Translations under genes and position numbers: made by a program
Notes under the pieces: model-generated
Seen by the model: only the letters and a program-made list of their open reading frames with translations
Told to the model about the DNA's origin: nothing
Database searches by the model: none
Assembly (NCBI GenBank): GCA_018303825.1
Contig: JAGVXK010000021.1
Coordinates: 1 to 64,000 of the forward strand
Direction: 5' to 3'
Origin: Candidatus Pacearchaeota archaeon
GTDB lineage: Archaea > Nanobdellota > Nanobdellia > Pacearchaeales > GW2011-AR1
DNA length: 64,000 nt
Shown here: positions 1 through 64,000 of the stretch, piece after piece
Layout: each line of letters begins with the position of its first letter
Position numbering within the stretch: the stretch's first letter is position 1

Positions 1-2445
1 AATTTTCAAGGATTCAATTCCCCTATCATCTATAATTTTAACTGCAATTCTTCCATTTTTACCTAATTTAAATGGGATTGATTTATTTCCTTTGTATTGC
101 TCGATTAAGTTTTCATCAATAACTGCTTTAACACTTTTAGCAAGCCTATCCCAACCTTCGCCATTTCCAGCCATTGGGAAAAAGACTTGCCGAGGATATA
201 GACTTCTTCCATCATAATCAGTATCTAACTCCCACATTGCAATTTTAGAAGAATCTCCTGATTCAATTTCTCCCGTTTTCGTGTTATAATAATCAAAACC
301 ATTTACTTGAACAACATATTTTTCTCCTTGTTTCTTGACTTCTACATCTGGTTGTCCCATTAACCAGAAAGATTCACTGTTTGATCTCTTTTTCTTTAAG
401 TCATTTGTAAGCAAATCAGTATTCATTTGAACCTTTAGAATGTTTACTCCAGGCCATTTTAATTCATCAATGTCTTTTGCAGCTTCAGGATCAAATTGGA
501 AAGAAGCAAAAATAACCATTTTCGGTTTTGGAACTAATGTCTGGGCCTCATCGATTGCTAATTCAATTTGTCTTTGTTCTAAAGGAGCATATTGAGGACC
601 AAATGAAATAACTGCCTTCTGTCCATCTTTCGTTTCTGCTTCAGCCTGAACAAATCTTGTCCCACCTAATGTTTCTATTCTTGTAAATTCTATCTTTTGA
701 CCTGCCTTTCCTCTTATTCCTGTTGCCAACATTTCATCAATCCAATCATTTTGTTTTATTGTTTCGCCAGAACGAGCAATTGTCATATCTGGTTCTTGAG
801 CTATTTTCTCTACAGCTTCAAAACTTATAACTCTTTGGGACGGAACTGCTTCTAAAGTAAAAGGTCCTGTAACTCTTTTTCTTTTTTTATCAATTAAAGG
901 TTGATCATAAAGAGTTTCTTCTTGTTTTGGTTCGTTATTTGCAATTGAGCTCATAGTAATATGCGGGACTTTAGTATAATTAAAGCCCGAATTAACTCCT
1001 TCAGAAGGGTGTGATAATTCATAATAATCAAAAATAGAAGTCATAAGACTCTCTTTTGTCAAGGTTATAGAAACTCTCGAAGTATCGCAAGTTACCCATC
1101 TTCTTCCCCATTTTTCCGCAGCATAAGCACTTGTTCCGCTTCCGCACGTTGGGTCTAAAATCAAATCTCCAGGGTCAGTCGTCATTAATAAACATCTTTC
1201 AATAACTTTGGTATTTGTTTCTACAACATAACGTTTATTGCTTGCAAAGGTACTTGTAACCGTATCATTCCAAGTATTGATCAATCCCACAACTGGAAAA
1301 TCTTTTTCAAATCTCATACCGTAAGTTTTTCCATTAAGTTCAAACAACCTATTTGCTCTTTTCAAGGTTTCAAGTTGTTCTTCTTTCATTCCGCCAATAT
1401 CGGTGAGTTTTATTAAATTACCTTCGGGTAACATTGACTGATTATCTTTTTCATCATTACTCAATTTTCTAACCTTTCCATTAGTCGTTTGAATCCAATC
1501 AAAAGTATTTGTTTTTTGTTGAAAATCTCTTTCTAAATATAATTGATTATATTTTAATTTTTTAATATCCTTTGCATACCAACATAAAAAATCATAGACT
1601 TGCCCTATATTGTTGGAGGGTTGAGAGGTTGCAGTTCTGAATGGAATAATTGTAACAAAGTTTTTTGAATCAAATACTTCATCCATAATCTCTCTTACAT
1701 GATGCAAATTCTCATCAGATATTTGTACAAAACAACTTCCGCTTTCTGTCAAAAGTTCTTTCGCAAGTTTTAATCTATCTCTTAAATAAGACAAATAAGA
1801 GTGAATTCCTAGCTCCCAAGTATCTCTAAACGCTTTAATCATTTCGGGTTCTTGTGTCAAATCTTCGTCTTTCCCATCTTTGACATCTCTTTTATTTACA
1901 AACGGCTGGAAGTTTGAACCATATTTAATTCCGTAAGGAGGATCAATGTAAATCATCTGGACTTTTTCAGACATTCCTTCTTTTTCTAAAAGAGAATTCA
2001 TAATTATCAAAGAATCTCCTGCAATTAAACGATTAGACCAATTTTGACTATGTTTATAGAATTCAATTGCTTCTCTTATTGGCAAATTACTTCCTGCAGA
2101 TTCAAAGTAGTGAAAAAGCTGCATTTGAGCAGTTTCCTCTTTTTTCTTAACATTTTCAATAATTGTTAGGGGATCTATTCTTTCATGAACATGAAGAGAA
2201 ACAGTATCAACATCAAAACTCATTCCTTCTTTTTTTCCAGTCCATTGTAGTTTGGGGTCTAAATAAGGATCATATTCATACTTCTTTATTCCATTTAAAT
2301 GATCAGTTTCAGCACTAACAAGTCCAACAGGCGGATTATTTGCCCTCTTTTGATATTGGTATGTATATTGTTTAACTTGGTCGTTAAATTCATGAGCGCT
2401 TGAGCGTTGTTTTATTGGGATTTTTCTGCGTTTAATTCTTGGCAT
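1..2445 (-). CDS. Site-specific N6-adenine DNA methyltransferase, Type III Mod-like (beta class); 3' end runs just off the window
   Basis: Hand translation from ATG at 2445 (not in the ORF track) gives MPRIKRRK..., IYIDPPYGIKYGSNFQPFVNKRDV (DPPY motif IV) before GDLILDPTCGSGTSAYAAEKWGRRW (motif I), and the C-terminal IAVKVIDDRGIESLKI at the window edge. Confidence 0.9.
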   Translation of the reverse strand, partial: MPRIKRRKIPIKQRSSAHEFNDQVKQYTYQYQKRANNPPVGLVSAETDHLNGIKKYEYDPYLDPKLQWTGKKEGMSFDVDTVSLHVHERIDPLTIIENVKKKEETAQMQLFHYFESAGSNLPIREAIEFYKHSQNWSNRLIAGDSLIIMNSLLEKEGMSEKVQMIYIDPPYGIKYGSNFQPFVNKRDVKDGKDEDLTQEPEMIKAFRDTWELGIHSYLSYLRDRLKLAKELLTESGSCFVQISDENLHHVREIMDEVFDSKNFVTIIPFRTATSQPSNNIGQVYDFLCWYAKDIKKLKYNQLYLERDFQQKTNTFDWIQTTNGKVRKLSNDEKDNQSMLPEGNLIKLTDIGGMKEEQLETLKRANRLFELNGKTYGMRFEKDFPVVGLINTWNDTVTSTFASNKRYVVETNTKVIERCLLMTTDPGDLILDPTCGSGTSAYAAEKWGRRWVTCDTSRVSITLTKESLMTSIFDYYELSHPSEGVNSGFNYTKVPHITMSSIANNEPKQEETLYDQPLIDKKRKRVTGPFTLEAVPSQRVISFEAVEKIAQEPDMTIARSGETIKQNDWIDEMLATGIRGKAGQKIEFTRIETLGGTRFVQAEAETKDGQKAVISFGPQYAPLEQRQIELAIDEAQTLVPKPKMVIFASFQFDPEAAKDIDELKWPGVNILKVQMNTDLLTNDLKKKRSNSESFWLMGQPDVEVKKQGEKYVVQVNGFDYYNTKTGEIESGDSSKIAMWELDTDYDGRSLYPRQVFFPMAGNGEGWDRLAKSVKAVIDENLIEQYKGNKSIPFKLGKNGRIAVKIIDDRGIESLKI

Positions 2446-2481
2446 AAGTTTTTTAGTAAATGATAGTTTTTAATCTTTTAC

Positions 2482-3168
2482 TTATTCTCCATCTTCGCTC
2501 TGTATGAGCTTGCACCATTCACATTCTTCTTCCTTTTGGCTATCTTTCGGACAAGGACCACTAAGCAACTTTAAAGCTTTCTTCCATATTTGCTCTGCAT
2601 TCTTCACATCTATCTTCATTTTCTTTAGAGTTGTGTCAAACACTACTTCACCCGTCTCAGTTACTTCTTTAGGTACATAGAACAACAAGAATGAATAATC
2701 CTCTGTTTCATAGCCATTCTTCCTAAGAAGATAATTGTAAATATCTAACTGATTTTGATAGTGATCTGCCGTATCATCTTTACAAGGGAAACCTCTTGTT
2801 TTATAGTCTAAAACAATGATTTTCTTACCCTTAACTAGAAGGTTATCTACTGCTCCATGTAAAACATTCCCTTCCTTATCTTTCAAAGAAATTCCCTTAA
2901 AGTTGTTTCTCCAAACAACCAATAACTCCTTATCCTCAAACAGCTTGCACCCTTTACAATCCTTATTCTCTTTCAATTCAGGAGGCAACTTTCCCTTATC
3001 TCTAAACTTGTCAAAATGTGTTTTTAGAATCCCATCCATTCCAGAAGGCAAAGAGGGGAATATTCCAGATGGTCTTTTCTTGTTCTTGTTATGATGTAAC
3101 CAGAAACATCTTGGACATTCTCCCATAAGACTCAATGCAGAAGGCGATAATTTGTAAGGCATAGCCAT
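2482..3168 (-). CDS. PD-(D/E)XK nuclease, Cas4/RecB-like
   Basis: LSPSALSLMGECPRCFW, GAVDNLL...VLDYKT (RecB motifs II/III), QLDIY, C-terminal CEWC. Confidence 0.8.
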   Translation of the reverse strand: MAMPYKLSPSALSLMGECPRCFWLHHNKNKKRPSGIFPSLPSGMDGILKTHFDKFRDKGKLPPELKENKDCKGCKLFEDKELLVVWRNNFKGISLKDKEGNVLHGAVDNLLVKGKKIIVLDYKTRGFPCKDDTADHYQNQLDIYNYLLRKNGYETEDYSFLLFYVPKEVTETGEVVFDTTLKKMKIDVKNAEQIWKKALKLLSGPCPKDSQKEEECEWCKLIQSEDGE

Positions 3169-3377
3169 AAGTACCTTAGAGGTTATAAAAAACTATCTTT
3201 TGAAAAATTTTCCTGAAATCCACTATACTATAAATAAAATAATTTAGAAATTGCGCATAATAAAATATAAATACAAGAGATGTTTATTAGGATAATGATA
3301 AAAAGGTGTTAGGAAGACATCTTAGAATTCTGGCCTTCCTGTAAAAGCAAAGAACAATTAAAACAGGAGGCAATCAA

Positions 3378-3554
3378 ATGAATAAGAAAGGACAACAATT
3401 TGTAGAGAAAGGATTAGTTTTTCTCGGTCTATGGTTAATCTCAGCAATAGTCTGGGCATTTTTTCTTGATGGAATAAATGTTGCTATTGCAAGTTGTTTA
3501 ACAGCGATAGGAGTAACCAGTGTGATAAACATAACAATTAGTGGTAAGAGATAA
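3378..3554 (+). CDS. 58-aa pilin-like membrane protein with class III signal peptide
   Basis: Below the ORF-track cutoff. SD ggagg upstream; MNKKG|QQFVEKGLVFLGLWLISAIVWAFFLDGINVAIASCLTAIGVTSVINITISGKR has the KKG cleavage site, E at +5 and two hydrophobic stretches. Confidence 0.6.
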   Translation: MNKKGQQFVEKGLVFLGLWLISAIVWAFFLDGINVAIASCLTAIGVTSVINITISGKR

Positions 3555-3562
3555 CATCTAAG

Positions 3563-3970
3563 CCCCCTCCCTCGAGGGAGGGGGTTGGGGGTGGGTGGCA
3601 ATGGGTGAACAAGCCGAACTCCTGCAGGCGAAGTGAATTGAGCGACTATCGTTACAAGAGGAGGTTGGGAGGTGAATTGGAACGAAGGAGCGAAAGAACC
3701 CTTTAGAGCAAACAAAAATCCAAAAGTTTGCATAAGAGCGCTCTTATGCGAAAAACGCAATAACTCCCTTTTGGATTTTTGAGTAAGGGCAAAGCTTTTC
3801 GTAAGAAAAGTTCGTTTATGAACATAAACGAAGGCTTTAGCCCTTGCACTTACGGTTTGCGTATGCTGTAAGCGAGAACCAGCTATAACTTATGAAAAAG
3901 GTAGATTGGTTCGAGCTTTAAGGGCTATCTTCCCGTTGTTTTTGCGGTACGCAAAACATTCTGGGAAGAT
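3563..3970. repeat. Cluster of perfect palindromes and nested hairpins (non-coding)
   Basis: 22-bp palindrome 3563-3584; 20-bp palindrome 3730-3749 nested in a 14-bp IR (3713-3726/3768-3781); ttcgtttatg-aa-cataaacgaa 3811-3832; atcttccc/gggaagat 3927-3934/3963-3970 enclosing tttgcg-gta-cgcaaa. Confidence 0.85.
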
Positions 3971-3978
3971 TGAGCATA

Positions 3979-5349
3979 TTATTCTACCTTTACGAACTCT
4001 GTGCCATCCATCACAACCCTCTCTATCTTATAGTCTGATGTTTCTGAGGGTTTATTAGAATCTTTAGACTCAAATGCATCAAGAGGCTTCTGTGGTTCCG
4101 AGGGTTTGTTTTTCTCTGGATTGAGTTCATAATATCCTCTTCTTGGCTTAATCAAAATATTATTATCAAGGTTCATTTTAAGTCCTCGTTCTACCGTTGC
4201 CTTAGAATACTTGTAAGATTTCATTGCCTCAATAGCCTCAGAGGTATATAGTGTGGTTTTCTGATGCTCCGCCATGAATTTAATAATCCTCTTCGCGCAC
4301 TCTTCATCTGCACAGAGAGCATCTTCAGCATCCCCTGCACATTCCATCCTCAAACTATCTTCAGTCCACTCAAAATTAACCCTTTTAGGATCCATTTCCT
4401 GTTTATACCTGCATTTGGCCTGCTTTAGAATAAAGCTGTTTTCAGAGCCTCTATTTCTCTGCAAGATCAAGATTATATCTGCACAATTTGCTAAATCTGA
4501 GCTTCCTCTTAACTCATCCATATCATCAATTGGATTCTTTCCAGCCATGCCTTTCCTTAGATGATGAAGTAATATCCAAGTAACGCCATACTTCTCGGTA
4601 ATTGGCTTTAAATGGTTTGTAAATAAATTAGAGATAAAGCCCGCATCATTCTCATCAAATCCTATAAATCTTCTAAAGCTATCTATTACAATAACCTCTG
4701 GCTTAAAATCTTCTAATGTTCTCTTAAGTTTTTCAACTTCGGAAGGATCATCAAATCTAAATCTTGCATAAGGCAAAAAAGCCACATCTGAATCTGTGTT
4801 TAAATTCAATCCCTTCTTTATCTTATCAACCCTATCTTTTATTAGAGAAACATCATTCTCTGCGTCAATGTAGAGAACTTTTGTCTTTTTAGTTGAAAAC
4901 TTATTTAGAAAAGGCAAACCCTGTGCTATACTATAACTCAAAACGACTGAAGTAGCGCTCTTATAAGTTCCTCTTTTACCCCCGATAACACAAATAGAAT
5001 TTTTAGGAATCAATTCTTCAATAATCCAATCAATAGGCTTAATCTCTAAACTGCTTAAATCCTTATCATAAATTATCTTGAGCTTATCTTCTTTCTTCTC
5101 AATCTTTTTTTCAGCTTTTTCTTTGCTTTCCTTTTCTTCTTTAAAACTCAAATTTCTAAACGTGAAAAACTTCTTTATCTGCTCTATATAGATAGTTTTC
5201 TCTTTTTGATAAAAAGGATTTTTAGAATAATATTCAGATTTATCTTTTACAATCTTTCTTATAGGGCCTTCTGCTCCCGGGTGTTGTTTAATCAATTCAT
5301 CTAATTCTCTTTCGTCGTAGCCAATAACGGGAGTATCTTTTTTATTCAT
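3979..5349 (-). CDS. AAA_25 / RepA-like (SF4-type) replicative ATPase-helicase
   Basis: Walker A GGKRGTYKS, VLYIDAEN, Walker B VIVIDSF, ILLHHLRK and RGSSDL motifs; possible C-terminal wHTH. Confidence 0.8.
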   Translation of the reverse strand: MNKKDTPVIGYDERELDELIKQHPGAEGPIRKIVKDKSEYYSKNPFYQKEKTIYIEQIKKFFTFRNLSFKEEKESKEKAEKKIEKKEDKLKIIYDKDLSSLEIKPIDWIIEELIPKNSICVIGGKRGTYKSATSVVLSYSIAQGLPFLNKFSTKKTKVLYIDAENDVSLIKDRVDKIKKGLNLNTDSDVAFLPYARFRFDDPSEVEKLKRTLEDFKPEVIVIDSFRRFIGFDENDAGFISNLFTNHLKPITEKYGVTWILLHHLRKGMAGKNPIDDMDELRGSSDLANCADIILILQRNRGSENSFILKQAKCRYKQEMDPKRVNFEWTEDSLRMECAGDAEDALCADEECAKRIIKFMAEHQKTTLYTSEAIEAMKSYKYSKATVERGLKMNLDNNILIKPRRGYYELNPEKNKPSEPQKPLDAFESKDSNKPSETSDYKIERVVMDGTEFVKVE

Positions 5350-5582
5350 GTTTTGACTCCCTTAAATCTAATTATTTTTATCTTGCGCTTTCTCTGTAAA
5401 TAGAAAAGTAACTTCCAAACATCCTGTTTTTTTAATTGAAGAGATCTCCCCAAGACCATAAAAATTTCAGGGAAAGTTATGATACCACTAGGTCTGCATT
5501 TACAACTATTTATTCTAGCTAAGACAATTTGATCAAAGTCAAATCGCCCTTCTTTATGAGCTGTCTTTACCTTCTTTTTCAT
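5346..5582 (-). CDS. Small basic hypothetical protein, possibly winged-helix
   Basis: 78-aa ORF with a 4-nt overlap to the helicase start; Lys/Arg-rich. Confidence 0.5.
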   Translation of the reverse strand: MKKKVKTAHKEGRFDFDQIVLARINSCKCRPSGIITFPEIFMVLGRSLQLKKQDVWKLLFYLQRKRKIKIIRFKGVKT

Positions 5583-5682
5583 GTTTATTAGCGTCAGAGG
5601 AAGACTCGTCAGTCTTCCCTTTTTTAATCTCTTCTTTGAGAATGTTAAACCAGTTAGGAGTTGTTGGGACTTTCATTTCCAT
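5554..5682 (-). CDS. 42-aa hypothetical protein
   Basis: MEMKVPTTPNWFNILKEEIKK...; strong SD aggaggtg upstream, but it overlaps both neighbours. Confidence 0.3.
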   Translation of the reverse strand: MEMKVPTTPNWFNILKEEIKKGKTDESSSDANKHEKEGKDSS

Positions 5683-5800
5683 TTTTCAACACCTCCTTAA
5701 GCATTTGTTCAATAAAACGAGATCTTGAAACTAATCCTTTTAGAGAATTAATTTTATTTACAATTTCTCTTTCTATTGATAGTGTTATGATTGTTCTCAT
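5654..5800 (-). CDS. Ribbon-helix-helix (CopG/Arc-like) regulator, 48 aa
   Basis: Hand translation MRTIITLSIEREIVNKINSLKGLVSRSRFIEQMLKEVL shows the alternating beta-strand, helix, then SRS-x-FI helix pattern of RHH proteins. Confidence 0.65.
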   Translation of the reverse strand: MRTIITLSIEREIVNKINSLKGLVSRSRFIEQMLKEVLKNGNESPNNS

Positions 5801-6013
5801 TTTTGTTATCTCTCTTAACCTTATAGTGCTGAAAGATTGAAAAAAATCCGCAACTTTTCAAAATTCAAAATGAAAATAGAAGAATATATAAACTTCAGAT
5901 TATTAAGCTTAATAATAAGGCATTCAATAGATTCTTATTGTCCTTCGGGGCCATTTTATTTCTATCCTGTCAGTAATACAAAGGTTTTTAATTAGTTCAA
6001 GTGCATTAAAATA

Positions 6014-6286
6014 ATGAGCGTTGAAGAATTTATTAAACAAGGAACTGCTGATTTTAAAAGCGATTTTATTGATTTTCTAAGAAAAAGGGCTGTAGCAAAG
6101 GGATGGCCATGCGACAGATTAAGCTCTTATACATTAAGTGATGGCTTCAATGACTTAAATAGGAAATATAATGGCAGAGGTCCATTTTACTTGGGTTTGG
6201 CTTTGCATGAAATGCTTAGTTCAAATGAACTTAGATTTAAAGAAGATGATAATGCTGGAGATGTTTACATTCTTGCCCACAGATAA
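6014..6286 (+). CDS. Hypothetical protein
   Basis: 90-aa ORF preceded by an AT-rich promoter-like sequence. Confidence 0.5.
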   Translation: MSVEEFIKQGTADFKSDFIDFLRKRAVAKGWPCDRLSSYTLSDGFNDLNRKYNGRGPFYLGLALHEMLSSNELRFKEDDNAGDVYILAHR

Positions 6287-6390
6287 CAACAATATTTATA
6301 TATAAGTTATGTCTTAGAAAGGGATATTTGTATCGTATTTTTTCTCGAAAAATACTAGTTTTTACTGTGTTCCACGATGGACTTTCACTT

Positions 6391-6406
6391 AGAAAAGTTT
6401 AAAAAG
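6391..6406 (+). promoter_or_regulatory. BRE/TATA-like promoter of the RNA polymerase operon
   Basis: agaaaag-tttaaaaag, ~70 nt upstream of the rpoH start. Confidence 0.45.
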
Positions 6407-6473
6407 CCACTTTTATAATACTTGTTATCACCCTATATTAAATATTTTCCCTGAGAGAGCTATTCAACTTAGA

Positions 6474-6680
6474 ATGCACGAATTACAGCCAAAACATACA
6501 AAACTGAAACCTGAAGAGGTAAAGAAACTATTGGAAAAATATAATCTTTCTGTTTCGCAATTGGCAAAAATAAAGGCAGATGACCCTGCTGTTCCTGCTG
6601 GCTGTGTCAGGGGGGAAATATTAAAAGTTGAAAGAAAAGACGGCGACAAAGTAAACATATATTTCAGGGTGGTAGTTTAA
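6474..6680 (+). CDS. rpoH: RNA polymerase subunit Rpo5 (H)
   Basis: HELQPKHTKL...LAKIKADDPAV...GEILKVER...YFRVVV; first gene of the rpoHBA operon. Confidence 0.95.
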   Translation: MHELQPKHTKLKPEEVKKLLEKYNLSVSQLAKIKADDPAVPAGCVRGEILKVERKDGDKVNIYFRVVV

Positions 6681-9600
6681 TGGCTGAGAAACACCTTCTT
6701 GTTAAAAAATATCTTGAGCAGCATTCTCTTGTAGAATCAAACATTCTTTCTTTCAATGATTTCTTGAAAAATAAGATGCAGCAAATTGTCAATGAAATAA
6801 ATGACAATTTGGAAAATGAAGAAGTCGAAATAAAACTCGGCAAAGTCAGAATAGAAAAACCAAATATTATTGAAGCAGATGGAAGTTCAACTCAAATTAC
6901 TCCCGCAATCGCAAGATTGAGAAATCTTACCTATTCTGCTCCTGTTTTCATTGAATTGAGCATCAAGTATGGAGATCAAACCGACAGCGCTGAAGTTGAA
7001 GTTGGAAGAATCCCTATAATTGTCAAGAGCCTGGCATGCAACACATTCGGAATGGATAAGGAAGAGTTAAGAAAAAACTACATGGACCCATTGGATCCTG
7101 GAGGATATTTCATAATTAATGGAAATGAAAAAGTCATTGTAATGTCTGAAGACCTTGCTGCAAACCAGCCATTTATAGAGGAGGGAAGGCTTGGATTAAC
7201 ATTAAAATTATTTTCACAGAGGGGCTCTTACAGAATTCCCACAACTATCTCAGAGACACACGATGGAATACTAGAGCTCAGCTTCTCAAGATTGAAGAAT
7301 ATTCCCGCTCTTGTTGTGTTAAAATGCCTTGGAATAACAAAGGAAGCAGAGATTGCTAAATACATAGGACATGAAAATGACTGCTTAATAGTTAACCTCT
7401 ATGAGTACGCAGAATTGCAGGATGCTGAAGAGGCGATGATGTTTCTTGCGGAAAAAGCGGGAATACAAGGAACAAGAAAAGAAATTATCGACAGAGTCAA
7501 GCAGAGAATAGATTCCTTCTTTCTGCCGCATATAGGTTTGGAAAAAACATCCAGGCAGGAAAAAGCACTGACATTGTGCAGGTTGCTAAGATTATATCTT
7601 CTGGCAAAAGAAAACAAAAATATCAGAACAGACAAAGACCATTATGCAAACAAGAGAGTAAAACTTTCGGGAGATTTGATGTCCGACTTGTTCAGAGTAA
7701 ACATAAACATTCTTGTAAGAGATGTCCAATATTCATTGCAGAAGATTGCAAAGAGAAAGAAATTTTATTCATTAAAGACTATCGCTAAATCTACTTTATT
7801 CACGCACAGAATTGAATCAGCAATTGCAACAGGAAGCTGGATTGGAGAAAGGTCTGGAGTTACGCAGAATATGGACAAGACGAACTATCTTGCAATGCTT
7901 TCACAGCTGATGAGAGTTACTTCTATGCTTCCGGGAGAACAGGAGAACTTCCTGGCCAGAACATTGCATCCGACACATTATGGAAGATTCTGCACTACGG
8001 AAAGCCCGGAAGGAGGAGAGCTTGGATTAAGAAAGAACTTATCTATATTAGCAAAAATTTCAACTCATCTTGAATTTGATGAGCCTGCCGTAATGAAAAA
8101 ATTCAAGGAGCTTGGATTGAATGCAGAGAATGGGAGCGACGTGTTTTTCAATGGAAGAGCAATTGGATTTGTCAGCAATCCTGGAGAATTTGCAGACAAA
8201 GCAAGATGGGCAAGAAGAAACTCTGAATTACCGAAGGAATTAAGTGTTAGATTTGATGAAGATACTGGAATAATTCTCATGTCAACTGAAGTTGGAAGAG
8301 TTCTCAGGCCTTTAATAGTTGTAGAAAATAGTGCCAGCAGATTGAGAGATGAGCATTTGGAACTTTTAGAAGAGGGAAAAATAACATGGAGTGATTTAAT
8401 TAGCCAGGGAATAGTTGAATATATTGATGCTGCCGAAGAAGATAATGCATATGTTTCTTTATTACAAGATAAATTAACAAGCGAACATACTCATTTGGAA
8501 GTAGACTGGGTGGATTTATTCGGACTTATTACAAGTTTAGTCCCATTTGCAAACCACGATCCAGGATCAAGATTGATAAGAGGAAGCAAGACATTAAAGC
8601 AGAGCTTGGGAATTTATGCTGCAAACTATCTTGTAAGATTAGATACTGATGTTTCTGTGCTGCATTATCCACAAAAGCCAATTGTTAGAAGTTTTGTGTA
8701 TGACACTCTTGATGTATATCCTGCTGGGCAAAATATTGTTGTAGCAATTATGCCTTTCGAAGGATATAATTTGGAAGATGCTGTTGTGTTGAATAAAGCA
8801 AGCATTGACAGAGGAATGGGCAGATCAACTTATTTTAGGCCATATTCCACAACAGAATTGCAATATGCTGGAGGATTGTCAGATGAAATACTTATTCCAG
8901 ATAAGGATGTTTCTGGTTATAGGACCGAAATGTCATATAAATATTTGGAAGATGATGGAATCGCATTCCCCGAAGCTTCTATGAATGAAGGGGAAGTATT
9001 GATTGGAAAAGTAACTCCCCCTAAATTCTTGTCTGAGGCAAAAGACATAAGCATCCAAGCAAAAAAAGAAGCCAGCGTTGCAGTCAGACAGGAAGAAAAA
9101 GGAACAGTTGATGCTGTATTTGTCACAGTAGATCAGGAAGGAAATAGAATTGCACAAGTCAGGACAAGAGATTTGAGACTTCCAGAAATAGGAGACAAAT
9201 TCTCTACGCCTCATGGGCAAAAAGGAGTAGTCGGATTAATTGCTGATGCCGAGGATATTCCGTTCACTGGAAGGGGGGTAAAGCCGGATCTGATGTTCAA
9301 CCCGCAAGGCATCCCGAGCAGAATGACAATAGGATATCTTATTGAATTATTAGCCGGAAAAGTAGCTTCTACAAATGGAAAAATAATTGACGGAACTCCA
9401 TTCGCAGGACAAACTGCCGAGGAATTGGAGGAGCAATTGAGGGAGATGGGATTCAGCTATGACGGAAAAGAATCTATGTATAATGGAATTACTGGAAAAA
9501 AAATGGATGTTAAAATTTATATTGGGAATATGTATTATTTGAAATTGAAGCACATGGTCGGAAACAAGCTTCACGCAAGAGCTTCTGGAAAAGTTGCATT

Positions 9601-9925
9601 ATTGACAAGGCAGCCTATTGAAGGAAGAGCGAGGGGGGGAGGACTAAGACTGGGGGAAATGGAGCAGCAGGCATTAGCAGGGCATGGAGCATCATTGCTG
9701 TTGAAAGAAAGATATGATTCTGACAAGACAGTTATCTGGATTTGCAAAGAATGCGGAAATATGACATATGAAGATACTTTAAGAAATAAAATTGGATGTG
9801 ATATCTGCGGAAGCAATGAGTCGGAAGCCATAGAGGTTTCATATGCATTCAAATTACTAGTTGATGAACTTCTTGGATTGGGAATTCACACCTCATTTGA
9901 ATTAAAGGAGAAATACGCACGATGA
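6680..9925 (+). CDS. rpoB: RNA polymerase subunit Rpo2 (B, unsplit)
   Basis: GGYFIINGNEKV, DHYANKRVKLSGDL, GDKFSTPHGQKG, GGLRLGEME, C-terminal Zn ribbon CKECG...CDICG. Confidence 0.98.
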   Translation: MAEKHLLVKKYLEQHSLVESNILSFNDFLKNKMQQIVNEINDNLENEEVEIKLGKVRIEKPNIIEADGSSTQITPAIARLRNLTYSAPVFIELSIKYGDQTDSAEVEVGRIPIIVKSLACNTFGMDKEELRKNYMDPLDPGGYFIINGNEKVIVMSEDLAANQPFIEEGRLGLTLKLFSQRGSYRIPTTISETHDGILELSFSRLKNIPALVVLKCLGITKEAEIAKYIGHENDCLIVNLYEYAELQDAEEAMMFLAEKAGIQGTRKEIIDRVKQRIDSFFLPHIGLEKTSRQEKALTLCRLLRLYLLAKENKNIRTDKDHYANKRVKLSGDLMSDLFRVNINILVRDVQYSLQKIAKRKKFYSLKTIAKSTLFTHRIESAIATGSWIGERSGVTQNMDKTNYLAMLSQLMRVTSMLPGEQENFLARTLHPTHYGRFCTTESPEGGELGLRKNLSILAKISTHLEFDEPAVMKKFKELGLNAENGSDVFFNGRAIGFVSNPGEFADKARWARRNSELPKELSVRFDEDTGIILMSTEVGRVLRPLIVVENSASRLRDEHLELLEEGKITWSDLISQGIVEYIDAAEEDNAYVSLLQDKLTSEHTHLEVDWVDLFGLITSLVPFANHDPGSRLIRGSKTLKQSLGIYAANYLVRLDTDVSVLHYPQKPIVRSFVYDTLDVYPAGQNIVVAIMPFEGYNLEDAVVLNKASIDRGMGRSTYFRPYSTTELQYAGGLSDEILIPDKDVSGYRTEMSYKYLEDDGIAFPEASMNEGEVLIGKVTPPKFLSEAKDISIQAKKEASVAVRQEEKGTVDAVFVTVDQEGNRIAQVRTRDLRLPEIGDKFSTPHGQKGVVGLIADAEDIPFTGRGVKPDLMFNPQGIPSRMTIGYLIELLAGKVASTNGKIIDGTPFAGQTAEELEEQLREMGFSYDGKESMYNGITGKKMDVKIYIGNMYYLKLKHMVGNKLHARASGKVALLTRQPIEGRARGGGLRLGEMEQQALAGHGASLLLKERYDSDKTVIWICKECGNMTYEDTLRNKIGCDICGSNESEAIEVSYAFKLLVDELLGLGIHTSFELKEKYAR

Positions 9926-9950
9926 AAACATTAATGGAAGGAGTTTAAAT

Positions 9951-10115
9951 ATGAAAAATTTAGCAAAAAAACAGATCGGGCAGCCCGGAGCATTTGAGAT
10001 GTTAATCGGAGATGATATGCAGATGACAATAACCACTGGATGCGATGGACAGAGAATAATAATCGAAAATAGTAAAGTTATTGATTATAATATATTAGAG
10101 GAGATAAAAAAATGA
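9951..10115 (+). CDS. 54-aa hypothetical protein between rpoB and rpoA
   Basis: SD ggag upstream of ATG 9951; MKNLAKKQIGQPGAFEMLIGDDMQMTITTGCDGQRIIIENSKVIDYNILEEIKK; its TGA overlaps the rpoA ATG (ATGA). Confidence 0.55.
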   Translation: MKNLAKKQIGQPGAFEMLIGDDMQMTITTGCDGQRIIIENSKVIDYNILEEIKK

Positions 10116-13100
10116 TGGAACAATTTTTCAGAAAACAAGTAAGCGCATTAAAGTTCAGTTTGCTCAGTCCTGAGAAAATAAAGAAAGTCAGCGCGGCAAA
10201 GATAGTAACTCCTGAACTATATGATATTGATGGGTTCCCTGTTGATGGGGGATTAATGGATCTAAGATTAGGAGCAATAGACCCCGGAGTAAGGTGCAGG
10301 ACTTGCGGAAAAAGAGTCAAGGAATGTCCCGGGCATCCAGGAAGCATAGAACTTGCAAGGCCTGTTTTCCACATTAAGTATATTCCTCTGATAGAAGTTT
10401 GCTTGAGATCATTCTGTGCAAAGTGCGGGAAATTACTGCTTACTGAAGAAAAACAAAAAGAGTTAACTCCGGGGCAGAGGGCTAAAAAGGCGAGGGATAT
10501 CAAGAAGTGTCCATATTGCTCTGAAATGCTCGAGAAAGTAAAGCTGGAAAAACCGAGCACATTCATGGTTGGAAAGAAAAGATTGAATCCTATAGAAATT
10601 AAGGATAGATTGCTGAATATTAAGGATGAAGAATTGAAGAGAATAGGAGTTAATGCAAAGACTGCCAGGCCTGAGTGGGCAATTATTTCATTGCTTTTGG
10701 TTCCTTCTGTAACTGTCAGGCCGAGCATTACACTGGAGACAGGAGAAAGAAGCGAAGACGATTTGACTCATAAGTTAAGTGATATTATAAGAGCAAACCA
10801 AAGGTTATGGGAAAACTTGAATGCAGGGGCTCCCGAAGTTATTATTGAAGATCTTTGGGATTTATTGCAGTATCATGTAACAACATTCTTTGACAATAAT
10901 GTTTCGAGAATTCCACCAGCAAGGCATAGATCCGGACAGCCATTGAAGACAATTACAGAAAGAATAAAAGGAAAAGAGGGAAGAATAAGACACAATCTTG
11001 CAGGAAAGAGAGTTAATTATTCTGCCAGAACAGTTGTATCACCAGACCCTTTCATAAAATTAAATGAGGTTGGAGTCCCGTATGAAGTTGCAAAAGTAAT
11101 TACGGTTGCTGAAACTGTAACAACATTGAATATAGATGAAATGAAAGAATTAATCAAGAAAGGGGATAATTATCCTGGAGCAAGTTATGTTATAAGACCG
11201 GATGGAAGAAGAAAGAAAGTAACAGAAGAATTAAAGGAGGAGCTTGTTAATGAAATTCAGCAAGGATATAAAATTGAAAGACATTTGAGAGATGGGGACG
11301 TTGTGCTTTTCAACAGGCACCCTACACTTCACAAGCAGGGATTGATGGCTCACTATGTCAAAGTTCTTCCATATAGAACATTCAGACTTCATCCTGCGGC
11401 TGCATTCCCTTATAACGCAGATTTTGATGGGGATGAAATGAACATTCACAGCCCTCAAAATGAAGAAGCGCTGGCGGAAGCGAGAGTGCTTTTGAACATA
11501 AGCAATAATATAATTTCTTCAAAAAATAACACAAACTTATGCGGAACTATCGCAGATGCTATTACCGGGGCATATATATTAGGAAAAGATGAATTGAACA
11601 AGGCGGAAGCTGACCAATTATTATTTTCTGCCGGAATTATTAATAATTCGAAGAGCAAGAAGATAGATGGAAGAGCTGTTTTCGCGCAAATAATTCCTAA
11701 GGGGAGCAGCATAAAGATTCCGGAAGAAATAACTGGAAGCAACGCATTCGGCGCGGAAGAAGGAAAAATGGTCAAGATTATAGATGAAGAATTTGGAAGG
11801 GAGGTTGCTGTTGATACAATATCAAAGGCGTTCACGCTTGGAACAGTTCACTTATCCAGAAGAGGATACACTATAGCATTGCAAGATATTAATGTCAGTG
11901 ATAAAGTCAAGAAAATAACTCAAGAAATAGTTGCAGAAGCAGAAAAGAAGACAACGGAAATTATAAAGAAGGAGCAAAATGGAGAACTTGAAATAATCCC
12001 TGGAAAGACATTGGAGGAAACAAGAGAAACAAGAATATTGCAGATACTTAACGATGTCAGAACTGAAGTTGCTAAAGTTGTTTCTGATAACTTCCCGCAT
12101 GATGCAAACTTGAATAAGATGATCGCATCAAAAGCTGGAGGAAGCATGACAAATGTTACACAGATAGGTTGTTGCGTAGGACAGCAGTCTCTATGGAGCA
12201 AAAGAATCAGCTTAGGATATAAAGATAGAACATTAAGTTTCTTCAAAAAGCATGACCTTAACCCAGAAGCAAGGGGTTTCATAAAGAATTCATTCCTTTC
12301 CGGATTAAGCCCAACAGAGTTCTTTTTTGGGGCGATAACAGGAAGAGACGCGCTTATGGACTTGGCATTAAGAACACCTAAATCCGGATATCTCTATAGA
12401 AGATTAGTCTCTGCACTGCAGGACTTAAAGGTTGAATATGACGGAACAGTCAGGGATGCCTCTGAAAATATCGTGCAATTTGCATATGGTGATGACGGGA
12501 AAGATGTTGCAAGATTGCACTTAAAAGATGATAAAGTAAGCCCGGGGGAAGCTGTTGGAGTTATAACTGCTCAAAGCTTTGGAGAAGCTTCAACCCAGAT
12601 GGTTTTGAACGTATTCCATGCTGCAGGAGTCGCCCAAATGCAGATTACAATAGGATTGCCAAGACTTGTAGAAATTCTCGATGCCAGAAAGCAGCCTTCT
12701 ACGCCATTGATGACATTATACTTAGAAAGAGATTATAATAATGAAAAGGAAGCAAAAGTTCTTGCTGAAAAAATAAAGGAAGTTAAATTAAAAGAAATTG
12801 TTTCTGAGATAAAAGTGGATTTTGCAAACAAAAAGATTGAAATTGAGCTTGATGCAAAGGCTTTGAAGACAGTCCACTCCGGACCTCAAAAGATAATTGA
12901 CAGATTGCATGAAAAAGGATTTTCAGTTAAAGGAAATGACTTGAGAATAACCCTTACTTTGCAGGATAAAGACTTCAAGGAAATGTACAGGCTTAAAGAA
13001 AAATTAAAAGATACTATAATCTCGGGAGTTAAGGGAATCTCACAGGTTGTTGTAGCACAAAGGGGGAGAGATTATGTTATAATGACTGCCGGTTCTAATT

Positions 13101-13549
13101 TGGCAGATGCAATAACTGTTAAAGGAATAAACAAGGAGAGAGTATTCTCCAACGATATTCATGACGTTTCCGGAACATTTGGAATTGAGGCAGCTAGAGA
13201 AACAATTGTCAGAGAAATTAAGGAAGTTATGGAATCTCAGGGACTTGATGTTAATGAGAGGCATTTAAAGCTTGTTGCAGATGCAATGACTTCATCCGGA
13301 GTTGTTAAAGGAGTTACAAGAATGGGAATAATTTCTGACAAGGCGTCAATTCTTGCAAGAGCAACATTCGAAACACCGGACAAACAATTTGTTGATGCTA
13401 CAATAAAAGGCGGAAGAGACGAGCTGAAATCTGTAATTGAAAATATCCTGCTTAACCAGCCCATACCTGTTGGGACTGGACTTCCAGGACTTCTTGTAAA
13501 AATAACCGGACCTTTGGTGAAAAAGCCCGAGAAAGGTAAGAAGGAGTGA
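10112..13549 (+). CDS. rpoA: RNA polymerase subunit Rpo1, fused A'+A''
   Basis: CRTCG...CPGHPGSIEL, catalytic YNADFDGDEMN, then A''-type PGEAVGVITAQSFGEASTQM...FH, GLPRLVEI and LARATFET in a single ORF. Confidence 0.97.
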   Translation: MMEQFFRKQVSALKFSLLSPEKIKKVSAAKIVTPELYDIDGFPVDGGLMDLRLGAIDPGVRCRTCGKRVKECPGHPGSIELARPVFHIKYIPLIEVCLRSFCAKCGKLLLTEEKQKELTPGQRAKKARDIKKCPYCSEMLEKVKLEKPSTFMVGKKRLNPIEIKDRLLNIKDEELKRIGVNAKTARPEWAIISLLLVPSVTVRPSITLETGERSEDDLTHKLSDIIRANQRLWENLNAGAPEVIIEDLWDLLQYHVTTFFDNNVSRIPPARHRSGQPLKTITERIKGKEGRIRHNLAGKRVNYSARTVVSPDPFIKLNEVGVPYEVAKVITVAETVTTLNIDEMKELIKKGDNYPGASYVIRPDGRRKKVTEELKEELVNEIQQGYKIERHLRDGDVVLFNRHPTLHKQGLMAHYVKVLPYRTFRLHPAAAFPYNADFDGDEMNIHSPQNEEALAEARVLLNISNNIISSKNNTNLCGTIADAITGAYILGKDELNKAEADQLLFSAGIINNSKSKKIDGRAVFAQIIPKGSSIKIPEEITGSNAFGAEEGKMVKIIDEEFGREVAVDTISKAFTLGTVHLSRRGYTIALQDINVSDKVKKITQEIVAEAEKKTTEIIKKEQNGELEIIPGKTLEETRETRILQILNDVRTEVAKVVSDNFPHDANLNKMIASKAGGSMTNVTQIGCCVGQQSLWSKRISLGYKDRTLSFFKKHDLNPEARGFIKNSFLSGLSPTEFFFGAITGRDALMDLALRTPKSGYLYRRLVSALQDLKVEYDGTVRDASENIVQFAYGDDGKDVARLHLKDDKVSPGEAVGVITAQSFGEASTQMVLNVFHAAGVAQMQITIGLPRLVEILDARKQPSTPLMTLYLERDYNNEKEAKVLAEKIKEVKLKEIVSEIKVDFANKKIEIELDAKALKTVHSGPQKIIDRLHEKGFSVKGNDLRITLTLQDKDFKEMYRLKEKLKDTIISGVKGISQVVVAQRGRDYVIMTAGSNLADAITVKGINKERVFSNDIHDVSGTFGIEAARETIVREIKEVMESQGLDVNERHLKLVADAMTSSGVVKGVTRMGIISDKASILARATFETPDKQFVDATIKGGRDELKSVIENILLNQPIPVGTGLPGLLVKITGPLVKKPEKGKKE

Positions 13550-13553
13550 GAAA

Positions 13554-13967
13554 ATGCAGTTAAACATGCAGTTAATGAGATATATTAATCTTCTAGATAA
13601 GGTAACTGGAGTGAAAACCACCAGGTGTTTTTTTTATAATAACGCCATAATCTTTGCTGTGCCTAAAGGTTTCATGGCGCAGGCGATAGGAAAAAATGCC
13701 AGCAACATTTATTATCTGCAGGAAAAAATGGGGAAGAGGGTAAGAATTGTTCAGGAATCAAATGGAACTGAAGATATAGAAAGATTTGTCAGAAGCATAA
13801 TTGAACCTGCTCAATTTAAATCTATAGAAATAAAAGAAAATGAGCTGATAATAACTGCGGGGAGTATGCAGAATAAAGCTAATCTGCTCGGAAGAAACAA
13901 GAAAAGATTCGAAGAACTGAAGGAAATCATAAGGGATGATTTCAGCCTTGAGTTAAAAGTAATGTAG
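13554..13967 (+). CDS. nusA: Archaeal NusA (KH-domain) protein
   Basis: AQAIGKNASNI, LLGRNKKR; canonical position after rpoA. Confidence 0.9.
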   Translation: MQLNMQLMRYINLLDKVTGVKTTRCFFYNNAIIFAVPKGFMAQAIGKNASNIYYLQEKMGKRVRIVQESNGTEDIERFVRSIIEPAQFKSIEIKENELIITAGSMQNKANLLGRNKKRFEELKEIIRDDFSLELKVM

Positions 13968-14230
13968 GGAGATAAATATTAATATTACGACGATAAAACA
14001 TCAAAGTTTGTTTAGGATATTATCATAAAATATTGATGATGAAATTAGCCATTACCTTTTAATTTGACAGAACCAATAAATAAAGGGTTCAAAATAAGAC
14101 TTACAAAGTCTTAAGTAAGTTTAAGGTTTCACGAGTGAAAGGTTTAAAATGGTCTTTAGAAAAGCTCACGGAAAGCAAGGTTTAATAAATGAAAGGTTTA
14201 AAAAGCGAAAAAATTAAGCATAAACATACA

Positions 14231-14653
14231 ATGGGATTAATGAATGCAAGAAAATTGATGAAAAACAGAAAGAAACATAGATGGAGCCAAAAAGCCCATA
14301 AAAAAAGAACTCTTAATCTTAAAATAAAATTCGATCCTCTGGAAGGGAGCTCGCAGGCAAAAGGAATAGTTATTTCAAAGTTTCAAAAAGAAGCAAGACA
14401 GCCTAACTCTGCAATGAGAAAATGCTGCAAAGTTCAGCTGATTAAGAATGGAATTTCTGTTGGGGCATTCATCCCGGGAAACCTTGCTCAGAAATTTATT
14501 GATGAGCACGATGAAGTTTTGATTGAAAGAATTGGCGGAAGAATGGGCCGTTCTCCGGGCGATATTCCTGGAATCAGATTCACAGTAATTAAAGTAAACG
14601 ATCAGCCTTTGCATTTATTGTGGAAAGGCAAGATAGAAAAAGGTAGAAGATAA
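14231..14653 (+). CDS. rps12: 30S ribosomal protein S12
   Basis: [20 protein letters not shown]; the start is more likely ATG 14231 (MGLMNARKL) than 14189. Confidence 0.97.
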
Positions 14654-14943
14654 TGAACAAGAGAAGTTTTATGAGACGTCATGTCGGGGAAGAAGTTGTA
14701 GTAATTGGAGCAGACAATGCTACACTTGCTGAAGGAGTAGTTAGCAGAGTGAGGCACATGCCATTCACAGAAAATAGAGATCCTAAAAATAATGGATATT
14801 ATGTGAGAAATAACCAGATTCCTCTAAGAGCTATTTATCGAACTTTAGATTTGAGTAACGCAAGCGTAGCAAAACCAGTTGTATATGCTGATTATGTTTC
14901 ACCAAGCAGAATCAAGGAGGATAGCATAAAATGCCAATCATAG
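14653..14943 (+). CDS. Hypothetical protein inserted between rps12 and rps7
   Basis: 96-aa ORF coupled to the rps12 stop (TAATG). Confidence 0.55.
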   Translation: MNKRSFMRRHVGEEVVVIGADNATLAEGVVSRVRHMPFTENRDPKNNGYYVRNNQIPLRAIYRTLDLSNASVAKPVVYADYVSPSRIKEDSIKCQS

Positions 14944-14997
14944 ACGGCACATCCGGAGTATGTTCATGCCATAAGGATGATGCGGAGTATTTTTCAA

Positions 14998-15615
14998 ATG
15001 ACAGAACAAACACAAGAACAAAAAGGATTTAAGATATTCGACCTTTATGACGTTTCTAATATAGAAATAAAGGACCCTGCATTGAAGCCATACATAAATC
15101 TTGCTCCAAAATTATTATTAAAAAGCCATGGAAGAATAAAAACTAAGCTCGCAAAGACAAAAGTTAATATTGTTGAGAGGCTGGCTGCAAGGTTGCAAGT
15201 TCCGGGGCATGTTGGAAAGAAACATAAAATAATAACATCATGGAGTTCTGGAAAATATAACAGAAATATGAAGACTGTTCTTGAAGTATTGAAGATAATT
15301 GAAAAGAAAACTGGAAAAAATCCTGTTCAGATCTTTGTAGCTGCTATTGAGAATGGCTCTCCTAGGGACGAGATTACAGTTATTGAGCATGCTGGAGCAA
15401 GATACCCCCAGGCAGTTGACTGTTCCCCAATAAGAAGAATAGACCTCGCAATTAGATGGATGACTATTGGAGCTTATGGCAGATCTTTTGGGAAGAAAAA
15501 GAAAATGGCAGACTCTCTCGCAGAAGAAATTATGAGGGCAGGTGAAGGAAGCATGGAAAGCTATGCCTGCTCAAAAAGAAATGAATCTGAAAAACAGGCT
15601 GATTCGGCCAGATAA
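14998..15615 (+). CDS. rps7: 30S ribosomal protein S7
   Basis: KIFDLYDVSNIEIKDPAL, KNPVQIFVAAIENGSPR, RRIDLAIRW, KKRNESEKQADSAR; likely start 14998. Confidence 0.97.
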   Translation: MTEQTQEQKGFKIFDLYDVSNIEIKDPALKPYINLAPKLLLKSHGRIKTKLAKTKVNIVERLAARLQVPGHVGKKHKIITSWSSGKYNRNMKTVLEVLKIIEKKTGKNPVQIFVAAIENGSPRDEITVIEHAGARYPQAVDCSPIRRIDLAIRWMTIGAYGRSFGKKKKMADSLAEEIMRAGEGSMESYACSKRNESEKQADSAR

Positions 15616-15623
15616 ATTCTTGT

Positions 15624-16385
15624 TTGCATTATATATATTCTTACAGACTAGGATTATGTTTAGAATTATGCTTAAACTTTCATAAATATTATATACTCTT
15701 TAAGTTATTTGATTTTGTGAGTTTAATTAAGAGGAGAGCATCGATTGCGGGAGCATTATTATTAGCTTGTTCTGCTTCTTTAGCTGAAGAGGATATTTTA
15801 AGAGTAAGCTCTAACGAAAGAGAAATTAAATTTTCTCTCCCAAGTGTAACAGATGAGCTAGGAATAGCAAAAATCAATTCGCAGTTAAAAATTCCTTATT
15901 CTAATGCTTATCTAGAAGGCAGGAAATTTGACCTTGAAAAAACAATCTTAGAGACAGGAATAACTTATCCAAGTATAATGGGCTTTTACACTGGAAATAG
16001 CGTTGGAATGAAAATTTCTCAGAATTTTGAAAAAAGCCAGAAAAGAACAGATTCAGAAGGCTATTTATCGTCTTGGTTAAGCAGGAGAATTGCATTGACT
16101 GGCCTCTTGAGCATTGACTTAAGCTTGTTTTATAATCATTCTTTAGAATATAATGCAGACAATCTGGGCATTAACTTATACAAAGGGGTACAATTGTATA
16201 AAAATATCTATATTGGGGTTAGTGGATATATGTTCTCAGACTTCAAAGGATATGCCTACCAAAGTATTAATTCTTCGTTATTATTTAGGTTAGGAGATTT
16301 TAATTTTTCTGTATTTATGGAAAAGAGAAAGGATAATTACAAAGAAGGACAATATATGGGACTTACTGTAGGAAAGAAATTCTAA
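15624..16385 (+). CDS. Secreted protein with beta-barrel-like pattern (probable start GTG 15717)
   Basis: Signal peptide (RRASIAGALLLACSASLA), alternating hydrophobic strands, C-terminal YMGLTVGKKF ending in Phe. Confidence 0.55.
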   Translation: MHYIYSYRLGLCLELCLNFHKYYILFKLFDFVSLIKRRASIAGALLLACSASLAEEDILRVSSNEREIKFSLPSVTDELGIAKINSQLKIPYSNAYLEGRKFDLEKTILETGITYPSIMGFYTGNSVGMKISQNFEKSQKRTDSEGYLSSWLSRRIALTGLLSIDLSLFYNHSLEYNADNLGINLYKGVQLYKNIYIGVSGYMFSDFKGYAYQSINSSLLFRLGDFNFSVFMEKRKDNYKEGQYMGLTVGKKF

Positions 16386-16527
16386 GAAATATACTAAAAA
16401 GCTTTAAAAACCCTCTTTATTATCAACATTTATTCTCATGATTGATATGAGATTATAATATAACTATGGTAGAAAATAAACTTTATGAAAGTTTAAGAAA
16501 GCAAGGATTGTTTACTGGAGGTAAACA

Positions 16528-18717
16528 ATGGTAGAGAAAGAAGGAAGCTTACACAAAATAGAAAGATTGACATTGGGAAGGGAAAATATAAGAAACGTAG
16601 CTACCAGCGCGCACATACACCATGGAAAAACTGCTTTCACAGATGTTCTTTTAGCTGCGGCAGGTATGATGGCTACTAAAAATGCCGGAGACTTGGATGA
16701 GGGAATGGCAACCTGGCAGCATTCGGACGAGCAGGAAAGATTAATGACGGTTGATGCAGCAAATGTAAGCATGGCTCATGAATATCTGGGAAAAGAATAT
16801 TTAATTAATTTAATTGACACTCCTGGACACGTTGATTTTTCTGGAAATGTTACAAGAGCTATGAGAGCTATTGACGGCACTTTTGTTTTAGTTTGTGCTG
16901 TAGAAGGAATAATGCCCCAGACTGAAACTGTACTGAAACAAGCATTAAGAGAAAGGGTAAAACCAGTTCTATTTATCAACAAAGTTGACAGACTAATCAA
17001 GGAATTGAAATTGACTCCTGAACAAATGCAAGAGAGATTTACAAAATTAATTGCAGAGTTCAACAGGCATATCATGCAGATTGCCGAACCTGAATACAAA
17101 GAAAAATGGCAGGTTAATGTCAAGGACGGAAGTGTTGCCTTTGGTTCAGCTAGAGAAAACTGGGCATTGAACATTCCATTCATGCAAAAGAAAGGGATTT
17201 CATTTAAAGATATCTATAAAATATATGAAATGCCTGAAAATGAAAGAAAAAAATGGGTTTGGGAAAATGCGCCATTGCATGAAGTTGTTCTTGACATGGC
17301 CGTTAAGCATTTGCCTAATCCTATAACTGCGCAAAAATACAGAATTCCTAAGATATGGAGGGGGGACCCTGAGAGCAAATTCGGCCAAGACTTGGTAAAT
17401 TGCAACAAAGATGGGGAAGTTGCGTTCGTCATTACAAGAATTGTCATCGATCCAAGATCTGGAAAAGAAGTTTCTGCGGGAAGATTATATTCCGGGACAA
17501 TAAAAAATGGAATGGAGGTTTATTCAAATCAATTAAAGAAGAAATACAGGGTGCAGCAAGTGCTGGTTTACAATGGAATTAAACCTGAGCAATTGGACAG
17601 TGTGCCATGCGGAAATGTTCTTGCAATTTCCGGATTAAATTGCAATGTCGGAGATACAATAACTGTAAATGAACAGACACAATTTGAGGAAATCAAGCAC
17701 ATTTTCCAGCCGGTTATTACAAAATCTATCGAAGTTGTTAAATCACAGGATCTGCCAAAGTTAATTGAAGTATTAAGAAAAGTTGCAAAAGAAGACCCTT
17801 CAATTAAAGTCGAAATCAATGAAGAGACTGGAGAGAATCTTCTTTCAGGAATGGGAGAATTGCATTTAGAAATTATAGAAGGAAGGATAAAAACAGAGAA
17901 AGGATTGCAGGTAAAAATGGGCAATCCGATAGTTGTTTATAGAGAATCTTTAACAAAAGATTCTGATGAAATAGAGGTAAGAACGCCTAATGGGCATAAC
18001 ATATTCTTCCTTTCCATAGAGCCTTTGGAAAATGAAGTTTATAATGCAATAGAAAGAGGGGAATTGCCAGAAGGAAGATTAAAGAAAAAGGCAGAGGATA
18101 TATGGAAGAAATTGAATGCTCTTGGACTTCCAAATGAAGAAGCGAGGCAATATCAGGAAATATATAAGGGAAATGTATTTGAAGACAGGACCCGCGGACT
18201 GGTCTTGCTTCCAGAAGTAATTGAATCTATCATTGATGGATGGAGATTAGTCATTGACGGCGGACCATTGGCAAAAGAACCTATGATGAAGACAAAGTTT
18301 GTATTATTGGATGCTAAATTGCACGTTGACCACATGCACAGAGGTCCAGCACAAATCTATCCTGCTATAAGAGAGGGAATGCATAGCGCATTAAAGAAAG
18401 GAGGAGCAGCCATATTGGAACCAATCCAGATGCATCTTGTGGAAGCTCCTGTTGACTTCATGGGAGTAGTGACTGGGCTTATTGGAAGCAAGAGGGGAGT
18501 TTTGATAGATGTCAGGCAGGAAGGGCACGACACATTTATCAAAGCAAAGATTCCAGTAGCAGAAATGATTGGATGGAGCAACGATTTAAGATCCGCCACA
18601 GAAGGCAGGGGAGTTTCGAGCCTGATGGATCAGGAATTCCAGAAACTTCCGAATGAATTGCAACTTGAGGTGGTAAGAAAAATCAGGCAAAGAAAAGGAC
18701 TTGCAGAACACCAATAA
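16528..18717 (+). CDS. fusA: Translation elongation factor EF-2
   Basis: AHIHHGKT, LIDTPGHVDF, NKVD, GMGELHLEI, HRGPAQ diphthamide loop, LRSATEGRG. Confidence 0.97.
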   Translation: MVEKEGSLHKIERLTLGRENIRNVATSAHIHHGKTAFTDVLLAAAGMMATKNAGDLDEGMATWQHSDEQERLMTVDAANVSMAHEYLGKEYLINLIDTPGHVDFSGNVTRAMRAIDGTFVLVCAVEGIMPQTETVLKQALRERVKPVLFINKVDRLIKELKLTPEQMQERFTKLIAEFNRHIMQIAEPEYKEKWQVNVKDGSVAFGSARENWALNIPFMQKKGISFKDIYKIYEMPENERKKWVWENAPLHEVVLDMAVKHLPNPITAQKYRIPKIWRGDPESKFGQDLVNCNKDGEVAFVITRIVIDPRSGKEVSAGRLYSGTIKNGMEVYSNQLKKKYRVQQVLVYNGIKPEQLDSVPCGNVLAISGLNCNVGDTITVNEQTQFEEIKHIFQPVITKSIEVVKSQDLPKLIEVLRKVAKEDPSIKVEINEETGENLLSGMGELHLEIIEGRIKTEKGLQVKMGNPIVVYRESLTKDSDEIEVRTPNGHNIFFLSIEPLENEVYNAIERGELPEGRLKKKAEDIWKKLNALGLPNEEARQYQEIYKGNVFEDRTRGLVLLPEVIESIIDGWRLVIDGGPLAKEPMMKTKFVLLDAKLHVDHMHRGPAQIYPAIREGMHSALKKGGAAILEPIQMHLVEAPVDFMGVVTGLIGSKRGVLIDVRQEGHDTFIKAKIPVAEMIGWSNDLRSATEGRGVSSLMDQEFQKLPNELQLEVVRKIRQRKGLAEHQ

Positions 18718-18738
18718 TTTTATATTTTATTTATTCTT
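18717..18738 (+). repeat. 22-nt direct repeat, copy 1 (also T-rich, terminator-like)
   Basis: attttatattttatttattctt, identical to 20366-20387. Confidence 0.7.
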
Positions 18739-18882
18739 CCTAATACCAAGGGTCTAGCCTTGGGGATTATGCTCGATGAAGATAAGTTGCTGATGAAATA
18801 ACAAAGTTTTTTGCTTTCCAATGCCCTGAGGTTCTGCCTTAGAGTTTTTTATAATAATGATATTTATAAATGAGCATTATTA

Positions 18883-20355
18883 GTGAATATTATGCCAGAA
18901 GTTCTTAAAATCCCCAGATGCATGAGCACACAGCATCCTGATAATGTTACAATCCCTTTTTTTGCTGAAAACACTGAACTTGGGGGAGAGGACGAAATAC
19001 AGGAAGCGTATTACGCTTTCTCCATTCTAGGATGCGATGAGCAGATGTGGGACTGCGAAGGAAAAGAAATAGATAATTTCGTAGTTAAAAAATTATTAAC
19101 AAAATATGAACCATTTTTTAGGGAAAGAATTCTTGGAAAAGATGTTTTTTTAACATTAAGAGTTCCAAATCCAACTATTGAAAAGTCAGAGGCAAAGATA
19201 CTTCTTGAAACATTGGAAAGCATCCCAAGGTCATTCGACGCAGCAAAATTATTCTATAGAAAAGATATAGCCCCCATATTTGAAGTCATATTGCCTATGA
19301 CTGCCTCATCAAAATGCATTAACAGGGTGTATGGCTATTATTCAGATTTTGTTGTCGGAAAACAAAATGCTCTCTTTAAGGATGGGGTCACAATAGCTGA
19401 CTGGATAGGTGAGTTTAAGCCTGAAAAAATCAATGTCATACCCCTATTTGAAGATATGCCCCATATGCTCAATGCAGATAAAATTGTAAGAGAATATCTG
19501 AAAGATAAAAATTTGAAATATCAAAGAGTTTTTCTGGCTAGATCGGATCCAGCGATGAATTACGGATTGATTAGCGCCGTGCTACTGAATAAAATAGCAT
19601 TACATAGATTGCATGACGCGGAAAATGATATAGGAATCAGGATTTTTCCCATAATCGGTGTTGGCTCCGCTCCATTTAGGGGAAATCTTAATCCGAAAAA
19701 TATAGAAAATGTTCTGGGAGAATATCCATACACCCACACATTTACCATTCAGTCTGCATTCAAATACGATTACTCTCCAAACGACGTCAGAAAAGCTATG
19801 GAAAATATTCAATTGGCACAAATAATTGAACAAGAGGGAATAGATGAAGAAAAATCACTTGATATCATAGAAAGATATTCACAAGAATATCAGAAACAGG
19901 TAATTTATTTAGCAGATATTATAAATAAAGTTGCCAGATATGTTCCAAGCAGAAGAAAAAGAAAGCTGCACATTGGATTGTTTGGCTATTCAAGAGAAGT
20001 GGAAAAAGTGAAGCTACCCAGGGCGATAACATTTACAGCAGCGCTTTATTCCCTTGGTTTGCCTCCGGAACTGATTGGATTAAATGCCTTATCTGGCTCT
20101 GATTTTGACTTTTTAAGAAAAAATTACAACAGTTTTGATTCTGACATTAGAGATGCATTATCCTATTACAATCCAAATTCATTGAAATTTCTGGGTCTTT
20201 CAGAAGACATGATAAAAATTCCAGTCAAATGCGAAACCAATCAAAGCCATAAAGAATTGACAGATATTATTATCGATTCTTTGGAGAAAAATAATGTTGA
20301 AATACTCGACGAGAATATACTAAGAGCGGCTCATATAAGAAAATTCCTCGGATAA
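18883..20355 (+). CDS. ppcA: Archaeal-type phosphoenolpyruvate carboxylase
   Basis: IPRCMSTQHPDN, MWDCEGKE, RVFLARSDPAMNYG, IIGVGSAPFRG, LPRAITFTAALYSLGLPPE. Confidence 0.95.
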   Translation: MNIMPEVLKIPRCMSTQHPDNVTIPFFAENTELGGEDEIQEAYYAFSILGCDEQMWDCEGKEIDNFVVKKLLTKYEPFFRERILGKDVFLTLRVPNPTIEKSEAKILLETLESIPRSFDAAKLFYRKDIAPIFEVILPMTASSKCINRVYGYYSDFVVGKQNALFKDGVTIADWIGEFKPEKINVIPLFEDMPHMLNADKIVREYLKDKNLKYQRVFLARSDPAMNYGLISAVLLNKIALHRLHDAENDIGIRIFPIIGVGSAPFRGNLNPKNIENVLGEYPYTHTFTIQSAFKYDYSPNDVRKAMENIQLAQIIEQEGIDEEKSLDIIERYSQEYQKQVIYLADIINKVARYVPSRRKRKLHIGLFGYSREVEKVKLPRAITFTAALYSLGLPPELIGLNALSGSDFDFLRKNYNSFDSDIRDALSYYNPNSLKFLGLSEDMIKIPVKCETNQSHKELTDIIIDSLEKNNVEILDENILRAAHIRKFLG

Positions 20356-20365
20356 GAACAACTAG

Positions 20366-20387
20366 ATTTTATATTTTATTTATTCTT
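20366..20387 (+). repeat. 22-nt direct repeat, copy 2
   Basis: Identical to 18717-18738. Confidence 0.7.
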
Positions 20388-20547
20388 TTTCATTCTTTTT
20401 GAATAAAATTGCCCCATTTTAACACCGATAAAAAATATGAAAATTCCCAGGACCATAAGGAATAAACCACTATAAAGATTGGTCATGTCATGCATTAATA
20501 AGCTTGCCAAAGAAGGGTTAAAAATGTTATGTAATTGATTTAACTAA

Positions 20548-20942
20548 TCATACGGACTTCTCTTCCCAATTCAAGCCCGCACAATACGCAATTGTACATT
20601 TCACCAGCGCTGCCACATAAGGGTCCAATGTCATCATAATTGGACTTTGATACCCTCTCAAGAACAAACCCACAATTAGTACAATATAAGCATCGGTGAC
20701 CCTATTACCAATAACCACAAAGTAGGTAGATAAGCTTCTACCCTCCTCACCTGTCGATTCAGATATATCTCCAAGTTTTCTTATCTTAGCTTTGGGGTTT
20801 TGCTCTTCGAATTCTTTCATAGAAGCAAATGCAACCTTTTTTTCCCTTGCTACTCTTTTTATCTCTGCTAATCTTCTTGCATAAATACCTGCTTTTCAGT
20901 AGCAAGTTGTCTTAAAAGTGGGCAGTCGATTACCCTATCCAT
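20548..20942 (-). pseudogene. Hypothetical gene with a probable 1-nt frameshift near 20895
   Basis: ATG 20942 reads MDRVIDCPLLRQLATEK; one extra A in the gaaaag run would join it to AGIYARRLAEIKRVAREKK and the 90-aa ORF 20548-20820. Confidence 0.35.
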
Positions 20943-20986
20943 CTTTCGGGGCAGAGTTCTCTATTTAAATAGATTATGTCAGTAGA

Positions 20987-22204
20987 TTATACAATTTCTC
21001 CATAGCCAATTAATCTCCAATGGCCGTTCATGTTCCTTGCTATCCCTAAACTATCTCCTTTAAATGGAATGACTGGAATTTTCAATGAAAATTCAATCGT
21101 ATCATTCTTTATGTGCTTTACAACTCCTGAAGACATCGTCGTATTTATTGAAAGCATCAAGAGTTCAGAAGCTTTTACAGGTTCTACTTTTATATGAGCT
21201 CCAAGACCATAAACTTCAGGGAAGAGTTTATATTTTACATTTAAACTAAGAGCAATATCTGGAAGTTTCCCAACAGTGGAGGTCACGCATCCTGCAAGAG
21301 AATCAGATTTTCCTATACTCATATCAAGCTCCGTTTCAATGCTCATGCTCCCTCCAGGAGTTAGCTCATTCATTTCCCTTGTCCCATTCAGCAACCTTAC
21401 TATTTTTGTCCTCAAATTTTTGTATTTGTATTGATTTGCCTCTTTGACCAAAAGTCCTGGTTTTATTTCTATTTCATCTCCAACTTTTAGTTTTCCCTGT
21501 TTTAATGTCCCTCCAAGAACTGTTCCATGTAATTTTTCTGGTGAGGTTCCTGGACGATTAATATCAAAACTTCTGGCAACCAAGAATATCGGATTTCCGG
21601 AAAGATTTCTGTCAGGAACTTTTATTTCGGCGATTGCCTTGTATATTTTATCCAGATTAATTCTTTGCTGTGCGCTAACAGGAATTATCGGTGCGTTGTC
21701 AAATCTTCCCTTCAAAAGGGATTTTATTTCTTGGAAGTTTTTCTTTGCCTGGGCAATGTCAACAAGGTCTATTTTGTTTTGGACAACTATTAAATTTTTG
21801 ATATCCTTTGCCTGCAAGGCCATAAGATGCTCTATTGTCTGGGGTTTTATCCCCTCGTTTGCCGCAACAACTAAAATTGCGACATCAATTATGGCAGCGC
21901 CAGAAAGCATGGTAGCCATCAACATTTCATGTCCGGGAGCATCAACAAAAGAAACATGCCTTATTGGGGTTCCTTTCTCTTTATTGTAATTTTCTCCGTC
22001 TTTGTAAAGAATAATGTCTGCATAACCCAGCTTTATTGTAATCCCCCTCTTCAGTTCTTCGCTATGAAGAGAGGCCCATTTTCCGGAAAGCCTTTCAAGA
22101 AGAGTTGTTTTCCCGTGGTCTATATGACCAACTATTCCAATGTTTACCGTCGGTATCTCTTCAATCTTGCCGGTTTGTTTTTCACTTATTGCTTTCTTTG
22201 CCAT
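20987..22204 (-). CDS. eif2g: Translation initiation factor aIF2 gamma subunit
   Basis: NIGIVGHIDHGKTT, HSEELKRGITIKLGY, FVDAPGHE, QNKID, WRLIGYG. Confidence 0.95.
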   Translation of the reverse strand: MAKKAISEKQTGKIEEIPTVNIGIVGHIDHGKTTLLERLSGKWASLHSEELKRGITIKLGYADIILYKDGENYNKEKGTPIRHVSFVDAPGHEMLMATMLSGAAIIDVAILVVAANEGIKPQTIEHLMALQAKDIKNLIVVQNKIDLVDIAQAKKNFQEIKSLLKGRFDNAPIIPVSAQQRINLDKIYKAIAEIKVPDRNLSGNPIFLVARSFDINRPGTSPEKLHGTVLGGTLKQGKLKVGDEIEIKPGLLVKEANQYKYKNLRTKIVRLLNGTREMNELTPGGSMSIETELDMSIGKSDSLAGCVTSTVGKLPDIALSLNVKYKLFPEVYGLGAHIKVEPVKASELLMLSINTTMSSGVVKHIKNDTIEFSLKIPVIPFKGDSLGIARNMNGHWRLIGYGEIV

Positions 22205-22238
22205 ATCATTATGTTATCCATTCAAAAGTCTAGAAAAG

Positions 22239-22757
22239 CTATTTTAAAAGCCTATTGTTTTTTATTAACTTAAGATTTAAGATGTTGTTAAAATATGCCA
22301 GATTGTTGGCAACAAGTCTTATAGATTCTGCTCCAAAGTCAAAATACATTGATGCACTGCCTTGGTCCATGCCTCTTCTCATTAGCTGTCCGGAAACAAA
22401 TGGTTTTGCCAAAGCTAAAATAGCACCTAGTCCAATAACAGTTCCAAGCTTTGCCTGGTCTTTAAAAAATCTGGAAGCATCAAATCCCTTGTACCTGGTA
22501 TAACAATCGTAAATATAAACTGGGGCAAAAATTAATCCTCCCCCTATATAATTTCCCACCAACTGACAAGTTCCAATCAATTCAGGATTAGCTGCCTCAT
22601 CAGCATTAGCAAGATATTTCAGGGCCATTTTTCCAGCTAAAACTCCGCCATATATGGAAGCTGCAAAAGCCGGAACTCCTGCTAAGGGAACTCTGAAATC
22701 TTTTAATTTTATTGCTTTTAATTTATCCTCTATGTTTATTTTATCAACTAGACTCAT
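22239..22757 (-). CDS. Hypothetical membrane protein
   Basis: 172 aa with several hydrophobic segments. Confidence 0.55.
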   Translation of the reverse strand: MSLVDKINIEDKLKAIKLKDFRVPLAGVPAFAASIYGGVLAGKMALKYLANADEAANPELIGTCQLVGNYIGGGLIFAPVYIYDCYTRYKGFDASRFFKDQAKLGTVIGLGAILALAKPFVSGQLMRRGMDQGSASMYFDFGAESIRLVANNLAYFNNILNLKLIKNNRLLK

Positions 22758-22779
22758 ATTAGAAATAGCTCCTGTTTAA

Positions 22780-23205
22780 TCAAGCAGCTAGAGCGGGCTG
22801 TACTACAGCATTAGTTTTCTTCTCTTTTGGTTTGTTTTGTTCTGGAAATATTTCAATTAGGGGTTTGCTTCCTTGCTTTATAACTTTTAAATTAATCAAA
22901 GAAGTCGCTGTCGAAATAGTTTTTCCCCTTACTGTTTTCTTCCTTCTGACTCCTTCTGTGTTATCTTTCATTCCCCATCCTTTTTTTAACATTACTTTTC
23001 TTAAGTTTAATCCTGGGAGTTCATTATATAATGGAAATCCGGCGCTATCACTTCCGCCAGTTATCTCTAATTCGTATCCTTCCAATTCGGGCTTTATTTC
23101 CTTTCCTTGGATTTTATCTCCGAGATTCTTTCCAACAAAGAATTCTGATTCAGTCTCCAGTTTCCATGCCTTTCCCTTATCACTTATATTTAATTTGAAT
23201 ACCAT
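22780..23205 (-). CDS. rps6e: 30S ribosomal protein S6e
   Basis: FKLNISD, LEITGGSDSAGFP, RRKKTVRG. Confidence 0.93.
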   Translation of the reverse strand: MVFKLNISDKGKAWKLETESEFFVGKNLGDKIQGKEIKPELEGYELEITGGSDSAGFPLYNELPGLNLRKVMLKKGWGMKDNTEGVRRKKTVRGKTISTATSLINLKVIKQGSKPLIEIFPEQNKPKEKKTNAVVQPALAA

Positions 23206-23370
23206 TTCTTTGAGAGAAAAAATAGGTTTTTAAGTGTTGTGCTTCCTGCTCCCTAGGATTTAGAAAGTCCCTGTAAGATTTATTATTTAGGTTAGGCGGT
23301 ATCAAATCTCATGAACCTACACAAATCAATCTTTAATTAGGTTTAAATACCTTAAAAAATTTTAATAAAT

Positions 23371-24090
23371 ATGAACGAGAATCCTGATGTAAAACAGGCA
23401 AATAAAACTCTATACATTGCTTTGGCAGTAATAGTCATATTAATCATTGGTTTGTTCACAAATGGCTTTGGACTATTTGGCAAAAGTTCTAACAGTGTAA
23501 CAGTTATTCCTAATCCTCAATTAGAAATAGGAAATTCTCCCGTTCTTGGAAACCCTGATGCAAAAGTAACAATTTATGAATTCTCAGATTTTTCTTGCCC
23601 ATTTTGTGCAGCAGCAGATGGAGAGAATCAACAGTATATGAACTCATTAAAATCGCAGGTTAAAGGATGGGAGCCACCAGTTCCGAATATAATAGAAGAA
23701 TATGCAAAAACAGGAAAAGCAAAGATTGTCTTTAAATACCTTAAAACACACGGCACAGGACAAGCAGCTCACGTTGTTGCCAGTGGATTAAAAAAACAAA
23801 GTGATACATTATTCTGGCAATTCCATGAACTTGCATTCGCAAACCAGGCTGATACGGGAGATATAATAAAAATGAAAGCTCTTGCACAGCAGTTGGGGGC
23901 AAACATAACACAATTGGATGAATATATTGCATCTGGAGCTTTCAATTCTGAATTCGAAAATGATAAAAATATGGCAATCGCAAATGGAGTCCAGGGAACT
24001 CCTTCGTTTATAATAGGAAATATCTTAGTTGATAAACCTATAGCTTATTCAGAATTCAAGAAGATAATTGATGACCAATTAACAAAATAA
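23371..24090 (+). CDS. Membrane-anchored DsbA-like thioredoxin-fold protein
   Basis: N-terminal TM, EFSDFSCPFC, GVQGTPSFIIG. Confidence 0.88.
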   Translation: MNENPDVKQANKTLYIALAVIVILIIGLFTNGFGLFGKSSNSVTVIPNPQLEIGNSPVLGNPDAKVTIYEFSDFSCPFCAAADGENQQYMNSLKSQVKGWEPPVPNIIEEYAKTGKAKIVFKYLKTHGTGQAAHVVASGLKKQSDTLFWQFHELAFANQADTGDIIKMKALAQQLGANITQLDEYIASGAFNSEFENDKNMAIANGVQGTPSFIIGNILVDKPIAYSEFKKIIDDQLTK

Positions 24091-24094
24091 AAAA

Positions 24095-24385
24095 CTAATG
24101 TTGCTCTAACTCTTCTTCTTGCATATACTGGCGAGCCTGATGTTTAAGGGCTTGATAGACAAGAATCATATCTGAAAATGTTCCAGCCCTTTGTTCCGGA
24201 GGATGTGATTCAGCAAGTGAAGCAATACAATCAGCCATTTTACGATTCTCACGAACAATTTCTTCCATTCATGCACGAGATTGAGATAAATCAGTTGAAA
24301 GCATATGTCTGCCCATTAAGCTAATTGTTTGTCCAGTAATCACTGGCAGGCCATCTTCTGTGTACTTTTGATTATTTCTTTCCAT
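24095..24385 (-). pseudogene. Hypothetical gene interrupted by an in-frame TGA at 24269-24271
   Basis: MERNNQKYTEDGLPVITGQTISLMGRHMLSTDLSQSRA*MEEIVRENRKMADCIASLAESHPPEQRAGTFSDMILVYQALKHQARQYMQEEELEQH; both parts are in the same frame. Confidence 0.5.
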
Positions 24386-24726
24386 TCTTCTTTCAAAAAT
24401 ACCGCATTTATAAATCTTCCCATTTATAACCACTATTAAGTTACATTAAAATTTAAGTCCGGCATGATAATAAATTCTTAAAAGAAACGTGATTCTTGTC
24501 TTTTAAAGAACCTTTTTTCAAGTTTTCCACATATATCTGAAAATGTTCCTTCTGTCGGACCTTCTACAATAATCCCCACTGGGGCGCCATCCCTCCAATC
24601 GCCACTTGCATCATATTTGATTACTACATCCTCAAATAGATAAATATTGTGCTATATTATATTTCAGGATACAACACATGATTGCTGAATAGCAAAGTTT
24701 AAATAATCTGTTGTTACTTTAAAATT

Positions 24727-25320
24727 ATGAAAAAATCCCTTATTTTAATGGGCCTGGCACTATCATTTCTAATCCTAGCGGTCACTATGACATCAGCTTA
24801 TACTAACTATCCAACTTACTACTCAAATAATTACAATAACTACTATTCGAACACATATCCTACTTACTCGCAATCTGCAAGTGCCAATTCGGGCTCAAAC
24901 TCCCAATACTTTAATTTTGGCCCTATAACAAGCAGGAATACGTATTATGATTCAAAGTTTGCAAGCTCAAACTTTGACTCAACAGACTATGCCCTAGCCT
25001 ATCAAGGTCCAATGGCATCAAGAGCAATAACTTATGATTCTTATTTAAAGATAAAACCTTCTGGAAAAGTAATACAGACTGTATCTTATGCTGATAAATC
25101 AAACTTTGTTGGGGAAATAGCTTTAGAAACAGCTAACTCGCGAAATAGAAGAACCTCAGCTTCAGAAACGATAAAAACATCAACTGATAATTCCTGGAAG
25201 GGCTACACTTGGAGCAACAAAGAAGCATTTGACAACAGCAAATATTCGCAGAATTCTGGCTGGGATAATTACTATTATCGACCTGTTTTCTCAAACGGTT
25301 ATTACAACTGGGACTGGTAA
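24727..25320 (+). CDS. Secreted Tyr/Asn/Ser-rich protein
   Basis: Signal peptide MKKSLILMGLALSFLILAVTMTSA followed by low-complexity Y/N/S sequence. Confidence 0.7.
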   Translation: MKKSLILMGLALSFLILAVTMTSAYTNYPTYYSNNYNNYYSNTYPTYSQSASANSGSNSQYFNFGPITSRNTYYDSKFASSNFDSTDYALAYQGPMASRAITYDSYLKIKPSGKVIQTVSYADKSNFVGEIALETANSRNRRTSASETIKTSTDNSWKGYTWSNKEAFDNSKYSQNSGWDNYYYRPVFSNGYYNWDW

Positions 25321-25452
25321 AAAATAGTTGGCACGTTAAGAAAGCCCCTCGTGTCTTGAATATTTGTTCGTGAATCTCTCTTCGAGTGGAATTGACGGCT
25401 ATTTTAAGTTTGGATTTATGATTTGCGGTGGTGGGAAGGTGCGCTTTGTGCA

Positions 25453-25842
25453 TCAAATAGCTACTAATATACTCTCTTTTGCTCTGCTAGTCTCATCTGC
25501 AAATGGAACACCTCTCTTGTCATTATACCATCCATATGTTTCTACTTTAGCTCTTTGTTCTGCAAGTTTCTTTGCAATATCATGTGTTCTTTGCTCCACA
25601 TTTTCACATTCATCGACTATTCCAATAACGCCATGCACATGTTCAATTCTAACTTGCGCTCTATTTTCAAGTAACAAAATAACATATTTGCCATCAATTG
25701 GTTTTTCTGGAGTAGCAACTACTATCGTATTCCATACGTCATCTCTTAAAGGGTTAAAAAATTTAAAAGCAGATATATATTTATAGCCATCATTCCGTTC
25801 TGGTTTCCTTTCCTGCAAAACAATCCTTGGTCCGCTACCCAT
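25453..25842 (-). CDS. Hypothetical protein
   Basis: 129-aa ORF with normal composition. Confidence 0.55.
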   Translation of the reverse strand: MGSGPRIVLQERKPERNDGYKYISAFKFFNPLRDDVWNTIVVATPEKPIDGKYVILLLENRAQVRIEHVHGVIGIVDECENVEQRTHDIAKKLAEQRAKVETYGWYNDKRGVPFADETSRAKESILVAI

Positions 25843-25929
25843 CTTTAAACAATATTCATCGCCCTTTTAATTATTTCTATATTGTAAAATATGTTAGCGC
25901 ACCTTCCCATTTCTTATTCATCAATTATT

Positions 25930-26177
25930 TCGCGAAGCGACTATTTAGGGGCGGGTGGTCGGGGGAATGCAAATCATAAATCCGTTTAATATTTCCGTCA
26001 ATTACGTTTAAGCGAGATTAAACTGTCTGCTTTCTGATTTGGGAAAGGGCTTAAGCGTAACGAGAAGAGAGATTGAGAATTATTTTCATTCTGAAAATAA
26101 CTTCCTATTTAATTTATAATATTAAGAAGCAAATTTCAAGTTCATTTAATCGTTCAGGCTAAAAGAACTTTCAACCA
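25930..26177 (+). repeat. Structured repeat element, copy 1, left half
   Basis: tcgc-gaa-gcga hairpin; caattacgtttaagc...gcttaagcgta arm; 28-nt taatcgttcaggctaaaagaactttcaa identical to 30509-30536. Confidence 0.8.
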
Positions 26178-26236
26178 AAAGAAGACAAATCCGAAAAATA
26201 TATATACCATGATTTATCACTATATTCAATTAACTC

Positions 26237-26260
26237 CATGAGATCTGTAAGGATCTCATG
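26237..26260 (+). promoter_or_regulatory. Inverted repeat/hairpin in the NYN leader
   Basis: catgagatc-tgtaag-gatctcatg, ending 8 nt before the ATG. Confidence 0.5.
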
Positions 26261-26268
26261 TTTTTTAT

Positions 26269-26817
26269 ATGAATTCCAAAAAAGAGAAGGTTGCGATTTA
26301 CATCGATGGTAGTAATTTATATTTCTCAATAAAAGATACATTCAATTGTAAAATTGACTTAGAAAAATTCTGTAAAAAATTAGTGAATGATGATGATTTA
26401 GCGAAGATTAATTATTATATTGCTCCTGTTGAGCAATTAGAAAATCCTAAAGCATACGCTCAACAGCAATCATTCTTTGAAAAATTAAGGAAAATTGATA
26501 AACTAAATCTAATTTTTGGCAGGCTAGAAAAGAGAAAGAAAGATGGAGAAATATACCATGTAGAAAAAGCAACAGATGTAAATCTTGCCCTTGATTTGGC
26601 TTTAGATGCACAAAAAGGGGAATATGATAAGGCTCTTCTTATCTCAAATGATGGTGACTTTTCTGGAGCGGTAACTGCCGCAGTCAGTTTCAAAAGAAAA
26701 GTCATTTATATTGCCATAGGCACCAACAAATCTATATCTTATCATTTGAAGAAAGTGGCATCTGCAACCTTTCGAATTAATAAGGAATTCATTGATGAAT
26801 GTAAATTGGATGAGTAG
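26269..26817 (+). CDS. NYN-domain (LabA/DUF88, PIN-like) ribonuclease
   Basis: VAIYIDGSNLY, EKATDVNLALD, LISNDGDFSGAV; all acidic catalytic residues are present. Confidence 0.9.
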   Translation: MNSKKEKVAIYIDGSNLYFSIKDTFNCKIDLEKFCKKLVNDDDLAKINYYIAPVEQLENPKAYAQQQSFFEKLRKIDKLNLIFGRLEKRKKDGEIYHVEKATDVNLALDLALDAQKGEYDKALLISNDGDFSGAVTAAVSFKRKVIYIAIGTNKSISYHLKKVASATFRINKEFIDECKLDE

Positions 26818-26837
26818 AGTTTTCGGCTATTAGTATA

Positions 26838-27120
26838 TGGTGAAAGTTGGGTTAAATCTCGTTTCGAACTAAGAGAACAATTATGGAATAATTGAGAGAT
26901 TTACCTTTTAGCAGAGATTAGGCGAGTCTGAAAGACCTCGAGCTACGAACTAAGAGTCTCGAGTTAGCTAAACCTCACAAGAATGGGCTCTTTGCGTAAT
27001 TGCTGAGAATCTTATGTTCTTAGGGCATTTCATTTGTATCTGTCGGGGGCGCGTTTTTGCTTCTCGCAGAAAATCTCTGATTTTCTGAGCCATCAAGAAC
27101 TTTGTTCTTGAGGTTTTCTG
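26838..27120 (+). repeat. Structured repeat element, copy 1, right half
   Basis: tggtgaaagtt and cttttagc pair with the left half; gagattaggcgagtc is identical to 30635-30649; ctcgag hairpin; gtaattgctg; terminal hairpins. Confidence 0.8.
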
Positions 27121-27160
27121 AAAAAGAAGATTTTTTATATGTTGTTTATTATTAATATCT

Positions 27161-27478
27161 ATGACTTATGCAGTTTATACAACTGAGAGTTTTGATAAAG
27201 AGGTTGAGAAATTGTCTGGAGGAGACCGAGAGATAATTCAGAAAATGTTTTTTAAGATTAAAGACAATCCTTACGCCAGTAACCAATTAAGATACAAGAA
27301 TCTTAGAGAGAAGCGAATTAGAGAAAAAAGAGTTTATTTTCTAGTTTATGATGATTTGCGAGCAGTTCTTATTGTTGCTATAAGCGGTAAGAAAGACCAA
27401 CAAGCAACAATCAATCATATAATCAATTACTTTGATGATTATAAAGAATACTTGGAAAAATTGCTAGGAAAAGATTAA
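27161..27478 (+). CDS. RelE/ParE-family toxin
   Basis: YAVYTTESFDKEVEKL...IKDNPY...LREKRIREKRVYFLVY. Confidence 0.75.
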   Translation: MTYAVYTTESFDKEVEKLSGGDREIIQKMFFKIKDNPYASNQLRYKNLREKRIREKRVYFLVYDDLRAVLIVAISGKKDQQATINHIINYFDDYKEYLEKLLGKD

Positions 27479-27630
27479 GCAACCTGTCTTACTCTGCCAG
27501 CTTTAACATCTTCTAAACTTGCCTTGAACTGCCTTAATAAATCAAAGTCTATCTTTTCTAGCTCTCTGAGCATAGCTACTTGAGCCTTCATCTTCTCGTA
27601 TTCATCTTTTGGTACCTTTACCATTTCCAT
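27475..27630 (-). CDS. Small antitoxin-like protein (51 aa), convergent to the toxin
   Basis: Hand translation MEMVKVPKDEYEKMKAQVAMLRELEKIDFDLLRQFKASLEDVKAGRVRQVA; the SLEDxKAGR tail is typical of RelB-like antitoxins. Confidence 0.6.
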   Translation of the reverse strand: MEMVKVPKDEYEKMKAQVAMLRELEKIDFDLLRQFKASLEDVKAGRVRQVA

Positions 27631-27687
27631 AAATATTTCTAAGAATCAAAGTTTTTAAGCTTTCTGGAAGTCACTTTTGCCCCCTTG

Positions 27688-27825
27688 TTATTGGTTAATT
27701 ATCTCTATTTTGAGCTCTACTATCGTTCCCGGTTTTAGTCTCTCCTCTAACAATTTAGGCATGATTATTATAGCTTGTTTGCCGTGCTTGGCGATTTTCT
27801 TGATTATTGTGAATTGAGTTGTCAT
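27688..27825 (-). CDS. AbrB/SpoVT-like (DUF2080-like) small protein, 45 aa
   Basis: MTTQFTIIKKIAKHGKQAIIIMPKLLEERLKPGTIVELKIEIINQ, a swapped-hairpin pattern. Confidence 0.6.
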   Translation of the reverse strand: MTTQFTIIKKIAKHGKQAIIIMPKLLEERLKPGTIVELKIEIINQ

Positions 27826-28185
27826 CTTACTAATTTATAGATCTCATAAATAGATACTCCTAAAATTGCATATCTTATTGCAATATTCTTTGCAAAATCC
27901 CAGAAAGGATTACCTAAGGGCGAGCCTAAAAATAAAGTATTAAACTTTATTCCAATAATCTATATTTTCCCACGAGATATCGTAGACAATTGTTTAAAAA
28001 TTTACTAACTTATTCTGCGGTGAGCCCTAAACTATCTTGATCTGGCAATGCATCAGCATAGCAGTCATCTAACAATCTTTCATCAATTCTCTTCAAAGCC
28101 CTTCTTTCTCCAATAATTGGAATTGAATCTTTAACAAGTTCGACTAACGAAATCTTTTTGTTATTTGCCTTCTCTTTCATTTTTT

Positions 28186-28896
28186 CTAACCTCGTATTGA
28201 ATCTTCTACAATTCTATTCACTTCTGAAAGTATGCGTTCCCTCGTTCTCTGACCAAAAATCCTATGGATTAATGAACTATCGTCATAACTTTGTAAAACA
28301 AACTCAACATTTGGAGGAGATGTAAATTTCTTAAATCTTCTAAGGGGATAAATAGTAGTAACTTTAACCACACAACCATTTTGTTCTCCACCATTTCTTC
28401 TTTCAAACAAATCTGTTTCTGCATTCTTTCCATATTCGTCTACTACTCGATGGTCGTCTAATACTTGGAGGTATTGTAAATATGGAATTTGACCTTTAGG
28501 ACAAACGTTTTTTGGTCTAAAACTAAAAGGTTCTTTGTTAATTTTATCTGCTACAAAGGTCAAGATGTCTTCGGGTGCCTTGAATAAATGTCTACCAAAA
28601 TCCCTAAAATCTTGCCCTAAAATACCTATTTGAACGCCTTCCCTAGCAGAAAAACTATAATCTTTCTTTGTATCAAATTCTGTCCAAATATGCCCGCCTA
28701 GACTCTCTAAGTGCCCAGTACCATCCAGATGGTTTACAAGAAAAGCGGGCCAAGTTCCCTTATTGTAATATCCTACCTGACATCCTGTAATTCTTACATT
28801 GCCCATTCCATGCAAAAGGTACATTAAATGCTCTGGGCTAATACTATCAAATATGGCACTGTTTTGTACTCTCTTATCATACTTTTGTTCAATCAT
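28186..28896 (-). CDS. Hypothetical protein
   Basis: 236-aa ORF coupled to the upstream ORF. Confidence 0.65.
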   Translation of the reverse strand: MIEQKYDKRVQNSAIFDSISPEHLMYLLHGMGNVRITGCQVGYYNKGTWPAFLVNHLDGTGHLESLGGHIWTEFDTKKDYSFSAREGVQIGILGQDFRDFGRHLFKAPEDILTFVADKINKEPFSFRPKNVCPKGQIPYLQYLQVLDDHRVVDEYGKNAETDLFERRNGGEQNGCVVKVTTIYPLRRFKKFTSPPNVEFVLQSYDDSSLIHRIFGQRTRERILSEVNRIVEDSIRG

Positions 28897-29474
28897 TTTC
28901 TTTCACCTCCGAATTTTTTCTGAAGAAAATCCAATGCTAGTTGCCTTTCTCTTTCTGATTCAAAAATAACAAGGGGCCTTGGCCAAGGTTTGTTACATTT
29001 TTTAATAAAAAATTCAAGCAGGGATTGATGAGAAGAAGCTAATAGATGATCAAACCCGCTAGGGGTTAAATCTGAGTAACCTGGTGTCATCGGGCGACCT
29101 ATTTTGTCTGCGATAGAATTAACCTCATAGGGTCTTGGTGTGAATGATAACGCATAAACCCTCAAACTATCTCCAAACCTACCTGTATTGACGTGCTGAA
29201 TTAGGCATAATTGATCTCCCAAATAAAGATGCATTTGCATATCCATTTTATCTCTTTCATCCGCATTACAATAAATACGCCCGCCAGGAACAACGGGTGA
29301 TGCTCCGCATAGAGTTATTTCGCCAAACTGAGCAACCCTCTCTAAGTAAATTGGACCCCCATCATTAAATCTCGGTGCACATAATGATAAGTTAACACTT
29401 CTCTCTCTACAAAAAATTGCGTTTGCCATTTCTTGATGGGCGTCTTTTCTTTCTATGTTTAATCTTATTCTCAT
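28893..29474 (-). CDS. Hypothetical protein
   Basis: 193-aa ORF divergent from the TrmB-like gene. Confidence 0.65.
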   Translation of the reverse strand: MRIRLNIERKDAHQEMANAIFCRERSVNLSLCAPRFNDGGPIYLERVAQFGEITLCGASPVVPGGRIYCNADERDKMDMQMHLYLGDQLCLIQHVNTGRFGDSLRVYALSFTPRPYEVNSIADKIGRPMTPGYSDLTPSGFDHLLASSHQSLLEFFIKKCNKPWPRPLVIFESERERQLALDFLQKKFGGERK

Positions 29475-29602
29475 TTTCTATTTCTCCCAAGTTTATTTAC
29501 TATCATAAGATAATGGCATAATAAAGTGTATTTAAATTATTGTTGTAAGGAAGCTATTAACAATTTAGAAAGAATTAAATATAACAATTCACTTGATTTT
29601 AT

Positions 29603-30316
29603 ATGGAAATAACTACACTCGAGAGTCTTGGAATGAACAAAACAGAGGCCAAAGTATATCTGGCTTTACTTGAATTGGGAGAAGTACAAGCAGGACAGAT
29701 AAGTAAAAAATCAGGAGTTAATAGAACAAGCACGTATGATTCATTAGAAAGACTAATATCGAAGGGTCTCGTTAAATATGTTATTCAATCAAATAAAAAG
29801 GTATTCGGGGCAGATAAACCCAATAAAATAGTTGAGCAATTAAAAGAACAGGAGAGAATAGCTAAGCAAATACTGCCAGAACTTAATAATTTGTTTAAAG
29901 AATCAAAAAAAGATGAGGAATCTGAGATCTATAAAGGCAGAAAAGGGATAAGGTCTATCTTGTTTGAAATAGTAAAATATAAAGAATATATTGCTTTTGG
30001 CTCAAAAGGCAAGTTTTTAGAGATAATGAAGCACGATTTTGAGATTTTTCAAAAAAGGAAGAAAAAATTAAAGATAAAAGCCAGAGTAATATTAAGAGAA
30101 TCTGATAGGACTTCTGAATCTGTTAAGGTTGCTTATAGTGATTTTAAATTTGTTCCTGATGAATATGGATCTCCGACTACTACATTTGTTTATGGAAATA
30201 ATATTGCCATAATTGTCTGGCTGTCTGAGCCAATCGCTACAGTAATAAAGAGTAAAGAGGTCGCTGAAAGCTATTCGCATTATTTTGAACTACTTTGGAA
30301 ACTCGCAAAGCCCTAG
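29603..30316 (+). CDS. TrmB-family HTH transcriptional regulator
   Basis: LGMNKTEAKVYLALLELG...RTSTYDSLERLISKGLV; effector domain IYKGRKGIRS...TTTFVYGNNIAII. Confidence 0.88.
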   Translation: MEITTLESLGMNKTEAKVYLALLELGEVQAGQISKKSGVNRTSTYDSLERLISKGLVKYVIQSNKKVFGADKPNKIVEQLKEQERIAKQILPELNNLFKESKKDEESEIYKGRKGIRSILFEIVKYKEYIAFGSKGKFLEIMKHDFEIFQKRKKKLKIKARVILRESDRTSESVKVAYSDFKFVPDEYGSPTTTFVYGNNIAIIVWLSEPIATVIKSKEVAESYSHYFELLWKLAKP

Positions 30317-30326
30317 ATGATACCTT

Positions 30327-30779
30327 CTTCGGCGTGAGCCGAAGCTCTCTGTGCGAAGCACCCAAGCCCCCGACCAATTTCTGTTTGACTGAAATGCCTA
30401 CAATCAGCAATTTCGTTTAAGCTTGATTAAACCTTTGGATTTTTTGTTAGTGGCTTAAGCGGAGCAAAGAGCCAATTACTATTTTAAAGTTGAGGTTTAC
30501 TTTTCGTCTAATCGTTCAGGCTAAAAGAACTTTCAAGGCAATTGTTAAAAGTCAAAATAATTGAAAGTTACAGAAAATTATGGTTTCCATAAAGGAAATA
30601 CTTTAGGATAAAGTAAATAATTTTTCTTTTAGTGGAGATTAGGCGAGTCCAAAGGACCTCTTGGTGCGAATTAAGAGCCAAGAGTTAGTAAACCACAACG
30701 AAATATTTGCGAATAAGTGTAATTGCTGGCTATTTTGGTTTTGGGGCTGGCGAGGCGTTTTTCTAAGGGGCACTTTTTC
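30327..30779 (+). repeat. Structured repeat element, copy 2 (complete, no cargo)
   Basis: Nested stems: cagcaatt/aattgctg, ttcgtttaagc/gcttaagcgga, ggtttact/agtaaacc, tcgtctaatc/gattaggcga, ctaaaaga/tcttttag, aactttcaa/ttgaaagtt, aaaattat/ataatttt, acttta-gga-taaagt, ctcttgg/ccaagag. Confidence 0.85.
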
Positions 30780-30788
30780 CTAGTCTAA

Positions 30789-31295
30789 CTAGTTAATTAA
30801 AAACCTATAATAAGATGTAAGAAAATCCAAATTATCTTTAGGATTTATATTCATATTTCCCTCTCCTGTAAAAATAACCTTGTCCCTGAGAGGATATAAT
30901 GGTGACGACCTAAACTCTACATATCCAACTCCCGCCACCCTAAACCATGGCTCAAAGTCATCATGACCACCCGTGGGCAAAATTATCCCATTTCTAATCT
31001 CACTCAAAATATGTACAATTTCTGATCTATCCCTCATTCTTGTCAATTTAGCAAAATTGAATTTTGTTATTGCATGTGCAACAAGCTTCCTATAAAACTC
31101 TGTGCCATACTCGTGATCTGAATTTGAATCGAAGTTCCTTCGACAAAAATGAAATTCCAGAGGATTTCCTTCAAAATTGGATGACTTAATCAAATTAAGA
31201 CTATCTTCCAAAAACACGTCTAACGCATTCCGAATACACAACGGGTACTTACCAACCCTTCTGAATATAAACGCGTCATCATATAACTTCTCCAT
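30789..31295 (-). CDS. Hypothetical protein
   Basis: 168-aa ORF divergent from the second TrmB-like gene. Confidence 0.6.
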   Translation of the reverse strand: MEKLYDDAFIFRRVGKYPLCIRNALDVFLEDSLNLIKSSNFEGNPLEFHFCRRNFDSNSDHEYGTEFYRKLVAHAITKFNFAKLTRMRDRSEIVHILSEIRNGIILPTGGHDDFEPWFRVAGVGYVEFRSSPLYPLRDKVIFTGEGNMNINPKDNLDFLTSYYRFLIN

Positions 31296-31329
31296 GAACT
31301 CTCTGTCTTGCCTAGTCTTTTAAATCTTA

Positions 31330-31350
31330 GTTGTTATTATTAATAACAAC
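31330..31350. promoter_or_regulatory. Perfect 21-bp palindrome between divergent TATA boxes (candidate operator)
   Basis: gttgttatta-t-taataacaac, flanked by tttaaat on both sides. Confidence 0.55.
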
Positions 31351-31380
31351 ATTTAAATAATCACTACAATAAAACTAATA

Positions 31381-32088
31381 ATGGAAGAACTCATAGAAAA
31401 TTTAAAAATGGCCGGTCTAACTGGAAATGAATCAAAAGTTTACGTAGGTCTAATTAAGATTGGAGAAACTTCAGCCAACGAATTAGCAAAAAATCTGAGT
31501 TTAGACAGAACATTAACATATACTATTCTAAACCATTTAATAGAAAAGGGAATGGTTGGCTATGTTATCAAAGCAAATAAAAAGTTCTTCTCGGCATCTG
31601 AACCACAAAACCTATTAAATAAAATAAAAAAAGATGAAACAGCGATAAAAAGAGTGATAGAAACTTTAAAAACAATGAAAACAACAAACGAGCCCTCCCC
31701 GAAAGTGAATGTTTATGATGGGAAAGAGGGACTCAGAACATTCTTAAGGCTTCTGACAAAAGATAAGAAGATTTCTGCATTTGGAGCGACAGGCAGATTA
31801 TATGACTCTCTCTTCGAAACAGAAGCCATCGCAAAAGAATTAAAAAAAACATTATCTGCTAGAATTATTGCTAGTAATAAATATCGCACCCATCCAATTA
31901 GGAAAATAAAGAGAATTGAAGTAAGATATTTAGATGTGGACAACGAGGCAACAACAACCATTTTCGGAGATTATATTGCCCTACATCTTTTAACAGATAA
32001 ACCATTCATAATAACAATCAAGAACAAAGAAATTGCGCATGGTTATCTAAACTATTTCAATCTTCTCTGGAAAATCGCCAAGAAATAA
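31381..32088 (+). CDS. TrmB-family HTH transcriptional regulator (paralogue)
   Basis: AGLTGNESKVYVGLIKIG...RTLTYTILNHLIEKGMV, VYDGKEGLRT, TTTIFGDYIAL. Confidence 0.88.
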   Translation: MEELIENLKMAGLTGNESKVYVGLIKIGETSANELAKNLSLDRTLTYTILNHLIEKGMVGYVIKANKKFFSASEPQNLLNKIKKDETAIKRVIETLKTMKTTNEPSPKVNVYDGKEGLRTFLRLLTKDKKISAFGATGRLYDSLFETEAIAKELKKTLSARIIASNKYRTHPIRKIKRIEVRYLDVDNEATTTIFGDYIALHLLTDKPFIITIKNKEIAHGYLNYFNLLWKIAKK

Positions 32089-32136
32089 TCTGAAAAAGTG
32101 CCCCGTTCTGCTGTTTGATAATTATTGTTCGTATTT

Positions 32137-32515
32137 TCGCCAACAGGCGACTATCTGTGCGTAGCACCACCGAGCCAGCCCCTATCGAACTTCCAGCAAT
32201 TTTGTTTAAACTAGATTAAACGCTCTGCGTCTGATTTCTGAAAATGGTTTAAACGAAACGAATGAGCAAATCCCTAAAGAGGTTTACTTATCGTTTAATC
32301 GTTCGTAATAAGAGTGGTTTTAGCCATTAATACTTAAATCGTATGAGCTAAAACTAAGACTAAATTCCGTCTTTCTACTAAAGAAAGTATTTCAGGATGA
32401 AATAAGGAATTTATCTCTTATGTGAGATTAGCCGACCACTTTAGTAGCGCGAGCTGATTACGAAAATCCTCGCGACTTTTGCTTTGTTCTCAGCCGATTT
32501 CGAAGCGTAATTGCC
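32137..32515 (+). repeat. Structured repeat element, copy 3
   Basis: gtgc-gta-gcac; cagcaatt...gtaattgcc; tttgtttaaac/gtttaaacgaa; tcgtttaatc/gattagccga; tggttttagc/gctaaaacta; taaattcc/ggaattta; tttca-gga-tgaaa; cgcgag/ctcgcg. Confidence 0.8.
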
Positions 32516-32548
32516 AAGATTTATAAAGTAGTAGATTTTATTTAGATT

Positions 32549-32836
32549 ATGGGTTGGAAAAACTGGAGTTATTGGTTGAGAGGAGGTTTTTTGCTAGCAA
32601 CGATTTACTTTATTTATACTTTACTTATAAATCAATTATATGGGACAGTTATAAAAGCAGGATTATATCGCATATTATATGAGGTCGGATATCCCTTCAA
32701 TTTTGTACGGTTTTTGGTTATGGGCTTTAATGAATCATTCATAGCCATAATTTTCAGTTGGATAATTGCATATATTGTCTTTTTCCTTCTTGGAGCAATA
32801 ATTGGTTGGATCGTTGGTAAAATAAAATCTAAGTAA
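32549..32836 (+). CDS. Small membrane protein
   Basis: 95 aa with 2-3 hydrophobic helices; lies between repeat copies 3 and 4. Confidence 0.7.
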   Translation: MGWKNWSYWLRGGFLLATIYFIYTLLINQLYGTVIKAGLYRILYEVGYPFNFVRFLVMGFNESFIAIIFSWIIAYIVFFLLGAIIGWIVGKIKSK

Positions 32837-32853
32837 TTCTTTTTTGAATAATT

Positions 32854-33075
32854 GGCAATTTCGTTTAAGCAAGCTATTGTGCGACATCTCTGATTCGCAC
32901 CCAGCGGTTAAGCGGAGCGAGAAATTAACGGGCTGAGAATTGCAAGCCGAAAGGGGCAAGAGTTTACAGGCAATATTCTATTTGTTACTATGGAAACTCT
33001 GAAGGGGAAGGGGCTTTCTTTTTCTTGAGGGGATTTGCAACCCGAGCGATAGCGAAGGGCAAAGCAAAAGTTTGG
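32854..33075 (+). repeat. Structured repeat element, copy 4 (partial: first arm plus right end)
   Basis: ggcaatttcgtttaagc...ggttaagcgga...aattgc; ggggct right-end motif; ccc-gagcgatagcgaa-ggg. Confidence 0.7.
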
Positions 33076-33118
33076 TTAATCATACTTAAACGAACATTAA
33101 GAATGAAAAAGAAAGGAT

Positions 33119-35677
33119 TTAACCTAATATGCTCAAATTCACTTGGACTTCTGGTTCTTTTGGAACTTTAACAATATCCGCCACTTTGTCTCCTTCTTTC
33201 AACTTAACCACATGGACTCCCTGCGTGGCTCTTCCCATGACTCTCAAGTCCCTCATGCTCGTTCTAAGGACCATCCCTTTTGTTGTCGTTATTATCACAG
33301 AATCACGGTCGTTGACACACAAAGAAGAGATGACATTTCCTGTTCTTTCAGAAACATCAAGACTAATTACTCCTTTTGCGCCCCTCGATGTCTTCCTATA
33401 TTCTTCTAAATCTGATCTCTTCCCGAATCCTTTTTCTGCTACGGTAAGTATTGTTGTTTTCCCATTCATCGGAAGACTTTCAAGAGCGACAACTTCATCT
33501 GTCTTTCCTAATTCTGCGCCTTTTACCCCATAAGATACCCTTCCCATAGGCCTTACCTCGTCGCTGTTGAATCTAACCGCCTGCCCTTTCTTTGTGACAA
33601 GCATTACTTCCTGCTTATCTATGACATGACTTACATTGATTAAAATATCAGAATTATCTGCCGGGAGATTTATTACCCTAACGCCCGTATTTCTTGGTTT
33701 GCTCAAATCTTTCAGTGGAAGCTTCTTTACCATTCCAAGTTTCGTGGCAAACATCAAATATCCCACATCGAAATTCTTTACAGCTTTTACATTTGCTATG
33801 GCTTCATCTCTTAAACTTAAAAGATTGACAATTGCTTTCCCCTTTCCTTGTCTTTCTGCTGATGGAATATCATTTGCTTTCAGCCAATAAACCCTCCCCC
33901 TTGTTGTGAAGAACAATAAGAAATCATGTGTTGAGCAGGTAAGCATCTTGTTTACAAAATCTTCCTCTTTAAGTTCTGCCCCGCTTGTTCCAGCTCCGCC
34001 CCTCTTCTGCTCTTTATATGCCTTAACATCAACTCTCTTCACATATCCTGAGTTTGTAATCATAATGACAACATCTTTCTTCTCAATAAGGTCTTTTTCT
34101 GTTATTTCCTCAACCCTTCTTAATATTCTTGTTCTTCTCTCATCACCATATTTTGTCTTAAATTCCTGAACCTCTCTCTTTATAACCTTTAGAATTTCTT
34201 TTTCGTCTCCAAGAATTTTCTTCAAGTCAGAAATTCCCTCTTTAAGCTTCTTTTCCTCATCCCTGAGCTTTCCTTCTTCTAATCTTGTCAATTGCTGCAA
34301 TCTTATCTCCAAAACTGCCCTTGCCTGCTTATCAGTCAAAGAGAATTTCTTCATTAAGCCATCGTGTGCATCTGTCGCATTAGCTGATTTTTTGATAAAT
34401 TCAACAACTTTATCAATATTCTTCTGCGCAATTAAAAGACCTAAGACAATTTCAAGCCTTTCTTCAGCTTTCTTCAATTCAAACTTGCTTCTATTCCTGA
34501 CTATTAATCTTCTGTATTTGATATATTCTTCAATTATCTGCTTCAAATTAAGAACAACCGGCTTATTTCCAACAAGAGCAAGAAGATTTGCATCAAAACT
34601 CGTTTCCAGGTTAGTTGAAGTGTAAAGCTTGTTCAATGTAAATTTAGAATCAACTTCTTTTTTCAATTCAACAACAATTCTTACCTTTCCTTTGGAAGAT
34701 TCGTCTCTTAAGTCATAAACATCTGGGAGCTTTTTCTCAGTTGCAAGCCTTGCAATCGATGTAACAAGATCAGACTTGTTAACCATGTAAGGTATTTCAT
34801 TAATGATTATGATTGGCCTCCCTTTGCGCTCTTCAACTGTTGTTTTTCCTCTTATTACAATTTTTCCCTTTCCAGACTTATACATATCTTTTATTCCGTC
34901 TCCAAATATCTGTCCCCCTGTTGGAAAATCAGGGCCCTTTACTACTTCAGCAAGTTCATCTATAGTTATTTCCGGCTTGTTTATGCATTCAATTATTGCA
35001 TCGCATACTTCTGTTAGATTATGGGGGGGAATATTTGTGGCCATTCCTACAGCTATTCCCGTAGCCCCATTAATTAGTAAATTTGGCAATTTCGCAGGAA
35101 GTGTTTCCGGCTCTTTTGTTGAATTATCGAAGTTAGGCCTCATCTTCACAGTTTCTTTATCAATGTCTTCAATTAATTCCTGTGAAATCTTTGAAAGTTT
35201 TACTTCTGTGTATCTTTGTGCTGCCGGACTATCTCCATCGAGTGAACCAAAATTTCCTTGCCCGTGCACAAGTGGGTATCTTAAAGAAAAATCCTGTGCC
35301 ATTCTCACGAGAGAATCATATACTGCAATATCACCATGTGGATGATACTTTCCTAAAACTTCTCCTACTACTGCCGCTGATTTTCTTGTTGGCTTGCTCG
35401 CATCAAGCCCAATAGAATGCATCGCATATAAAATTCTTCTGTGCACAGGTTTTAACCCATCCTCAACACTTGGAAGTGCTCTCTGAACAATAACGGACAT
35501 TGCATAATCTATATATGCCTGCTCCATTTCCTCGACTATTTCCACGTTTGCTACGCCCTTCTCAACTTCTCCCTTTGCTCTTCTTTCCTGCTCTTTCTTT
35601 TCTGCTTCTATATCTATCTTTTTCTCTGTTTCATTCCCATTGCAATTTCCATTTTTGTTTTCTTGCTTCTCCGCCAT
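33119..35677 (-). CDS. gyrA: DNA gyrase subunit A
   Basis: [25 protein letters not shown] (catalytic Tyr), GyrA-box EQKRGGAG, beta-pinwheel repeats. Confidence 0.97.
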
Positions 35678-35678
35678 C

Positions 35679-35867
35679 TTACTTTAATTTATCCTCCTCG
35701 TGGTGAACCAGCAAGTGTCCAGATTTAATATCTATATGAAAATGTGATTTGGTATTTTTCAATTTATTTAACTTATTAATTAATTCTTCTATTTGATTAT
35801 TATTAACTTCTATTTCAATCACATTATCCTCTTCATCCTTTGTTTTTTGATTAGCTTTTATTGCCAT
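35679..35867 (-). CDS. Hypothetical protein (62 aa)
   Basis: Tightly packed ORF in the gyrB-gyrA operon. Confidence 0.55.
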
Positions 35868-35871
35868 GTTT

Positions 35872-36072
35872 TTATTTTTTCTCCTTTATTATTTGAGTCT
35901 TAACTGGAAAACTTACCAAACCAACCACGCCATTCCCTGAAAAATTAAGCCCGCAATCAAGGCAATAATCATGACTTTCTGAAACACTTGCTTCGATTCC
36001 TATATTCTCGCTCTCGCATTTAGGGCAAAACTTCGCTTCCCTTACTTTTTCAATTTTCTTTTCTTCGACCAT
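35872..36072 (-). CDS. Small zinc-ribbon protein
   Basis: CPKC...CLDC motifs. Confidence 0.6.
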   Translation of the reverse strand: MVEEKKIEKVREAKFCPKCESENIGIEASVSESHDYCLDCGLNFSGNGVVGLVSFPVKTQIIKEKK

Positions 36073-36073
36073 T

Positions 36074-36481
36074 TTACTTTAAAGCCTCCAGCTCTTTGCA
36101 AAGATTATCAACACTATCAAACCTTATCGTTTTCTCAGCAATCTGATTTAAGTAAGTATTCCTTACTCTACTATTAATTGCAAGAATTATTCTTTTCTTC
36201 TTGGCAATCGAATAACCTGCTTCCATTAATAACCCCTCACTTCTATTCTCGGAGTTAACAAACAATAAAATAGCATCGGAACCATCAAGAAATTTCAAGG
36301 CATGGTCCAAATAATCCTTTTCATTCCAACCATCAAATTTCTTAGGATTATCGGCATAATCTATAAAGGTACACTTAGATTTATGTCCTGCTTTTTCGAG
36401 AGCAGATACTATTCTTCTTACATCTCTCTCTAACTGAATAAAATCTTTATTACTTACCCTTTCTGCTATAAATATCATCAT
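36074..36481 (-). CDS. Nucleoside 2-deoxyribosyltransferase-like protein
   Basis: DAILLFV...SEGLLMEAGYSIAKKKRIIL; the likely start 36481 avoids overlap with gyrB. Confidence 0.65.
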   Translation of the reverse strand: MMIFIAERVSNKDFIQLERDVRRIVSALEKAGHKSKCTFIDYADNPKKFDGWNEKDYLDHALKFLDGSDAILLFVNSENRSEGLLMEAGYSIAKKKRIILAINSRVRNTYLNQIAEKTIRFDSVDNLCKELEALK

Positions 36482-36482
36482 A

Positions 36483-38384
36483 TTAAATATCCAATTGGGC
36501 CTCATGAGACCTTTCCGCTATGAACTGTCTTCTTGGCTCAACATCATCCCCCATTAATTTTGAAAACACTTCATCTGCAAGAGCCGCATCTTCTATTGTG
36601 ACCCTGTTTAGCAATCTTCTTTTTGGGTCCATTGTTGTTTCCCACAACTGCTCAGGATTCATTTCTCCAAGTCCTTTGAATCTTTGCACATCCACATTGC
36701 TTCCCATCCTTGAAACTACTTCCTTCAATTCCTTGTCTGAATAAACATAATGGTCTCCTTTCTTTCTTATCCTGTAAAGTGGAGAAACTGCAACATATAT
36801 GTTTCCGTTTTCTATCAATTTAGGCATAAATCTGAAGAAGAAAGTCAGCAAAAGAGTTTTAATATGCGCCCCGTCTACATCGGCATCAGACATAATTATT
36901 ATTTTTGCATACCTAAGTTTCTCCTGATTAAATTGCTCTCCTACTCCGGTTCCTATCGCAGTTATTAAATTAGCGATTTCTTCGTTTGAAAAAACTTTTA
37001 CTGGCGCTACCCTTTCTACATTAAGAATTTTACCTCTTAATGGAAGTATGGCCTGAAATTCTTTATCTCTCGCCTGCTTTCCTGAGCCAGATGCACTGTC
37101 TCCCTCAACGATAAATATCTCGCTCAATTCTGTTTTGTTGCTTGAACAATCTGCTAATTTTCCTGGAAGTCCGCCAACAGAAAATGCATTTTTCCTTCTT
37201 ACAAGCTCCTTTGCTTTCTTAGCAGCATTTCTTGCTTTTTGCGCTTCAAGAGCTTTTTCAACCACCCTCTTCGCAATTGTTGGATTCTCCTCAAAAAATA
37301 TGCTGAGAGAATTCATCGTAACAGAATCAACTATTCCCTTTACTTCGGAATTTCCCAGCTTCGTCTTTGTCTGTCCTTCAAACTGCGGCTCTGGAACTTT
37401 GATGCTTATTATTGCTGTAAGTCCCTCTCGAACATCGTCTCCAGTCAATCCTTCGCCTTTTCCATTATTTTTCTTGCTATATTCATTGATAGCCCTCGTC
37501 AGGGCAGTTTTAAACCCCGCAACATGTGTTCCGCCTTCAACAGTATTAATAGTATTAACAAAACTAAGAACATTTTCCTGATAACCTGAGTTGTATTGCA
37601 CAGCACACTCAACAACCACCTTATCAACCTCTTTTATGAAATAAATAGGCTTGTGCAAAGGCTCTTTTGACTGATTGGCATGCTTTACAAACTCTACTAA
37701 TCCGCCTTCATAATGAAAAGTCTCCTTTTTTTCATTATATTCATCTTTTAGAATTATCTTCAAACCCTTATTCAAAAAGGCTATTTCCTTAAATCTAGCA
37801 GATAATATTGAAAACTCGAATTTTATTGTTGAAAAAATACTATCATCAGGCCAAAAAGTCACAATTGTCCCTGTGTCTTTTTTATCGCATTCTCCTTTTA
37901 CTTTTATATCATATAACGGCTTCCCAATTTTATAATCTTGCTGATAAATCTTCCCATTTCTTTTAACAACCACTTTCATTAGCCTAGAAAGAGCTGCCAC
38001 AACCGAAATTCCCACGCCATGCAACCCCCCAGAAACAGCATAGCTTCCCTTATCGAACTTTCCACCAGCATGCAATTTCGTAACAACTATTTCCAAAGCT
38101 GGTTTTTTGTAAACTGGGTGCATTTCAACCGGAATTCCCCTGCCATTATCTTCAACAGTTACACTGCCATCCTTATTTAGTGTAACAATTATCTCGTCAC
38201 AATAACCCCCCATCGCCTCATCTACGGAGTTGTCAACAACTTCCCAGACAAGATGATGCAATCCTGTCTTGCTTGTACTTCCTATGTACATCGCCGGACG
38301 CAGTCTCACTCCTTCCAGTCCTTCCAAAACCTTAATCTTCTCTGCGCCATACTCTTTTGAGCTTTTTTCTTTATCTGCTGCCAT
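36483..38384 (-). CDS. gyrB: DNA gyrase subunit B
   Basis: VRLRPAMYIG, EVVDNSVDE, LHAGGKF, GLHGVG, VEGDSASG, DADVDGAHI, KGLGEMNP. Confidence 0.97.
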   Translation of the reverse strand: MAADKEKSSKEYGAEKIKVLEGLEGVRLRPAMYIGSTSKTGLHHLVWEVVDNSVDEAMGGYCDEIIVTLNKDGSVTVEDNGRGIPVEMHPVYKKPALEIVVTKLHAGGKFDKGSYAVSGGLHGVGISVVAALSRLMKVVVKRNGKIYQQDYKIGKPLYDIKVKGECDKKDTGTIVTFWPDDSIFSTIKFEFSILSARFKEIAFLNKGLKIILKDEYNEKKETFHYEGGLVEFVKHANQSKEPLHKPIYFIKEVDKVVVECAVQYNSGYQENVLSFVNTINTVEGGTHVAGFKTALTRAINEYSKKNNGKGEGLTGDDVREGLTAIISIKVPEPQFEGQTKTKLGNSEVKGIVDSVTMNSLSIFFEENPTIAKRVVEKALEAQKARNAAKKAKELVRRKNAFSVGGLPGKLADCSSNKTELSEIFIVEGDSASGSGKQARDKEFQAILPLRGKILNVERVAPVKVFSNEEIANLITAIGTGVGEQFNQEKLRYAKIIIMSDADVDGAHIKTLLLTFFFRFMPKLIENGNIYVAVSPLYRIRKKGDHYVYSDKELKEVVSRMGSNVDVQRFKGLGEMNPEQLWETTMDPKRRLLNRVTIEDAALADEVFSKLMGDDVEPRRQFIAERSHEAQLDI

Positions 38385-38594
38385 TTTCCCTAATTTAAGA
38401 TAATTTACACCATGTCTTACCCGTAATTTGGTTTAAAACATGCTAAATTCCAGCTAAAAAAAGTCAACTTGCTTTATAAACCTTACTATGCCTTTTTTAC
38501 TTTTATCGTCGACAAAATGGTTTTTTGTAAAATCTTTCTGAAATTGCATAAAAAGTGGCTAAATGCTTAAAAAACCATGATGTATTGAATAATT

Positions 38595-39065
38595 ATGGAA
38601 AGTAATGGAAAAAATTTAGTGAAGATTATGGATTTTTCGGACAATAAATTATTAAAAAATATCAAGAAAAATCTTCCAAATTTGGAAAAACTGCTTGAAG
38701 AGATAAAGGACCATTGGGCAGAAGAAGACCTGATTTATAGGTACTACCACAACTCATTTAAAGTTTATAGAATCCAGTCTTTAACATCCTCTATTTTAAA
38801 AGCTTTAAATGACATTTCTCCGCATGAAGACAAAAAAATCCCTAATGAATCATACTTAAAGATAATAGCTGATGGCTCAGGAAAAGTTTGGAAGCCAGAG
38901 CATAATAGAAATTGGGATGAAATAACAAGACCTATGCTGGAAGCATTTTTCCATTCAAAATACTTCCTTGAAATGGCTATAAAATATGGAAAACAATACA
39001 AAAAAGCCCCGCAATTAATGGATTCTGGCTGGGCAGCACTATTGGAATTGTATAATATCAGGTAA
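38595..39065 (+). CDS. Hypothetical protein
   Basis: 156-aa ORF with helical, natural-looking composition. Confidence 0.65.
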   Translation: MESNGKNLVKIMDFSDNKLLKNIKKNLPNLEKLLEEIKDHWAEEDLIYRYYHNSFKVYRIQSLTSSILKALNDISPHEDKKIPNESYLKIIADGSGKVWKPEHNRNWDEITRPMLEAFFHSKYFLEMAIKYGKQYKKAPQLMDSGWAALLELYNIR

Positions 39066-39107
39066 AATTTGAACAATTAAGATAAATTATATAAAAATTA
39101 AAAAAGA

Positions 39108-39314
39108 TTAAATTGAATATTCAGGTTCTTTTCTTTCACGCAATTTGTCAGAAATATCAATTGGATGATCAAGCAATTTCCATCTTCCAGTTATAGTCCT
39201 GGGCTCGGGACTTAAGGCTTCCTGAGATCTCATTAGAACAGTACGCATATACTTTGCGTGTCTTGCCATTCTTTCATTTAATAGTTTTGGGGTATATGAT
39301 TTATTAAAATCCAT
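39108..39314 (-). CDS. Hypothetical protein (68 aa)
   Basis: ORF downstream of rpl24e with a TATA-like sequence upstream. Confidence 0.4.
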   Translation of the reverse strand: MDFNKSYTPKLLNERMARHAKYMRTVLMRSQEALSPEPRTITGRWKLLDHPIDISDKLRERKEPEYSI

Positions 39315-39376
39315 TAAGAATTAAAGGTATTGCGATTTTTAAATATTTGTATAATATCAAAATACTGATTATTTGA

Positions 39377-39700
39377 TTATTTCTTGGCTTCTTTGGCCTT
39401 TTTGTCAGTTCTGGCTTCTTTAAACGCCTTCCTTACTATTGCTTTTTCATCAGCTACTTTCTTTGCTTCTTTGGCATCCTCAACTTTCTTTGCTTCGTGA
39501 GCTATTTCTCTTGCAGCATTTGATTTCAAAGAATCTTTATATGTCAATGTCCATTTCAACTTTCGTTTATCTCTTCCCAACTTTAAAGAATTTTTTCTGC
39601 ATTTACTTGAGCAGTAAAAATCAACTGTGCCATCATTCTTGATTAAATGAACACCAGTATAATCTGGTTCTTCTCTTCCGCAAAATACGCATTTTGTCAT
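39377..39700 (-). CDS. rpl24e: 50S ribosomal protein L24e
   Basis: KCVFCG...DGTVDFYCSSKC...RKLKWT. Confidence 0.95.
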   Translation of the reverse strand: MTKCVFCGREEPDYTGVHLIKNDGTVDFYCSSKCRKNSLKLGRDKRKLKWTLTYKDSLKSNAAREIAHEAKKVEDAKEAKKVADEKAIVRKAFKEARTDKKAKEAKK

Positions 39701-40056
39701 CTTCTCGCTTCCCAGGAGAGGACTCCAAGGTTATCATAATAGTCTACAATTACAAGTCTTCTGCAATTAGGGTCAACAGACTCCATAGCTATTCGAGAAT
39801 TGTCAAGAACGTCTGGATGCTCTTTGGAAGCACCAACTATTAAATAACCTTTATGCCCATATGCATGTATAAATCCTACACCTGAAAATGGATTAGTTGT
39901 TCTTAAAAAGATACGAAAATCCTCTTTAATTTTAAAATACTTTTCTGTTAGTTGTTCAAATTCCACCCCAGAAATAAAACCCTCAGCAATTTTTCCCGAT
40001 AGACCGCTTATTCTCAAAGAAGAAGCACTGTCTTGGGTTTTCTGTGTATCATTCAT
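39697..40056 (-). CDS. Hypothetical protein inserted between rps28e and rpl24e
   Basis: 119-aa ORF coupled to both neighbours. Confidence 0.55.
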   Translation of the reverse strand: MNDTQKTQDSASSLRISGLSGKIAEGFISGVEFEQLTEKYFKIKEDFRIFLRTTNPFSGVGFIHAYGHKGYLIVGASKEHPDVLDNSRIAMESVDPNCRRLVIVDYYDNLGVLSWEARR

Positions 40057-40057
40057 C

Positions 40058-40363
40058 TTATCTAGACCTCGACCCTGCTACAGTCCTTGTATTCGAACCT
40101 TTAATTCTTCTGGCTTCTATTTCTGTTTCTCTTAGTGTGACCAAATCTCCAACCTTAACAGGTCCTTTAATATTTCTTCTCATTGTTCTTCCTTTGTTTC
40201 TTCCATCAAGAACCTTGACCTTTGCTTGTGTAACTTCTCCTCTGGCTCCTGTTCTTCCTATAAATTCTTCTACCAAGCCATTAACAACCTCTGTAGAAAA
40301 AGTCATTCTTGTGCTTGGTCCAGTTTCTTGTGTTTTATCCCTTATTCTTTGTTCTTTAGCCAT
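40058..40363 (-). CDS. rps28e: 30S ribosomal protein S28e
   Basis: [18 protein letters not shown]...[24 protein letters not shown]. Confidence 0.95.
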
Positions 40364-40380
40364 GTTTTACCTTAAATATT

Positions 40381-40689
40381 TCACTTAGTTTTCTTCAAAG
40401 CAGCTATTTCTTTATCCGTCTCGCCCGCATTAACTACTGCGACAGCGCTCGCCCCAACTTTTATTCCAGCCGCAATTCCAAGTTTTTGTTTAGAATCAAC
40501 TTCTTGACAAGGTATTCCTTTCTCTTTCGCAATAACAGATAAATGAGCAACAATTTCTTTCGGGAAAACATCAGCAGCATATACAACTAGCTTGGCTACT
40601 CCCAGCTCGATAGCTTTTGTCGCTTCGTTTATTCCTTTGTCGATTTTTCCTGTTTTTCTTGCTCTTTCAATAATTGAATAGAAGTCCAT
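40381..40689 (-). CDS. rpl7ae: 50S ribosomal protein L7Ae
   Basis: GKIDKGINEATKAIELG.AKLVVYAADVFPKEIVAHL...LGIAAGI. Confidence 0.95.
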   Translation of the reverse strand: MDFYSIIERARKTGKIDKGINEATKAIELGVAKLVVYAADVFPKEIVAHLSVIAKEKGIPCQEVDSKQKLGIAAGIKVGASAVAVVNAGETDKEIAALKKTK

Positions 40690-40772
40690 TTTAGACCTCC
40701 GTAATCCGATGAATTACTTCATGGGTTAATTATACTTTAAAAAGTAGGTTTATAAATCTTTTTGTAGAAAAT

Positions 40773-41759
40773 TTATTTCCAACTAACATCAACTTGGTCA
40801 GTTCTTTCCCTTGGCTTTATATCGACTTTATCAAAATCAAGAGCAATCTTCCTATCTGCATTATACATTAATTCTCCGGTATACGCAATCATTCCAGCAT
40901 TGTCCGTTAATAAACTTCTTTCAGGACAATAAAACTTGCAATCTCTTTCTTTGCACATTATTCTGCACATTTCCTGAAGCCTAGAATTGCAGGCAACCCC
41001 CCCACCTAGAACAAGCTCTTTCTTTCCAGTATGAGCCAAAGCTCTTTCAGCTGCCTCAACAAGCATTGCAAATGCTGTCTCCTGAAGGGAAAAAGACAAA
41101 TCTTCTTTAGCTTTTTCTTTATCCTGTGCTTTACCATATAATTGCTGTAATTTTGTCTGCATTCCTGAAAAGGAAACATCCATTCCCTTTATTGAGTAAG
41201 GCAACTCAATATATTTTCCATTCTTCGCAAGTTGTTCTATCTTTGGCCCTCCGGGAAAACCAATTCCCATATGTCTTGCCACTTTATCAATAAAATTGCC
41301 AACTCCTAAATCCAAAGTTTCTCCAAAAACCCTATACTTTCCAGAAGCATATGCAATTATCTGTGTGTTAGCACCAGAGGCATAAAGTAGAACAGGGTCT
41401 TTTGCCCCAATTGACTGCCCTATTTCAAGATGAGCAATGCAATGATTTACCGGAACTATCTTGATACCCAATTCTTTTGCTTTCTTTTTTGCAAATTCCA
41501 ATCCTGCAAGCAAACAAGGAGCCAATCCGGGAGCATTTGAAAAAGCAATTGCATCTATATCTTTCTCCTTAATTCCAGATTCTTGCAATGCCCTTCCATA
41601 CAATATGTCTGCAATCTCTCTGTGATGTTTCGCGCTTTCTGTAGGAATTATTCCTCCTTCTTTTGGGACAAACATATCTTTAATATTAATAATTATTTTT
41701 CCCTTTTCTACAAGAGCAATTCCAAACGTATGTGCCGTTGATTCAATTCCCAAAATCAT
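40773..41759 (-). CDS. kae1: tRNA N6-threonylcarbamoyltransferase Kae1/TsaD
   Basis: ILGIESTAHT, VNHCIAHLE, GETLDLGVGNFID, DNAGMIA. Confidence 0.95.
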   Translation of the reverse strand: MILGIESTAHTFGIALVEKGKIIINIKDMFVPKEGGIIPTESAKHHREIADILYGRALQESGIKEKDIDAIAFSNAPGLAPCLLAGLEFAKKKAKELGIKIVPVNHCIAHLEIGQSIGAKDPVLLYASGANTQIIAYASGKYRVFGETLDLGVGNFIDKVARHMGIGFPGGPKIEQLAKNGKYIELPYSIKGMDVSFSGMQTKLQQLYGKAQDKEKAKEDLSFSLQETAFAMLVEAAERALAHTGKKELVLGGGVACNSRLQEMCRIMCKERDCKFYCPERSLLTDNAGMIAYTGELMYNADRKIALDFDKVDIKPRERTDQVDVSWK

Positions 41760-41802
41760 AGATATAAATCAATAACAGGATATAAAAATTAATCGTTCGG
41801 GT

Positions 41803-42537
41803 TTAAAGCCCACTTGAATCAAGGCTTTCTGCTTGTTCTTTTGTCAGATGAAGACCGCATTCTTTGTTCTGCTCCCTGCCTTTAAAAATATCAAAATAAT
41901 GTCTATTAATTGGAAGATTATTTCTTCTAACATAATCAAGAACTTCATTTTCAGTCCAGTAAAATATGGGATGGATTTTGTAGATGCCATCTTCCCTTCT
42001 GGAAAGAATATTGTTTTCTTTCCTTTTCCCAGTCTCCCAGCTCATAATTCCGGAAAACCAGGCTAGGACATTCAATTCCTTTAATGCCCTCTCAAGAGGT
42101 TCAATCTTATAATCATATTTATATTCTTTAGCCAATCTCTTTAATTCCAAATTATCTTCGTTATTTATTGCACTATCAATATCAGCTATTGGTCTTCTTG
42201 GAGCAAGAGAATCAAATTGGTGGAAATTCAAATGGTACCTCCTTCTCAAAGATAAAACAAATTCAGCATTTCCATTTGAAAATTCATCAATATATGGATG
42301 TTTGACATAAATAACTGAAATATCTGGCATAACTCTTGTTACGATATTTATCATGACTGCTGAGTATTTTCCAAAGCTGGATGTCATTACCAATCCTGTT
42401 GGAAATCTTCCGTTTGCCCATTTTACAATATAATCTGCATTCATATCCCTCAAAAACCCATTTTTCTTATCGATATCAACTAAATTCATCAAATATGCTG
42501 TGGAAAAGCGTTTATAAACTCTGTTTACTACTTGCAT
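41803..42537 (-). CDS. PAPS/APS reductase family protein (CysH-like)
   Basis: TSSFGKYSAV, AWFSGIMSWET, KIHPIFYWT, C-terminal ECGLH. Confidence 0.8.
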   Translation of the reverse strand: MQVVNRVYKRFSTAYLMNLVDIDKKNGFLRDMNADYIVKWANGRFPTGLVMTSSFGKYSAVMINIVTRVMPDISVIYVKHPYIDEFSNGNAEFVLSLRRRYHLNFHQFDSLAPRRPIADIDSAINNEDNLELKRLAKEYKYDYKIEPLERALKELNVLAWFSGIMSWETGKRKENNILSRREDGIYKIHPIFYWTENEVLDYVRRNNLPINRHYFDIFKGREQNKECGLHLTKEQAESLDSSGL

Positions 42538-42552
42538 AGATAGTATTTATGA

Positions 42553-42795
42553 CTAATTCAACTCTGCAAAAAAGAAATTTCTTACTCTTCTCATAGGAGT
42601 CGATTCTACGGTTGCAAGAACATCATCTATATAATTTAAACTTGCGGTTCCGGCATGAACGCCTTTTAACATACTAGAAACACCTTCTTTCAGGCAAAAA
42701 AAGTAATCATCCTTTATCCTTCCAGCATCCACTTCCGGATGCCTGTCTCTGAGCTGAATTATCTTCCCTGCATGATAAGATTTGAGCAATACCAT
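42553..42795 (-). CDS. Hypothetical protein
   Basis: 80-aa ORF. Confidence 0.45.
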   Translation of the reverse strand: MVLLKSYHAGKIIQLRDRHPEVDAGRIKDDYFFCLKEGVSSMLKGVHAGTASLNYIDDVLATVESTPMRRVRNFFFAELN

Positions 42796-42904
42796 ACAAG
42801 AGCCCAGAATCGATGGCTTAAATACCTAACCATGAAGAGCAGAGAAAAATTATAAAAATAAAAAAGGAAAAAAGATGGATCGAAAATTGAAAAAATACGA
42901 TTAT

Positions 42905-43027
42905 TTATTTCTTCTTCTTTCTTCCGCCTCTTGCCATTCTAGCCTCGCATACATTTCCTTTACCATCTACATAGTAAAGATAACCTGGCTTTCTTTTGAC
43001 GACGTTCTTAACCAATATTGTTCCCAT
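42905..43027 (-). CDS. 40-aa basic protein, putative nucleic-acid-binding
   Basis: Hand translation MGTILVKNVVKRKPGYLYYVDGKGNVCEARMARGGRKKKK; SD ggagg and a TATA-like box upstream. Confidence 0.7.
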   Translation of the reverse strand: MGTILVKNVVKRKPGYLYYVDGKGNVCEARMARGGRKKKK

Positions 43028-43147
43028 TTTTTAACCTCCTTTTGCTTTATATATCAAACGTATTATGTAAATACTATTCGTATTTAAACCTTTTTATTCT
43101 TCCGACGATAAAATGTCTTCTCTAAATAATGGCACTCAATTTTTAGA

Positions 43148-43477
43148 TTATTTTAATAAATTATTTATTAATTCCCTGTTTTTTTTGTTAATAGGAATTT
43201 CAATTAGTTTCCTAAACTTTATTTTGGGTGCAACTGATGGAGAAAATGGCTTGACAATTTTCTCTTCAATTACTTTATTTTCCGCATCAAGCCAAACTGC
43301 AAGAAAAGAAAAAAATACAAAATAAGAATGAATAAACATCATAGTATCCCTTGGAAATTCAAACAGCAGATTATCCGAATTCCTTGATTTAAACATTAAA
43401 CCGGTGAACTTGCCAAAATTAGACAATCTTCTGGCGCTTACTTTGATTTTACCCCTTCTTTTAATATTGATTATCAT
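43148..43477 (-). CDS. DUF192 family protein
   Basis: KFTGLMF...LLFEF...IHSYFVFF...AVWLDAENKVI...LIEIP. Confidence 0.8.
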   Translation of the reverse strand: MIINIKRRGKIKVSARRLSNFGKFTGLMFKSRNSDNLLFEFPRDTMMFIHSYFVFFSFLAVWLDAENKVIEEKIVKPFSPSVAPKIKFRKLIEIPINKKNRELINNLLK

Positions 43478-43525
43478 CTTTTCATTTATGAACCTTGCTT
43501 TTCTTATACTTTCTAAATATAATTA

Positions 43526-46500
43526 TCACTTCGAATGAGGTTTATCATGGCTATGAGATTCATGATAGACATGATGCCTCTTTAATTCATGATAATATCT
43601 CATTATTTCATGGTATATTTTATGCTTCTTTTTTTCTTCAAGGGTTTCATAAATCTCCTTTATTTTATGATAAATCAACCTGGCAAGATGCAAATTCTTT
43701 TCTTTAATCGCTTTTTCTCCTTTCTTGATTAGTCTTCTTATCTGCTCCAATTTATCCTTTCTCCTCTTCCACAACCAGAACAATATTAAGTCTAAGATTA
43801 TCAAAAATATGATTAACCACCATAATATTTTGTTGGCAAAAGATATCGTTTCGTTATTAGTACATTGTCTGCAGCTTCCACCGCAATCTATTCCAGTTTC
43901 ATCCCCGTCTAGAATACCATTGTAACAAGATGGACAATAACCCTCTCCTTGCACAAATTGTATGTTTAATCTTCCTGATTTCTTCCACTCTTCAATATTT
44001 ATATTAGTTACCGGAAGTCCGCTCAATCTGTCTATTGCTATCAAGGTTATCTTTCCGCAGACTTCTCTCTGGACAAAATCAATCTTCTGAGTTGACCCGC
44101 AAAGCATAGTATCTGTATAATTAGCTATGCAATTATTTTTATCATAGCATATCCTTTCATTCTGCCCTGATTTCCTTATCTCTCCATTAAATATGTCCTC
44201 TACTAAATTTTCACTAACACAACCGCTCCAGATTCCGCAAACTATCTCTGATGTGCAGTTCAAATTGCAAGATTGGCTCTCTGTTTTTCTCGCATCGCAG
44301 TTATTTCTGCACACTCTTGTCTTATTTCCATTTGTGCATGAAATTGTATCCCATTTGGGACAATTCCATCCTGTTGAAATACATCCTCCACCTCCTCCGC
44401 CTCCACCTCCTCCGCTGCTTACTGGAGCTGCAATTTCAAAGCTGCTGAAAACAGAGTCATTTCTGTTTCCTATTGTGTCATTGCAATATGCCCTTAATGT
44501 ATATGTGTCATTTAAAGCCCCGGTTTTGCTATAATTAAATACCAATCCATTTCCATCAAAACCGCTGGCATTCGCCATTGTCAAATTCGTAAGTCCGCTG
44601 TCTAGGGAGAAGATACAATAACCTCTCTCATTCAGCGTTATATTAACTAGATAACTATTAGTGGCATATACTTCCCCGTTTACAGGACTTCCTATTGATA
44701 CTTGGGGAGGCGTGCCATCAACACTAAACACAATGGATTCTGTTCTGTTCCAGTTTCCAGAAGTATCATTTGCATAAACTCTAAAAGTATAGCTACCATC
44801 TACAATTGAATTATTTGTTGCATTAAATTTCTCTCCAAACAAGACTGATTCGTTTCCAGTCATGCTGATGTTTGTAGCTCCATTATTTAAGCTATATAAA
44901 ACTGAGCCATTTTCATTCAATGTCACATTAAACATTAATCCAGAAGTTACCTCAGCATTATTGTATGTTTTATTCGTTGGATTTATGATTGTAACCAATG
45001 GAGCAATTATATCTGCATTTATTGAAATTGTCCTTGTTTCTGTGCAATTTGCATTTCCAGAAGTATCGGAAGCGCATGCTTGATATGTATAAACACCGTT
45101 ATCCAATCCTGCAGTGCTGTTCTTGCTTTGATTTATATACAAATACCATTGAGTTGAATTGTACTTTTGTAAATTACTCATATACAGTTCACTAATCTCT
45201 CCAGCAGTCAAAGACCTGTTCCATATTCTCAATTCATCTATTGAGCCGTTTAAGCCAAATGAATTATCAAATCCATCCCTAAATAAGTTTAATGCGATTC
45301 CAGAATCGTCCGAAACACTGCCACTTCCAATGTCCTGGGTTGAATAAGCTACTTCATTGCCATTCAAATACAAACGAATTTTGTTGTCAGTATTACTCCA
45401 CATATAAGCTATATGGTTCCAAGTATTATTTGAATAAGTAGTAGTGCTCTGGCTGACAGCCCAACCGCCTAGTGTTGATCTATAAAATCTTGCATATAAA
45501 GTATTATTTGGAGTAAGAAAAATCAGGTAACCGGCGGTGTTGTCTGAATTTCTTTTGACTATAAATGGTCCATTCAAGCTAGAACTCTTAATATATGCCC
45601 AAGCAGATATAGTAATTCCTGTTTTCCCATTAGCATCAATAGCCGAAGAACTAGTTATATTGACGTAATCATTCACCCCATCAAATCGCAATGAGCTTCC
45701 GTACTTTCCAGATACATTATAAATCCCTCCACCGATAATTGTTCCATTATTTGAATATCTGCTTAAATCAACAACTTTAGTATCATTATCTCCCAAACTG
45801 CTTATATTATCAAAATTGTACATCAAGACAAGAGATAAATTATCATATATGTTATAGTTTGTTCCGTTCCAATTAAATGTCAGATTAGCAAGATTCTGCT
45901 CAAAGGTAGAAACGTTAATTGTTATGCTGGTACTTGTAGTTACTGTCCCGTTTGCTGGTGTTGGGGCTGTGAAGTTAATCAATGGGTTTGTTGTATCTGC
46001 ACCGGCATCTAAAACAGAATAATTACTCCAACTGCTAACATTAAATACAATTGTTCCGGCATTCAATGATGTAAAATTCGAGCACGTTGGAACCGTTGTC
46101 TCATCGCATTGACTTATCCCATTAACATAAATCTTTGGATTAACCATTGTTGTCGGTAATCCATAAAGAACAACATTTGCACTTGTATTCAACACTGTAT
46201 TGGTCGAATCAACAAAAGCAGAATTATTTCTTATCGACACATTGCTTCCCAAAATTCCAGAGATAGTTGATATATCTAATGCATTAATCCAACCTATCTG
46301 TCCATTACTGGAATTCATAATTTTCAATTTCATAGTATTAAGATAATTGTTGCTTGTTTCAGTTAAAGCAGTTGAATAATTGAAAAGTAATATTCCGACA
46401 TCGCCAGAAGTTCCTCCAGTTCCCCCGTTAAGATTTACAGTTATATTTGTAACATTAAGCAAGCCATTATTCCAAAGATTTACCATTCCACCTACGCCTC

Positions 46501-49093
46501 CAGTTCCAGATGCTGTCCCTGCTCCCCCGCGAACATCAAATATGGCGCTTGAGATTACATTTCCAGTAACTGTTACATTACCTCCAGCTCCACCAAAGGG
46601 AGCCACAGCAAAACCTAGCACACTACCTCCATTCAAAGTAGCATTTGTAATATTTGTGTTTGTCAATACCACTACTGCCCCCCTCCCGGGAACAGCCTGT
46701 CCCTGCGTTGCTCCACTATAACCTTTTATCAAACTTATAGTCGAATCTGACGCATTTACTTTCCCCCCACTTCCAGAAGGATATGCGGAACCGGCAGCAT
46801 CGTTGGCTCCGCCATAAATGTTTAAAGTCCCCAAAATAGAATTAGTAGACAATATTATTCCTCCTGTTCCTCCCCTATAAATTCCTCCAGTTCCCCCATA
46901 AGCATTTATCGTTGTGATATTTGAAGAGGTTGCATTTATCGTTCCCCCATTTCCTCCGCTACCAAGCACACCAAAATTACCACCATAACTATCTATTCTG
47001 TCTATCGTGGAATTAACTACAACCAAGTCCCCTCCATTATACCCCCAATTGTTAATATCAGTCGCCCCAAAATTGGCAATATCGATACTAAAGTTGTTTA
47101 TTATGCAATTTCTCAAAGTCAAACCATACCACCCATCACCTGTAAGATTTCTAGCACTAATACCATTTCCTGCTCCCTTTCCAATAATTGAAAATCCAGA
47201 ACAGTTAATATTGACATTATTAGTAGTGACATTAATGCATGTCCCCGTAGAAGATAAAGACTGGTTAAGACTATAATTTCCAGCACTTAAGATGTCTCCG
47301 CACTGCCAGATGATATTGCTTACATTTGCCTCAGGGTCAACAACATAGTCATATTCAACATCCCCAATTGAAAGCAAGTCAAAAGTATCCTGGCTATTAG
47401 TCAAATTCGTCAAAAATATTTGATATTTCCCATCTTCATTAACATTCTCGAATCTTGCTATTTCTTCAAGCCCATCTTTCTCATAAACTCCTATACTTGC
47501 ATTAGTCGCCTTAGCATAAATGGTGATATCTTTCTCATTGGTTAAATTCTGCTCAAAAGTTACCCTAATATAATGTCCGTTTGGAATTAAAGAATAAACA
47601 CTATCTCTGGTTTGAACAAGAGAATAAACATCCTCTATGTAAGTTCTATTTTCATCAAGATGCTCTGCTTTTGTTATTAAGATAATTTCAAAAGTCTGAT
47701 TGCTTAAATGAGGAGTTATCCACTCTATATAATCAAGCTTTCCATTTTCGTTATTATCATAAGCATCAAATTCAACAAGGGACGCATTTTCCTTCCAATA
47801 AACCCTTATTTTATCCTCTTGCCCAACATTGTAAAGCTCGGGAATCTCAGTATAACTCAAGATGTCAGTATAGTTCAAATCATCCGGACCGCTTATAACA
47901 ACCACCTTTCCGTTGCTTGTTTCTGTTTCAATCGCGGTAGGGGCAGGAGTCTCGTATTCAATGACATATTCGGTTGCATTATCCTGTAAAATAACGTCAA
48001 TGCCATCTGCAATAGGTTCATCTATAACCCTTCCAGTAAATACCCCAAACATTTTCTTAAACCATCTTTTCAATAAAGGCTCTCTTTTTAATTCAATATC
48101 CAAAGCAACATTTCCAGTTATAATTGAATTAGCTTCCTTTTCGACATCATTCCCATCAACCTGCTCTATTTTCTTTACTTCTATAACTGTGGCTTCCTTA
48201 GGCAGCTCAACTATTGCCTCTCCTGGAGAATCAAGAGAAACATTCTTTGTCCACTTGACCGGCTGACCAAGCCTGATTGCTCCGCGAGAAAGCTTAACAT
48301 CAATTATTGTTGCGTTTGTATCATTAAGAATAGTTTGATTAATTAGCGTTTCATTTAAGAGGGTAGTATTTATAGCGGTGATATTGGTTAAAGTTTCATT
48401 ATTAGGAGTCAAATTACCAGTAAAATTAGCAGAAATTACATTAATTATTGTTTCATTTCCAAGTTCAGAGACATTTTCATCGCCCAAACTATCATTCATT
48501 GATGTTTCATTTATGGTTGTTCCACTAATTGTATCATTTACGACCACACCAATTACAGTTTCATTGTTTGTTGTCTCATTTGCGGGAGTTTCAGAAACAG
48601 TTTCATTATTAACTAGCTCATTTATCACTTCTGAAATGTTTTCGGGAGGTGTTTCTAAAAATATTTCTGAGGGAATTGGATTAGTTTCAACAGGTATTTC
48701 GGGAGGTGTTTCCTGGTCCTGTCCAGAAGAGCCATCAGTCACGCTAGTTGTTTCTACAGGAGTTTGAGTGCCATCTAGATTATTGCCGATTGCATTGCCG
48801 AGAGTCTCACCAGCATTTTCCAAGGCCTGCCCTATATCCTGACCCTGTTCTTCTATCGTTTTTCCAGTAATAGACAGGTATCCAAGGTCTAAAACAATTA
48901 TTCCAAGCAAAAAAACAAGAAAAATCTGTAGAACAACCAGCCATTTTCTGTTATTTCTGCTGGTTCCAGGCAATGAAGTTCCAAGATATCTCTTCTGAAC
49001 CCTTCCCTCTGCATCTCTATAAGACTCATAATAATAAGGACCCATCAATTTACCATTCTTTTTTACATACTTCTTATAAACCATGTGGAACAA
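43526..49093 (-). CDS. Giant (1855 aa) membrane-anchored surface protein with a LamG domain
   Basis: N-terminal GPYYYESYR domain plus TM; Thr/Asn/Glu linker; Gly-rich beta-helix-like region; LamG (FDGVNDYV...TISAW...WNHIA...GSIDELRIWNRSL); Ig-like repeats; poly-Gly; Cys-rich repeats; C-terminal TM and helical tail. Confidence 0.9.
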   Translation of the reverse strand: MFHMVYKKYVKKNGKLMGPYYYESYRDAEGRVQKRYLGTSLPGTSRNNRKWLVVLQIFLVFLLGIIVLDLGYLSITGKTIEEQGQDIGQALENAGETLGNAIGNNLDGTQTPVETTSVTDGSSGQDQETPPEIPVETNPIPSEIFLETPPENISEVINELVNNETVSETPANETTNNETVIGVVVNDTISGTTINETSMNDSLGDENVSELGNETIINVISANFTGNLTPNNETLTNITAINTTLLNETLINQTILNDTNATIIDVKLSRGAIRLGQPVKWTKNVSLDSPGEAIVELPKEATVIEVKKIEQVDGNDVEKEANSIITGNVALDIELKREPLLKRWFKKMFGVFTGRVIDEPIADGIDVILQDNATEYVIEYETPAPTAIETETSNGKVVVISGPDDLNYTDILSYTEIPELYNVGQEDKIRVYWKENASLVEFDAYDNNENGKLDYIEWITPHLSNQTFEIILITKAEHLDENRTYIEDVYSLVQTRDSVYSLIPNGHYIRVTFEQNLTNEKDITIYAKATNASIGVYEKDGLEEIARFENVNEDGKYQIFLTNLTNSQDTFDLLSIGDVEYDYVVDPEANVSNIIWQCGDILSAGNYSLNQSLSSTGTCINVTTNNVNINCSGFSIIGKGAGNGISARNLTGDGWYGLTLRNCIINNFSIDIANFGATDINNWGYNGGDLVVVNSTIDRIDSYGGNFGVLGSGGNGGTINATSSNITTINAYGGTGGIYRGGTGGIILSTNSILGTLNIYGGANDAAGSAYPSGSGGKVNASDSTISLIKGYSGATQGQAVPGRGAVVVLTNTNITNATLNGGSVLGFAVAPFGGAGGNVTVTGNVISSAIFDVRGGAGTASGTGGVGGMVNLWNNGLLNVTNITVNLNGGTGGTSGDVGILLFNYSTALTETSNNYLNTMKLKIMNSSNGQIGWINALDISTISGILGSNVSIRNNSAFVDSTNTVLNTSANVVLYGLPTTMVNPKIYVNGISQCDETTVPTCSNFTSLNAGTIVFNVSSWSNYSVLDAGADTTNPLINFTAPTPANGTVTTSTSITINVSTFEQNLANLTFNWNGTNYNIYDNLSLVLMYNFDNISSLGDNDTKVVDLSRYSNNGTIIGGGIYNVSGKYGSSLRFDGVNDYVNITSSSAIDANGKTGITISAWAYIKSSSLNGPFIVKRNSDNTAGYLIFLTPNNTLYARFYRSTLGGWAVSQSTTTYSNNTWNHIAYMWSNTDNKIRLYLNGNEVAYSTQDIGSGSVSDDSGIALNLFRDGFDNSFGLNGSIDELRIWNRSLTAGEISELYMSNLQKYNSTQWYLYINQSKNSTAGLDNGVYTYQACASDTSGNANCTETRTISINADIIAPLVTIINPTNKTYNNAEVTSGLMFNVTLNENGSVLYSLNNGATNISMTGNESVLFGEKFNATNNSIVDGSYTFRVYANDTSGNWNRTESIVFSVDGTPPQVSIGSPVNGEVYATNSYLVNITLNERGYCIFSLDSGLTNLTMANASGFDGNGLVFNYSKTGALNDTYTLRAYCNDTIGNRNDSVFSSFEIAAPVSSGGGGGGGGGGCISTGWNCPKWDTISCTNGNKTRVCRNNCDARKTESQSCNLNCTSEIVCGIWSGCVSENLVEDIFNGEIRKSGQNERICYDKNNCIANYTDTMLCGSTQKIDFVQREVCGKITLIAIDRLSGLPVTNINIEEWKKSGRLNIQFVQGEGYCPSCYNGILDGDETGIDCGGSCRQCTNNETISFANKILWWLIIFLIILDLILFWLWKRRKDKLEQIRRLIKKGEKAIKEKNLHLARLIYHKIKEIYETLEEKKKHKIYHEIMRYYHELKRHHVYHESHSHDKPHSK

Positions 49094-49169
49094 CTCTTTT
49101 TTATTGATAATCAGTACAAAAAGAGATATTTAAAAGTTGCTAAGTTGATGTTTGGGGGGTTGTTCTACA

Positions 49170-49616
49170 TTATTTCCAGAAGAAATAACTTTTTTTCTTC
49201 TCTATTCTATCCTCAAAATCAGCCAGATTTGCCTGCTTTGCTTCCTTCTTTTCCTTCAGATTAACGAATTTTTCATACATTACTTCTATATTTTTCTCGC
49301 ACACAAAGTCATGCTGCCTAAATCCCCCGCCAAATGTCCTTGGAACATGCATTAACTCATGAATTATAACCTTGTCCTGCTCATTCTTATCCAATCTATC
49401 AAATTTTTCAAGAAATTCAATGGCATAAAATGCCTTTGTTTTCATTGCCTTCTGCATTAACTTTCCAAGAGTATGACATCTTGCTATTGTCCTTCTTGTA
49501 GAAGAGCCAAAACTCCTTATGCATTCTATTCTATTGATATCTATATGACCCATATTTAGCATGGTTATTATCTCATTCATTCTCTCTTTCAAATCTGGCG
49601 CATCTTCGTATTTCAT
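49170..49616 (-). CDS. Putative metallopeptidase (HExxH, phage-type family)
   Basis: VIIHELMHVP, RTIARCH, HDF. Confidence 0.75.
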   Translation of the reverse strand: MKYEDAPDLKERMNEIITMLNMGHIDINRIECIRSFGSSTRRTIARCHTLGKLMQKAMKTKAFYAIEFLEKFDRLDKNEQDKVIIHELMHVPRTFGGGFRQHDFVCEKNIEVMYEKFVNLKEKKEAKQANLADFEDRIEKKKSYFFWK

Positions 49617-49659
49617 TTTATGAACCTCAACTTTCCATGAGCTTTTTTAAAGGTCATCT

Positions 49660-50985
49660 TCATATTTCGCAATGATCTCCTAAATTATATAATCCAGAAA
49701 TCTCAGCTACAGTCAAGCTCCTACTCCATATCTTTACCTCATCTATAACTCCATCAAAATAATGACCTTCTTCGTTTACCTGGGCCGCATAATATCTCCC
49801 GATAATAAATTCCTGGCCACTCGCAGTATTTATGTTAACATTTCCATTTGAAGGAGAGCCGCCATTCACAGCATTGACATAAACATCAAAATCAGTCAAT
49901 CCTATGCCCTTCCTTGTTATGACAACATGATTCCAGGCATTTATAGTCATTTTCCCCAATCCAGAAGTTGCCAATTCAGAACCAGCACAATCAACGCTTA
50001 AATCTATTCGTCCAGTATCGTGAGTATAAACAGACCATCCATTTTCACAAACCCAGCTGCCATATCTTGAACCAGAGATGATTCCATTATATCCTGAAAA
50101 ACTAGTAGGGTAAGCCCAAAAACTAATTGTAAAGTTGTTCTTAGCAAAATCAAACTCATTGCTATCAATTATTGAAACATAATCATTAATTCCATCAAAT
50201 CTCAATGCTGAACCAGTACCAACCTGGCAAGTTTCATAACCTATCCCTCCCTGTAAAGCCCCATCATTATTTCCAACCTGATCAAATGCATTATCATCAA
50301 AATTCCAATAGGAAATAAATGAATTCTTATATTCACAATAACTAGTTGTTGACCCTGGATTAATGCAACTGTCTTGCGTGTTGAGATTGCCATCCGTGCA
50401 ATTAGAATCAACTGTGCAAATTATACTTGGTGGAATAGGTGGGCTGGGCGGACTAATGGTCCCCTCATCTCCTCTTACTGTATAAATATATTCATTCTTT
50501 CCTTGCAATTCAAGCCCATCTTTATTATACACAAATGGAACAACACTTACTCTTCTAAGCAATCCAAGACCCGAACTAGAATAATCTATATTCTTTATTG
50601 TAGTTTGCAATTCATTAAGTGATTCGTTATATCTAAATGGCACTTTCTTCCCATTTATATCTTCTAGAACTATAACAAAGGCAGCCATATTTCCTGCTCC
50701 TTGTTCTCTCTTTATAGCTAGTGTTAAATTTCCCTGTGTTTCATTTAACCTAACAGATTCTCTTGGTATTGTCAATGAAGTTGTAAATATACTTGAATCT
50801 ATCTGGCTTCCTGCCTTGTATAATGTATTTCTAAGAAAAGCCCATATCAATATAATTGCGGCCAATACAATCAATATAATTAAGATAACTGTAATTATAT
50901 CGCTCAAACCTTTTCTAGCAACACCTCTTTTAGCCATTAAGAATAAAGAATAAATAGGTTTAAAATACTTTTTATAAAACTTCAA
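49660..50985 (-). CDS. Class III signal (pilin-like) protein with C-terminal LamG domain, copy 2
   Basis: RKG|LSDIITVILIILIV; Pro linker; Cys repeat; LamG (FDGINDYV...WNHVV...DGVIDEVKIWSRSL). Confidence 0.85.
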   Translation of the reverse strand: MKFYKKYFKPIYSLFLMAKRGVARKGLSDIITVILIILIVLAAIILIWAFLRNTLYKAGSQIDSSIFTTSLTIPRESVRLNETQGNLTLAIKREQGAGNMAAFVIVLEDINGKKVPFRYNESLNELQTTIKNIDYSSSGLGLLRRVSVVPFVYNKDGLELQGKNEYIYTVRGDEGTISPPSPPIPPSIICTVDSNCTDGNLNTQDSCINPGSTTSYCEYKNSFISYWNFDDNAFDQVGNNDGALQGGIGYETCQVGTGSALRFDGINDYVSIIDSNEFDFAKNNFTISFWAYPTSFSGYNGIISGSRYGSWVCENGWSVYTHDTGRIDLSVDCAGSELATSGLGKMTINAWNHVVITRKGIGLTDFDVYVNAVNGGSPSNGNVNINTASGQEFIIGRYYAAQVNEEGHYFDGVIDEVKIWSRSLTVAEISGLYNLGDHCEI

Positions 50986-51187
50986 ACACCCAATCTTTGT
51001 TCATATCTTGCCCAGCATATTCTATTTTGCCAGGTGAGGCTCCTATTTTTCTGGAAAGCATATGTATAATCACATTTGCAGAATCATCATCTTGCTCAAA
51101 AGGAAGGTAAAGAAGATACTTATTACCTCCAAAATTCTCAAAATATTCTTTTGATGTATTGAACTTGACTTTTACAACTACTTTCAT
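50972..51187 (-). CDS. DUF167/YggU-like small protein, copy 2
   Basis: MKVVVKVKFNTSKE...; near-identical to 52896-53111. Confidence 0.65.
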   Translation of the reverse strand: MKVVVKVKFNTSKEYFENFGGNKYLLYLPFEQDDDSANVIIHMLSRKIGASPGKIEYAGQDMNKDWVFEVL

Positions 51188-51194
51188 CTTTTAG

Positions 51195-51371
51195 TTATCT
51201 CCCACATGATTTAAACCATCTTATAATATTTGGTTCCTTATTTAATTCTATGCCCAAACTTACATTCCCAGTCATTTTCTTCGCAACATAACATATTAAA
51301 ATCAAAAAGACAATGTGGTCTTCGTCTTTTGGATGTTCAAGATACTACTCTGCATTCAAGTATCTTGACAT
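51195..51371 (-). pseudogene. Decayed copy of the 82-aa TGNV-motif membrane protein
   Basis: Reads ...IVFLILICYVAKKMTGNVSLGIELNKEPNIIRWFKSCGR, matching 53123-53371; in-frame TAG near the 5' end. Confidence 0.7.
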
Positions 51372-51376
51372 AAGGA

Positions 51377-52861
51377 TTATCCGCAATTATTATTTAACTG
51401 GCAGGCATATAAACCATTAATTTCCTGCTGTGAAAGATTTCTATTCCATATCATTACTTCGTCTATTGTTCCATTAAAAACAACCTCTGGATAAGGGAAG
51501 ATTCTCTTCAATGCGCCTATTGAAATATGACTTGGGTCACCATTTACCCCAAAGCTATCCGCTGCCCAATCACTTTGTGCCCCTGAGCCGCATGGATAAT
51601 TATTGAATGTAACTGTTTTTTCCACATTATCCAAAAATACCCTTATCTTATTTATTCCATCAGCCATAAAAACAACAAAATGCCAACTTCCATTATTAAC
51701 TTCAGCATCTGTGAAAAAGTGGCTCCAGCATCCTACTCCATTTATTTGATATTCGATAGTTAAATTCCCATTTGATACAAACCATGCATAATGGCCCCTC
51801 CAATTAAATATTTGATTTCCATATCCAATAATTATTCCGGAAGTAGATGAATTTGTCTTTATCCAGGCAGCAATAGTCCCTGATTGGGTGGTATCTAAAA
51901 GATCATCTGAATTGGTAATAGCGTAATCATCCAGCCCATCAAAATCGATTGCTTTTCCATAACCGTTTCTACCAGAAGAATAAATTGGCATCCCGCCATA
52001 AAATGTTCCATGATAATTGTTACCCGAGCTATCTAGAGTGTTGTCTTCCATTTTATAATAAGCTATCAATCCGCCTGCTGGAACAACAAATTGGAATGTC
52101 TGATTATTGGCACTTGCATTCACAGATTCTCCGATTGAAGCATTCTTAGCTCTTATATGATAATATTGCTGTGTTAAGGGCAACAAACCAAAATGTGCAT
52201 ACGAAACAATATTATTTGGAAGATCTATCAACAAAGAATATGGACCGTTGACATTGCCGGAATTCTCTAAAACATATCCTTCTTCATTTGAAACATCATT
52301 CCAGGTCAAATTAATGCTATCATAGGAAAGAGTGCTTGCTTTAAAATTGGCAGGAGGATTTATTGTTGGGACTGGAGGTGGTGCGATAATTCCCTGCCCA
52401 GAAGAGGAAATTGTATAGCAATCTTCCTGTTTTCCCTGCAATTCCCTCCCCTCTTTATTCAAAACAAAAGGGACAACACAAACCTTTGTTAAATTCATCA
52501 ATCCAGAACTATAAGAGATAGTTTTTCCAATTGTCTGCAATTCTTGCAGAGATTCGTTATATCTAAATGCCTTTTTATTCCCCTTAATGTCTTCTAAGAC
52601 AATAATAAAAGCGCTCATTGTTCCAATCCCTTCCTGCCTCTTGACAACTAATGATATATCTGTGCTATTTACCTTTACAGATTCTTCAGGAACTGTCAAT
52701 CTTGTTGTAAATACAGAAGCATCTACCTGACTTCCAGATTTAGAAATATTATACTTGAAGAATGCCCATATTAAAATGATCAAAGCCAAGGCAAGAAGTA
52801 TAATTAAGATAGTGGTAATTATCGCGCTTATCCCTTTTTTGTTCACCATCCTTTTATTCAT
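51377..52861 (-). CDS. Class III signal (pilin-like) protein with FN3 and LamG domains, copy 1
   Basis: KKG|ISAIITTILIILLAL; FN3 (PPANFKA...INLTWND...EEGYVLE); LamG (FDGLDDY...WHFVV...IDEVMIWNRNLS). Confidence 0.85.
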   Translation of the reverse strand: MNKRMVNKKGISAIITTILIILLALALIILIWAFFKYNISKSGSQVDASVFTTRLTVPEESVKVNSTDISLVVKRQEGIGTMSAFIIVLEDIKGNKKAFRYNESLQELQTIGKTISYSSGLMNLTKVCVVPFVLNKEGRELQGKQEDCYTISSSGQGIIAPPPVPTINPPANFKASTLSYDSINLTWNDVSNEEGYVLENSGNVNGPYSLLIDLPNNIVSYAHFGLLPLTQQYYHIRAKNASIGESVNASANNQTFQFVVPAGGLIAYYKMEDNTLDSSGNNYHGTFYGGMPIYSSGRNGYGKAIDFDGLDDYAITNSDDLLDTTQSGTIAAWIKTNSSTSGIIIGYGNQIFNWRGHYAWFVSNGNLTIEYQINGVGCWSHFFTDAEVNNGSWHFVVFMADGINKIRVFLDNVEKTVTFNNYPCGSGAQSDWAADSFGVNGDPSHISIGALKRIFPYPEVVFNGTIDEVMIWNRNLSQQEINGLYACQLNNNCG

Positions 52862-52895
52862 TAATCAATAAGAATAACTGCATTTAAAATACTTT

Positions 52896-53111
52896 TTATA
52901 AAACTTCAAAGACCGAATCCTTGTTCATATCCTGACCGGCAAAATCTATCCTGCCTGGCGGCGTCCCAATTTTTCTGGAAAGCATATGTATAATCACATT
53001 TGCAGAATCATCATCTTGCTCAAAAGGAAGGTAAAGAAGATACTTATTCCCTCCAAAATTCTCAAAATATTCCTTTGACGCATTGAATTTTACTTTTACT
53101 GTGACTTTCAT
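52896..53111 (-). CDS. DUF167/YggU-like small protein, copy 1
   Basis: MKVTVKVKFNASKE...LSRKIG. Confidence 0.65.
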   Translation of the reverse strand: MKVTVKVKFNASKEYFENFGGNKYLLYLPFEQDDDSANVIIHMLSRKIGTPPGRIDFAGQDMNKDSVFEVL

Positions 53112-53122
53112 TTTTCTTATAA

Positions 53123-53371
53123 TTAACTCTTAAATGCCTTGAACCACCTGACAATTGCTGGCTCCCTATTGAGCTCAATATTCAATGATACATTTCCAGT
53201 CATTTTTTTCAAAATTAAGAATATCAAAAGCAAGACAACAATAATAACCAAAGACCACATAATATATCTCAACAGCTTGCTCTTCCTACTACTATTAACA
53301 TTCAATCTCCTTTCAATGTCCCTCCTATTAATTCTTTTAACATATAATTTTTTCACTTTCTTTTTTGCCAT
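53123..53371 (-). CDS. Small single-TM protein with TGNV..IEL.REP motif
   Basis: Basic N-terminus, one TM, then KKMTGNVSLNIELNREPAIVRWFK. Confidence 0.65.
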   Translation of the reverse strand: MAKKKVKKLYVKRINRRDIERRLNVNSSRKSKLLRYIMWSLVIIVVLLLIFLILKKMTGNVSLNIELNREPAIVRWFKAFKS

Positions 53372-53409
53372 ATTAAAAAATCAAGGAAAAAAGAGTATAT
53401 AAGTATTTC

Positions 53410-53769
53410 TTAACTTTTACTTTGATCAACATTTCTTGAATACAAAGTTGAATCAAACAATATCATAGAACCTATTCCACTGTCCTTTGTCACATCAAAT
53501 ATCCTGTTGCTAACTTCGTAATGTTGTTTTACTTCCTCCTGGAGAAGTTCAATCAAACTTCTCTTTACTCTATTGTAAGTTCCATAATAGTCAAAATCGT
53601 AGGGCTTTGGTAAGCCTTCAAGCTTCATTGCATAATGATGTGCGCATAATTTTAAATCTCTAAGAAAAAAGGCGACAGTTTTTCTAAATTCTTTGTCTGT
53701 TGCATACTTATGTCCAAAAACCGCTCTACGGGACATCATATCATTAACAATTTCCTTAAAGCTTTCCAT
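53410..53769 (-). CDS. Hypothetical protein
   Basis: 119-aa ORF. Confidence 0.55.
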   Translation of the reverse strand: MESFKEIVNDMMSRRAVFGHKYATDKEFRKTVAFFLRDLKLCAHHYAMKLEGLPKPYDFDYYGTYNRVKRSLIELLQEEVKQHYEVSNRIFDVTKDSGIGSMILFDSTLYSRNVDQSKS

Positions 53770-53779
53770 TTTTCTGCTC

Positions 53780-54976
53780 CTATTTAGTCATAATCTCAAA
53801 GCCATCCATATGGTTTAATTTATAATCTTTCCCAACCGCCTTTTTAGTTCTTACATCTACTGCTTTCACAAAATTCTTCCCAATATCAGAATGTAATCTA
53901 TAGGCAAAGTCAAGGGCAGTGCTGCCTTTCTTCATTAAATAACAATCTGGAAGAATATTTCCTTTTGAATCAGCCAATTTATCTCCCGCTGGAAATATAG
54001 CGATGTATCCTAGAACTTCAAGGACTGTTTTATTCAAAACTTGCTGCACCCCAGTAGTCCCAAACTCGTTCACGACTTCTTTTATCCTATCAAGAGCCTG
54101 CTTTTGCTTTCCGGAAAGCTCTTTTTTCTCAATAAATAAGCTTTCTCCTGCAACATATTCAATTAATCCTGCCTTGTCTGCCTCCCTTAATGCTAATTCC
54201 CCGTCAGCAAAGCAAGGAACCATAGGATAATCAAACTCTTTTTTTACTTTTTCATAATTTGCAGGTCCATTTGGAGTATCAACTTTATTTGCGGCAATTA
54301 CCATTGGTTTTGTATATCTTCTTAATTCTCTTGCGAAATTAAATACTTGTTCATCAGTCCAGGAAGCAGGCTTTTCATAATTTAATTGCATTTTTAGCAT
54401 TAAATGCTTAACATCATCTACAGTTACTTTCAATCCAGAAAACTGCTTTGCAACAGATTCAGCAAAATTAGAGTGCTGCATTTCTAATGTTCTTGCAAAA
54501 GTCTTCCAAACTTTTCTTAAAATCCCACTATACCATAAATCCAATTCCTTTTCAATTATTCTTATGTCATTTCCAGGATAATAGTCTTTTGTTGGCTTTC
54601 CTACCCCGTCAAATTCTCCTGACATGTCAACAATATGAATAAATGCATCTGCGGCGCTTAAATCAGCAAGGAATTCATTACCCAATCCTTTTCCCTCTGA
54701 AGCACCTTCAACAAGTCCAGCAACGTCCATTAAATCAAAGGGGACAAATCTCCATATTTTATCCCCTGCTTTTCTAACATAGCCCTCTCTCGGATTGCTT
54801 ATCTTCCCAAATTCAGCCGCAAGGTCAGGAATTTTGATATATCCCATCCCATGATTAGGTTTTATTGTCGCGAAGGGATAGCTCGCAATAAGAACATCCA
54901 TGAGCGTTGCTGCCTTAAAGAAAGTTGATTTGCCTGCGTTGGGCCTTCCTAGAACACCAATTAACATATATCGCAA
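53780..54976 (-). CDS. ychF: YchF/Obg-family translation-associated NTPase with TGS domain
   Basis: GRPNAGKST, YPFATIKPN, DVAGLVEGASEGKGLGNEFL, NKVD, TALDFAYRLHSDIG. Confidence 0.9.
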   Translation of the reverse strand: MRYMLIGVLGRPNAGKSTFFKAATLMDVLIASYPFATIKPNHGMGYIKIPDLAAEFGKISNPREGYVRKAGDKIWRFVPFDLMDVAGLVEGASEGKGLGNEFLADLSAADAFIHIVDMSGEFDGVGKPTKDYYPGNDIRIIEKELDLWYSGILRKVWKTFARTLEMQHSNFAESVAKQFSGLKVTVDDVKHLMLKMQLNYEKPASWTDEQVFNFARELRRYTKPMVIAANKVDTPNGPANYEKVKKEFDYPMVPCFADGELALREADKAGLIEYVAGESLFIEKKELSGKQKQALDRIKEVVNEFGTTGVQQVLNKTVLEVLGYIAIFPAGDKLADSKGNILPDCYLMKKGSTALDFAYRLHSDIGKNFVKAVDVRTKKAVGKDYKLNHMDGFEIMTK

Positions 54977-54997
54977 AGAAAATAGGAGTTTAATAAA

Positions 54998-55567
54998 TTA
55001 TTTGTTTTCAAGTTTTTCACCAATATTCTTATATATCTCTTCTATCTGCTTCACTGACCCTGCTAAATCTCCCTCATTAACAATTACAAAATGAGCCATT
55101 TCAATAAGCTTCCCAGTTTGTTGACCCATAGGGTCATTTACATCAAAATTATCCCTCTCATCCATTTTTAGAAAATCTTCCCATGTTTTTGGGTCAGATG
55201 ATTTGTTTCTTCTCAAAATCCTCTCAAATCTAGCTTTTTGTGGAGCATCAACTCCAATCAAAACAAAATCCTTTACCGCCTCTTTGAGAAAGACGGCTTC
55301 CCCTGTATTCCTTAAACTATCTATGATATAGTTTTTTCCAGGCTCCATCTTATTCAAAAACATCTTCATCAAAACACCAACCCCTTGCTCCTTCCTCAAC
55401 CTATCAGCCAAATCCTGCTGATTCTTTCTAGTTATTTCCATTCCTTTTTTTTGTAGCTCTTCATTTATTAATTTAAAAGTTTCAAAATAGATAAACCCCT
55501 TATCCCTCAAAAATTGGGTAAGCGTCTCTTTCCCAGCGCCAACTCTTCCACACATACCAATAATCAT
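54998..55567 (-). CDS. P-loop nucleotide kinase (dephospho-CoA/NMP kinase-like)
   Basis: IIGMCGRVGAGKET, IIDSLRN, IGVDAP...RFER. Confidence 0.75.
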   Translation of the reverse strand: MIIGMCGRVGAGKETLTQFLRDKGFIYFETFKLINEELQKKGMEITRKNQQDLADRLRKEQGVGVLMKMFLNKMEPGKNYIIDSLRNTGEAVFLKEAVKDFVLIGVDAPQKARFERILRRNKSSDPKTWEDFLKMDERDNFDVNDPMGQQTGKLIEMAHFVIVNEGDLAGSVKQIEEIYKNIGEKLENK

Positions 55568-55672
55568 AAAACTAAATTAGAAACTTGCTATAAATACCTA
55601 AGCTATCATTTTATGATAGCAAATTTATCTATCTTTAACAAGATTTATTAAAAAACAAATCCCGCTAAAAAG

Positions 55673-56494
55673 ATGAATTTACAAGAGTTAGTAAAAATTT
55701 CCCGAATAGAAATTCTTCCCTTTAAGTCTGTTATCCAAAAGTTAAACATCATTCCGGAAAGAACCAGCATTCAAATAGCAACCCACAATTTATCAAAAAC
55801 CCTTGATTTTTTGTCAATGGTTCACGGAAGATTCAACCTCAACTTTATTCCTCATCTTCCAGCGAGATTATTTAACAATGAATACCAATTATTGCAAACA
55901 TTAGACTCATTAGCGGAAATGCAGGTTAGAGATATATTTGTCATAGGCGGAGATGAAAAATCTCCAAAAGGTCCATATTCAAATTCATTTAATATATTTG
56001 AAAGAATGCACAAACTTGGATACACCTCCTTGTTTAAAGAAATAGGAACAGGAATTTATCCAAGCGGACACCCATTTCTTTCAGATAAAGTAACATTTGA
56101 GGCATTAAAATTAAAACATCAGTTTGTAACATATCTAGAATGCAACCTTGACTTCAATCCAAGGAATATCTCTAATTATATCTCAAAAATAAGAAAAGAA
56201 GGAATTGACAAGCCAGTTATTGTTTCTGCTCTAGGAGCAGTTGACAAGAAAAATCTTTTTCCATTATTAAAAGAATTCAGCCCAAGAAAGACAATTCGTT
56301 ATCTGGCTCTCCACCCCCTCCTTTTACTGAACCTTACAAGAGGAAGATATACTCCAGATAAATTCTTAGAATCCCTGGATGATAACCTTGCTAAGGACAA
56401 TAACGTTGAACAAATCAGAGGACTTATCTTCTCAACCTTCAACAGCTTAGAAAGCCATTACAAGTGGATGCACAAATATTTAAATACAAACTGA
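55673..56494 (+). CDS. Methylenetetrahydrofolate reductase (MetF)-like flavoprotein
   Basis: PHLPAR, IFVIGGD, GIYPSGHP; TIM-barrel pattern but divergent. Confidence 0.65.
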   Translation: MNLQELVKISRIEILPFKSVIQKLNIIPERTSIQIATHNLSKTLDFLSMVHGRFNLNFIPHLPARLFNNEYQLLQTLDSLAEMQVRDIFVIGGDEKSPKGPYSNSFNIFERMHKLGYTSLFKEIGTGIYPSGHPFLSDKVTFEALKLKHQFVTYLECNLDFNPRNISNYISKIRKEGIDKPVIVSALGAVDKKNLFPLLKEFSPRKTIRYLALHPLLLLNLTRGRYTPDKFLESLDDNLAKDNNVEQIRGLIFSTFNSLESHYKWMHKYLNTN

Positions 56495-56507
56495 ACTCAT
56501 AAGAAAG

Positions 56508-56684
56508 ATGATAAAAAATAATTATGAGATTTTAGAAAAAGAATATGTTGTTCCTATCCTAACTCTAGGCACTGGCGATGAAACAGGACATTTTAGAATA
56601 ATTAAGCCAGAGGATGATCTTGAAGGGGAAGCAAGAGAAGCCTTTTTGCATCTTCAAAGAATGTTTCCTCCAAGAGATAAGTAA
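56508..56684 (+). CDS. 58-aa hypothetical protein
   Basis: Hand translation MIKNNYEILEKEYVVPILTLGTGDETGHFRIIKPEDDLEGEAREAFLHLQRMFPPRDK. Confidence 0.45.
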   Translation: MIKNNYEILEKEYVVPILTLGTGDETGHFRIIKPEDDLEGEAREAFLHLQRMFPPRDK

Positions 56685-56865
56685 ACTAATTTCATCTTTA
56701 AAAACATAAAACATGATCCCGCTGGTCAGCCATACATTCTGTCTACTTCGAGTATCAGTCAATTTGATATTTTTTCACTTGTATATTACTTTAGCATCGC
56801 TAGTATTTATATTTTTTGGATATAATTGATACTAGGTCCACACCGACAGCCATCAAAATTGTTTA

Positions 56866-59479
56866 TCAGAAATGTTCCAGTTTGAAAAAATTCTTCTTTT
56901 CGTTTAATTTTTTTAAGATATTAAATATAATAACTATAATAATTGCAGAGACTATTCCAAACAGCCAGCCAGCCACTCCTATTGGAACGGTTCCAAACGC
57001 TTTGTTTAAAGGAGTATAAATGATAGCTATTGTTGCTAGGATAGAGACTATTGAGGCATAAAGTAAGTATTTATTTACTTTTAATGATTCAAATGACACT
57101 TTGTGCCTAAAAGACATAAAGCTATACGCATTAGCTATTTCTAAACAAATCAATGATAGTAAGGCTGTTGTTCTTGCAAACTCAGTAGTTTGATGAAGGA
57201 CATTAAAACTTACAAAGAAAACAACTAAGGTCAGTATCGCCATAGATATTCCTGCAATTCCTAGCCAAATTATAAGTGATTTGTTCAATATTTCTTTTTT
57301 CTTTCTTGGTTTTTCTTCCATAATATCTAAAGAAGAAGGAGTTAGTGCAAGGGTTATCGCAGGGAGGTCATCTGTAACAAGATTCATGAATAATATTTGA
57401 AGTGCGAGAAGTAATGGAATCTGCCAACCAAGGAATGGGGCAAGCAACACTCCAAAAAACAATATCATAAGCTCGGCGTAATTGCATGATAATTGATAAC
57501 TAATAAATTTTCTAATGTTCTTGAATATAGTTCTTCCTTCTCTTATTGCCATGACTATAGTTGCAAAATTATCATCTTTTAATGTTAAATCTGCGACTTC
57601 TCTTGAGACATCTGTTCCGTTTTTACCCATTGCCACTCCAATGTGGGCTTCTTTAAGAGCTGGAGCGTCATTAACCCCATCTCCAGTCATTGTAACAATT
57701 TCCCCATTTAATTTTAATGCTTTAACAATCATTAATTTATGTTCGGGTCTTACTCTTGCAAAAACAACTATCTCATTAACTATCTTTGAAAGTTCAATTT
57801 CAGTCATTTTATCCAAATCTTTTCCTTCTATTACTCTACCACGTAATCCTATCTTTTTAGAGATGGCCAAAGCGGTTTCCTTATTATCTCCAGTAATCAT
57901 CTTTACACTTATTCCAGCACGTATGCATAAAGATATAGACTCCTTGACTTCCTCTCTTGGAGGATCTTCCATTCCAACTAGACCTAAAAAGATTAGGTCC
58001 TCTTCAAAATGGTCTTTGTTAAATGAGCTTACTTTTTTATATGCAATTGCCAGTGTTCTTAATGAGTCAGAAGCAAGGTCATTACTTATATTGAGAATAT
58101 TTTCTCTTCCTTTTCCAGTCAATGTAAACTCTCCTCCTTCTTTTTGTATCTTTTTACACTTTGTTAATAATATCTCTGGAGCTCCCTTAGAAAACACATA
58201 TTTTTCTTTGTTAAGCTCGCATAAAACAGACATCATCTTCCTTTTAGAGTCAAAAGGCATTTCTTCTATTATTTTAAAGTTTAAATCCTCTCTGTGTATA
58301 TTTGCTTTTGCAGCCATTATTAATAAGGATGCTTCTGTAGGAGTTCCGTTTATGTTGTAAAGATTATCTTCTCCAGTCCTTTCTATCCTTGCATCATTGC
58401 AAATAATTGAGCTTTTTATTAAAAGAGATAAAACATTATCTTTTTGAACATTTATCTGCTTATTACCTATTAAGAAATCTCCTTTTCCTTCAAAACCTGT
58501 CCCAGTTATATTTATTAAATGATTGTCTGCGAAAACTTTGCTTACAGTCATCTCTCCCTTAGTTATTGTTCCCGTTTTATCCGAACATATAACTGTTGTT
58601 TCTCCAAGAGTCTCAATTATTGACATTCTATTCACAATTGCATTTTTCTGAGCCATGCTATATACTCCTTTAGCAAGGGCAGTAATCAAGACTACTGGAA
58701 ATCCTTCTGGGAAAGCAGAAACGGCTAGTGCAATCATCAATATTAAAGCATCAATAAAGAGATTTTCAGACGGAGGGCTTATGAAAATCATAAATAATCC
58801 TGTAAGTACGGAAAAGACAATAGCTACGATAGCCATATATTTGGAAATTTTATTAACTTTGTTTTGAAGTGGAAGTTCTTTTTCAGCAGTTGAAATCATA
58901 CTTGCAATGCTTCCAAATTTTGTATTCATTTTTTCCATTTACTACAAATGTCCCCATGAAAAGAGTATTTTTTTCAGAATAGTCTTTTTCACTCTTCGTA
59001 GCTATTTTTTCTACTTCCTTTGATTCCCCCGTAAGTATAGACTCATTAACTAAAAGTTCTTTTTCTTCAATAACTATGCAATCAGCAGGAACTTTTTCAC
59101 CGTTTCTTAATAAAATAATATCTCCGGGAACTATATTCTTGGAAAGAATTTCTTTTTCTTTTCCATCTCTTATCACAATCGAAATAGGCACAAGCATATT
59201 CTTTAGAGACTTAATTGCTTTTTCGGCTTTGTATTCTTGGATAAATCCTGTAAAAATAAGAACAAGAATAACTGCTAATATGACGTAAGCAGTTATTGAT
59301 TTCCCAACAATAAAAGATAATGCTGCCGCAATAATAAGCAGATAAATGATATAATTCTTCTTTATTTGTCTAAACAGTATTTTTATTGGAGATATTACTA
59401 AGTTTTCCCTGATCTCGTTCAACCCATATTGTTCAAGTCTTTTCTCTGCTTCTTTTTCAGTTAATCCTCTTTTTTCCAT
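56866..59479 (-). pseudogene. P-type (Ca2+-like, type II) cation ATPase split by a frameshifting deletion at ~58935
   Basis: N-terminal part (GLTEKEA, PGDII, DCIV, ESILTGES) and C-terminal part (PEGF, DKTGT, GDNKETA, TGDGVNDAPAL) lie in different frames. At the junction GTFVVNGK directly abuts MNTKFG, lacking the ~9 residues expected between them. Confidence 0.85.
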
Positions 59480-59604
59480 TTCAGCTTTAACACAGAGAAG
59501 CTTTATATAATTAATCAAAAGATATCGCAAGAATATGTGATAGGTTGGGTATAAGATTGTTTGACCAACTAAAAATTTAAATAACCTAAGAACTCAGATA
59601 AGTT

Positions 59605-60723
59605 ATGCCTTTCAAAAGAATAATAGAGAGGCTAAAAGATGCTTTAGTTGATGTAGAAAATTTATTTTTGAAAAAAGAAAGTAAAGTGTCCTTAGTCATT
59701 CCAGCGTTTAATGAAGAGAAAACTGTAGCGCGAGTTATTGGTGAAGCAAGAAAAGTCAAGGGACTTTCCGAAATAATCTTAGTTGATGATGGTTCAGTAG
59801 ATAAAACGCCCGAAATAGCCGAGAAATTAGAAGTTAATGTAATCAGGCACCACTCAAATCTCGGAAAGGGAGAAGCATTAAGAACGGGAATATCTGCCGC
59901 TAAAGGAGATATAATCGTCTTTATAGATGCAGATTGGAAGAATGTAACTCCTGAAAAAATTAAATCTCTCTTCTTACCAATATTAAAAAATAAAGCAGAT
60001 TTCACAAAAGCATCTTTCTCATTAAAAAGAGGGAGGGTCACTGAGGTGGCTATAAAACCAATAATGAAAATTTTATATCCCTCATCTAAATTTAAACAAC
60101 CCATTAGTGGGCAGTTTGCTGGGAAAAAGGATTTTTTAGAAAAGCTGAAGATAGAGCCTAGGTGGGGCATTGATATCTCTATCCTATTGGATGCCATAGA
60201 ACATGGGCAAAGAATTTCCGAGGTAGATGTTGGGGAAGTTGTTCATAAGGGCAGGACAATGGAGGAAAAGGCGGAAATGTCTGAGCAAGTATTGGAAACC
60301 ATACTGAAAAAATCAGGACTTTTATGCTCAAAGCATAAATTAATAATTTTCTCAGATAAAACCCTATTTCAGTATGATAGACTTTCCGAGACTTCTTTAA
60401 AGATGATAGATATACTGAGGAGAAAAAGATTAAGATTATTTTTATTTACAACTAAAGATGTAAGGCCTGAATATAGGAGCAAATTTGATAAAATTATAAA
60501 AATAGATTTGAATCCAGAACATATCGCACTTGATGCAAAACAACAAGCAAAAAAGACGAATGTGAGATTAAGTGAGGTTATACTTGTAGCTAACATGCAG
60601 GGATTTGAGGATTTGGCCCGCTCGGTTGACAAATCTTTTTGTTTCGAAAAATCACCACAAAAATTGAAAAATGAGAGTAAGATAATTAAAACCCTACCAG
60701 AGCTTTTCATATATCTTGAATAA
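59605..60723 (+). CDS. Glucosyl-3-phosphoglycerate synthase-like glycosyltransferase fused to a degenerate HAD domain
   Basis: IPAFNEE, VDDGSVD, GKGEA, FIDAD, GRVTE...P, QPISGQFAG, WGIDISILLD; C-terminal IFSDKTL lacks the HAD nucleophile. Confidence 0.75.
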   Translation: MPFKRIIERLKDALVDVENLFLKKESKVSLVIPAFNEEKTVARVIGEARKVKGLSEIILVDDGSVDKTPEIAEKLEVNVIRHHSNLGKGEALRTGISAAKGDIIVFIDADWKNVTPEKIKSLFLPILKNKADFTKASFSLKRGRVTEVAIKPIMKILYPSSKFKQPISGQFAGKKDFLEKLKIEPRWGIDISILLDAIEHGQRISEVDVGEVVHKGRTMEEKAEMSEQVLETILKKSGLLCSKHKLIIFSDKTLFQYDRLSETSLKMIDILRRKRLRLFLFTTKDVRPEYRSKFDKIIKIDLNPEHIALDAKQQAKKTNVRLSEVILVANMQGFEDLARSVDKSFCFEKSPQKLKNESKIIKTLPELFIYLE

Positions 60724-60725
60724 AA

Positions 60726-62393
60726 ATGAATATACTAATTATAACTTGGTTATTTCCTCCGAGTAATGGGGGAGTAGAATCCTATACATATAATTTAGCA
60801 AAGAATCTGTCAAAAGAGCACAAGATTACCATACTGACATGCCTGGGACATTATCCTACAGAGAAAAAAGAGAAGTTTAAGATATATAGGATGAAAGAGA
60901 TGTATCCTTACGGAAGAAAAAAAGAAGATTATGGAAAGATATATAAAAAAGTTTTAGAGATATTGAAAAAAGAAGATATAGACCTTGTGCACAGTCATAA
61001 TTTAGTTTGCTTGGAGACAAGCTTCACAAAGGCAATAGTAAATGCTGTAAAAAGCAAAGATTTACCTTTAGTAGACCATTGCCATGATGCGAGGTTTAAA
61101 TATTTAAACAAAGAATTAAAATATGAAAAATTCGATAGAATAATCGCAGTAAGTAAATTTGTAAAAAAGAGACTAATTAACCTCGGTTTTAATAAAAATA
61201 TTCTCGAGGTAATATATAATTCTTCAGATTCTAAAGTTTTTAATTCAGGAAAATATAGTTCTTTGCAGGCAAAAAAGTTCTTTAGAATACCATTAAATAA
61301 GAAAGTAATCATATTCCCCTCGAGGGCTATCAGGACTACTACAGGAGAATTTGGAGAGCAGAAAAACTTCATTACGCTCTTGAATTCCACAAAATTAATT
61401 AAGAAAGATTTTGGTGATGACTTTGTTGTTATTTTCCCTGTCAAAGTGGGAATGAAAAGAAAGAATGATGCTATCAAAAAAACACTTTATTCGTTAAGAG
61501 AAAAGTTAAAGAAAGACGGGTTGATTGAGAACGTGATTCCTATAACTAAAAAAGTAGGATACGAAAATATGCCTTTGCTTTACAAAACGGCAAACATAAT
61601 GTGCACCCCCTCGACAGAAGAAGCTTTTGGCTTAGTATTTTTAGAGGCCTCACTTATGCAACTGCCAGTTATAGGTGCAAAAAGTGGTGCAACAAAGGAA
61701 ATAGTCATCAACGGAAAAACTGGTTTTTTGGTTCCTCCAAAAAATAAGAAGAGGCTGGCAAAGATAATCGTTAGATTGCTCAAAAGCAAAGAGTTTAGGG
61801 ACAAAATAGGAAAAGCAGGAAGAAAATATGTAAAAGATAAATTCGATTCTAATAAAATGTTAACTGAGGTAGAAAGAACATATAAAAAAGTTTTGGAGAA
61901 CAGAAAAGTTATTTATTTAGTAAGACATCCAGAAACAAAAAATAACAGGGAAAACAGGCTAACTGGCTGGGAACATTCCCAATATACCTCCGAAGGAAAT
62001 AAGCAATTTGCCAAAATAAGTAATTATTTTAAAGATTATCAAGGACAAATTTTTTCTAGTGATTTAAAAAGAACTAGCAAACTCGCAGTTTCAATTGCAA
62101 AGAAAAATGGCATAAAACCGATTATTACACCTTTGCTTCGTGAGAGAAATTTCAAAGAAACTTTGCCGCATCATACTTATGAGACCGAGTCCTCTGTTGC
62201 CAAAAGAACTAAGAAATTTTATGATAAATATCATCCACGCAAGGCAATTATATTCACTCACGGCGCTATCCTGAGGCACATAGCGAGACATTATCTAATT
62301 ACTAATAGAAATGAATTTGAAGAGCCAAGAAATGTTATATTCAAGATAGAAACAAATAAAAACGCTGCTAAACTAAAAAAGATAAGGTTATAA
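60726..62393 (+). CDS. GT4 glycosyltransferase fused to a histidine phosphatase domain
   Basis: FPPSNGGVE, EEAFGLVFLEA...PVIG, NGKTGFLV; C-terminal YLVRHPET..N..RLTGW and THGAILR. Confidence 0.85.
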   Translation: MNILIITWLFPPSNGGVESYTYNLAKNLSKEHKITILTCLGHYPTEKKEKFKIYRMKEMYPYGRKKEDYGKIYKKVLEILKKEDIDLVHSHNLVCLETSFTKAIVNAVKSKDLPLVDHCHDARFKYLNKELKYEKFDRIIAVSKFVKKRLINLGFNKNILEVIYNSSDSKVFNSGKYSSLQAKKFFRIPLNKKVIIFPSRAIRTTTGEFGEQKNFITLLNSTKLIKKDFGDDFVVIFPVKVGMKRKNDAIKKTLYSLREKLKKDGLIENVIPITKKVGYENMPLLYKTANIMCTPSTEEAFGLVFLEASLMQLPVIGAKSGATKEIVINGKTGFLVPPKNKKRLAKIIVRLLKSKEFRDKIGKAGRKYVKDKFDSNKMLTEVERTYKKVLENRKVIYLVRHPETKNNRENRLTGWEHSQYTSEGNKQFAKISNYFKDYQGQIFSSDLKRTSKLAVSIAKKNGIKPIITPLLRERNFKETLPHHTYETESSVAKRTKKFYDKYHPRKAIIFTHGAILRHIARHYLITNRNEFEEPRNVIFKIETNKNAAKLKKIRL

Positions 62394-62398
62394 AAAAG

Positions 62399-63028
62399 AT
62401 GAATCCTATAGCAAGTATTTTAGGAGATACAATATTCAATGATTGGTTAAAGGTTGCATTCATTATCATAATTGGAGTACTCCTCGCATTTGGGCTAAAA
62501 TTTTTATTTAACAAACTTGCAAAAAAGATTATATATCCCTGGATCAGAAGAACTTCACCAGAGAATTATAAGCAGACGGTTTCGGGCACAATGTTACTTT
62601 CTGCAATAATATATTGGTTTGTCTTAATAATTTTTATTTTAATTGCACTCTCTGTTTTGAACATAGATATTTTAGCACAAATCACTTCAAAGATTATCAA
62701 CTTTGTACCTAAGATTGCGATAGCATTTGGCGTTATCTTAATTGGACTTTTAATTACGAGTGTAATCTCTCGAAAAATAAAAGACCAAAATTTTAGGACT
62801 AGTCTACTGTTGGCAAGGATATTCGAGATAATATTTATCTCAGCTACAATTCTTTCTGCACTAGAAGTTATTAATATTAAATTGACCCCGTTTGAAGAAT
62901 TATTCAGAGTCCTTCTTTATACTATTGGATTAACTGTTGCAATCGCTCTAGGCATATCCCTTGGTTTCGCCTTGAAACCAGAGATAGTGAGAATGGTAAA
63001 AGGCATAAGGCGGAACAGCCATAAATAA
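62399..63028 (+). CDS. MscS-type TM-helix membrane protein (mechanosensitive channel-like)
   Basis: Five hydrophobic segments; INFVPKIAIA and AIALGISLGFA patterns. Confidence 0.65.
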   Translation: MNPIASILGDTIFNDWLKVAFIIIIGVLLAFGLKFLFNKLAKKIIYPWIRRTSPENYKQTVSGTMLLSAIIYWFVLIIFILIALSVLNIDILAQITSKIINFVPKIAIAFGVILIGLLITSVISRKIKDQNFRTSLLLARIFEIIFISATILSALEVINIKLTPFEELFRVLLYTIGLTVAIALGISLGFALKPEIVRMVKGIRRNSHK

Positions 63029-63066
63029 ACAGCTCAAAGAGTCTTGAAAATCTTTCCCAGATTTAA

Positions 63067-63252
63067 TTAAACTAATCCCTTTTTGCAATGCTGACAAAAC
63101 TTTCTCCACTTAGAATTAGATTTACCACAATTTGTGCATACTATCTTTGGTATTTTTACCTCGATTTCTTTTTTCATATTTACTTTTTTCATCATTTCTT
63201 TATATTTTCTTCTGAACTTCACAATTTTTAAACCTTTACCAAAAACAATCAC
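63067..63252 (-). CDS. Small zinc-ribbon protein
   Basis: CTNCG...FCQHC. Confidence 0.55.
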   Translation of the reverse strand: MIVFGKGLKIVKFRRKYKEMMKKVNMKKEIEVKIPKIVCTNCGKSNSKWRKFCQHCKKGLV

Positions 63253-63351
63253 TTACTTTTTCCTGAGTTTAATCATTTTTCAAAGCATTATCAAAAATAT
63301 TAAAAGTATTTTCTAAAGAAACACTCTATATTTACGGAGGGGTAAAAAGAC

Positions 63352-63909
63352 CTAAAACGGGTAATAATAGCTATGATGGACCTTCTTCTTAGGAATGATG
63401 ATCTGTAACTTTTCAGGCTTATTTCTTACATACCACCTTAATTTTTTTAATACGGTCTTTCTAGTATAGGTCTTACCAAACTTCCTGTATTTCTTTAATA
63501 AGTTGCGATTTGTCACAACAAAGAACCAATCTTCTCCGAAATGGTCATTACATATCTTAACTTTGTTCAAAAATTTGACTTTATCCTTCAAAACTTTTCC
63601 TATTTCTACTTCAATCCCTATTTTCTTGTTTCTAAATTGAAAAATAACATCTGGAAGAGTGGTTTTGAATATCCAAACCTTAAAATGCTTTGATAAATAT
63701 CTAGCAATATCCATTACAAGAAAGAAATGTTGTAATCCTTCATTACGTTCCGGTTTTAATAGGTAATATCCTCTTCTTCCCGTTATACTTTTCCCATAAA
63801 AATACTTATATTCTCTATCTTGTAAATGTTCGAACTGCCAATCACTTTTGATATATCTAACATCGTAAAATCCTTCTCTCCTATTTTTGAATAATTTATC
63901 TTCTTTCAT
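63352..63909 (-). CDS. Putative PD-(D/E)XK-like nuclease
   Basis: HFFLV, LPDVIF...IGIEVEIG. Confidence 0.5.
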   Translation of the reverse strand: MKEDKLFKNRREGFYDVRYIKSDWQFEHLQDREYKYFYGKSITGRRGYYLLKPERNEGLQHFFLVMDIARYLSKHFKVWIFKTTLPDVIFQFRNKKIGIEVEIGKVLKDKVKFLNKVKICNDHFGEDWFFVVTNRNLLKKYRKFGKTYTRKTVLKKLRWYVRNKPEKLQIIIPKKKVHHSYYYPF

Positions 63910-63919
63910 AAAAAATCCT

Positions 63920-63963
63920 GAAGGTTTCTAGCTAGGCTAAAGCCTTTCCGCTACGAAACCTTC
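63920..63963. repeat. Nested hairpin upstream of the nuclease-like ORF
   Basis: gaaggtttc/gaaaccttc enclosing tagc/gcta and aggct/agcct. Confidence 0.55.
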
Positions 63964-64000
63964 TTTCGATTTGCTTTGTTTATTAATGATAAATGATAGT

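Follow-up and report, generated by a model that had tools for sequence, protein, structure and literature searches.

The window, i.e. the whole stretch of 64,000 nucleotides that was analysed, contains on contig C22 of the source genome (G000) an array of large structured elements which occupies positions 25340-33092 (~7.8 kb; 25.3-33.1 kb of the contig), is made up of three full copies, a 5' half and a 3' remnant, and lies between a conserved gene on one side and gyrA on the other. All element modules are on the + strand, and every cargo between them is bracketed by nested, junction-specific inverted repeats of 9-16 bp, here named clamps. The array opens with the 3' remnant (25340..25449, +), which shares 97% identity with the 3' tail of E1, a copy on contig C18 of the same genome, and retains the 3' strand of the last hairpin, the 3' strand of the closing stem (25388-96) and left clamps a (25412-26) and b (25433-44). 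Cargo 1 (25453..25842, -), an ORF between clamps b and b' for a 129-aa protein with no assigned function, did not match Pfam. It is followed by the right clamps and upstream module of copy A (25897..25983, +; b' 25897-908, hairpin 25930-40, a' 25969-83), including a conserved 18-nt G-rich box (25948-65) that is found in identical form upstream of elements in three other genera. The core of copy A (25999..27002, +) encompasses the closing stem, arm 1 with a dyad named S1 (26005-23), a candidate crossover motif named S2 (26145-55), the main domain and the last hairpin (26937-63). An earlier note on this DNA had described this copy as split by a gene, which is the case because an NYN-domain ORF (26269..26817, +; PF01936, E 8e-19; the note's label was thus correct) occupies the apical loop of a single helix, helix 3, whose stem (26166-76 / 26839-48) closes this internal cargo slot.

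The left clamps after copy A (27023..27050, +; a 27023-32, b 27042-50, then a T-run) are complementary to 30390-98 (a) and 30366-74 (b), and cargo 2 (27161..30316) consists of a ParE/RelE-like gene (27161-27478, +), two genes without assigned function (28186-29474, -) and a TrmB-family regulator (29603-30316, +). The upstream module of copy B (30327..30398, +; hairpins 30327-44 and 30351-61, b' 30366-74, a' 30390-98) leads into its core (30407..30726, +; S1 30414-32, S2 30506-17, 3' partner of helix 1 30635-47), and the left clamps that follow (30743..30779, +; 30743-51 and 30767-79) are complementary to 32174-82 and 32092-104 on the far side of cargo 3 (30789..32088), which holds a 168-aa gene without assigned function (-) and a second TrmB-family regulator (31381-32088, +). 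Next come the upstream module of copy C (32092..32182, +; b' 32092-104, hairpins 32137-50 and 32157-67, a' 32174-82), its core (32196..32514, +; S2 32293-304) and cargo 4 (32532..32831, +), a 95-aa membrane ORF (32549-32836) enclosed by an inverted repeat of 12 bp (32532-43 / 32820-31), the left repeat of which is positioned between a TATA-like box and the ATG. The array ends in copy D (32855..33092, +), a 5' half-element that is 88% identical to a full element of a related genome (G069) up to the hexamer TTAATC (33076-81), where it stops exactly; this end lies in a terminal dyad-symmetric site (33074-92), with the stop codon of gyrA 26 nt away. The 'partial' copy previously placed at 32854-33075 is therefore present, being in fact a precise 5' half (32855-33081), and the family of four copies then proposed stands, yet was incomplete by the 3' remnant and by five further copies on C18. 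As to the gene labels, both TrmB assignments are retained, while the 'TA' gene at 27161-27478 is recognised as a ParE/RelE-family homologue solely by comparison with its C18 paralogue.

Each core measures 320 nt, or 450 nt with flanks, contains at least six helices and a three-way junction, and is accompanied in every case by additional upstream hairpins and long-range clamps. Helix 1 is formed between a TTAATC box on the 5' side and a GATTAR box on the 3' side, and the main domain of ~150 nt lies between these two boxes. The helices listed in the earlier note (arm 1, closing stem, taatc/gatta, both versions of helix 2, the three-way junction with its GGA triloop hairpin, and the last hairpin) were all recovered in the sequence and by RNAalifold, which for five full copies returned 78 pairs, 27 of these with double changes. 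A covariance model was then built on the 152-nt main domain only. In the corresponding alignment of 25 family members, 94.5% of cells pair as compared to 36-51% when the partners are slid, and both partners have changed in 40 of 48 pairs, these observed values being reached by none of 500 shuffles; as the alignment was fitted to the model, the pairing figures lean towards structure. Covariation is strong in six helices, few unpaired positions are conserved, which is also true of structure-specific sites, and the structure is kept by compensatory changes across at least 13 genera. The previously reported related elements are real. Mismatches are of the G-T type in 51 instances versus 14 of the A-C type, and the + strand is therefore the folding strand, as had been claimed.

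Relatives of the elements are present in 13 of 90 genomes from the same family of archaea, and a metagenome scan added 13 contigs with family elements. The 7.8-kb array is absent at the matching flanking genes in two related genera, as expected of the empty sites that the earlier note had proposed to look for: in G018, gyrA and a DsbA-like gene are convergent neighbours with ~80 nt between them, and in G009 the homologue of orf24727 follows gyrA. Element modules were looked for downstream of gyrA in 29 relatives and none was found. Within the source population 12 contigs carry an identical array, i.e. no strain-level cassette polymorphism was detected among them. No tRNA is present in the window or in 14 related loci. 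A literature search retrieved only classical archaeal integrons (Ghaly et al. 2022, PMC9668308) and no description of the present system.

The ends and joints of the elements converge on one motif. At six loci in five genomes, array-terminal half-elements are cut exactly after TTAATC and are followed by the dyad GYTTAA-N6-TTAARC, a pattern that both S1 and the terminal sites fit and that occurs in G000 only inside the two arrays (5 seen versus 0.75 expected); these two arrays end in different terminal sites. Copy A is a mosaic, its 5' half being ~89-94% identical to C18 copy E2 and its 3' half ~95% identical to copy F, with the joint falling at S2. Similarly, loci L091 and L096 have a common 5' half but differ in main domain, the reverse being true of L093 and L094. 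The main domain of G045:C3, from one box to the other, is flipped relative to its flanks. The discordance test at S2 is informative only for two pairs with near-identical 5' halves and differing main domains, and carries a bias, since most copies are conserved over the 25 nt that follow S2; helices straddling the joint vary little among copies. Joints at this conserved 11-mer could also have originated through gene conversion.

Clamp complementarity is kept at every junction: in a clamp test that included antisense cargo, the adjacent pairing gave the top score in 6 of 8 rows. The stretches enclosed by clamps reach 3 kb and include antisense genes, and the clamps and flanks of cargo 1 recur on C18 around an unrelated 97-aa gene. 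In E1 the helix-3 loop is without cargo; in F, as in metagenome contigs, it contains a DUF4258/DUF2283 pair. Helix-closed loops carry cargo at two positions. The cassettes have their own TATA-like boxes.

Tyrosine recombinases are encoded in G000 only on contigs C4 and C5. A homologous subtype, found with the same covariance model, precedes a XerA-like recombinase by 1.6-11 kb, in the same orientation, in four related genomes (G087, G036, G069 and G002). The array of G036 has the order element, cassette, element, cassette, half-site, recombinase, which is the layout of an integron when read along the folding strand. Contig C5 carries only short junction sites and, in the same placement, a truncated 3' tail of this recombinase-linked subtype; the tail was recognised by sequence only, and the main-domain model gave no match on C4 or C5, even with filters off. 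The array-linked XerA paralogue of G000 is the second, non-housekeeping copy, the housekeeping one on C4 being without an array. For the two recombinases of G000 and for the array-linked one of G087 the best match is archaeal XerA (NF040815); against TIGR02249 (cut-off 265) they score 198-213 bits, in a match broken into two stretches that skip the IntI extra domain. No recombinase adjoins the type-1 arrays examined (two in G000 and about ten loci elsewhere), nor was one found on the 13 metagenome contigs.

Considering the empty sites, half-sites, mosaic joints, inversion, cargo clamps and recombinase linkage of the sister subtype together, the evidence favours the second of the two alternatives in the earlier note, i.e. 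a structure-dependent mobile or recombination element with accessory genes. We consider it reasonably probable that the elements are single-stranded DNA recombination sites of an integron-like cassette system in this Pacearchaeota-type DPANN family rather than RNA genes. The + strand would fold, as single-stranded DNA, into a branched site of 320-450 nt with helix 1 (TTAATC/GATTAR) as its functional heart, and the main domain may play the part that the variable terminal structure has in an attC site. Strands would be exchanged at or just after TTAATC by a XerA-family tyrosine recombinase whose gene lies elsewhere in the genome, the candidate being the array-linked paralogue on C5, and this may continue to the present day. 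In a cassette, the cargo with its left and right clamps would then be preceded by the 3' part of one site and followed by the 5' part of the next; once the cassette is circular or single-stranded, pairing of the clamps and of the closing stem would loop out the cargo and restore one complete site. The C22 array would represent a recombinase-less insertion ending in an attI-like hybrid half-site. Counterpoints to the cassette reading are the type-1 arrays without adjacent recombinase, the lack of population polymorphism among the contigs compared, the housekeeping-looking polyprenyl synthase within the C18 array, the TATA-like boxes of the cassettes, and a site size well above that of known attC sites.

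A crossover at TTAATC alone does not explain how different cargo came to lie in identical clamps and flanks on C22 and C18. It is conceivable, though on balance unlikely, that the backbone itself is a scaffold for building cassettes, with genes caught in the clamp loop and the helix-3 loop; capture of genes into loops of a pre-existing mobile site would allow a single backbone to carry varied cargo.

The other alternative of the earlier note, an undescribed large ncRNA, fits poorly and appears improbable. Such an RNA, transcribed from the + strand, might serve in processing, insulation or stabilisation between genes, or might resemble an intron in tolerating ORFs in a loop. Covariation in six helices and the G-U bias on one strand suit an RNA just as well as a DNA site, the minimum free energy z-scores are -5.9 (copy B) and -3.0, the T-run that follows each element could terminate archaeal transcription, genes upstream of elements are co-oriented in 6 of 8 cases, and all 4 of the 4 internal-loop ORFs have the orientation of their element, which counts against the DNA-site reading. 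However, unpaired nucleotides are rarely conserved, no conserved promoter lies upstream, and clamps that enclose up to 3 kb with antisense genes fall outside likely transcripts, that of cargo 4 between TATA box and ATG being one that would be missing from the mRNA. The Rfam search suggested earlier matched no family, either at gathering thresholds across the whole 64 kb or at E <= 10 across 25500-33500, where only noise was returned. A group II intron was rejected, since the GUGCG-like start that precedes B, C and E1 belongs to a small hairpin and no domain V was seen, either by eye or by Rfam. An RNA would also leave the dyad half-sites, the inversion of a main domain and the recombinase linkage of the sister subtype unexplained.

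An equally improbable explanation is a non-autonomous, self-propagating element in the style of a MITE or IMEX, integrating in tandem at the dyad through the host XerA, with genes hitch-hiking in its loops instead of forming the cassettes of a dedicated platform. This would accommodate the identical clamps and backbone with different cargo, the two helix-closed cargo positions, the type-1 arrays never flanked by a recombinase, and the resemblance of S1 and the terminal sites to simple Xer-type core sites. Against it, cargo-free, empty tandem elements were not found, and the sister subtype is linked to a non-housekeeping XerA paralogue whereas the housekeeping copy has no array. Furthermore, IMG/VR viral contigs scanned with two conserved motifs yielded no true matches, those obtained being due to chance, in high-GC contigs of unrelated phages. 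That the elements are repeats in decay, kept alike by gene conversion and functionless today, as the uniform population and the truncated distal copies (F and the remnant at 25340) might suggest, is very improbable in view of the compensatory changes in at least 13 genera and the clamp complementarity at every junction.

If the cassette reading is correct, DPANN archaea with 0.8-Mb genomes have an integron-like gene capture made of different parts: a plain Xer-type recombinase, sites that exceed any attC several-fold in size and are also more elaborate, clamps specific to their cargo, and an internal slot in which toxin-antitoxin-like genes are found repeatedly. Structure-specific DNA recombination would then cover a broader range than is known at present, part of the accessory genome of such organisms would be accounted for, and there would be a natural system for studying how cassettes gain their sites. 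The scaffold possibility, if true, would offer a concrete route to de novo cassette formation, a standing question for integrons, with an ordinary Xer-type enzyme acting on giant single-stranded folds. In practical terms, covariation in intergenic repeats, however strong, does not prove an RNA gene.

In size, in the number of covarying helices and in having an ORF within a peripheral loop, the elements resemble group I/II introns and GOLLD/ROOL-type RNAs, but no conserved catalytic-core sequences were seen in them, and they match none of the Rfam families concerned (group I/II introns, RNase P, GOLLD, ROOL, OLE and others), lie between genes, and show ends, joints and an inversion at the DNA level. 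CTX phage, an IMEX, recombines a folded single-stranded attP at dif by means of XerCD; a Xer-family enzyme presumed to act on a forked single-stranded structure and tandem integration are common to both, whereas here phage genes are absent, dif as target lacks support, two arrays per genome have different terminal sites, and the sites stay foldable within the array. A Xer/dif-type site has two inverted recombinase-binding arms around a 6-8-bp central region, with arms of 11 bp in bacterial dif; candidate sites S1 and terminal fit GYTTAA-N6-TTAARC, with shorter arms. An attC site is a single imperfect hairpin of ~57-141 nt with R''/L''/L'/R' boxes (RYYYAAC / GTTRRRY), and all attC sites known to us are several-fold smaller than the multi-branched sites of 320-450 nt described here, which, with their internal cargo loop, are the novel part. 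Their TTAATC/GATTAR box pair is similar to RYYYAAC/GTTRRRY and one base pair longer; no L boxes or extrahelical bases were recognised in them. Integrons are recognised by an IntI-specific additional domain near patch III and by a cassette array beside the recombinase with an attI-type end. The recombinases considered here (both of G000 and that of G087) are of the 270-280-aa XerA type without this domain, ~150-250 nt of site lie on each side of the cargo, the cargo has inverted repeats of its own as clamps and may also be placed within the site, and the cassettes, unlike classical ones, appear to carry their own promoters. Array, recombinase and attI-type end occur together in the sister subtype of G036 and G087 and also on C5, where only the truncated tail of that subtype is present; the C22 array has an attI-like half-site (33074-92) followed by gyrA rather than a recombinase. 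The CALIN, defined by at least two att sites in series with no integrase nearby, is matched by three full sites, one half and one remnant in 7.8 kb, although these are not classical attC sites; with no recombinase adjoining it, the C22 array thus resembles a cluster of attC sites without integrase. Integrons and CALINs share with the present system co-oriented arrays of sites conserved in structure and variable in sequence, with one folding strand, an R-box-like inverted repeat with the apparent crossover on the 5' box of that strand, toxin-antitoxin cargo, and an array end at a hybrid half-site, where the sister subtype has its recombinase in matching orientation.

The window (contig C22) derives from an 806-kb archaeal genome (G000; 35% GC) encoding, among others, eIF2-gamma, S6e, EF2 and archaeal PEP carboxylase. 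The full element copies A, B and C were found to be alignable, as was D (a 5' half-element, 32855-33092) in its 5' part, and nhmmer and blastn searches recovered an additional 3' remnant at 25340-25449 together with five more copies (F and E1 to E4) on contig C18 of the same genome, confirming that the elements listed in the earlier note are real. A search of Rfam returned no known family for them, whether gathering thresholds or a cut-off of E <= 10 were applied. Each unit starts 5' with one or two small GC hairpins, followed by right clamps (clamps being the paired inverted repeats that flank each cargo), the closing stem and arm 1, which begins with the dyad GYTTAA-N6-TTAARC (S1) and is followed by a variable stretch. 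Helix 1, with the candidate crossover motif TTAATC (S2) on its 5' strand and GATTAR on its 3' strand, encloses the main domain, consisting of helices 2 and 3 and then a three-way junction, while the 3' end comprises the last hairpin, the closing 3' strand, left clamps and a T-run.

Runs of T5-8 following the GC-rich clamps point into the cargo from both sides (27050-27062, 30756-30766, 30774-30779, 32092-32097 and equivalents), and such clamp and T-run pairs could act as bidirectional transcription stops insulating each cassette, in an archaeon. An 18-nt G-rich box (25948-25965) recurs, identical or nearly so and in varying surroundings, upstream of elements in several genera (loci L001, at copy E2, L007, L010, L016 and L017, and as reverse complement at L044 8423-8440), and might bind a protein or form a G-quadruplex on the folding strand. 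GGGTGGG, a shorter box, is repeated after cores and ≈280 nt upstream of a recombinase gene on contig C5 of G000.

In the related genome G018 the gyrA homologue lies next to, and converges on, that of the DsbA-like gene (23371-24090), with ≈80 nt between them, in G009 the homologue of orf24727 comes after gyrA, and element modules were found downstream of gyrA in none of 29 relatives; these empty sites identify the 25.3-33.1-kb block as an insertion. D and E4, both 5' halves, stop precisely after TTAATC, each being followed by a similar 20-mer, and the same array ending is present at four more loci (in G045, G075, G074 and G068), the array ends together making a dyad-symmetric site; D and a full element of G069 share 88% identity right up to TTAATC. 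Within G000 the dyad is confined to the two arrays (5 occurrences observed, 0.75 expected). In four genomes (L047, L050, L051 and L001 about 2900-2940) a GC-rich hairpin-like motif is conserved at a distance of 30-60 nt past the terminal half-site, and may be part of an array-end module. Copy A is a mosaic, its 5' half resembling E2 (89-94% identity) and its 3' half F (95%), with the switch located within TTTAATCGTTC; metagenome contigs L091 and L096 combine a common 5' half with the two alternative main domains, and L093 and L094 display the converse. In one element of G045 (contig C3; L044 8000-8440), the 150-nt main domain is inverted exactly between TTAATC and GATTAA, being opposite in orientation to arm 1, tail and G-box, and recombination between the two inverted boxes would generate precisely this inversion. 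Joints at a conserved motif could also have arisen by gene conversion; no variation of the array was seen among 12 contigs of this population.

Compensatory change between paired strands, as claimed in the earlier note, is borne out: RNAalifold predicted 78 pairs for five full copies, of which 27 display compensatory double changes, and a covariance model built on the 152-nt main domain matched 13 of the 90 other genomes examined from the same taxonomic family, whereas the element family was retrieved from none of 60 genomes representing 23 other families. Among 25 aligned members, 94.5% of cells are paired as compared to 36-51% with slid partners, both sides have changed in 40 of 48 pairs and none of 500 shuffles reached the observed values; since this alignment was fitted to the model, these pairing figures lean towards structure, even though the margin is still large. 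G-T pairs exceed A-C pairs (51 versus 14), which identifies the + strand as the folding strand, as previously proposed, and conservation of unpaired positions is limited to a few.

The segment following one copy is complementary to that preceding the next, in two nested, junction-specific tiers of 9-16 bp: 25412-26 with 25969-83, 25433-44 with 25897-908, 27023-32 with 30390-98, 27042-50 with 30366-74, 30743-51 with 32174-82, 30767-79 with 32092-104, and 32532-43 with 32820-31. When all segments were compared with one another, the best score fell to the adjacent pairing or its paralogue in six of eight rows. The covariation is equally compatible with a large ncRNA, as the earlier note also envisaged, but this reading is probably incorrect, as clamps surround both sense and antisense cargo and one left clamp lies between a TATA-like box and an ATG, an arrangement hard to fit in one RNA.

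The helix-3 loop, only 12 nt in E1, represents an internal cargo slot, which contains an NYN nuclease gene in A (26269-26817) and a toxin-antitoxin-like pair, DUF4258 (PBECR RNase-like) plus DUF2283, in F (L001 9820-10232) as well as in independent metagenome contigs; the apical-loop genes, including those at L085 7345-7870 and L092 2860-3413, are always co-oriented with the element, and may constitute addiction modules embedded in the site itself. Array cargo is not always accessory, given that a polyprenyl synthetase gene (L001 7741-8649), likely housekeeping in an archaeon, is located between F and E1. The 129-aa cargo protein encoded at 25453-25842 shares 51% identity with a paralogue on contig C4 (L005 4773-5159), which adjoins a putative tRNA gene containing an insertion (minus strand, L005 about 4560-4710).

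G000 encodes two XerA-type recombinases of ≈275 aa, one of which, on C4, lies among ordinary genes. The other terminates an array of five cassettes on C5 (1300-7922 of L004, being G000:C5:10500-19500) that shares clamps, hairpin grammar and GGGTGGG box, and has short CTAAC-N3-GTTAG junctions and Y-shaped hairpins. The covariance model had no match on C5; at its distal start this array has no more of a sister-subtype element than the truncated 3' tail, recognised by sequence only. In G087, G036, G069 and G002 the model matched sister-subtype elements which have the same orientation as a XerA-like gene located 1.6-11 kb downstream, the order in G036 being element, cassette, element, cassette, half-site and recombinase, with all cargo clamped. 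None of the examined arrays of type 1, the subtype of the window and C18, adjoins a recombinase.

Empty sites, array ends, mosaics, the inversion and the recombinase linkage support the structure-dependent mobile element suggested in the earlier note, and on balance we lean towards the elements being DNA recombination sites. A XerA-family enzyme acting in trans would exchange strands at the TTAATC of the folded + strand, with a cassette spanning the interval between the end of one S2 and the next S2; in a circular or single-stranded cassette, closing stem and clamps would pair, looping out the cargo and rebuilding one site. This mechanism would explain the hybrid cores in arrays, the junction-specific clamps and the arrays ending in 5' halves. 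It leaves unexplained that C22 and C18 carry different cargo within identical clamps and flanks, which hints at a second route whereby genes are taken up into helix-closed loops of a backbone already present.

In published archaeal integrons (PMC9668308), IntI carries its extra domain and the attC sites are classical. On the folding strand, the recombinase-linked arrays of the sister subtype are arranged like an integron, with the recombinase located at the attI end and the 5' R-type box carrying the apparent crossover, yet neither XerA-type recombinase of G000 contains the IntI extra domain. As the two boxes on C5 (CTAAC-N3-GTTAG) are only 3 nt apart, the 150-nt main domain is suggested to correspond to the variable terminal structure of attC. 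Our literature search retrieved no description of this system. Features contributed by the current locus are the large size and branched form of the sites, the TTAATC/GATTAR box, an internal cargo slot repeatedly occupied by toxin-antitoxin-like genes, and an array without a recombinase, whose terminal half-site is defined and whose syntenic sites in relatives are empty.

Follow-up and report, generated by a model that had tools for sequence, protein, structure and literature searches.

A folded repeat in the gene arrays of a Candidatus Pacearchaeota genome, and its apical loop as a possible cargo slot for an NYN ribonuclease gene and toxin modules

Archaea of the DPANN group have tiny genomes with few recognised mobile elements, and the acquisition and shuffling of their accessory genes are poorly understood. 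In a 64 000-nucleotide stretch of a Candidatus Pacearchaeota genome (the window; positions count from its first letter, and features lie on the plus strand unless stated otherwise), an intact gene for an NYN-domain ribonuclease lies in the terminal loop of a folded repeat, at a place where two further copies of the repeat hold only a short loop. This raises the question of whether the fold and the nuclease form one functional module, or whether the gene is cargo that the repeat has taken up. On balance, we favour the reading that the repeat, a modular fold interspersed among the accessory genes of arrays in DPANN archaea of the Woesearchaeota/Pacearchaeota type, has a dedicated slot at the apical loop of one of its helices, and that the NYN gene occupies this slot as cargo. 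Literature searches found no published description of the element.

The window derives from contig C22 of a 23-contig genome (806 kb, ~86 % complete, 35 % G+C). It carries three full copies of the element (25996–27007, 30405–30729 and 32194–32518), and five more are present on contig C18; within the host genome the copies are confined to these two arrays and are not dispersed. A full copy comprises a 5′ hairpin (D5), a variable linker, a central domain and D3, has five helices and measures ~330 nt (325–370) when empty. The central domain has a long outer helix, within which lie the cargo helix and a three-way junction that bears two small hairpins. The array in the window starts with a D3 remnant of a preceding copy (25339–25397; nhmmer with the D3 profile, E 5e-6), which is 96 % identical to the D3 and tail of metagenome contig L225, and ends with a lone D5 (32854–32923; nhmmer, E 2e-4). 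The usual layout of such arrays places a D5-less central domain first and a lone D5 last, and single units of the order central domain, D3, gene and D5 were found in G114, G163 and G115. Covariance model R1, built from eight central domains of two genera, detected this domain in 19 of the 151 genera searched in the family, and the element-bearing relatives are metagenome-assembled genomes of Candidatus Woesearchaeota, Pacearchaeota and Nanoarchaeota. These populations occur in groundwater, in samples of the Hainich and Rifle type.

Copy 1 begins with its D5 (25996–26066; nhmmer, E 5e-19), a hairpin running from CAATTaCGTTTAAGC to GCTTAAGCG with a stem that covaries among copies. The left strand of the central domain (26143–26177) contains the 5′ strand of helix 1 (26147–26165) and the left arm of the cargo helix (aactttcaacca, 26166–26177). 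An insert of 660 nt (26178–26837) follows in the apical loop of that helix; it is missing in copies 2 and 3 and in 28 empty copies, in which the loop measures 18–31 nt. The right strand (26838–26925; model R1, 72 bits, E 1e-12; 96 % identical to k18, a sister copy on C18) supplies the right arm tggtgaaagtt (26838–26848), the three-way junction with its two covarying hairpins and the 3′ strand of helix 1 (26905–26920). The outer strands pair as gctaaaag (26158–26165) with cttttagc (26905–26912) and ttaatc (26146–26151) with gatta (26916–26920). D3 (26927–27007; nhmmer, E 8e-13) ends in GTAATTGC, which is complementary to GCAATT, the consensus start of D5; the D5 of copy 1 itself begins tCAATT. 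The equivalent stem closes loops of only ~24 nt in copy 2 and ~22 nt in copy 3, both empty, the latter with covarying arms ggttttagc and gctaaaac. The first-pass annotation, which had placed the NYN gene in the terminal loop of copy 1 and short loops in the two downstream copies, was accurate in its positions and loop sizes.

Between D3 of copy 1 and the next cassette lies a G-rich tail with a T5 run (gtcgggggcgcgttttt, 27042–27060), which is kept in k18, marks the edge of that cassette and, from its sequence, is likely to be an archaeal terminator. The 49 nt just past the T5 run (27065–27113) are missing in the otherwise 96 % identical C18 copy. The next cassette (27161–27630, from the list of ORFs) comprises a RelE/ParE-like gene (27161–27478, plus strand) and a small convergent ORF (27475–27630, minus strand), with homologues beside element copies in C18, G045 and G151; the C18 homologue of the RelE/ParE-like gene matches Pfam ParE_toxin at 5e-6. 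A RelE/ParE-like gene of ~105–113 aa recurs directly downstream of copies in two genera (window 27161–27630; C18 17180–17521; L063 8570–9106). The pair in the host genome is only ~60 % identical, although the adjoining repeat is 96 % identical. Clustering of neighbours at 20 loci identified TrmB-like, RelE-like and Lrp-like regulators, and the cargo itself, as the recurrent genes.

The fold is conserved by compensatory change, far beyond chance. RNAalifold applied to five empty copies returned 78 pairs, 27 of them with compensatory changes, and for the central domain alone, across eight copies from two genera, it returned 47 pairs, again with 27 compensatory. Among 18 distinct high-scoring copies from 9 genomes, 94.2 % of cells pair, compared with 76 % after shuffling and 36–49 % when the partners are slid, and changes on both sides were seen in 31 of the 47 central-domain pairs and in 6/10 pairs of the cargo helix. 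Folding is strand-specific, with 130–145 bits on one strand and ~20 bits on the opposite strand of the same DNA, and the excess of G-U over A-C combinations (55 vs 19) likewise points to one strand as the one that folds. Unpaired bases are conserved at the three-way junction. Rfam gave no relevant match, either across the whole 64-kb window at the gathering threshold or in 25700–33000 at E up to 10; a tRNA/tmRNA scan found none, and no K-turn or bulge-helix-bulge motif was seen in the sequence.

The minimum-free-energy structure of the full 1012-nt copy 1, computed with RNA parameters, is predicted to keep both helices paired around the 660-nt insert; the pair probability is 0.7–0.8 for seven of the eight arm pairs examined and 0.39 for the eighth. 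This agrees with the earlier proposal that the flanking helices pair across the gene. Removal of the insert (26178–26837) in silico is predicted to restore the architecture of copy 2, again as had been anticipated. The arms are mismatched in three of nine filled copies examined, so pairing across the cargo is not always kept.

Our study also revealed signs of exchange at this loop. Copy 1 and k18 are identical at 30/30 nt up to the left arm, and at 226 of 236 nt from the 3′ loop words through D3 and the G-rich tail, and between these flanks lie 650 nt in copy 1 and 490 nt in k18 that are unrelated, the latter with DUF4258 and DUF2283 genes. The 5′ half of copy 1 matches copy k13 instead, with the switch at a conserved TTAATCGTTC box, which makes the copies mosaics. 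Two hairpin backgrounds, one with arms CAACC/GGTG and one with CAAGG/ATTG, carry the same NYN cassette at an identical point of the loop, and both also exist as empty copies. In G045:C3 (= L064 9033–9387; also L026 2237–2648), the central domain lies on the strand opposite to its own D5 and D3, an arrangement whose sequence reads as an inversion across the inverted repeats of the outer helix. Genes between elements occur in both orientations. The swap, the inversion and the genes in either orientation are DNA-level rearrangements at stem-forming inverted repeats, as judged by sequence comparison. The edges of the cargo showed weak and inconsistent similarities only, with neither a target-site duplication nor a conserved crossover motif. 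A second left arm behind the NYN stop codon is apparent only, and is partly cassette sequence common to the free copy in G011. Exact-protein look-ups revealed no presence/absence polymorphism at the window site among 16–17 assemblies of the same population that carry the same flanking protein, the NYN gene being present in every listed contig that spans it. The lack of target duplication and of site polymorphism, together with the mismatched arms in 3/9 copies and the lack of a linked recombinase, counts against a dedicated slot.

The strongest rival holds that the repeat is a structured RNA, either part of a 3′ UTR or an independent non-coding RNA transcribed by read-through from the gene upstream, with an apical loop that merely tolerates insertions, so that toxin cassettes pile up there by tolerance. 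We regard this as the lesser possibility, but one with a substantial case. The strand-specific pairing, the G-U excess, the conserved unpaired bases of the junction and the upstream genes, which share the strand of the element in about 70 % of cases, fit RNA as well as they fit folded single-stranded DNA. D5 has no upstream promoter, the G-rich tail and T5 run after D3 resemble an archaeal terminator, and it is RNA folding that predicts pairing of the arms across the insert. Against an RNA stand the failure to match Rfam, the array heads that have no D5, and the inverted central domain, reversed cargo and two-way genes between elements, which are events at the level of DNA. In addition, transcription from the cargo's own promoter, which lies in the loop, would meet a T-run ahead of the right arm, and a single transcript from arm to arm is therefore not expected from this promoter.

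Support for a dedicated slot comes from what the loop holds elsewhere. The collected loci comprise 28 filled and 28 empty loops, a sample of relatives and metagenome contigs that were found by the left-arm pattern and that is biased and partly redundant; a 16-mer scan of contigs returned mostly chance matches in bacteria, with only about nine archaeal loci usable. The cargo in filled slots measures 0.5–1.6 kb and forms self-contained transcription units of promoter, ORFs and T-run. Each has a BRE/TATA box within ~30 nt of the left arm, then ORFs, then a T-rich run shortly before the 3′ loop words and the right arm. In copy 1, the BRE/TATA-like promoter box (ccgaaaaatatatata, 26191–26206) was read from the sequence, and the TATA boxes align in all orthologues. 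The 3′ part of the original loop (cggctattagtata, 26824–26837) is kept behind the cargo and compares with ttagtataagg in the empty copy k14; homology to a free NYN locus stops at 26823.

A PBECR2-like toxin with a DUF2283 partner was found in ~17 of the 28 filled loops, across at least five genera, and DUF4258 with DUF2283 in four, one of them reversed (L175). The remaining loops hold ParE/RelE modules, stacks of two or three modules, or NYN, the last on six contigs (the window, L228, L242, L243, L248 and L236), which brings the unrelated cargo families in the same slot to at least four. Matches above the Pfam cut-off were obtained for DUF4258 (3e-8), DUF2283 (1e-14) and ParE_toxin (2e-8), the toxins being predicted, and the commonest cargo falls below the cut-off, with PBECR2 at 6e-6 (26.9 bits vs 27.1) and DUF2283 at 9e-4 (19.9 vs 23). 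Adjacent small toxin and antitoxin genes with family matches mark such cargo as predicted type II toxin–antitoxin modules. Literature searches on DUF4258 with DUF2283 found nothing specific. By their sequences, nearly all occupants of the slot would be toxin-type nucleases. The same tip acts as a recurrent, swappable slot for toxin-type RNase genes, which indicates a cargo site and not a dedicated machine of RNA plus NYN. The suggestion of a cargo-capturing element made at first pass is borne out, with different genes in the same loop of at least 28 copies from many contigs and genera, and with unrelated cargo between the near-identical flanks of a sister copy. One loop (L230 207–1302) carries at least three modules in series, beginning with a small antitoxin-like gene and a ParE/RelE gene convergent with it and continuing with PBECR-like plus DUF2283; this contig stops ahead of the right arm.

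Occupancy differs with the type of copy. Cargo was present in 18 of 20 copies without D5 and in 10 of 34 copies preceded by D5 (Fisher p 1.6e-5, a value that overstates the significance, as the copies are related). Copy 1, which is internal, bears a D5 and is filled, belongs to the minority class. In terms of position, array-leading D5-less copies are loaded with a toxin module in 18/20 cases and internal copies are empty in 24/34; a rule that the toxin module is carried by the leading element of an array is a by-product of this work.

The same distribution could be read in reverse. If the filled form were ancestral, a toxin–antitoxin cassette with structured flanks would have given rise to empty copies by internal deletion, as miniature elements arise from full ones. 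The filled state of the leading copies, the prevalence of PBECR2-like plus DUF2283 cargo across genera and the ttagtata words, which empty loops keep and which follow the cargo in filled ones, agree with this. However, the slot houses at least four unrelated cargo families, the cargo differs between near-identical flanks, and the NYN cassette clearly came from outside the element. The cargo also encodes no mobility function, and the copies are gathered in two arrays instead of being dispersed. We therefore consider descent from a filled ancestor improbable.

The NYN gene also has a history of its own, apart from the fold. The ORF (26269–26817, 182 aa) matches Pfam PF01936 over residues 7–165 (69 bits against a cut-off of 24.2; E 7.9e-19) and PDB entry 2QIP (E 5e-5). 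Its acidic active-site motifs IDGSN, TDVN and SNDGDF are intact and align with VDVQN, DV and SGDGDF of 2QIP, as in a putative RNase. The gene is preceded by a leader hairpin (26237–26260) and then a U-run, the hairpin ending 8 nt ahead of the ATG. Hairpin and U-run are kept with compensatory changes in 14 of 14 NYN loci, whether in or out of the element. In the close orthologues (L082–L094), the leader consists of a TATA box, ~25 nt, a hairpin CCAUGRGR...YCYCAUG and the U-run just ahead of the ATG. Through this hairpin the NYN RNase may regulate its own expression, or the hairpin may act as an attenuator.

Of the 151 genomes of the family, 78 encode NYN homologues. The central domain is missing within 1.5 kb of thirteen close orthologues (63–87 % aa identity) from other genera, and dozens of paralogues also lack the fold. 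Nucleotide homology between the window and the closest free orthologue, G011, is limited to 26193–26823, which spans the TATA box, the leader hairpin, the ORF and a few bases more. The unit of TATA box, leader hairpin, ORF and T-run is thus an independently mobile expression cassette, as judged by comparison of the loci. Perfect direct repeats of 25–36 bp bracket the NYN cassette in 3 of 17 loci: L085 (G041:C1, 31 bp), L093 (G172:C17, 36 bp) and L098 (G148:C13, 25 bp). The left repeat lies 100–140 nt before the ATG and the right one at the stop codon. Such lengths are unusual for target duplications, and the repeat in L093 apparently duplicates the start of the downstream gene. The protein tree groups the NYNs found in loops with the free copy of G011 in a single clade (98/99 support). 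The contigs with NYN in the loop have only the element and NYN in common with the window, at 76–84 % identity and in different arrays. Together, the free orthologues, the clade and the level of identity indicate that one lineage of the element captured NYN once and kept it through substantial divergence.

These results leave little room for a functional module of RNA and NYN, as the first-pass annotation had proposed, in which the RNase would bind or process the fold around its gene, or be under the control of that fold. The in-loop unit does persist in six contigs despite their divergence, the cargo families found are nuclease-type toxins in nearly all occupants, and NYN has no protein partner in the loop. 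As a specific partnership the proposal nonetheless does not hold up: the thirteen close orthologues and the paralogues manage without the fold, one free copy nests in the in-loop clade, half of the copies are empty, most of the filled ones hold other genes, and what accompanies NYN in cis at every locus is not the repeat but the gene's own leader hairpin. We judge such a module very unlikely. A one-off neutral insertion of a mobile NYN cassette, at a site without significance, is less credible still: such cassettes do land in unrelated places, sometimes with long direct repeats, and no polymorphism was seen at the window site, but the 28 loops filled at the same position by several cargo families contradict it, as does the presence of the cassette at an identical position in two hairpin backgrounds. 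The annotation had kept this outcome for the case that orthologues lacked the flanks and no other loop carried cargo, and only the former was observed.

The element was compared with known systems. Its nearest analogy is an integron cassette array without an integrase. Integron arrays and CALINs, including the VCR repeats of the Vibrio superintegron and archaeal integrons, likewise consist of accessory genes separated by a folded repeat, with repeats far more alike than the genes between them; toxin–antitoxin cassettes with their own promoters are common there and are thought to stabilise the arrays, and most arrays have no adjacent recombinase. As repeats alternate with unrelated genes here, and different genes stand between near-identical repeats, the array is integron-like by functional analogy. 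Archaeal integrons have been described, with canonical attC sites (Ghaly et al. 2022, PMC9668308). An attC site, however, is a single imperfect hairpin of 55–141 nt, whereas the present element of 325–370 nt has three domains and a three-way junction. Inspection of the aligned copies by eye showed no complementary R″/R′ boxes (RYYYAAC ... GTTRRRY), and the element was rejected as an attC site; only some copies have GTTRRRY-like words behind the right arm, with no complementary RYYYAAC. Identity with an integron was likewise rejected, as no IntI-type tyrosine recombinase adjoins the array. Furthermore, the better-folding strand is here the coding strand, and genes sit at hairpin tips, which means that they are bracketed by inverted and not by direct site halves.

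Group I and group II introns, with their homing endonuclease or reverse transcriptase genes, resemble the element in carrying a gene in a terminal loop without disturbing the pairing, and in the coexistence of empty and ORF-bearing versions. The element differs in having no intron core, host gene or exons, and its cargo is non-mobilising, brings along a promoter and a terminator and can be exchanged between families. A group I intron with a homing endonuclease gene was rejected, as there is no Rfam core match, the element is intergenic and its cargo consists of NYN or toxin–antitoxin genes; a HEARO/omega-RNA with IscB or TnpB (IS200/IS605) was rejected for want of an Rfam match and of any such neighbour gene in 20 loci. 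The likeness to both that had been drawn at first pass therefore applies to the architecture, an ORF in a tolerated peripheral loop, and does not extend to an Rfam match, a host gene, a homing endonuclease or IscB/TnpB. A miniature inverted-repeat transposable element was also rejected, since copies occur in two arrays only and no duplications flank the element or the cargo.

BOX, ERIC and REP/BIME sequences are modular, base-paired intergenic repeats of bacteria, some with insertions at fixed internal sites, and IS1397 and ISKpn1 are insertion sequences that target the hairpin loops of such repeats. In the present case, by contrast, the inserts are toxin modules without a transposase and the repeats are clustered in arrays. 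The NYN protein shares its fold motifs and acidic residues with LabA-like NYN proteins (PF01936; 2QIP is VPA0982 of Vibrio parahaemolyticus), but its gene, together with a conserved leader hairpin, behaves as a small mobile cassette.

The arrays showed no linkage to a recombinase, a transposase or a reverse transcriptase, and neither IscB/TnpB nor a homing endonuclease was seen among the neighbours in 20 loci. The host genome has two PF00589 (Xer-like) genes, which lie on C4 (19377–19847) and C5 (17891–18376) and not on C22 or C18, and the copy number of PF00589 per genome does not track the element. By tblastn, a Xer-like gene was present in only two of ~60 fetched element-bearing stretches; the seven queries were six Xer-like proteins of ~270 aa and one 38-aa mis-extraction.

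If the loop is a slot, paired arms would bring the ends of the cargo together and could make the hairpin tip a preferred place for DNA recombination, whether insertion, replacement, inversion or deletion. Exchange might proceed through an enzyme acting in trans, or by homologous exchange through the conserved arms. Resident toxin modules might serve, through addiction or defence, as a ‘lock’ that retains the array, a role that would fit the almost constant loading of the first, D5-less element. We propose tentatively, as a conjecture that may well prove wrong, that the hairpin tips are the crossover points of an undescribed DPANN cassette-exchange system that works on folded DNA without a linked integrase, with a toxin or RNase lock at the head of the array and the slot as a site from which newly arrived nuclease genes, NYN among them, are expressed. 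If true, a conserved fold whose hairpin tips repeatedly hold exchangeable, self-expressed nuclease or toxin genes would represent a way of storing genes that differs from integrons, and would offer a concrete substrate for finding the responsible enzyme. A further by-product of our study is the recognition of the NYN cassettes as a family of small mobile units that share a conserved leader hairpin.

Two minor observations concern tyrosine recombinases. In all three copies in the window, D5 contains GTTTAA and TTAAAC separated by 6 nt (25996–26013, 30405–30422 and 32194–32211), that is, short inverted arms around a 6-bp spacer. This layout resembles the core site of a tyrosine recombinase, yet the first arm also forms part of the covarying D5 stem. 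Secondly, one of the only two places with a recombinase near the element, L074 (G127:C20 52064–55307), holds within 3.3 kb an element copy (52064–52203), a Xer-like recombinase gene (53867–54340) and an NYN paralogue (54864–55307).
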